16,814 nt of DNA from contig CAVUZH010000006.1 in NCBI GenBank assembly GCA_963745835.1, positions 1 through 16,814 of the forward strand, read 5' to 3'. This document shows, one piece after another, positions 1 to 16,814 of the stretch. Both the position numbers and the translations under genes were made by a program. Positions within the stretch are counted from its first letter, which is position 1, and each line of letters opens with the position of its first letter. This stretch comes from an uncultured delta proteobacterium. GTDB lineage: Bacteria; Desulfobacterota; Binatia; UBA9968. The notes beneath the pieces were generated by a model that saw only the letters and a list, made by a program, of their open reading frames with translations, had not been told where the DNA came from and ran no database searches.

Positions 1-58
1 TTTTAGTGACCTCCTTCGAAAATTGCCGCTGAGGTGAAGAGATGCGAGTCCCAAGATC

Positions 59-135
59 GTCACCCCCCGAATGTTTTAATCGGGGGTCCAGTCCGAATTC
101 CGCCTGGATTCCCGCTAGAAGCATGCGGGAATGAC
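59..135. repeat. REP/dRS3-like composite palindrome (two inverted hairpin units)
   Basis: GTCACCCCCCGA-atgttttaa-TCGGGGGTCCAG, a 12-bp spacer, then CTGGATTCCCGC-tagaagcat-GCGGGAATGAC. This matches the widespread GTCATTCCCGC..GCGGGAATCCAG / CTGGATTCCCGC..GCGGGAATGAC intergenic repeat layout. Confidence 0.8.
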
Positions 136-243
136 AGACGCGTCCGAAAATTAGCGGCTTGAAGAACGTATTCCATTTTGATTCTCTGTGGGCGAGTGTA
201 AGCTCATGACACACTCTGTGGTTAAATCTCTTCTTCAGAGCTT

Positions 244-1218
244 CTACTCTGCTTTGATGTTGGCTTCCTTGATGACCTTCCCCCATTTAGCCGTTTCGGC
301 CACGATGTACGGACCAAACTCCGCCGGGCCCAATTTGTCCACTTCCGCGCCTTGATCGCCGAACACCTTCTGTGTTTCCGCCGAGCTCAGGATAGCCGAG
401 ATCTCCTTGTAGAGCTGGTCGACGATCGGCCGCGGCGTGCCGGCGGGCGCGAGGATTCCCCACCAGTTGTTCGCTTCATAGCCGGGGACACCGGCTTCGG
501 AGATCGTCGGCACATCCGGTAATGTGACGCTGCGCTTCGCTCCGCCGGTGCCCAACGCCTTGACTTTGCCGGACTTGATATGGGGCATGAACTGAATTAG
601 CGAGCCGAGGGCGGCAGGGGTATGGCCGCCGATCACGTCGATCATCGCGGGGCCGCCGCCTTTGAACTGGACGATGCCGACGTCAACACCAGTCATCGAC
701 TTGAAAAGCTCGCTGCCTAGATGCTGAAAGCTGCCAACGCCCGCCGCCGCGAAATTCAGCTGGCCGGGTTTTTCCTTTGCCAGAGCGATGAACTCTTTGA
801 CGGAGTTGACCGGAACGCCGGGATGGACGGCGAAAACGTTCGGCCCGGTTCCGACCTTGGCGATCGCGGTGAAGGCCTTGACCGGATCGTAGGGCAGTTT
901 GTAGAGCGAGGTATTGATCGCATACGCGGAAGAGATGACGAGCAAGGTGTGCCCGTCGGGATCCGATTTCGCCGCGGCTTCGGTGCCGATGACGCCGCCT
1001 GCGCCGCCACGGTTGTCCGCGACGACTTGTTTGCCGAGCCGTTCGCTCAGCTTGGTAGCGATGAAACGGCCCACGATGTCGTTGCTTCCGCCCGGCGGAA
1101 AGGGAATGATGAGACGAACGTTCTTCGACGGATACGTCTGTGACGCTACGATCGCAGGCGACAGGACGACCGCACAAACGAGCACTATCGCGGAAAGTCT
1201 GTTCACTTTGTACTTCAT
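244..1218 (-). CDS. Bug/TctC-family tripartite tricarboxylate transporter substrate-binding protein
   Basis: Signal peptide followed by YPSKNVRLIIPFPPGGSND, DNRGGAGGVIG, PDGHTLL, FKGGGPA and PDVPTISEAG. Start moved to ATG 1218 (MKYKV), preceded by GGGAGGAAGG. Confidence 0.93.
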   Translation of the reverse strand: MKYKVNRLSAIVLVCAVVLSPAIVASQTYPSKNVRLIIPFPPGGSNDIVGRFIATKLSERLGKQVVADNRGGAGGVIGTEAAAKSDPDGHTLLVISSAYAINTSLYKLPYDPVKAFTAIAKVGTGPNVFAVHPGVPVNSVKEFIALAKEKPGQLNFAAAGVGSFQHLGSELFKSMTGVDVGIVQFKGGGPAMIDVIGGHTPAALGSLIQFMPHIKSGKVKALGTGGAKRSVTLPDVPTISEAGVPGYEANNWWGILAPAGTPRPIVDQLYKEISAILSSAETQKVFGDQGAEVDKLGPAEFGPYIVAETAKWGKVIKEANIKAE

Positions 1219-1457
1219 TTCACCTTCCTCCCTAGTGTTTTTTCTCCGGCTTCCTTCAGTGCTTGATGATCCTGGTATCAACAGATTGTCCTTGGCGCGC
1301 GAGGTATAAGAGCGAAGAGTCCATGCAACGGGTGCATCTTATATCCAATGCGCTGCGGCCGGTCAAACTTCGTTTTCTCAGGTCTTTGCTTGCAGCGTGA
1401 ATTGATTGTGAATAATTTGTCAACCAGACCCAGCGGCCCCCATCCACGAAACTATCG

Positions 1458-2432
1458 ATGAAGATCGCCGTAATCGATGACTATCAAGACACATTCCGCA
1501 AGCTTCGCTGTTATTCAAAATTATCTGGACACGAGCTTCTGATCTACAACGACACAGAAAAGGATCCCGTTCGTTTGGCCGAGCGCTTGCGAGAGGCGGA
1601 AGCGGTCATCCTGACCCAGGCACGCTCGCCTTTTCCGCGCGTAGTGATCGAGCGCCTGCCCAAGCTTAAACTTATCAGCCAGACCGGACGCAGCACCGGG
1701 CACATCGACATCGATGCCTGCACCGAGTTCGGCGTGGTGGTCTCTGCGGCAGGATTCGCGACCCCGCACCCAACCGCTGAGCTTACCTGGGGCCTTATTC
1801 TTGCCGCGCTGCGACACATCCCCTATGAAGTGGAGCGGCTCAAACAAGGCTACTGGCAATCGACCATGGGAATTTCCGTGCAGGGAAAAACACTCGGCAT
1901 CTACGTCTACGGCCGCATCGGCAGCTTGGTCGCGAAGGTCGGCCGCGCGCTCGGCGCTCGCATACTGTGCTGGGGTCGAGAGGGTTCACTGGCGCGCGCG
2001 CGGGAGGCGGGCTACGAGGTCGCGCAAAACCGAAACGCCTTCTTCGCGGAAAGCGATATTTTGAGTCTCCATCTGCCGCTCACGACTGAGACGCGCAGCA
2101 TCGTCACGGCTGAAGACCTCGCGCGCATGAAATCCAATGCGCTGATCGTCAATACCAGCCGCGCTGGGATCATAGCCGAAGGCGCGCTGGTGCAGGCTCT
2201 GAAGACGGGCCATCCAGGCTCTGCAGCGGTCGACGTCTTTGAAGACGAGCCGGTGATCGGCGCGAGTCATCCGCTGCTGGAAATGGATAATGTGATCGCT
2301 ACTCCCCACTTGGGCTACGTCGAAAGGGACAATTATGAGCTCTACTACGGGCTCGCGATCGATCAGATTCTCGCCTATGCGAGCGGCAATCCCGCCAACG
2401 TGCTCAATCCCGAGGCGATTGGCAAGAATTAA
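1458..2432 (+). CDS. D-isomer-specific 2-hydroxyacid dehydrogenase family protein (SerA-like)
   Basis: GKTLGIYVYGRIG Rossmann segment and LHLPLT. The catalytic Arg/Glu/His lie in NTSRA, DVFEDEP and TPHLG. Confidence 0.93.
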   Translation: MKIAVIDDYQDTFRKLRCYSKLSGHELLIYNDTEKDPVRLAERLREAEAVILTQARSPFPRVVIERLPKLKLISQTGRSTGHIDIDACTEFGVVVSAAGFATPHPTAELTWGLILAALRHIPYEVERLKQGYWQSTMGISVQGKTLGIYVYGRIGSLVAKVGRALGARILCWGREGSLARAREAGYEVAQNRNAFFAESDILSLHLPLTTETRSIVTAEDLARMKSNALIVNTSRAGIIAEGALVQALKTGHPGSAAVDVFEDEPVIGASHPLLEMDNVIATPHLGYVERDNYELYYGLAIDQILAYASGNPANVLNPEAIGKN

Positions 2433-2761
2433 AAATGGAAGTTTCAGGGTTGGAAAAACTTATTCATCTTTTTGGCGGTTGACCGTTCCTCAAACGACTG
2501 CCAAGCGTTTCAAATTCGCTGTGCAATTCCGCTTTATTGGCAAATTCATCTGCAAGTTTTCCTAATGTTCCTGACAACTGCTGGTTCTGGTATAACTCCG
2601 CGCCAGCTTATTCCTTGAGCCGCTTAACTCCAATGGCGAAATCCGCTCTGCCGCCCTATGTTTCTTTGATCTCCGCGAGTGTTAGACTAAACAGTAAGAT
2701 AATTTAGGCCGAATCTTTAGATCGGCGCAACTAATCCGAAGCGCCGCAGAAAGTGAATCAT

Positions 2762-2947
2762 ATGGTCCGGATATTATTATTCTTTGCTCGCGCGCTGGTA
2801 TACCTGCTCGGCGGCTTCGGATTATTTCTGTCGTTGTTGTTCTTTTTCGCTAATCGACAGGATCGGAAAACGCGGCTTCTGCAGAGATCACCCCGAAATA
2901 CTTGGGTAAGTGAAAACCCGCCGCTAGAAGTCAGCCGTCATGGATGA
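2762..2947 (+). CDS. Possible small membrane protein
   Basis: Hydrophobic N-terminal stretch (ILLFFARALVYLLGGFGLFLSLLFFF) and a basic tail. No family recognised and the start (2753 GTG or 2762 ATG) is uncertain. Confidence 0.35.
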   Translation: MVRILLFFARALVYLLGGFGLFLSLLFFFANRQDRKTRLLQRSPRNTWVSENPPLEVSRHG

Positions 2948-3153
2948 TGCGTCGATCGCCCAATGCGAGATTTGGTTTTCTAGGCAGTTTGCTGAAAACT
3001 GTGACTACTAAAGGCTGCTGATAAAGACCTCAGAGGCAAGGCCGGCGAAGTTTCGATGACCTGAGGCGTACGGTTCAGTACGTTGAAGCGAGTCGGCCAG
3101 CGCAACGAGGCATATGAGTCTTTCCAGTAGCATGCTACTGAAGCGCGGTATCC

Positions 3154-3481
3154 ATGCTTAAGCACTTAAAGCAAAGCTGGCAACGTTTCAAAGCAGGCTT
3201 GCCCGGCCGCCGCTTCCAGCAACAGTTTCGGCTGCGCCAACGGCTTTCGCAGCGGTGCCGCTCGAAAAGCATTATTCATGGCGGCCGGCATCTTGACCGC
3301 GGCAGTCGGGATTTTTCTTCTTTTTGTCCCCGGACCGGGCTTCATCATTCTTCTGGTCGGAGCAGTGCTCATCGCCCAGCAGTCCTCTTTGGCGGCTCGG
3401 GCGTTCGATCGGATCGAGATTCGTTTACGGAGATTCATAAAGGCGAACTTTCATCGAACGCGCCGGGATGAACGCCAGTGA
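3154..3481 (+). pseudogene. PGPGW-type membrane protein split by a +1 frameshift near 3241-3246
   Basis: Frame 1 gives MLKHLKQSWQRFKAGLPGRRFQQQFRLRQR. The +1 frame continues FRSGAARKALFMAAGIL...FLLFVPGPGFIILLVGAVLIAQQS, which contains the PGPG motif between two hydrophobic segments. Confidence 0.7.
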
Positions 3482-3644
3482 GATTTCTACGTTGGAGTCT
3501 AGTCGGATCTCGAAGATGCGGGCAAAAAAAGCTCAAATCCGACTGGGGTGACTAGGCATCTCTGCAAACTTTCAACGATATTCGACGATCTGATTACTCC
3601 TGATAAAATTCTGTAACCCTCCGAGAAGGCGCTGTAGGAAGCAA

Positions 3645-3806
3645 ATGATCGAGGAAAACTCCAAATGTCCGGCATGCGGCGAAGGATTGATGAAACTGAT
3701 ACTCGATACCGAAGAGCTTACGCCGCAAGGGATCAAGACCAGCTTACGCGCTCGTTGCACCCAATGCGGCTACGAGGACAATGTTACAACGAGGGATTCC
3801 GCTTGA
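3645..3806 (+). CDS. Small zinc-ribbon protein (53 aa), absent from the ORF track
   Basis: Manual translation gives MIEENSKCPACGEGLMKLILDTEELTPQGIKTSLRARCTQCGYEDNVTTRDSA*, with two CxxCG knuckles. AGGAAG lies just upstream of the ATG. Confidence 0.75.
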   Translation: MIEENSKCPACGEGLMKLILDTEELTPQGIKTSLRARCTQCGYEDNVTTRDSA

Positions 3807-3900
3807 AACTCTGTCGCGTTTAGCGAAAGCCAAAATTCCAACCTCAGTCATTGAATCGCCCGCTATCGGAGCATCAGGCGCTGTTGAAGAGCAAATGCCG

Positions 3901-3930
3901 TTGACACGACGTAAATCTGTCGGATAAATT
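3901..3930 (+). promoter_or_regulatory. Putative sigma70 promoter for the GNAT gene
   Basis: Perfect TTGACA (3901-3906), an 18-bp spacer and TAAATT (3925-3930), about 80 bp upstream of the ATG. Confidence 0.45.
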
Positions 3931-4012
3931 TTGTGGCAAAAAGTTCACAGAATACGTTGAGCGGGGCTAATTAATTATTGGCTATCGACTGCGACAATGA
4001 GAGGATAGAAAC

Positions 4013-4891
4013 ATGACCAACGACGTGCTCGCCCACTCAGTCAAACTTCGTCCGGGACTCCCTTCAGACATCGAGCCATGCGCGCGGATTGTTTTCAACG
4101 CGTTTACCGCCATCGCTGCGCAGCACAACTTCCCACCCGATATTCCTTCTATGGAGGTCAGTACCGAACTGGTGACCATGTTGCTTACGCATCCGCATTT
4201 CTTCAGTGTCGTGGCAGAGCTCGACGGCAAGATCGTCGGCAGCAATTTTCTTGACGAGCGTTCCGCCATTGTTGGCGTGGGCCCAATCACCATAGACCCC
4301 GGCGTCCAAAACCGCGGGCTCGGGCGCCGGCTGATGGAAGCTGTTCTCAATCGCGCCAGCGAAAAAGCACATCCAGGCGTGCGCCTGCTCCAATCCGCCT
4401 ACCACGGCCGGTCGCTAGCGCTATACAGTACGTTGGGCTTTCAAGTGCGCGAAGGAATTGCTTGCATGCAAGGCCCCCCAATAGGCGCCTCCCTGGCGAG
4501 CTACCCTGTACGCGCGGCGCGAGAGGAAGATCTCGAAGCTTGCGATCGGATTTGCCGTTTCGTCCATGGACACGACCGTCATCGCGAGCTGCTTGACGCT
4601 GTTCAGCTTGGCACAGCGAAGATCGTCGAGCACGATGGGCGAATCACCGGTTACGCCACTGACTTTGGTTTCTTTGGTCATGCTGCGGCTGAAACAACCC
4701 GCGATCTGATCGCGCTGATTAGTTCGGCCTCTGCTTTTACCGGCCCAGGCATTCTTGTTCCAATGCGCAACGCACCGCTATTTCAATGGTGTTTAAGTCA
4801 GCGCTTGAAGATTGTCCAAGTCTTAACCCTGATGACCCGTGGACTTTACAACGAACCGGCAGGAGCTTACCTGCCGACGATACTGTACTAA
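4013..4891 (+). CDS. GNAT-family N-acetyltransferase (tandem GNAT-like fold)
   Basis: Motif A GPITIDPGVQNRGLGRRLM and SLALYSTLGF. A second degenerate GNAT-like half begins at VRAAREEDLEAC. RBS GAGG. Confidence 0.9.
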   Translation: MTNDVLAHSVKLRPGLPSDIEPCARIVFNAFTAIAAQHNFPPDIPSMEVSTELVTMLLTHPHFFSVVAELDGKIVGSNFLDERSAIVGVGPITIDPGVQNRGLGRRLMEAVLNRASEKAHPGVRLLQSAYHGRSLALYSTLGFQVREGIACMQGPPIGASLASYPVRAAREEDLEACDRICRFVHGHDRHRELLDAVQLGTAKIVEHDGRITGYATDFGFFGHAAAETTRDLIALISSASAFTGPGILVPMRNAPLFQWCLSQRLKIVQVLTLMTRGLYNEPAGAYLPTILY

Positions 4892-5052
4892 TGATGAATG
4901 CCTAGCTAAAAGAGTCGAGCTGGCGTGCCTGCTGGTAATGCTGCTTACTCCATCCAAACCGCAGCGATGGAAACGCCGGATCTGATGAAAACGGCGCAAC
5001 CACTGCTGCATAAGTCCCTCAGCCTCGTAATTCGTTGGCTTTTCCGCCCCAG

Positions 5053-5415
5053 CTATCTGCGGCGAGCTGTGCGCCGGCGCTTCTTACCCGTCCTCTTGCC
5101 GGATTCTGACGTTGCGGCGGGAAATTGAATATTGATGCCGATGATCTGGTCCGCGTAACGATCTGCCAGGCGACCCAGAAAGGCGCTGAAGAACTGCCAC
5201 TCGCGGCCGGGCTTATGCGGACTTATAACCTCGCAGGTGATCATGCCATCATGGGCAGACCAGTTCATCCAGCCAGGATACAATACGTTCTTATGCTGGA
5301 TCCGTCGCCCGCGCTTGGTTGCTTCGAAGGTGCGCAGTTCGCCTGCGCGCATCGCATCCACGAGCGTCTTATGAAGATTCACTCCGGTCCGTTCGAAAAT
5401 TTGAAAGCGAATCAT
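5053..5415 (-). CDS. Hypothetical protein (120 aa) with basic C-terminal tail
   Basis: Strong RBS GGGAGGTG upstream of ATG 5415 (MIRFQIFE). Globular alpha/beta-like composition, and it fills the gap between flanking genes. Confidence 0.7.
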   Translation of the reverse strand: MIRFQIFERTGVNLHKTLVDAMRAGELRTFEATKRGRRIQHKNVLYPGWMNWSAHDGMITCEVISPHKPGREWQFFSAFLGRLADRYADQIIGINIQFPAATSESGKRTGKKRRRTARRR

Positions 5416-5603
5416 GCTCGGCACCTCCCGTTGTATCAGTTACCTGCCTGGCGCAGAATTTTACGGTTAGCCTCTCTGGTTGGCAAGCGTTTCGTTTTCT
5501 CCCCCGACGAAACCGTTGACACGAGAACGACTTAATTGTTAAGGCAAGCACTGGTCCGATGGTGCACCTCACGAATGCTACCAATCGGTAAAAAGGACAG
5601 CTT

Positions 5604-6611
5604 ATGATTGTGTTGTCTGCGCTTAGATTATTTCTCATTTTGGTTCTTGCTCTCCATTTCTCGGCATCGGCAATCCTGCAGGCTCAGACACTCAAGGTTC
5701 CGTATGTCTCGCTCTCCCCCACCGCCGGCCCGTTGTGGATCGCCTATGAAGCAGGATACTTCAAAAAAAACAATGTCAGCACCGAGTTACTTTACATCCC
5801 CGGCGGATCAACAATTATTCAGGCCATAATCTCGGGCGACGTCAAAGTGGCCAACATGGCGCCTCCGTCAGCCATCGGCGCTTGGGCCAAAGGCTTCGAT
5901 CTAACGTTGATCGCGAGCGGGGTCGATCAACTTCTGGAGACTGTGGTCACCGGACCATCGGTCAAAGCCGTGGCTGATCTGAAAAATAAGAAGATCGGCG
6001 TCAGCCGCTTCGGTTCTCTCACGGATATGGCTCTTCGCGAAGCCTTGCGACTCCACAAACTCAATCCCGATAAAGACGTAACCATTCTACAGACAGGAGG
6101 CGAAGCCACGCGCTTTGCCGCTCTCACCAGCGGCGCCATAGATGGAGCGATGCTTTCAGGGGACAAGAAAGTACAGGCGGAGAAGATGGGCTTTCATGTC
6201 GTCATAGATCTAAGTCAGCTGCCGATTTATTATCCGGTGAATGGCGTCGTTGCTTCGAAAAAATTTGTCTCGACCAATTCGGAAGTCGTTGAAAACTTTC
6301 TCAAGAGCTGGCTCGAGGGGATCAAAGCTTTCAAGACCGACAAAGAACTGTCACTCAAAGTTCTCGCCAAATACCTAAAGATTAGCGACCGAGCCATTCT
6401 GGAGGAGAGTTATGAAATATACCGGCCGGTGTACAAGAAACTGCCCTACGGCGACAAGCGAGCGGTGAAGTTCGCACTCGACCAGATGGGCAAAGAACTT
6501 CCCGATGCCGGCAAACTCAACGCTGAAGATTTCATTTACAATGGGATCCTCGCGAAATTGGAGAAGAGCGGTTTTATCGATCAAATATATGGCGAATCTT
6601 CAAAACAATAA
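5604..6611 (+). CDS. NitT/TauT (SsuA/THI5-like) ABC transporter substrate-binding protein
   Basis: Signal peptide, PLWIAYEAGYFKK, DLKNKKIGVSRFGSLTD and RFAALTSGAIDG. RBS AAGGA. Confidence 0.9.
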   Translation: MIVLSALRLFLILVLALHFSASAILQAQTLKVPYVSLSPTAGPLWIAYEAGYFKKNNVSTELLYIPGGSTIIQAIISGDVKVANMAPPSAIGAWAKGFDLTLIASGVDQLLETVVTGPSVKAVADLKNKKIGVSRFGSLTDMALREALRLHKLNPDKDVTILQTGGEATRFAALTSGAIDGAMLSGDKKVQAEKMGFHVVIDLSQLPIYYPVNGVVASKKFVSTNSEVVENFLKSWLEGIKAFKTDKELSLKVLAKYLKISDRAILEESYEIYRPVYKKLPYGDKRAVKFALDQMGKELPDAGKLNAEDFIYNGILAKLEKSGFIDQIYGESSKQ

Positions 6612-6623
6612 AAGGAATTAAAC

Positions 6624-7421
6624 ATGGCCGCGAAAATCAAACATCTAGCGATCATCAGCGACAACTACGCTTTGTTGAGCCGGTTCTATGAAGCGCTATT
6701 CGGCATGAAAACTTCAAAATCACCCCGGCCGGAAAGCGCCGTGGCGATCGGCGACGGTTATGTCGGCATGAACATCATTCCGCAGAAGCTGGGACGGCAG
6801 GCGGGCCTGGAGCATTTTGGATTGGAAGTCGAAGATGTCGAAAAAATAACGGGCCGCTTGCGCGAGAAGTATCCGTCCGTACAGCTGATCAAGAGACCGA
6901 CCAATCGCCCCTTCGCCGGCATCAGCACCCACGATCCGGAAGGTTATGTCTTCGACTTATCCCAGCAGAATATGACCAATCGGGGCGAAGTGTATGTTGA
7001 AGGCGAATGGAAGCAGGATCGGTATGTAAGCCACTTCGTCCTGCGCGCGCTTAATCCGGGCAATCTGGCGAAGTTCTATCGTGAGATCTATGACCTTCAC
7101 GAAATGGAGAAGCCAGCCGACGATCCCAACCATTATCTCAGCGACGGCCGGATGACGATGATCATCTCGCCCTGGGCGATCACCGACTTCGAAGGCGCCG
7201 GCATCGAGCCGCGACATATGGATCACCTGGGGTTCAGAGTTGAGGATGTCGAATCGTTCAAAAAGGATCTTCAGGAAATGGTCAAAAGAAACCCTGCCCT
7301 TGCGCCCAAACCCGGCGGCACCGAAGGCGATATCAGGCTCAAGCTGCTCGCCAAGTGCAAGCACGGACAGTTTCAGCTTGCCGATCCCGATGGCGTGCCC
7401 ATCGACGTGGCAGCGCGTTAA
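6624..7421 (+). CDS. Two-domain VOC (glyoxalase/extradiol dioxygenase-like) family protein
   Basis: Repeated VOC modules KHLAI..FYEALFG..EHFGLEVEDV..DPEG and SHFVL..FYREIY..DHLGFRVEDV..DPDG. It lies 12 bp downstream of the SBP gene, so probably the same operon. Confidence 0.9.
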   Translation: MAAKIKHLAIISDNYALLSRFYEALFGMKTSKSPRPESAVAIGDGYVGMNIIPQKLGRQAGLEHFGLEVEDVEKITGRLREKYPSVQLIKRPTNRPFAGISTHDPEGYVFDLSQQNMTNRGEVYVEGEWKQDRYVSHFVLRALNPGNLAKFYREIYDLHEMEKPADDPNHYLSDGRMTMIISPWAITDFEGAGIEPRHMDHLGFRVEDVESFKKDLQEMVKRNPALAPKPGGTEGDIRLKLLAKCKHGQFQLADPDGVPIDVAAR

Positions 7422-7461
7422 GCCACATAGGTAAGATCTCGGCGGGTATGGTGTCCCCCTG

Positions 7462-8415
7462 ATGGGAGTGGTTAACGATGACCGAGCTTACCCCGCTCCA
7501 CAGCTCCAGACGTTTGCTGGTCAATTCGAATTGCGTGACTGGAAACAGGCGCGTCGGATCGAAACGCCGAGCGGATCGATCGCATGGGAGTTGAACGGGG
7601 TACTGGTATCGTGTCAGTCCGCTGTGCTCACGCTTGCCGTTGGCAAGCCTGAGGGTGTCCTAGTGGCCGGTGGTGCGAGAAAGCTCCTTACGCCGGTCGA
7701 AGGGGAACTGCGCGTCGATACAACGACTTTTGCTCTGAAGTCCCACTTCGTTCCTGAGAAGCCTGATAGGGCCACGGGCTCTCTCGAGATACGTAAGCAC
7801 CGGCGTACGCTCGGGTTCAACTTGGAGCTTCGGCGAAACCGCCTCACGGCCACCGTGTTTGCCCGCACAAGCAAGGACGAACCCGTTGCGGCGCAGGTTT
7901 TCCTGTTCTATCGGATCGGTGAGAAGGCACCGCCACGCCGCGCACCAGAGAAGGCACCTTCTCCGATCACGCCGCCAAAGCCGAGTGCGCCGAACCCGGT
8001 GCCACCAGCGCCGGCTGAGAAATTAGCAACATCGCAAGCGAGCATTTCCAGTGTCCGACAGATTTCATCCAACGAACAGAGGTTGTCGGGACATTGGGTG
8101 TACCAGGAATTCTATTCCTCCGGGCGCGGCGAACTTCACATGATGCTCTTACGTAACGGGCACTGTGTGCGAACAAGCAACAGTGTAGCGACGTTAATAC
8201 TTCATGATAGCGCGGGTAATTGGACAGGCTTCATGGAGCGGGCTTCGGCCCTGGATCCGGGCGACCGTGGCAAGTGGCGATTCGACGGCCGGTTGCTCAC
8301 GCTGGAGATGGACGACGACAGCACCTACGAGTACACCGTAACGCTCTCGGGCACATCGATGACAACGCGCAACACGACAGGAGGCGCACAGCGGCTTTGG
8401 ACGAAAGAACGCTGA
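7462..8415 (+). CDS. Hypothetical two-domain protein with Pro-rich linker and C-terminal lipocalin-like beta domain
   Basis: 317-aa ORF with linker KAPPRRAPEKAPSPITPPKPSAPNPVPPAPAEK. The C-terminal LSGHW...GKWRFDGRLLTL...LWTK pattern is typical of lipocalin-like barrels. Start uncertain, as GGGAG at 7464 precedes an out-of-frame ATG at 7478. Confidence 0.65.
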   Translation: MGVVNDDRAYPAPQLQTFAGQFELRDWKQARRIETPSGSIAWELNGVLVSCQSAVLTLAVGKPEGVLVAGGARKLLTPVEGELRVDTTTFALKSHFVPEKPDRATGSLEIRKHRRTLGFNLELRRNRLTATVFARTSKDEPVAAQVFLFYRIGEKAPPRRAPEKAPSPITPPKPSAPNPVPPAPAEKLATSQASISSVRQISSNEQRLSGHWVYQEFYSSGRGELHMMLLRNGHCVRTSNSVATLILHDSAGNWTGFMERASALDPGDRGKWRFDGRLLTLEMDDDSTYEYTVTLSGTSMTTRNTTGGAQRLWTKER

Positions 8416-8431
8416 TGTGGCGAGATGAAAA

Positions 8432-8635
8432 TGCGCGGGCATCAACCGTCGCACATGAACCATCTGGGTTCAGAGTTGAAGATGTCGAATCATTTAAAAA
8501 AGACCTTCAAGCTTATTCAAGAAACGCGCGCTTGCGGCGCCAAAACCCGGCGGAAACCCAAGCCGATGTCAAGACTCAACTCCTCGCGAAGTGACACCAA
8601 CGCGAAGTCCAACTCACCGATCGACGTCTCCGCCG
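8432..8635 (+). pseudogene. Degenerate remnant of the 3' end of a VOC gene paralogous to 6624-7421
   Basis: GGGTTCAGAGTTGA is identical at 7230-7243 and 8466-8479. Both copies translate to GFRVEDVESFKKDLQ, and similarity continues through LLAK and ATCGACGT (7401 / 8620) with indels and a stop. Confidence 0.85.
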
Positions 8636-8650
8636 TTTTCGAAACATTAC

Positions 8651-8703
8651 GACGGGGCGGCCAGCAACGGCCCGCCCTAAAATGGCTCACTTAATAGTTA
8701 GGC
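8651..8703 (+). other. attC-like site 1 (right half only)
   Basis: Hairpin GGGCGGCC/GGCCCGCCC followed by GGCTCACTTAATA-GTTAGGC. The GTTRRRY core is at 8697-8703, 16 bp before the TIR start codon. No left-hand RYYYAAC is visible. Confidence 0.65.
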
Positions 8704-8719
8704 AGCTAGGACTCTCATT

Positions 8720-9694
8720 ATGGACCAACAATTGATCGAAGTACCTCTTGATGTTTTATTTTCGCTCTTGAATCTCGATCAACCGGATGAAAACCGGACG
8801 TTCTACGTAAATTTCCGCCCATGCATCGAGGATCAAGGGTTGGCGGACCGGTTATATGGAGCTGGATTTCCCGCAATTTCATTCACCGACCTACCGGAAT
8901 ATAGAGAAGCCGCAATTACGCTGACAGCCGAGATTAGACACCATGTTCCAACTGGTCCAAGTGTCCAGATCGGCGGCGTTGATTTACCCCTTGAAGGGGG
9001 TCTTACTGGCTTAAGCCACTACCTCCGATGGCGCAACTCCGAGACGTCGTCTGTCGAATGGGTCGTGCATTACCAGGTCGGAGGCGAAAATTACAAAGTA
9101 AGCCCGAACAATGGACGAGTTCCGATAGCGGAACTCTCAGGTGCGGCCCGAAAAGCAATTCGTAATCTGGACGGTCTAGCTACAGAAACCGCATATGATC
9201 GATTTGCGCGCCTTGTTTCCAAGGCAGCAAAACCGTCAGGAGGAATCCAGCTGATTCCTCGTAAACGCAAAGTCTTCATTTCGTACCGACAGCCAGACTT
9301 AGACGTTGCGGAAAGTGTATATGAGCGGTTCAATTCGTATGGTCACGGCGCACACTTCGCACCATACCTCGATCGGCACGACCTCAAGCTGGGTGATTTG
9401 CGTTCGCAATTAGAGACACGGATCCGAGAAGCGGATCTCTTTGTACCTCTTGTTACGGATCGTTATGCTCAAGAGGGCAGCATAAGCGCTGAGGAGCTTG
9501 GTTGGGCCCGAGCTGAAGGGAAGCATCGGAGAGAGCACTGCGGCTTTATTGCGCCGATCTATATCGGTAGTCCGAAGTCCGATGTGGCTCGTATGTTGAA
9601 TCACTTAGTCCGACTCCCGATCGTCGATCTGAAGGAGATCCGGTCGCAAGCAAAAAATGTCGAGGACTTTCTCCGCATGTGCGTTGTTCCATAA
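8720..9694 (+). CDS. TIR-domain protein (C-terminal TIR_2-like domain, unrecognised ~180-aa N-terminal domain)
   Basis: KVFISYRQPD...YLDRHDLKLGD...IREADLFVPLVTDRY..SISAEELGWA...FIAPIYI follows the bacterial TIR pattern, with Glu at the catalytic (xxEL) position. RBS AGGA. Confidence 0.88.
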   Translation: MDQQLIEVPLDVLFSLLNLDQPDENRTFYVNFRPCIEDQGLADRLYGAGFPAISFTDLPEYREAAITLTAEIRHHVPTGPSVQIGGVDLPLEGGLTGLSHYLRWRNSETSSVEWVVHYQVGGENYKVSPNNGRVPIAELSGAARKAIRNLDGLATETAYDRFARLVSKAAKPSGGIQLIPRKRKVFISYRQPDLDVAESVYERFNSYGHGAHFAPYLDRHDLKLGDLRSQLETRIREADLFVPLVTDRYAQEGSISAEELGWARAEGKHRREHCGFIAPIYIGSPKSDVARMLNHLVRLPIVDLKEIRSQAKNVEDFLRMCVVP

Positions 9695-9698
9695 GGCT

Positions 9699-9778
9699 GG
9701 CTAACAAGCGGGTGAAGCTGACTCGGACAATATTTGGATTGACCTCAGCAACATGCCCGTGCAGCTTACCCTTAGTGC
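9699..9778 (+). other. attC-like site 2 (degenerate right end)
   Basis: GGCTAAC-AAGC-GGGTGAAGCTG starts 4 bp after the TIR stop. It pairs with CAGCTTACCC (9762-9771) leaving an extrahelical G. The terminal spacer and GTTRRRY are reduced to TTAGTGC. Confidence 0.7.
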
Positions 9779-9803
9779 TTATATTAGTGCCTATACTAGT
9801 ACT
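9772..9803. repeat. 12-bp tandem direct repeats upstream of the TA operon
   Basis: TTAGTGCTTATA / TTAGTGCCTATA / CTAGTACT, overlapping a TATACT -10-like hexamer. Confidence 0.6.
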
Positions 9804-9881
9804 GGTCCCTTTGAATGAATAATTTTCGTTTATTCGCATTTTGCCCTTCCTGATGATAACCTCGCGGTCAAAGGTGATTCT

Positions 9882-10079
9882 ATGAGCACCCTTACGATCA
9901 CACTCTCTGATGACCGCCTTGCCAAGCTGCAAGAAATTGCCGATCGCTTTAACATAAAAGCGGAGGACTTGGCCCGAGTCAGCGTTGAGGAGCTACTGAC
10001 GCGGCCCGACGAGTCCTTCCAGCAGGCCGCCGACTACATCCTTCACAAAAACGCCGAACTCTATCGACGTCTCGCCTAG
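9882..10079 (+). CDS. Type II antitoxin, CopG/ribbon-helix-helix-like DNA-binding protein
   Basis: 65 aa with an N-terminal alternating strand (TLTITLSDD) followed by helices, and C-terminal KNAELYRRLA. Its stop overlaps the toxin start (TAGTG). Confidence 0.85.
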   Translation: MSTLTITLSDDRLAKLQEIADRFNIKAEDLARVSVEELLTRPDESFQQAADYILHKNAELYRRLA

Positions 10080-10465
10080 TGCGCTATCTAACATTAAGTG
10101 AAGCGTTGGAATTGCATCGCCGAGTTATCGGTCAGTCTGGGGGAGCTTTAGGAGTTCTCAATCTAGCCGCTTTGGAATCGTCGCTGACTCAACCGCGCAT
10201 GACGTTTGGGGGCACAGAGCTGTACCCATCGATTGTGGACAAGGCGGCCGTGCTTGGCTATTCGCTTATTCAGAACCATCCGTTCTTGGACGGCAACAAG
10301 CGCACCGGTCATGCAGCCATGGAGGTCTTTCTGCTTCTCAACCATTGTGAGATTCAGGCGTCAGTCGATGAACAGGAAAGAATTGTCTTGCAGGTGGCAT
10401 CCGGCAAAATGGATCGAGAAGCATTTACGCTTTGGCTTCGTGACCATGTTACAGCAGAATGCTGA
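10079..10465 (+). CDS. doc: Death-on-curing (Doc/Fic) family toxin
   Basis: 128 aa with NHPFLDGNKRTG Doc-type Fic motif, an N-terminal LELHRRVI and LYPSIVDKAA. Confidence 0.93.
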   Translation: MRYLTLSEALELHRRVIGQSGGALGVLNLAALESSLTQPRMTFGGTELYPSIVDKAAVLGYSLIQNHPFLDGNKRTGHAAMEVFLLLNHCEIQASVDEQERIVLQVASGKMDREAFTLWLRDHVTAEC

Positions 10466-10473
10466 AGGTCGGA

Positions 10474-10531
10474 GGCTAACCATTCGATTCGGACTGATCG
10501 CTAGAAGCGACAGCCGAGCGTTTCGTTTTGT
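10474..10531 (+). other. attC-like site 3 (degenerate)
   Basis: GGCTAAC-CATTCG begins 8 bp after the doc stop. Bulged hairpin TCGG-a-CTG-a-TCGC/GCGA-CAG-CCGA, ending in a degenerate GTTTTGT. Confidence 0.55.
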
Positions 10532-10544
10532 GTAAGGGAGAACG

Positions 10545-11310
10545 GTGGACGTAAACCGTTTACAGCATCTTTGGGCGGTTACCCGGCGACTTCCGTATGC
10601 GTTTCGGATTATGTCCGCTGGCTCGGTGATAATCCGAACATCGACTTAGAGCACAATGACCTCATTTCGGTTGTGGAAGCCGAGGATGTCGAATGTCTTG
10701 AAAAGCTGGAGTACCTTCTGTGTCGAGCTCGCGAGATCATCGGGCTGAGCGGAAAAGGACTTTAAAACTTCTTTCGTTTTCTCGACCGATCTTCACTCCC
10801 GCGATTCCGACAAGATCCACGACGTGCTAGCCGAGCCTCGTCGCGGTGAGCTCGGCGATAAGGTCCCACTCGATTCGAAAGCTCCCTCAATTCATTAATC
10901 ATGAGGGTCGGCGCCTTCCGGCGGCTGACTTCACCGCCGAGCGGGCCCGGCAAGAAGTTCGCCATCGAGCTCAAAACCATTCGAATGGAGAACAAGACCT
11001 CAGACCGGAAAATTGACGGGAAGTGCTATGATCCCATCTTGGTGGCGTGACATGTTCCGTAATAACACTAAGACAAAATACAGGACAAAATAGCAGGGCC
11101 TGGCGCAACTAGCGAATACCAAAAGACATCTGAGGTGCCATTTCGCCATGTTGGCACTCTACAATAGGAGAATGGGGCCTTCTACCTTTGACGGATACGC
11201 AGGACTATCACGACGAACTGCGCCTAATTCTGAGAAAATATCCAGAACTCGACTACATCTTCTTCAAGACTATTTCGGCGAAGTGGTGGTGTGCCCTGAA
11301 TTGTCCAGAC
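10545..11310 (+). pseudogene. Multiply frameshifted PD-(D/E)XK nuclease-like gene remnant
   Basis: RBS GGGAG and GTG at 10545. Stitched frames give VDVNRLQHL/LGGYPAT...EIIGLSG/...DKIHDVLAE/...QFINHEGRRLPAADFTAERA/GKKFAIELKTIRME.../YHDELRLILRKYPELDYIFF, with an E...D...ExK arrangement. Confidence 0.5.
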
Positions 11311-11381
11311 AATCGGCTTAACGCGGATGCTCGGCAAACTGTGTGTGCTCCGCACCAGCACATATTAGCCGTTCGTTAGAC
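11303..11381 (+). other. attC-like site 4
   Basis: GTCCA(G)AC-AAT-CGGCT(T)AA ... inner hairpin TGTGCT/AGCACA ... TTAGCCG-TTC-GTTAGAC. The GTTRRRY core is at 11375-11381 and the extra base is in the left arm, as expected for + orientation. Confidence 0.7.
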
Positions 11382-12108
11382 GGCGCTCGTACGGAACGGC
11401 AATGCAAGTGTTTCGACTTCGCTGCGCAACTTCTCAATCTTTGCCAACTCACGTCCAGTTTAGAGAAAGATTCAGAAAGATTTGGGATCAGGCTGAGCTT
11501 GCCCGATTCGACTCTTAGGTCCTTGACACCTTCTGGTAATTTTTCTTAACAAGCGGGCTCAAAAGCATTGAGCGGCTTGAGAACATCCGAAGGAGATCTT
11601 TTTGATCCGCATCGGTTACGCTTGCATCAACACTAAGCTGCCCTCCCCCAATCGCACCTGCCGGCTAAAGAACGCAACATCCGATAAGATTCTGGAGCTG
11701 GCGTCAGCCAATGTCGAAGCATTGCAGCCGATCTTGGAATGGAATGCAGCGCGGCATTGAGCTCTTCCGCATCATGTCGGATCTGATCCCATTGGCTCGC
11801 TTTCGGATTAATTCGGTCCCATGGTTCCGGATCCTTAAGCCGCAATTGCGCGGCTATAGGTTATTCGTAAGAATTCTCCGGGGATAAGTCATCGGCCAGC
11901 CCTCATAGTTACCACAATCTTGTTTGCTGCAATTAAAACGTGCGCTGTCCTGCTTCCTACAAATCGCTCCGTTTGCTTTAAGCCAGCGGACATCTCTCAT
12001 TTTACGCTCTCCCCATTGTCGTGCGTCCGCCAACCGCATTAATACATGCTAGCGGTCCGAATTGGAATGTGCGGAAATAGAGTCCGCCTCGCGAATTGCC
12101 ATTCCCAT
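11382..12108 (-). pseudogene. Probable decayed minus-strand gene of unknown function
   Basis: GGGAG plus ATG at 12108 is in frame, through one TAG, with ORF fragment 11854-12039. Further fragments follow (11633-11845 and a KIEKLRSEVETLALP-like segment near 11390-11440). No family recognised. Confidence 0.3.
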
Positions 12109-12116
12109 TTTCTCCC

Positions 12117-13465
12117 TGTAGTAGCGAAGTGAATCTGTCAGGGGTTAATGGCAACGTGATTATGTCAGGGTGGGAGGATGACAACCCTGACAATGCAAGA
12201 CGAGAAGCGACTAGAGATAATACAACGGGTGTTGCGCCGTGAGCTGACAGTGATGCAAGCCGCGCTGGTGATGGGAGTAAGCGAGCGGCAGTGTTACCGG
12301 ATCAAAGCACGGGTCGATAAGACCGGAGCCAAGGGAGTGGTTCATGGCAACCGCGGACGGCCTTGTAAACGCAAGACCAAGGAGAAGACCATTAGACAGG
12401 TCTTGGCACTAGCCCGAGGGAAATACCAAGGCTTCAACGATCACCATCTGACCGAGAAGCTCAAAGAACAAGAAAAGATCAAGCTCAGTCGAGAGAAAGT
12501 CCGGCGTGTTCTTCGTGCAAACGGGATCGGTTCCCCCAAGAGGCGCCGCGGGATCAAACACCGAAGCCGCAGAGAAAGACGGGCCAGTGAGGGGATGATG
12601 CTCCAGGTCGATGGCTCCCCGCACGACTGGCTCCAAGGACGAGGGTCGCGCCTTTGTCTGATCGGGGCCATCGACGATGCCACGAGCAAAGTCATGGGAG
12701 CCTTTTTTGCCCCGGCCGAGAGCTCCTGGGGTTACTTCCACCTGTTCTGCGAGATCTTCAAGCAGCATGGAGTGCCCCAGTCGATCTATACCGACTGTCA
12801 CTCGGTATTCTGGACCGACCGGGAACCGACGTTAGAGGAGCAGTTGATCAACAGAAAACCCACTACCGAGGTGGGCCGAGGGTTAGAAGAGCTGGGGGTG
12901 ACCTTGATCCTAGCCCATTCCCCTCAGGCCAAGGGAAGAATCGAGAGACTGTGGAACACTTTCCAGGATCGACTGGTCAGTGAGCTGCGGCTGGCCAAGG
13001 CCAAGACCGTGGAACAGGCAACCGTGGTCCTGAATCGTTATCTCATCGTTCATAACCGTAGATTCGCTGAGCCCGCTAAAGCAGAGCCGGCCTGGAGAAA
13101 ACTCAGTGCGCTTAAAATCGAAAGGGCTTTGTGTTTCAAACAACAGCGTACCGTGGCCAAGGACAACACCGTGACTTTCGAAGGTTCGGTCTTGCAGATC
13201 CCTAAGACCTCGCCCTTTCGCTCCTATGCCAACAAGAGAATCGATGTGCATGTGCTTCTCGATGGCGCGGTGGAGTTTTTCTACAACACCGAGAAAATCG
13301 CAACCTTCGATTCAAAAACAACGCACACAATTGGCCTATATCGAACGAACGGTACGAAGGTGGGGTTCCGCTATGGTCCGCTTTCTACGCTGGCGACTTT
13401 ACCTCAGGTGTCACCCTGACATTTTTACGTTGCTGTTAACATGACATATTGACGTTGCTACGACA
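12117..13465 (+). mobile_element. Complete insertion sequence, IS1202 family (formerly ISNCY), 1349 bp, with 17-bp target-site duplication
   Basis: Ends are TGT...ACA. The left end TGTAGTAGCGAAGTGAATCTGTCA matches the right-end reverse complement TGTCGTAGCAACGTCAATATGTCA. A second inner repeat GCAACGT-N4-ATGTCAGGGTG occurs at both ends. CATTCCCATTTTCTCCC flanks it at 12100-12116 and 13466-13482. Confidence 0.93.
12178..13419 (+). CDS. DDE transposase (IS1202/ISNCY type; HTH plus integrase core)
   Basis: N-terminal HTH (AALVMGVSERQCYRI) and HGNRGR. The DDE triad lies in QVDGSPHDW, IYTDCHS and SPQAKGRIER. RBS GGGAGG. Confidence 0.95.
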   Translation: MTTLTMQDEKRLEIIQRVLRRELTVMQAALVMGVSERQCYRIKARVDKTGAKGVVHGNRGRPCKRKTKEKTIRQVLALARGKYQGFNDHHLTEKLKEQEKIKLSREKVRRVLRANGIGSPKRRRGIKHRSRRERRASEGMMLQVDGSPHDWLQGRGSRLCLIGAIDDATSKVMGAFFAPAESSWGYFHLFCEIFKQHGVPQSIYTDCHSVFWTDREPTLEEQLINRKPTTEVGRGLEELGVTLILAHSPQAKGRIERLWNTFQDRLVSELRLAKAKTVEQATVVLNRYLIVHNRRFAEPAKAEPAWRKLSALKIERALCFKQQRTVAKDNTVTFEGSVLQIPKTSPFRSYANKRIDVHVLLDGAVEFFYNTEKIATFDSKTTHTIGLYRTNGTKVGFRYGPLSTLATLPQVSP

Positions 13466-13556
13466 CATTCCCATTTTCTCCCTTGACGCTCGAGCGCGGT
13501 TTCGATTAGCCTCGGGTAGAAAACCAACCACCGCTTGCGATCTGATGAGGTGCAAT

Positions 13557-14588
13557 ATGATGACGGCTTTGATGATTCTTCTAGGTGTATTCCTTTACAG
13601 CATGAACGCACAGGCACAGACGCCTTTCTATCAAGGAAAAACCATCACCGTTATCATCGGCACGCCGCCCGGAAATCTTTATGATCTCTGGGGGCGTTTG
13701 ATCGTCGAACACATGGGCAAACATATTCCGGGCAATCCCGCTTTCATCGTGCAGAACATGCCCGGGGCCGGCCACGTGATCGCGGTCAACCATCTCTATA
13801 AGGTCGTAAAACCAGATGGATTGACGATCATCGGCTCAGTGATTCCATCGCTCTATCTTAATCAGCTGATCGGCAGACCCGAGATTCAATTCGATTGGTC
13901 CAAGTTCACTTGGATCGGCTCGCCGGCGCGGGGCGCAAGCCAGATGTACATGCGCAGCGACACGCCCTACAAAACTATCGAAGATGTCCGCACGGCCAAA
14001 GAGCCACCGAAATGCGGCGCGACCGGCGTCACCGGGCCCGATTCCTACTACCCGAAGCTGTTGCAAGAGACCGTGGGCGCGAAATTTACCATCGTGTCAG
14101 GTTATCCGGGTGGCACCGATATCGACCTCGGCGTCGAGCGCGGCGAGATTCACTGCCGCGCTTTTACCATCGAGGCATTCTTTGGCCGGGAGCCGTACCA
14201 TACCTGGCGCAAAAAAGGCTTCGTCCACCATTTGTTTCAGAGCGGTAAAACGCGCGACTCTCGCTTGCCGAATACGCCGACAATCTTCGAGATCATGGAT
14301 CAATACAAAACCAATGAATCGGGACGGCGGCTTGCAACCGTGATACTCGGCGCCGATGGTATGGGTAGGCCGATGTTTGGACCGCCCGGCATGCCGGGCG
14401 ATCGTTTAGCAATTCTGCGCGATGCCTTCACGAAGACCATGGCCGACGAGCAGTTCCGCGCGGAAGTGAAGAAGCGAAACTATGAGTTCGATCCGATCGC
14501 GGGCGATGAGCTGCAAGACTTGTCGAAGGAAGTAACCAGCCAACCACCCGAAACTATAGAGCGTTTAAAGAAGCTTTTATCGAACTGA
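13557..14588 (+). CDS. Bug/TctC-family substrate-binding protein
   Basis: Signal peptide ending AQA, then FYQGKTITVIIGTPPG, HIPGNPAFIVQNMPGAG, KPDGLTI and VSGYPGG. Start moved to ATG 13557 behind GAGG, because the ORF-track extension runs into the IS end. Confidence 0.92.
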   Translation: MMTALMILLGVFLYSMNAQAQTPFYQGKTITVIIGTPPGNLYDLWGRLIVEHMGKHIPGNPAFIVQNMPGAGHVIAVNHLYKVVKPDGLTIIGSVIPSLYLNQLIGRPEIQFDWSKFTWIGSPARGASQMYMRSDTPYKTIEDVRTAKEPPKCGATGVTGPDSYYPKLLQETVGAKFTIVSGYPGGTDIDLGVERGEIHCRAFTIEAFFGREPYHTWRKKGFVHHLFQSGKTRDSRLPNTPTIFEIMDQYKTNESGRRLATVILGADGMGRPMFGPPGMPGDRLAILRDAFTKTMADEQFRAEVKKRNYEFDPIAGDELQDLSKEVTSQPPETIERLKKLLSN

Positions 14589-14947
14589 TATTTCAGCGGA
14601 AGAATCCTTTGTCGAAGTGTTCGCGCGAGCTTACTTGCATTGGATTCGGAACCTCCACGAGAGCTTCCATCCTAAATAGATGCAGATCAAGGCCCCGCCA
14701 CTTTTGGTATCGGCGGCAGCCGCTAACGGTGATCCGCGATAATTTATTAATTTAAAAGCATCCGTATCGATAAACTACTGTTCGTCCTGGCTCCAGGAAT
14801 TCTGGTCTTCCAACCCGTGATCTCTTTCTTTTACGCCTGCATCATTCATCACGTCCCAAATTCGGGACTAGCTGAAGCGATTTGCATTATCTCTGAGAAC
14901 AGAGCTTGAAACTGCTAAATTTTTCGCACCGAGAAAAGCAGCGCGTT

Positions 14948-14962
14948 TGGTATTGATCTTGC
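14948..14962 (+). promoter_or_regulatory. Putative sigma54 (-24/-12) promoter
   Basis: TGGTAT-TGATC-TTGC has the GG-N10-GC spacing of consensus TGGCAC-N5-TTGC. It lies 57 bp before the ferritin ATG, in a long intergenic region. Confidence 0.6.
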
Positions 14963-15019
14963 GCGCTTTCCCGACAGCGGGTGAGACACTGCCGGCTTCG
15001 CAAATCGAAAGGAGAAATT

Positions 15020-15556
15020 ATGCCTAGCGAAAAAAATAGCGTTGGAGAAGTTCAAGAAGCAATCAGAAGAGGAGCTATAACGCGGGAATATAGAGCCGAC
15101 ACAAAACGGGTCATCCAAGCTTTGAACGGGCTAAGATCCACCGAGATCATGAGCTATCTACAGTACATGCAACATCAGTATATGGCCGTTTCCTTGTTGT
15201 CGCCGGGTCTCAAGACTGAGTTTGAGGCGCATGCAACGCAAGAGCTTGATCATGCCAATCGGTTGGCTGAACGAATTCAGCAACTCGGCGGTGTGCCTGT
15301 TTATGACCCGAAGGAGATTTCGACTAAAGCTGCAAGCGTTGGGGTCGAACCGGAGCAAGGCACGACGTTAACTGAAATGGTTGTGGAGGATCTGTTACTT
15401 GAAAGACAGCAGATTGAAGTTTACAGCGCCTTGATTCGAGAGATTGGTGATCAAGATCTCGTGACCCGGCACGTGCTGCTGGGCATCCTTGCCGAAACGG
15501 AAAAACATGCCAGCGAATTGGCCGATTACCTGAAAAGAACTGCGGATACACATTAA
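15020..15556 (+). CDS. Ferritin-like (bacterioferritin/DpsL-like) di-iron protein
   Basis: Ligand pattern STEIMS..Y, QELDHA, LLERQQ..Y and ETEKHA, plus LAERIQQLGGVP. RBS AAGGAG precedes ATG 15020. Confidence 0.9.
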   Translation: MPSEKNSVGEVQEAIRRGAITREYRADTKRVIQALNGLRSTEIMSYLQYMQHQYMAVSLLSPGLKTEFEAHATQELDHANRLAERIQQLGGVPVYDPKEISTKAASVGVEPEQGTTLTEMVVEDLLLERQQIEVYSALIREIGDQDLVTRHVLLGILAETEKHASELADYLKRTADTH

Positions 15557-15627
15557 CCAACGGAGGCTGCCGATAGCTGCCGATGATTGTCGGTCTATCG
15601 GCGGCGTCTACAAAGGCGCATGTTTTT

Positions 15628-15852
15628 ATGGCTAAAGAATTAAAGCCCGGCGATCGCGTGCAGTGGAACACTCCCCAGGGAAAAACCACCGGCAGAGTCA
15701 AAAAGAAGCTTACGTCTGCTAAAAAGATCAAGGGACATGTCGCCAAAGCGTCAAAAAAGAATCCGGAATACTTAGTCCAAAGCGACAAATCGGGTAGACA
15801 AGCGGCTCACAAACCCGGCGAGCTTCACAACGCGCGCACCCGCCCTAAGTGA
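15628..15852 (+). CDS. DUF2945 / Hva1 TUDOR-domain small basic protein
   Basis: LKPGDRVQWNTPQGKTTGRV...ASKKNPEYLVQSDKSGRQAAHKP. Confidence 0.88.
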   Translation: MAKELKPGDRVQWNTPQGKTTGRVKKKLTSAKKIKGHVAKASKKNPEYLVQSDKSGRQAAHKPGELHNARTRPK

Positions 15853-15903
15853 CCTGCTTCCAGCTTCGACTGATCGAGAACCCCAGCGGTGAACGCGACC
15901 ACA

Positions 15904-16814
15904 ATGGTGCGATCCAAAATTGCCGCCGAGCGTATTCAGTTGCTCAACTCCAGGGCCGTTACCTCCGGCGCGTACGTAGCTTACTGGATGCAACAATCAC
16001 AACGTGCCGAATACAATCACGCGCTGGAGTACGCCATCCAACAAGCCAACGAATTGAAACTGCCCGTCCAAGTCTTTTTCGGTCTCACCGACGATTATCC
16101 CGAGGCCAATCTGCGCCATTACACTTTCATGCTGGAAGGTTTACGGGAAACTCAAGCTGCGCTTGCCGCACGCGGGATCGCGATGGCCATACAGAAAGGT
16201 GATCCGGTAAGCGTTGCAGTCAAAGCCGCCCGCCAAGCTGCGCTCCTTATCTGCGATCGCGGCTACCTGCGTCACCAGAAGAGATGGCGCCGGCAGGTTA
16301 GCGAAAATGCGCCGTGCCGGGTGGTGCAGATCGAGACCGACGTCGTCGCACCGGTCGAGGCGGTTTCCGGCAAGCGGGAGGTGGCCGCACGCACACTCCG
16401 TCCGAAGATCCACCAACAGCTGGGTAAGTATCTTATCGAGATGACCGAAACAAAGGTTGTGCGGCGCAGCGCCCCCGCCAAGCCAACTGGCGTCGATCTT
16501 AGCGAACTGGAAGGGACTCTGAGACAGCTCAAGATCGACCGCAGCGTAACATCGGTAAGCCGCTTTTTTACTGGCGGTTTATCGCAAGCTAAAAAGCGGT
16601 TCGCCACATTCTTACGGAGAAAGCTCGCGCACTACAAAGACAACCGCAATCAGCCGCAAACCGATTACGTATCGAACATGAGCCCATACTTACACTTCGG
16701 TCAGATCTCGCCTCTATATCTGGCGTTGGGCATTTGGCGGCGGCGCGCAGCCGATCGCGCCAACGCCGAGACTTACTTTGAGGAGCTGGTCGTGAGGCGC
16801 GAGTTATCGATGAA
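15904..16814 (+). CDS. phrB: Class II CPD deoxyribodipyrimidine photolyase (3'-truncated by window end; not in ORF track)
   Basis: Manual translation gives YVAYWMQQSQRAEYNHALEYA, FMLEGLRE, AARTLRPKI, SNMSPYLHFGQIS and EELVVRRELSM, all in one frame to the end of the window. Confidence 0.93.
   Translation, partial: MVRSKIAAERIQLLNSRAVTSGAYVAYWMQQSQRAEYNHALEYAIQQANELKLPVQVFFGLTDDYPEANLRHYTFMLEGLRETQAALAARGIAMAIQKGDPVSVAVKAARQAALLICDRGYLRHQKRWRRQVSENAPCRVVQIETDVVAPVEAVSGKREVAARTLRPKIHQQLGKYLIEMTETKVVRRSAPAKPTGVDLSELEGTLRQLKIDRSVTSVSRFFTGGLSQAKKRFATFLRRKLAHYKDNRNQPQTDYVSNMSPYLHFGQISPLYLALGIWRRRAADRANAETYFEELVVRRELSM

Follow-up and report, generated by a model that had tools for sequence, protein, structure and literature searches.

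The window analysed here, a 16,814-nt stretch of genomic DNA from an uncultured delta proteobacterium, carries a gene for a two-domain protein with a C-terminal TIR domain (Table 1). The open reading frame (ORF) is a real gene. It is present in a single copy in the genome, and contigs from three other studies carry it intact and with hardly any variation; the RNA runs X17–X20 (0.05–0.06 of words) were left out of the contig comparison. One 254-nt contig from an RNA library maps onto the gene with zero mismatches, which provides a weak hint of transcription. Judging from its sequence and spacing, the AGGA upstream of the start codon is likely the ribosome-binding site. A promoter and terminator scan of positions 7300–10700 yielded nothing beyond what was obtained with shuffled sequence.

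Table 1. Features of the TIR gene and its surroundings, in window coordinates.
Feature	Position	Strand	Basis
TIR-family gene (P0001), 324 aa + stop	8720..9694	+	ORF list and translation
N-terminal alpha/beta domain, residues 1-170	8720..9229	+	Structure model, profile and fold searches
Linker, residues 171-182	9230..9265	+	Least confident stretch of the model; pLDDT 71 (171-180 block)
TIR domain, residues 183-305	9266..9634	+	Pfam TIR_2, Foldseek, family profile against PDB
Glu259 codon, catalytic position of TIR NADases	9494..9496	+	Glu conserved in two alignments
Likely ribosome-binding site (AGGA), 7 nt upstream of the TIR start codon	8709..8712	+	Read from the sequence
Left 10-mer GTTAGGCAGC of the inverted repeat	8697..8706		Present
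Right 10-mer GCTGGCTAAC of the inverted repeat	9696..9705		Present
Decayed copy of the glyoxalase gene 3' end	8430..8655	+	75% identity to 7192-7357
Phd-like antitoxin (9882-10079) and Doc toxin (10079-10465)	9882..10465	+	Family models, position
Segment absent from sister species G001: TIR gene, phd/doc, ~1.4 kb of decayed sequence	8713..11893		BLAST of G001 contig C144, border alignments
ISNCY-family insertion sequence	12100..13465	+	Transposase NF033594, 385 bits; 29-nt terminal inverted repeats

The gene sits in a hot spot, with a glyoxalase gene on one side and a TctC gene on the other. At the same spot, the sister species G001, which lacks the TIR gene, carries a 377-aa HNH-like gene, and a second sister species, G005, carries a 177-aa ORF. 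The codon usage of the TIR gene is foreign, with a GC3 of 0.489 versus 0.589–0.702 in five neighbouring core genes. These observations support the TIR gene being an accessory gene, horizontally acquired at a variable locus. Neither of the two sister-species cargoes matched a PADLOC model, and the cargo thus lends no PADLOC support to the status of a defence island. The glyoxalase-TctC locus illustrates neatly how the cargo of a chromosomal hot spot can vary between sister species.

The ORFs flanking the TIR gene correspond to an uncharacterised 317-aa protein, the glyoxalase relic and the Phd/Doc pair, which starts 187 bp downstream. The toxin was assigned from Pfam Fic/DOC (E = 5.5e-19) and TIGR01550 (53.7 bits, cut-off 38.65). 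The 65-aa ORF ending at 10079 has no family match; its naming as the antitoxin is based on where it lies and on its overlapping doc by 1 nt. A Doc model above its cut-off, preceded by a small overlapping ORF, identified the pair as a Phd/Doc type II toxin–antitoxin system. Three more copies of the ISNCY element occur in the genome at ≥98.9% identity, and its site is empty in contigs from two other studies; the insertion is recent and polymorphic.

Domain searches of the neighbouring ORFs detected no SIR2/SLOG, cyclase, Argonaute or NTPase domain, in agreement with the original prediction that no ThsA-like effector, cyclase, Argonaute or NTPase is adjacent. No Thoeris effector (ThsA SIR2-SLOG, Macro or other) was found in the flanking ORFs, and neither CRISPR genes nor Rfam families nor tRNA genes were found in the window. 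The TIR gene therefore has no adjacent partner. Two upstream ORFs were considered. The 89-aa ORF at 8425–8694, a candidate gene, partner or antitoxin, was rejected: it overlies the frame-shifted glyoxalase relic and is spurious because the homologous glyoxalase frame differs from its own. The 317-aa ORF at 7462–8415 is a less likely partner, with the glyoxalase relic and backbone sequence intervening, and it has no family match; the ESM Atlas returned only sub-threshold, lipocalin-like leads (0.83). As a separate observation, the contigs of other runs show depth holes, for example at 7855–8415 in run X4.

The inverted repeat flanking the TIR gene

The original prediction described the TIR gene as an excisable cassette bracketed by complementary 10-mers. 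The bracketing 10-mers are indeed present, and the reverse complement of one agrees with the other at 9/10 positions, but this agreement does not exceed chance. Of 3000 random genome pairs flanking segments of ~1 kb, 94 (3.1%) had a 10-mer inverted repeat with ≥9/10 matches whose arms lay ≤40 nt from the two ends. With 13 ORFs in the window and a rate of 3.1% per gene, the chance that one or more of them carries such a repeat is about one third. The 12 other window ORFs carry none, the best reaching 8/10. Furthermore, the left 10-mer lies inside a 58-bp stretch (8656–8712) conserved with G001, which reads GTTGGGGCAT there, indicating that the left arm belongs to the backbone.

Integron cassettes can carry phage-defence genes, and toxin–antitoxin cassettes are common in chromosomal integrons. 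The TIR gene resembles such cassettes: it is small and promoter-poor, its flanks carry motifs of the GTTRRRY/RYYYAAC type, and its neighbour is a toxin–antitoxin pair. If the gene were an integron-type cassette, whether active or decayed, with these motifs as its borders and the phd/doc pair in the same array, this would account for the fit of the 10-mers to the core-site consensus, for the end of the G001 homology a few bases past GTTAGGC, and for the occurrence of GGCTAAC 5 nt past the TIR stop and again 9 nt past the doc stop. The remaining evidence makes this explanation very improbable. GTTAGGC occurs once in the window versus 1.36 times expected, and no GTTRRRY partner that could close the cassette was found after the TIR gene. 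The sequence following the right 10-mer forms only an imperfect hairpin (z = -1.1 to -1.3), no better than shuffled sequence, and none of eight candidate stretches, folded on both strands as attC-type structures, surpassed shuffles (z = +1.2 to -1.9). The integron integrase model TIGR02249 gave 14 tyrosine-recombinase matches in the genome (97.1% complete, 25 contigs), the best scoring 86.1 bits against a cut-off of 265.

The regions downstream of the TIR gene and of doc share only the 7-mer, and no repeated attC family was found. Behind long open frames, the genome-wide ratio for GGCTAAC is 0.028, compared with 0.021 ± 0.005 for 40 permuted 7-mers, and the motif is thus not enriched. With three canonical motif pairs, the window is in line with the genome-wide background, which is ~0.9 per 16.8 kb. 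In four other runs, none of the 14 listed joints skips 8697–9705, a count made on contigs, which drop rare forms. With a chance-level repeat, a left arm made of backbone, and neither attC fold nor integrase, the proposal of an excisable cassette was abandoned.

The TIR domain and its catalytic position

The AlphaFold2 model of the whole protein (324 aa) reached a pLDDT of 90.0 and a pTM of 0.79. Residues 185–305 match Pfam TIR_2 (PF13676; E = 1.5e-10, 42 bits, cut-off 28), a family also matched by 28 of 31 family members. In Foldseek searches, the TIR part matched the TIR domains of SARM1, SPARTA TIR-APAZ and AbTir at E values of 2e-5 to 1e-3. The isolated TIR chains of SARM1, AbTir and MyD88 gave target TM scores of 0.67–0.74, and the SPARTA TIR-APAZ matches aligned with an rmsd of 3.0–3.9 Å over ~143 columns. 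The model and these matches indicated a flavodoxin-like TIR fold. A profile of the family matched 23 PDB sequences at E≤0.01, Cat1 among them, and all of these matches fell on profile positions 176–299.

The conserved Glu in the motif SISAEELGWA is the second one, E259. Its column holds Glu in 28/28 rows with a residue there (31-row alignment), and it is invariant in 18/18 rows of a more distant set; F186, Y189, R190, D218 and G225 are also nearly invariant. We take this column to be catalytic from the Sx..EL motif of TIR NADases together with the fold matches, which include the NAD-cleaving TIRs SARM1, TIR-1, SPARTA and AbTir. The TIR domain with a Glu at the catalytic position, as originally predicted, was thus recovered, and the C-terminal domain probably cleaves NAD+.

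Weak similarity to Thoeris proteins was detected, in the TIR part only. PADLOC matched it to ThsB1 (E = 1.6e-7), and the NCBIfam model ThcB4 (Thoeris type III) scored 35.4 bits. Like the TIR protein, ThsB is a TIR enzyme whose non-TIR part varies and is presumed to sense phage, and a recent preprint describes varied TIRs paired with ~30 effectors across many Thoeris types (bioRxiv 10.64898/2025.12.03.692087). The protein could accordingly be a signal-producing, ThsB-like TIR which, on sensing phage, would synthesise a cADPR-type signal that acts on a distant effector, such as a SIR2-SLOG protein from contig C3, where the genome has SIR2_2 and STALD/SLOG ORFs. We consider this quite unlikely. 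For ThcB4, the score falls far short of the required 220 bits, and Pfam ThsB_TIR gave no match in the protein. Moreover, an effector gene next to it is what defines ThsB, and Thoeris TIRs are defined by operon linkage; the TIR gene has neither in the window. The C3 locus already includes a ThsB_TIR fragment, and with SIR2 and SLOG lying on two separate ORFs it seems to be decayed or misassembled.

The N-terminal domain and its family

Modelled alone, residues 1–175 gave a confident structure (pLDDT 93.1, pTM 0.87). The predicted domain consists of strands at residues 10–17, 27–34 and 82–135 and helices at 59–75 and 141–170. A Pfam search with residues 1–175 returned zero families at E≤1, and fold searches with the domain against the PDB and the viral collection BFVD returned zero matches at E≤0.001. 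The best PDB fold matches were MHC-like platforms, Whirly and PUR, at TM scores of 0.13–0.25 and probabilities of ≤0.23. The ESM Atlas gave nothing usable for residues 1–175, and zero PADLOC models covered the domain. The N-terminal stretch of ~180 residues that the original prediction could not assign is therefore a domain of ~170 residues without a Pfam, PDB-sequence, PDB-fold or viral-fold match. In the PDB sequence search, antibody VH chains appeared (best E = 5.5e-5, others 0.04–1.6); we ascribe them to chance similarity in composition along a single beta hairpin and reject them, as the fold search returned no immunoglobulin. Two uncharacterised Caudovirales proteins in BFVD (probability 0.97–0.98, TM 0.43–0.46, E 0.02–0.15) may serve as a lead for this modelled domain and do not constitute a match.

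Homology of the N-terminal domain extends to 18 more distant TIR proteins of 301–340 aa, with whose N-terminal part it aligns (hhalign probability 98.4%, E = 7.9e-15). In profile searches with the domain, PF13676 was present in all four longer hits and in two of four near-length hits, the other two being fragments of 142 and 97 aa. Among hits long enough for judgement, the domain thus occurs only fused to TIR. The mean pairwise identity over 378 pairs is 22% for the N-terminal domain versus 36% for the TIR domain, and this faster divergence fits a recognition module. We tentatively propose, at somewhat short of even odds, that the domain is an undescribed fold existing only as a TIR recognition module, and that the clusters sharing it make up a new single-gene anti-phage family.

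The arrangement of this N-terminal domain followed by TIR is shared by 46 or more representative clusters (301–363 aa), and both domains are present in 28 of 31 aligned rows. Searches matched 88 representative clusters at E≤1e-3 and 14 at ≤1e-30. The family is rare. Full-length relatives were found in none of the 60 relatives examined, none of 400 genomes sampled from the phylum and none of 400 sampled from the class. Searches of phage, plasmid and IMG/VR collections for the family and single-protein scans of GTDB genomes for the TIR protein found nothing. A metagenome scan recovered one other family locus, on a 1.6-kb contig too short to exclude a partner, in which an open TTG-start frame begins 34 bp past the stop. 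Longer contigs carrying family members are one of 80.8 kb with the identical protein and others of 24.6 kb (P0007), 9.7 kb (P0013) and 335 kb (the fragment P0093). So far, the family comes almost only from soil and other environmental assemblies, and the soil bacteria that host it are poorly covered by E. coli- and Bacillus-centred screens.

Near-invariant polar and aromatic residues of the N-terminal domain are E71 (30/31 rows), H100 (22/31) and W104 (24/26 rows with a residue). They may line a pocket that binds a small-molecule alarm signal, which, if true, would make the domain a new class of signal receiver. The N-terminal domain would then receive a second messenger, as SAVED, STING and CARF domains do, and the TIR domain would kill. 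TIR effectors are established in CBASS, Pycsar and type III CRISPR, the PDB matches include Cat1, and the best PADLOC match of the protein is a SAVED-TIR effector model (E = 6.4e-9, TIR part only). The TIR protein indeed has its catalytic fold in common with the CBASS (TIR-SAVED, TIR-STING), Pycsar, SPARTA (TIR-APAZ) and Cat1 modules. It differs from them in having no SAVED, STING, cNMP-binding, APAZ or CARF domain and no cyclase or Argonaute gene nearby. Its N-terminal domain matched neither the Pfam families nor the PDB structures of SAVED, STING and CARF. Signal-activated effectors normally share an operon with the signal generator, and the window contains neither a cyclase nor a CRISPR gene. 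We regard this receiver role as distinctly unlikely.

Proposed function and comparison with known systems

The reading that we favour, with a probability of roughly 0.55, is a stand-alone, SpbK-like two-domain TIR enzyme, in which the N-terminal domain would act as the sensor and the TIR domain as an NADase in abortive infection. In the absence of an infection cue, the N-terminal domain would hold the enzyme inactive. Some sign of phage infection, most probably a protein of the phage, would be recognised by this domain; its binding would bring the TIR domains together, and active sites would form between neighbouring TIRs. The clustered TIRs would then deplete NAD+, and the infected cell would stop growing. 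A two-copy complex prediction of the protein gave 0.00 in both runs, which is evidence neither way.

This sequence of clustering and NAD+ cleavage is taken from SpbK, for which the published study describes a single gene encoding an N-terminal sensor and a TIR domain, activated by clustering on a phage portal (PMC12847820). As described there, SpbK of Bacillus subtilis ICEBs1 resembles the TIR protein in being a single gene, without a partner, on acquired DNA. The two proteins differ in the N-terminal domain, which in SpbK is a 94-residue four-helix bundle according to the same study (PMC12847820) and in the TIR protein is predicted to be a ~170-residue, beta-rich alpha/beta domain with a 30-residue end helix. 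The predicted domain is hence not a four-helix-bundle sensor homologous to that of SpbK. No sequence relation between SpbK and the TIR protein was detectable: PADLOC gave only SAVED_TIR and ThsB1, and no SpbK-named solved chain was among the 23 PDB sequences matched by the family profile.

Single-protein TIR defence is an already known concept, and the novelty here lies in the putative N-terminal sensor module. A survey in E. coli reports that 12 of 32 TIR systems defended against phage, that single proteins account for four of the nine new systems, and that some single-protein systems consist only of TIR and unannotated sequence (PMC11350192). In that survey, TIR-II, V, VI and IX (Wang et al. 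2024) are stand-alone systems whose defence needs the catalytic residue. The extra domains of the E. coli proteins, TPR, TM, AAA and DUF4238, were not found in the TIR protein, a comparison made with their descriptions there only. The preprint cited above regards stand-alone TIRs as probable NAD+-depleting effectors (bioRxiv 10.64898/2025.12.03.692087). The recognition module decides both the usefulness and the biology of single-protein TIR defences; few such modules are understood, that of SpbK being the best studied. As such a module, the N-terminal domain would add a new type of sensor and a new trigger to find.

The 20 of 32 E. coli TIR systems that showed no defence in the same survey (PMC11350192) draw attention to functions outside immunity. 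The protein might be a TIR-fold enzyme of NAD or nucleoside metabolism, an interbacterial toxin or an addiction module, or its gene might be drifting towards loss. The fold search also returned the nucleotide hydrolases DNPH1 and MilB, nucleoside-processing enzymes with a flavodoxin-like fold, at E values of 4e-4 to 7e-4. Decayed sequence is abundant around the gene, and the other cargo of the hot spot has no PADLOC support. We judge a function of this kind unlikely. No adjacent signal peptide, secretion-associated gene or immunity gene was seen, and more than 46 clusters show strict conservation of the catalytic Glu and of the TIR motifs. The intact gene in the contigs of the three other studies argues against drift, and the sporadic distribution and foreign codon usage are typical of conflict genes.

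The TIR protein and its N-terminal domain

The TIR protein is encoded by an ORF with AGGA 7 nt before its start. Because Pfam TIR_2 (PF13676) matched residues 185–305 above its cut-off (E = 1.5e-10; 42 bits versus 28) and residues 1–175 had no Pfam match at E ≤ 1, the original prediction described the protein correctly as a TIR domain with Glu at the catalytic position, joined to an unassignable N-terminus. PADLOC gave weak matches to the TIR part only (SAVED_TIR, 6.4e-9; ThsB1, 1.6e-7), and the sole NCBIfam match, Thoeris type III ThcB4, scored 35 bits where its cut-off is 220. The genome holds six TIR_2 genes, on contigs C6 (the window), C8, C9, C13, C16 and C19, and just the one on C6 carries the N-domain.

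Searching 5.8 billion proteins by word index returned just four entries, the query protein and three relatives (82%, 51% and 39% identical). The exhaustive HMMER search of 1.84 billion cluster representatives gave 88 matches (E ≤ 1e-3), of which 41 reached ≤ 1e-10 and 14 reached ≤ 1e-30. We aligned 31 of these matches, chosen as rows extending into the N-terminal half; 28 contain both domains, and the remaining three are N-terminal fragments. Glu259, the catalytic position, is kept in 28/28 rows, F186, Y189, R190, D218 and G225 are near-invariant in the TIR domain, and the most conserved residues of the N-terminal half are E71 and L139 (30/31 each). Eighteen further matches, picked by length (301–340 aa), aligned to the query only from about residue 110–180 on. 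Their N-terminal parts proved homologous to the N-domain (hhalign probability 98.4%, E = 7.9e-15, 155 columns), and all 18 have the catalytic-position Glu. The 28 two-domain rows and the 18 distant homologues together show that one architecture, N-domain plus TIR, is common to at least 46 representative clusters.

The profile of the N-domain alone, built from 13 sequences, matched four longer proteins, all with PF13676. It also matched four of similar length, of which two carry PF13676 and the others are fragments (142 and 97 aa). Within the reach of these limited searches, the N-domain occurs only fused to TIR. Mean pairwise identity over 378 pairs was 22% for the N-domain versus 36% for the TIR domain. 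Searches of 60 relatives, 400 phylum-sampled genomes and 400 class-sampled genomes found no full-length family member; other matches there were confined to the TIR part.

With the family alignment, AlphaFold2 modelled the whole protein at a pLDDT of 90.0 (pTM 0.79); residues 1–175 alone reached 93.1 (pTM 0.87). The model shows the N-domain as a beta-rich alpha/beta domain with a terminal helix of 30 residues (141–170), followed by a lower-confidence 12-residue linker to the TIR domain. Foldseek matched the whole model to PDB TIR domains (SARM1, C. elegans TIR-1, SPARTA TIR-APAZ, AbTir, MyD88 and plant TIRs) and, at comparable E-values, to DNPH1 and MilB, which are related nucleotide hydrolases; the family profile matched 23 PDB sequences, all via the TIR part. 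The N-domain model had no match at E ≤ 0.001 among PDB folds (best 0.025, TM below 0.25) or in BFVD, where two uncharacterised Caudovirales proteins (TM 0.43–0.46) are leads rather than matches. The N-domain is not a known one: it has no family, solved relative or viral structural match, yet is conserved over at least 46 clusters and, in these searches, exclusive to TIR.

Proposed function

Architecture and context suggest, with a probability of about 0.55, that the protein acts alone as an abortive-infection NADase, like SpbK from Bacillus subtilis ICEBs1; we infer every functional step. The N-domain would act as a recognition domain that tethers the catalytic TIR. Its binding to a multivalent phage structure would raise the local TIR concentration, active sites would form between TIRs, and NAD+ would be consumed. 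Such a mechanism is described for SpbK, in which tethered TIRs concentrate on a phage structure, form inter-TIR active sites and consume NAD+ (PMC12847820). Single-protein TIR defences have been demonstrated in E. coli (PMC11350192), and a systematic survey (bioRxiv 10.64898/2025.12.03.692087) leaves out stand-alone TIRs, regarding them as effectors that probably deplete NAD+. The kind of system, a single gene for sensor and TIR, is already known.

The protein could instead make a signal, as ThsB does in Thoeris. A Thoeris-like locus on contig C3 (listed in the table) keeps this reading alive at low probability. It includes a TIR of its own, though, and resembles a type I Thoeris that was split or has decayed, situated in a defence island. 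Activation of the TIR as an effector by a signal made elsewhere is quite improbable. None of the TIR gene's window neighbours is a SIR2/SLOG, cyclase, Argonaute or NTPase gene, which bears out the earlier statement that no ThsA-like effector, cyclase, Argonaute or NTPase is adjacent.

Features of the TIR locus and of the Thoeris-like locus on contig C3
Feature	Position	Strand	Content	Location
TIR-family gene	8720–9694	+	324 aa (ORF list and translation)	
Upstream core genes			TctC, 2-hydroxyacid dehydrogenase, GNAT, NMT1-type binding protein, glyoxalase (Pfam)	5' of TIR gene
317-aa ORF	7462–8415		No family match (Pfam, PADLOC, NCBIfam)	Between glyoxalase and its decayed copy
Decayed copy of glyoxalase 3' end	8430–8655		75% identical to 7192–7357, frame-shifted	Between 317-aa ORF and TIR gene
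Phd-like antitoxin and Doc toxin	9882–10465		Overlapping ORFs	Directly downstream of TIR gene
ISNCY-family IS	12100–13465		Transposase 12178–13419; 29-nt terminal inverted repeats	
Thoeris-like locus, C3	~470,000–476,900 (4053–10318 of the C3 stretch L050)		Fragmented type I restriction-modification, then SIR2_2 ORF, separate STALD/SLOG ORF, partial ThsB_TIR ORF, Fic_N/Fic gene	

Genomic setting and occurrence in other samples

We compared the locus with genomes of the same genus, among them those of two sister species, G001 and G005. The core flanks are 89–95% identical in three same-genus genomes. About 940 bp separate the glyoxalase gene from the TctC gene in G005, where the interval contains a 177-aa ORF (3361–3894 of L024, contig C188); the G001 interval contains a gene for an ABC substrate-binding protein and another encoding 377 aa (918–2051 of L038, contig C144). 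The 377-aa product has a marginal HNH_4 match (E = 0.01), the 177-aa protein has none, and PADLOC matched neither (0/2). The glyoxalase/TctC interval is a variable hot spot whose cargo differs among sister species. Relative to G001, the genome-specific segment spans 8713–11893 and therefore takes in phd/doc and decayed sequence besides the TIR gene, whose GC3 is 0.489 versus 0.589–0.702 in five core neighbours.

The decayed glyoxalase copy may mark an old recombination that introduced the foreign segment. The ORF of 89 aa that immediately precedes the TIR gene was rejected as spurious because it overlies this copy. The 317-aa ORF, missing at the same position in both sister species, consists of two beta-rich halves with a proline-rich linker between them, and ESM Atlas returned only sub-threshold lipocalin-like leads for it. 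Doc has partial PADLOC matches to the candidate families PDC-S23 and PDC-M59B. Beyond phd/doc lie about 1.4 kb without convincing genes, then the IS and a second TctC gene. Within the gene-poor segment, 11590–11855 (266 bp) has an 81% identical copy on C3 (443,414–443,683) and resembles part of a gene that was duplicated or moved within the genome.

The window is the entire contig C6 (16,814 bp) of a 7.28-Mb assembly in 25 contigs (97.1% complete, 9.3% contamination). Three further IS copies at ≥98.9% identity, on C14, C18 and C9, tie this small contig to the genome bin.

The region 8300–10600 is present nearly word for word in 15 runs, each containing at least half of the sampled words; they come from soil and rhizosphere and belong to several studies. 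Contigs from three other studies carry the TIR gene with 0–4 differences; a non-immune role or decay of the gene is an unlikely reading. Contigs from two of these studies lack the IS: 12099 runs straight on to 13466, and 18 nt at the joint match both flanks. The IS therefore inserted recently and is polymorphic. One soil metatranscriptome library (X16) yielded a contig of 254 nt that lies on 8895–9147, in the N-domain coding region, with zero mismatches. This sole long clean RNA-library contig anywhere on the window weakly hints that the TIR gene is transcribed, and could also reflect DNA carry-over.

The integron-cassette question

The original prediction saw in two 10-mers bracketing the gene (8697–8706 and 9696–9705) the pattern expected of an excisable cassette. 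They are present and complementary at 9/10 positions, but no better than chance: of 3000 flank pairs drawn at random from the genome, 94 contained such an inverted repeat, and the frequency of GTTAGGC was not above chance. The left arm is backbone, lying inside a 58-bp stretch common to G001, which lacks the TIR gene; the right arm falls within the genome-specific segment. No integron integrase was found in the genome (best of 14 matches, 86 bits versus a cut-off of 265). When the gene flanks and all three RYYYAAC/GTTRRRY canonical motif pairings of the window were folded as single-stranded DNA on both strands, no flank or motif pair beat shuffled sequence in attC-like folding (z +1.2 to −1.9). 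Among the joints listed for contigs of four other runs, which would miss rare forms, none skips the TIR gene. The excisable-cassette reading is not supported.

An integron cassette, which would bear on mobility and not on function, is accordingly very improbable. In its favour, GGCTAAC lies 5 nt past the TIR stop (9699–9705) and 9 nt past the doc stop (10474–10480). However, the genome as a whole shows no enrichment of this motif after long open frames (15/19,734 tails), and the regions after the two stops have nothing else in common; the motif could be coincidental or a final remnant of former attC sites. The canonical GCCTAAC is about 2.6 times commoner behind long open frames than permuted 7-mers (24 tails, genome-wide).

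Follow-up and report, generated by a model that had tools for sequence, protein, structure and literature searches.

Region 8,656–11,381 of the window (the whole stretch of 16,814 nucleotides analyzed) is an eroded integrase-less integron, made up of an attI site, a TIR cassette, an antitoxin/doc cassette and a nuclease-like pseudogene cassette. Most probably, a complete reverse-orientation integron once occupied the interval from the glyoxalase to the TctC gene, and the region is what survives of it after the loss of intI and Pc, with attI retained. An earlier reading made from the sequence alone had described four co-oriented attC-like elements; their common orientation and their positions at gene boundaries hold, but the four elements are three attCs and one attI. 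The features, all on the + strand, are as follows.

8,430–8,622, +: eroded duplicate of the 3' portion of a glyoxalase-family gene (6,624–7,421), abutting attI where intI and Pc would be expected
8,656–8,703, + (site 1): reverse-integron attI, of which just the 3' part is present, with the predicted crossover between G8697 and T8698
8,720–9,694, +: intact TIR gene, 324 aa, with an unclassified N-terminal domain (residues 1–178) and a C-terminal TIR domain (PF13676, 42 bits)
9,699–9,784, + (site 2): attC closing cassette 1, scoring 22.9 bits (window E = 1.6e-4)
9,800–9,881, +: leader of the toxin-antitoxin (TA) cassette, in which an extended -10-like element, TGn-TAAnCT, is shared by 7/7 aligned copies
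9,882–10,079, +: putative antitoxin, 65 aa, overlapping the start of doc and conserved with it in family genomes
10,079–10,465, +: intact Doc-family toxin of a type II TA pair (TIGR01550, 53.7 bits, cut-off 38.65), Fic motif intact
10,474–10,531, + (site 3): attC closing cassette 2, assigned by orthology, AAC and GTT triads kept
10,545–11,312, +: pseudogene with 8 frameshifts and 1 stop, from an unnamed family of 260-aa proteins that have a PD-(D/E)xK-like motif
11,303–11,381, + (site 4): attC closing cassette 3, 9.5–12.2 bits, E = 0.13–0.68, bottom strand folding end to end

Site 1 is, by sequence comparison, the attI docking site. It shares 91% identity over 44 nt with the sequence that follows an intact co-oriented intI in G002, a genome of the same genus, and 90% over 39 nt with the corresponding sequence in G034; the same attI type with an intact co-oriented intI ahead of it is also found in G077, G086 and G089. 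The same terminal GTT is present in 25/27 aligned family copies, which diverge directly past it. We rejected site 1 as an attC: its two ends pair on neither strand, the bottom strand shows no end-to-end fold with R''/R' and L''/L' pairing, it receives no score from the attC model, and it matches the family attI. The same observations make it very improbable that the locus is a headless CALIN of four attCs, generated by secondary-site insertion or by the splitting of a longer array, even though three of the attCs are real, intI is not nearby, and a secondary-site origin is among the routes listed by Cury et al. (PMC4889954).

By the definition of a CALIN (at least two attCs on one strand within 4 kb, without intI), the array carries sites 2 and 4 at E < 1 and site 3 via orthology, on a contig (C6) that has no TIGR02249 match, including in the 8.6 kb upstream. 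When compared with a complete reverse integron, it has an attI with a predicted GTT crossover at its head; a co-oriented upstream intI is missing, as is Pc between intI and attI, since homology to the platform begins only at 8,656. The earlier description of an integrase-less, CALIN-like cluster is thus right about intI and wrong about the head: the attI there points to a remnant of a complete reverse integron rather than to a headless attC cluster.

The sequence-only reading had also noted that the window contains no intI, which we confirmed, and a genome-wide search retrieved no intact intI above the TIGR02249 cut-off in the assembly; among relatives, 16 of 61 have an intI above cut-off. No trace of intI was found at this locus, so we infer its former presence from the platform rather than seeing it. 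The glyoxalase copy that abuts attI has 75% identity to positions 7,192–7,357 with several indels, and its match reaches position 8,622 against two family genomes. A sister species (G001) keeps ∼150 bp of the platform upstream of attI, which the source locus does not.

All three attCs show signs of decay. We scored them with a covariance model trained on 20 attC sites from relatives and on no others, which is not the model of IntegronFinder; with it, the scores of sites 3 and 4 are no better, or little better, than chance. Site 2, the best-scoring of the three in the window, is absent from the genome-wide list at E ≤ 1. It has intact R'' and L boxes, a broken R' box with no GTT remaining, and an adjoining 12-bp tandem duplication; its R'' is complementary at 6/7 bases to the start of its own cassette at attI. 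Site 3 reaches only 7.4 bits (E = 2.5) with its right arm misplaced, but it aligns base for base with attCs behind the same doc gene that score 29.1, 39.8 and 42.5 bits (family genomes G077, G010 and G019, respectively). Within its L stem, two changes are compensatory and one leaves a mismatch. Site 4 has an intact L stem and R', and its R'' box has been lost, seemingly to a short deletion where the cassette 3 gene ends. As had been proposed, sites 2 and 3 have their R'' boxes just past the TIR and doc stop codons, beginning 4 and 8 bp after them. A strict heuristic scan missed sites 1–4, as expected where R boxes are broken, and an Rfam search of 7,000–13,000 gave no match. The strict scan called a candidate attC at 11,544–11,621, which we rejected because it has no model score and runs into a fragment of a uvsE pseudogene that begins at 11,587.

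Among the bases of attC, only AAC and GTT are reported to be conserved (PMC2727003). By this rule, with GTT lost from site 2 and AAC from site 4, no cassette would be singly excisable; only recombination between attI and site 3 would keep both triads, and would move the TIR and TA cassettes together.

The first cassette encodes a catalytic-type TIR domain, as judged from its predicted fold and a conserved glutamate. The structure model of the protein (pLDDT 91) matches TIR folds up to Z 15.9 over residues 181–324, and Glu259 is invariant in 35/35 aligned rows. It aligns with the Glu that plant TIRs conserve, the catalytic residue there. The protein belongs to an unnamed family of ∼40 clusters (41 at E ≤ 1e-10). 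A search for the DNA of its homologues in metagenome contigs returned none with a single-protein query and one with an alignment query (51% identity, on a 1.6-kb contig), and none was found in genome contigs, viral contigs, plasmids or 300 other genomes of a phylum sample. The N-terminal domain has no usable Atlas match. Folded alone without an alignment it reaches pLDDT 49, with a best structural match at Z 5.0 (rmsd 4.2, 104 aligned residues), so that the search of this model indicates neither a known nor a new fold; a viral structure library matches the TIR-like part only. We rejected membership in Thoeris: the ThsB/ThcB4 match scores 35.4 bits against a cut-off of 220 and covers the TIR part only, and the cassette has no effector gene.

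The second cassette holds the TA pair. The strict sigma-70 scan did not call its leader, which is nonetheless probably the promoter of the cassette, a role suggested by the conserved element. The putative antitoxin has no match in Pfam, NCBIfam or PADLOC. On the branch to this copy, pN/pS is 0.03 for the putative antitoxin and 0.08 for doc, which suggests purifying selection, with a signal that spans the whole branch and may predate arrival at the locus. The pair probably persists as an addiction module; TA cassettes are described as having promoters and as stabilizing arrays (PMC13108822).

The third cassette was correctly called a pseudogene. It retains 87% identity over 250 aligned residues to a homologue (P0091), in a family of 114 homologues. 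D130, E143 and K145 are invariant in 43/43 rows, and 6 of these 43 members match Hjc, weakly (best E = 0.0074); we found no solved structural relative by sequence, and no family member among 89 other genomes of the bacterial family. An assembly error behind the frameshifts was rejected, as contigs of independent runs carry the same lesions. In a homologue of 56% identity, an intact attC scoring 31.1 bits follows directly after the stop codon. Homologues of the cargo are flanked by attCs elsewhere for cassettes 2 and 3, and not for the TIR gene, whose only homologue with DNA has none (0/1). The two outcomes named beforehand as refuting a decayed array thus did not occur, since site 2 also scores with an attC model.

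The TIR and doc genes named in the sequence-only reading are present, with TIR_2 and Fic/Doc domains detected, and its picture of decayed attCs and one decayed cassette next to intact TIR and TA genes is accurate: disruptive lesions number 9 in cassette 3 and none in the TIR or TA genes. The label of a relic defense array goes further than the curated models do, as no cargo gene reaches a curated defense-system cut-off. We lean towards the TIR protein being an NAD+-cleaving abortive-infection or signaling protein with an N-terminal sensor, and its part in defense is putative. It is rather doubtful, though plausible, that the cargo is not a working defense set, the TIR gene being silent since the loss of Pc and intact only as the last arrival, and the TA pair purely selfish. 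The missing Pc, the lack of curated matches, and a sigma-70-type scan that called no promoter on the + strand between 8,400 and 11,500 are consistent with such silence. On the other hand, the attC of the TIR gene has been lesioned several times and its 975-bp frame never; the upstream host genes are co-directional with it, with no terminator called; and single-gene TIR proteins are proven to be anti-phage in E. coli (PMC11350192).

If the standard integron mechanism applied here, a cognate IntI would have inserted circular cassettes successively at attI through attI × attC recombination, the nuclease-like gene arriving first, the TA pair second and the TIR gene last. Deletion of intI and Pc would then have brought the last ∼45 bp of attI next to the glyoxalase remnant, the fusion seen at the locus. 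Without turnover the attCs would have eroded, and the oldest cassette, lacking a promoter or selection, would have decayed. Any expression of the TIR gene would come from transcription that reads through from host genes upstream.

The locus is one of many such platforms. In the source assembly (G000; 97% complete, 9% contaminated), 10 of the 16 attC-bearing loci are headed by an attI, against 0.087 expected by chance; 4 have a 3' stub of intI, and the platforms comprise several attI sequence types. In a different history, intI would have been lost once, early, with the array serving as a satellite platform loaded in trans, its cassettes captured via a cognate IntI from elsewhere in the genome or from incoming DNA. 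Several observations favor it. At this locus G000 and G001 have the same attI type, no intI and no shared cassette, G001 carrying an entire Pc-attI platform with other cassettes and a 42.1-bit attC, and G005 has another gene there. Of 19 evaluable family copies of the platform, 12 have no intI trace in the 1.5 kb upstream, and several genomes hold 3–5 matches to it. In the source assembly, contig C18 ends at a platform of the same type, and a gap in the assembly may therefore hide an intact cognate intI. IntI proteins are described as specific for their cognate attI (PMC2095811), and action in trans on CALIN cassettes is accepted (PMC9668308). Yet G000 and G001 do not have the same left junction. 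This is in keeping with shuffling and later loss of intI having taken place separately in each, as described for Xanthomonas (10.1101/2025.06.18.660453). Every attC here is eroded, including that of the newest cassette, which argues against recent addition, and the contigs of 4/4 runs show neither a gained nor a lost cassette. We regard loading in trans as unlikely on balance, and favor the loss of intI from a complete reverse integron at this locus; were trans loading true, integrase-less attI sites would be working landing pads and not fossils.

CALINs, reverse integrons and defense or TA cassettes have each been published already; for the present remnant, the origin is traceable. The array resembles the CALINs of Cury et al. 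(2016; PMC4889954) in having at least two co-oriented attCs, few cassettes and unknown cargo, with no intI or intI pseudogene nearby, as for 95% of the CALINs in that paper. It differs in being headed by an identified attI, with intI loss as the proposed route. In that work the search for attI was confined to classes 1–3, so that the paper could not choose among four routes by which CALINs may arise. From the chromosomal integrons of Treponema, which are also reverse (atypical) and are described as one integron (Wu et al., 2013; PMC3607928), the locus differs in having lost intI and Pc, and its genome in holding 10 platforms with several attI types. The inactivated ilvD-linked integrons of Xanthomonas (10.1101/2025.06.18.660453) are similar in their fixed ancestral locus platform, an intI truncated or deleted in most lineages, and species-specific frozen cassettes, but are described at one main locus per genome, compared with many loci and several attI types here. 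TA and nuclease-domain cargo is typical of reported defense and TA cassettes (10.1101/2024.07.02.601686; 10.1101/2024.07.02.601719; PMC13108822), and ThsB-like genes are reported in integron cassettes (10.1101/2024.07.02.601719); the TIR protein differs from those described there in its unclassified N-terminal domain, the absence of a ThsA partner and the lack of a curated match. TIR-V and TIR-IX (PMC11350192) are likewise single genes with a TIR domain and no partner, but are described as short-TIR-only, and we set the present protein, with its extra 178-residue domain, apart from that description. For multi-locus integrase-less attI platforms we found no paper in a literature search that did not cover most subscription journals.

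The array itself is ordinary integron biology. Its value lies in the fact that in reverse integrons attI is readable behind intI, by which the ten attI-headed loci of one genome are shown as beheaded integrons. For the origin of CALINs, intI loss versus secondary-site insertion, and fossil versus trans loading, become directly testable. A much broader view, which we hold to be quite improbable, is that the chromosomes of this uncultured lineage from soil carry networks of integrase-less attI pads, left by intI deletion, which cognate integrases continue to fill and empty in trans, that most CALINs of the lineage are such pads, and that the TIR cassette is a new single-gene anti-phage system with an undescribed sensor domain. 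Beside the traceable origin, the TIR cassette family is a second point of value, and a reasonable candidate for anti-phage screens.

The window covers contig C6 in full, one of 25 contigs in a 7.28-Mb assembly (completeness 97%, contamination 9%). The four elements that the sequence-only reading took for attC sites lie where it placed them, with a TIR gene, an antitoxin/doc pair and a region lacking a long frame between them:

8651-8703: site 1
8720-9694: cassette 1, 324-aa TIR_2 protein
9699-9784: site 2
9882-10465: cassette 2, 65-aa gene (putative antitoxin) overlapping a Doc-family toxin gene
10474-10531: site 3, followed by cassette 3, with no long reading frame
11303-11381: site 4

The reported lack of intI, the integron integrase gene, extends to the whole assembly, which gave zero matches above the TIGR02249 cut-off. 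On contigs other than C6 there are four 3' intI stubs, and 16 of 61 sampled genomes of relatives carry intI above cut-off. The same array was present in contigs of all four sequencing runs examined (four studies, none of them the one flagged as a possible source of the assembly). A 3.9-kb contig from one run spans 8391-12117 with four differing letters and no gap, so the cassette 3 frameshifts are real. One run's contig has an extra 19-nt insertion within this pseudogene, and no cassette-skipping joint was seen among the contigs of the four runs compared with the window. At 11337, C replaces A in three of the four runs, which would better pairing in the site 4 loop region.

Outside the array, an ISNCY-family element (12144-13440; 29-bp terminal inverted repeats) has 99% identical copies on contigs C14 and C18 and a partial copy on C9; the C14 copy separates an intI stub from its attI. 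A frameshifted 5' gene fragment at 11587-11915, which we take to be uvsE-like, has an intact paralogue at ~C3:443400-444320. The 317-aa orphan gene at 7462-8415, with a Pro-rich linker, lies between the glyoxalase gene, which is intact, and a decayed partial copy of that gene; neither a family match nor a flanking attC was found for it.

We further investigated the four elements with an attC covariance model built without any sequence from the window. It aligns the bottom strands of 20 sites selected out of a heuristic scan of 20 integron regions from relatives, wrong-strand candidates and those distant from intI being excluded by eye; 86.6% of alignment cells are paired, with both-side changes in 10 of 16 pairs. 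The model recovered site 2 (22.9 bits, E 1.6e-4) but not site 1, which had no score. In the window search, site 4 reached 9.5-12.2 bits and site 3 reached 7.4 bits with its right arm misplaced; since the background elsewhere in the window is 7-11 bits, both require other evidence. A weak 7.7-bit match at 2590-2687, with complementary ends and distant from the array, is probably due to chance.

Homologues of the cargo flanked by attC elsewhere provide this evidence. Directly behind doc, 4 of 24 family loci with a doc homologue carry an attC match (29.1, 39.8, 42.5 and 12.1 bits) as the counterpart of site 3, and these four are among the five closest doc homologues. Their DNA alignment continues through site 3 at 81-88% identity, while two more close doc loci keep only its left half. 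Relative to the consensus, site 3 shows compensatory changes at 10491/10515 and 10495/10512 and a mismatch at 10487; AAC and GTT are both retained. The homologue of cassette 3 in one Pseudomonadota MAG (56% identity; the one locus found) is a clean cassette: a 31.1-bit attC comes right after the stop, and the start of the cassette resembles the site 3 R' box. For site 4, the C-terminus of P0091, the closest protein homologue of cassette 3, suggests that a short deletion took away the R'' box. In site 2 the R'' and L boxes are intact but R' has no GTT, with a 12-bp tandem duplication adjoining. The conserved bases of attC sites are described as AAC and GTT alone (PMC2727003), so site 3 may still be alive, whereas sites 2 and 4 are probably dead.

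Site 1, judged by sequence and position, is instead an attI, since it matches that of relatives. There, intI and the cassettes downstream of it share one strand, the atypical co-oriented layout described for Treponema (PMC3607928). In G002, a genome of the same genus with an intact intI, the stretch immediately ahead of the first insertion downstream of intI is 91% identical to positions 8656-8699 over 44 nt, and the corresponding stretch of another relative, G034, matches site 1 at 90% over 39 nt. Used as a query, the 206-bp post-intI stretch of G002 found matches in 47 of 90 family genomes. The same terminal GTT is present in 25 of 27 aligned copies of this platform (one other lacks it, one is incomplete in the alignment), and nearly all diverge immediately afterwards, the pattern that a recombination point leaves. 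The TIR cassette start at this GTT is complementary to the site 2 R'' box at 6/7 positions, as expected for a cassette inserted there.

Behind intI at loci L020 (7765-7970), L025, L026 and L012 of relatives, each attI platform type has its own short motif, found right behind the intI stop and again right before the GTT, direct or inverted, around a -35-like hexamer; these are possibly IntI or regulator binding sites. In G002 and G007 (L073, L075), one and the same element, carrying a transposase-like gene and a tyrosine recombinase other than IntI, takes the place of a cassette behind the attI, suggesting that another mobile element targets this attI.

In the window, homology to the platform (the intI-proximal stretch with the Pc promoter and attI) begins only at 8656. 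The sequence upstream of this point is a degenerate second copy of the glyoxalase gene's 3' part, which means that intI and the part with the promoter have been lost. Neither a promoter nor a terminator was called on the plus strand across 8400-11500. Comparison of the locus among related genomes supports an integron origin through the platform in G001. This sister species of the same genus (95% identity over the glyoxalase gene) has almost the entire platform at its glyoxalase-TctC locus, no intI, different cassettes and a 42.1-bit attC. G005 has a third, unrelated gene there, and the G004 contig stops short of the locus. One G001 cassette gene (L061, 918-2051, minus strand) encodes a 377-aa protein whose N-terminus looks HNH-like by eye; PADLOC gave no match for it. 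From the 30 best-per-genome platform loci we excluded 6 not reaching the GTT core and 5 with <1.5 kb upstream; the remaining 19 have full or near-full intI in 4 (one being the query itself), a fragment in 3 and no trace in 12. Of these 12, 5 have a downstream right-strand attC match and 2 almost no downstream sequence.

Across the window's own assembly, 28 loci match some relative's platform (E<=0.5), 10 of them with a same-strand attC <=1.5 kb downstream, versus 0.087 expected. The attC-bearing loci number 16 (29 genome-wide matches, with 150 of 3092 candidates scored, plus site 2; mostly a single match per locus), and attI-like platforms head 10: four with an intI stub, five with none and one at a contig end. 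A platform of the window's attI type at C18:534287-534440 runs off the end of the contig, and the gap beyond may contain an intact cognate intI. A literature search of limited coverage turned up no publication describing genomes in which many arrays are attI-headed and lack an integrase.

Regarding the cargo, Doc scores over the TIGR01550 cut-off, and pN/pS on the branch to the window copy is 0.03 (antitoxin gene) and 0.08 (doc), a signal that may predate arrival at this locus. The leader of the pair has an extended -10-like element in 7/7 copies. Cassette 3 is 87% identical to P0091, with eight frameshifts and one stop. It belongs to a family of unnamed proteins (114 members) that may plausibly be nuclease-like: D and E-x-K are invariant, and 6/43 members give weak Hjc matches.

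The TIR protein has three near homologues (39-82% identity), and a deep search gave 88 clusters at E<=0.001, 41 of them at E<=1e-10. G225 and E259 are the only invariant residues in a 35-row alignment with 34 long homologues picked by length and score; E259 lines up with the Glu conserved in plant TIR domains, where this residue is catalytic. In the structure model (pLDDT 91), residues 181-324 match TIR structures (best Z 15.9, rmsd 2.7, 138 aligned) and the N-terminal domain is unclassified. Matches in the Thoeris and PADLOC searches were confined to the TIR part and fell far under cut-off. An archaeal MAG contains one annotated homologue, and the sole homologue with DNA available (one locus) has no flanking attC. 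We favor, with some reserve, an NADase-type defense; single-gene TIR systems have been described (PMC11350192), as have TA and anti-phage cassettes (PMC13108822; 10.1101/2024.07.02.601686; 10.1101/2024.07.02.601719).

The nuclease-like gene would have arrived first, the TA pair second and the TIR gene last. Alternatively, cassettes may have been loaded onto the pad in trans once intI was gone, an account we consider less likely; even the newest cassette's attC is eroded, which argues that the pad is inactive now. The array is a CALIN as PMC4889954 defines the term, and functionally resembles a reverse integron that has been frozen. In Xanthomonas, integrons that have lost intI and hold frozen, species-specific cassettes are described (10.1101/2025.06.18.660453). 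Here, the cassettes would be locked in the array, with the TA pair serving as an addiction module and the TIR gene expressed by read-through.
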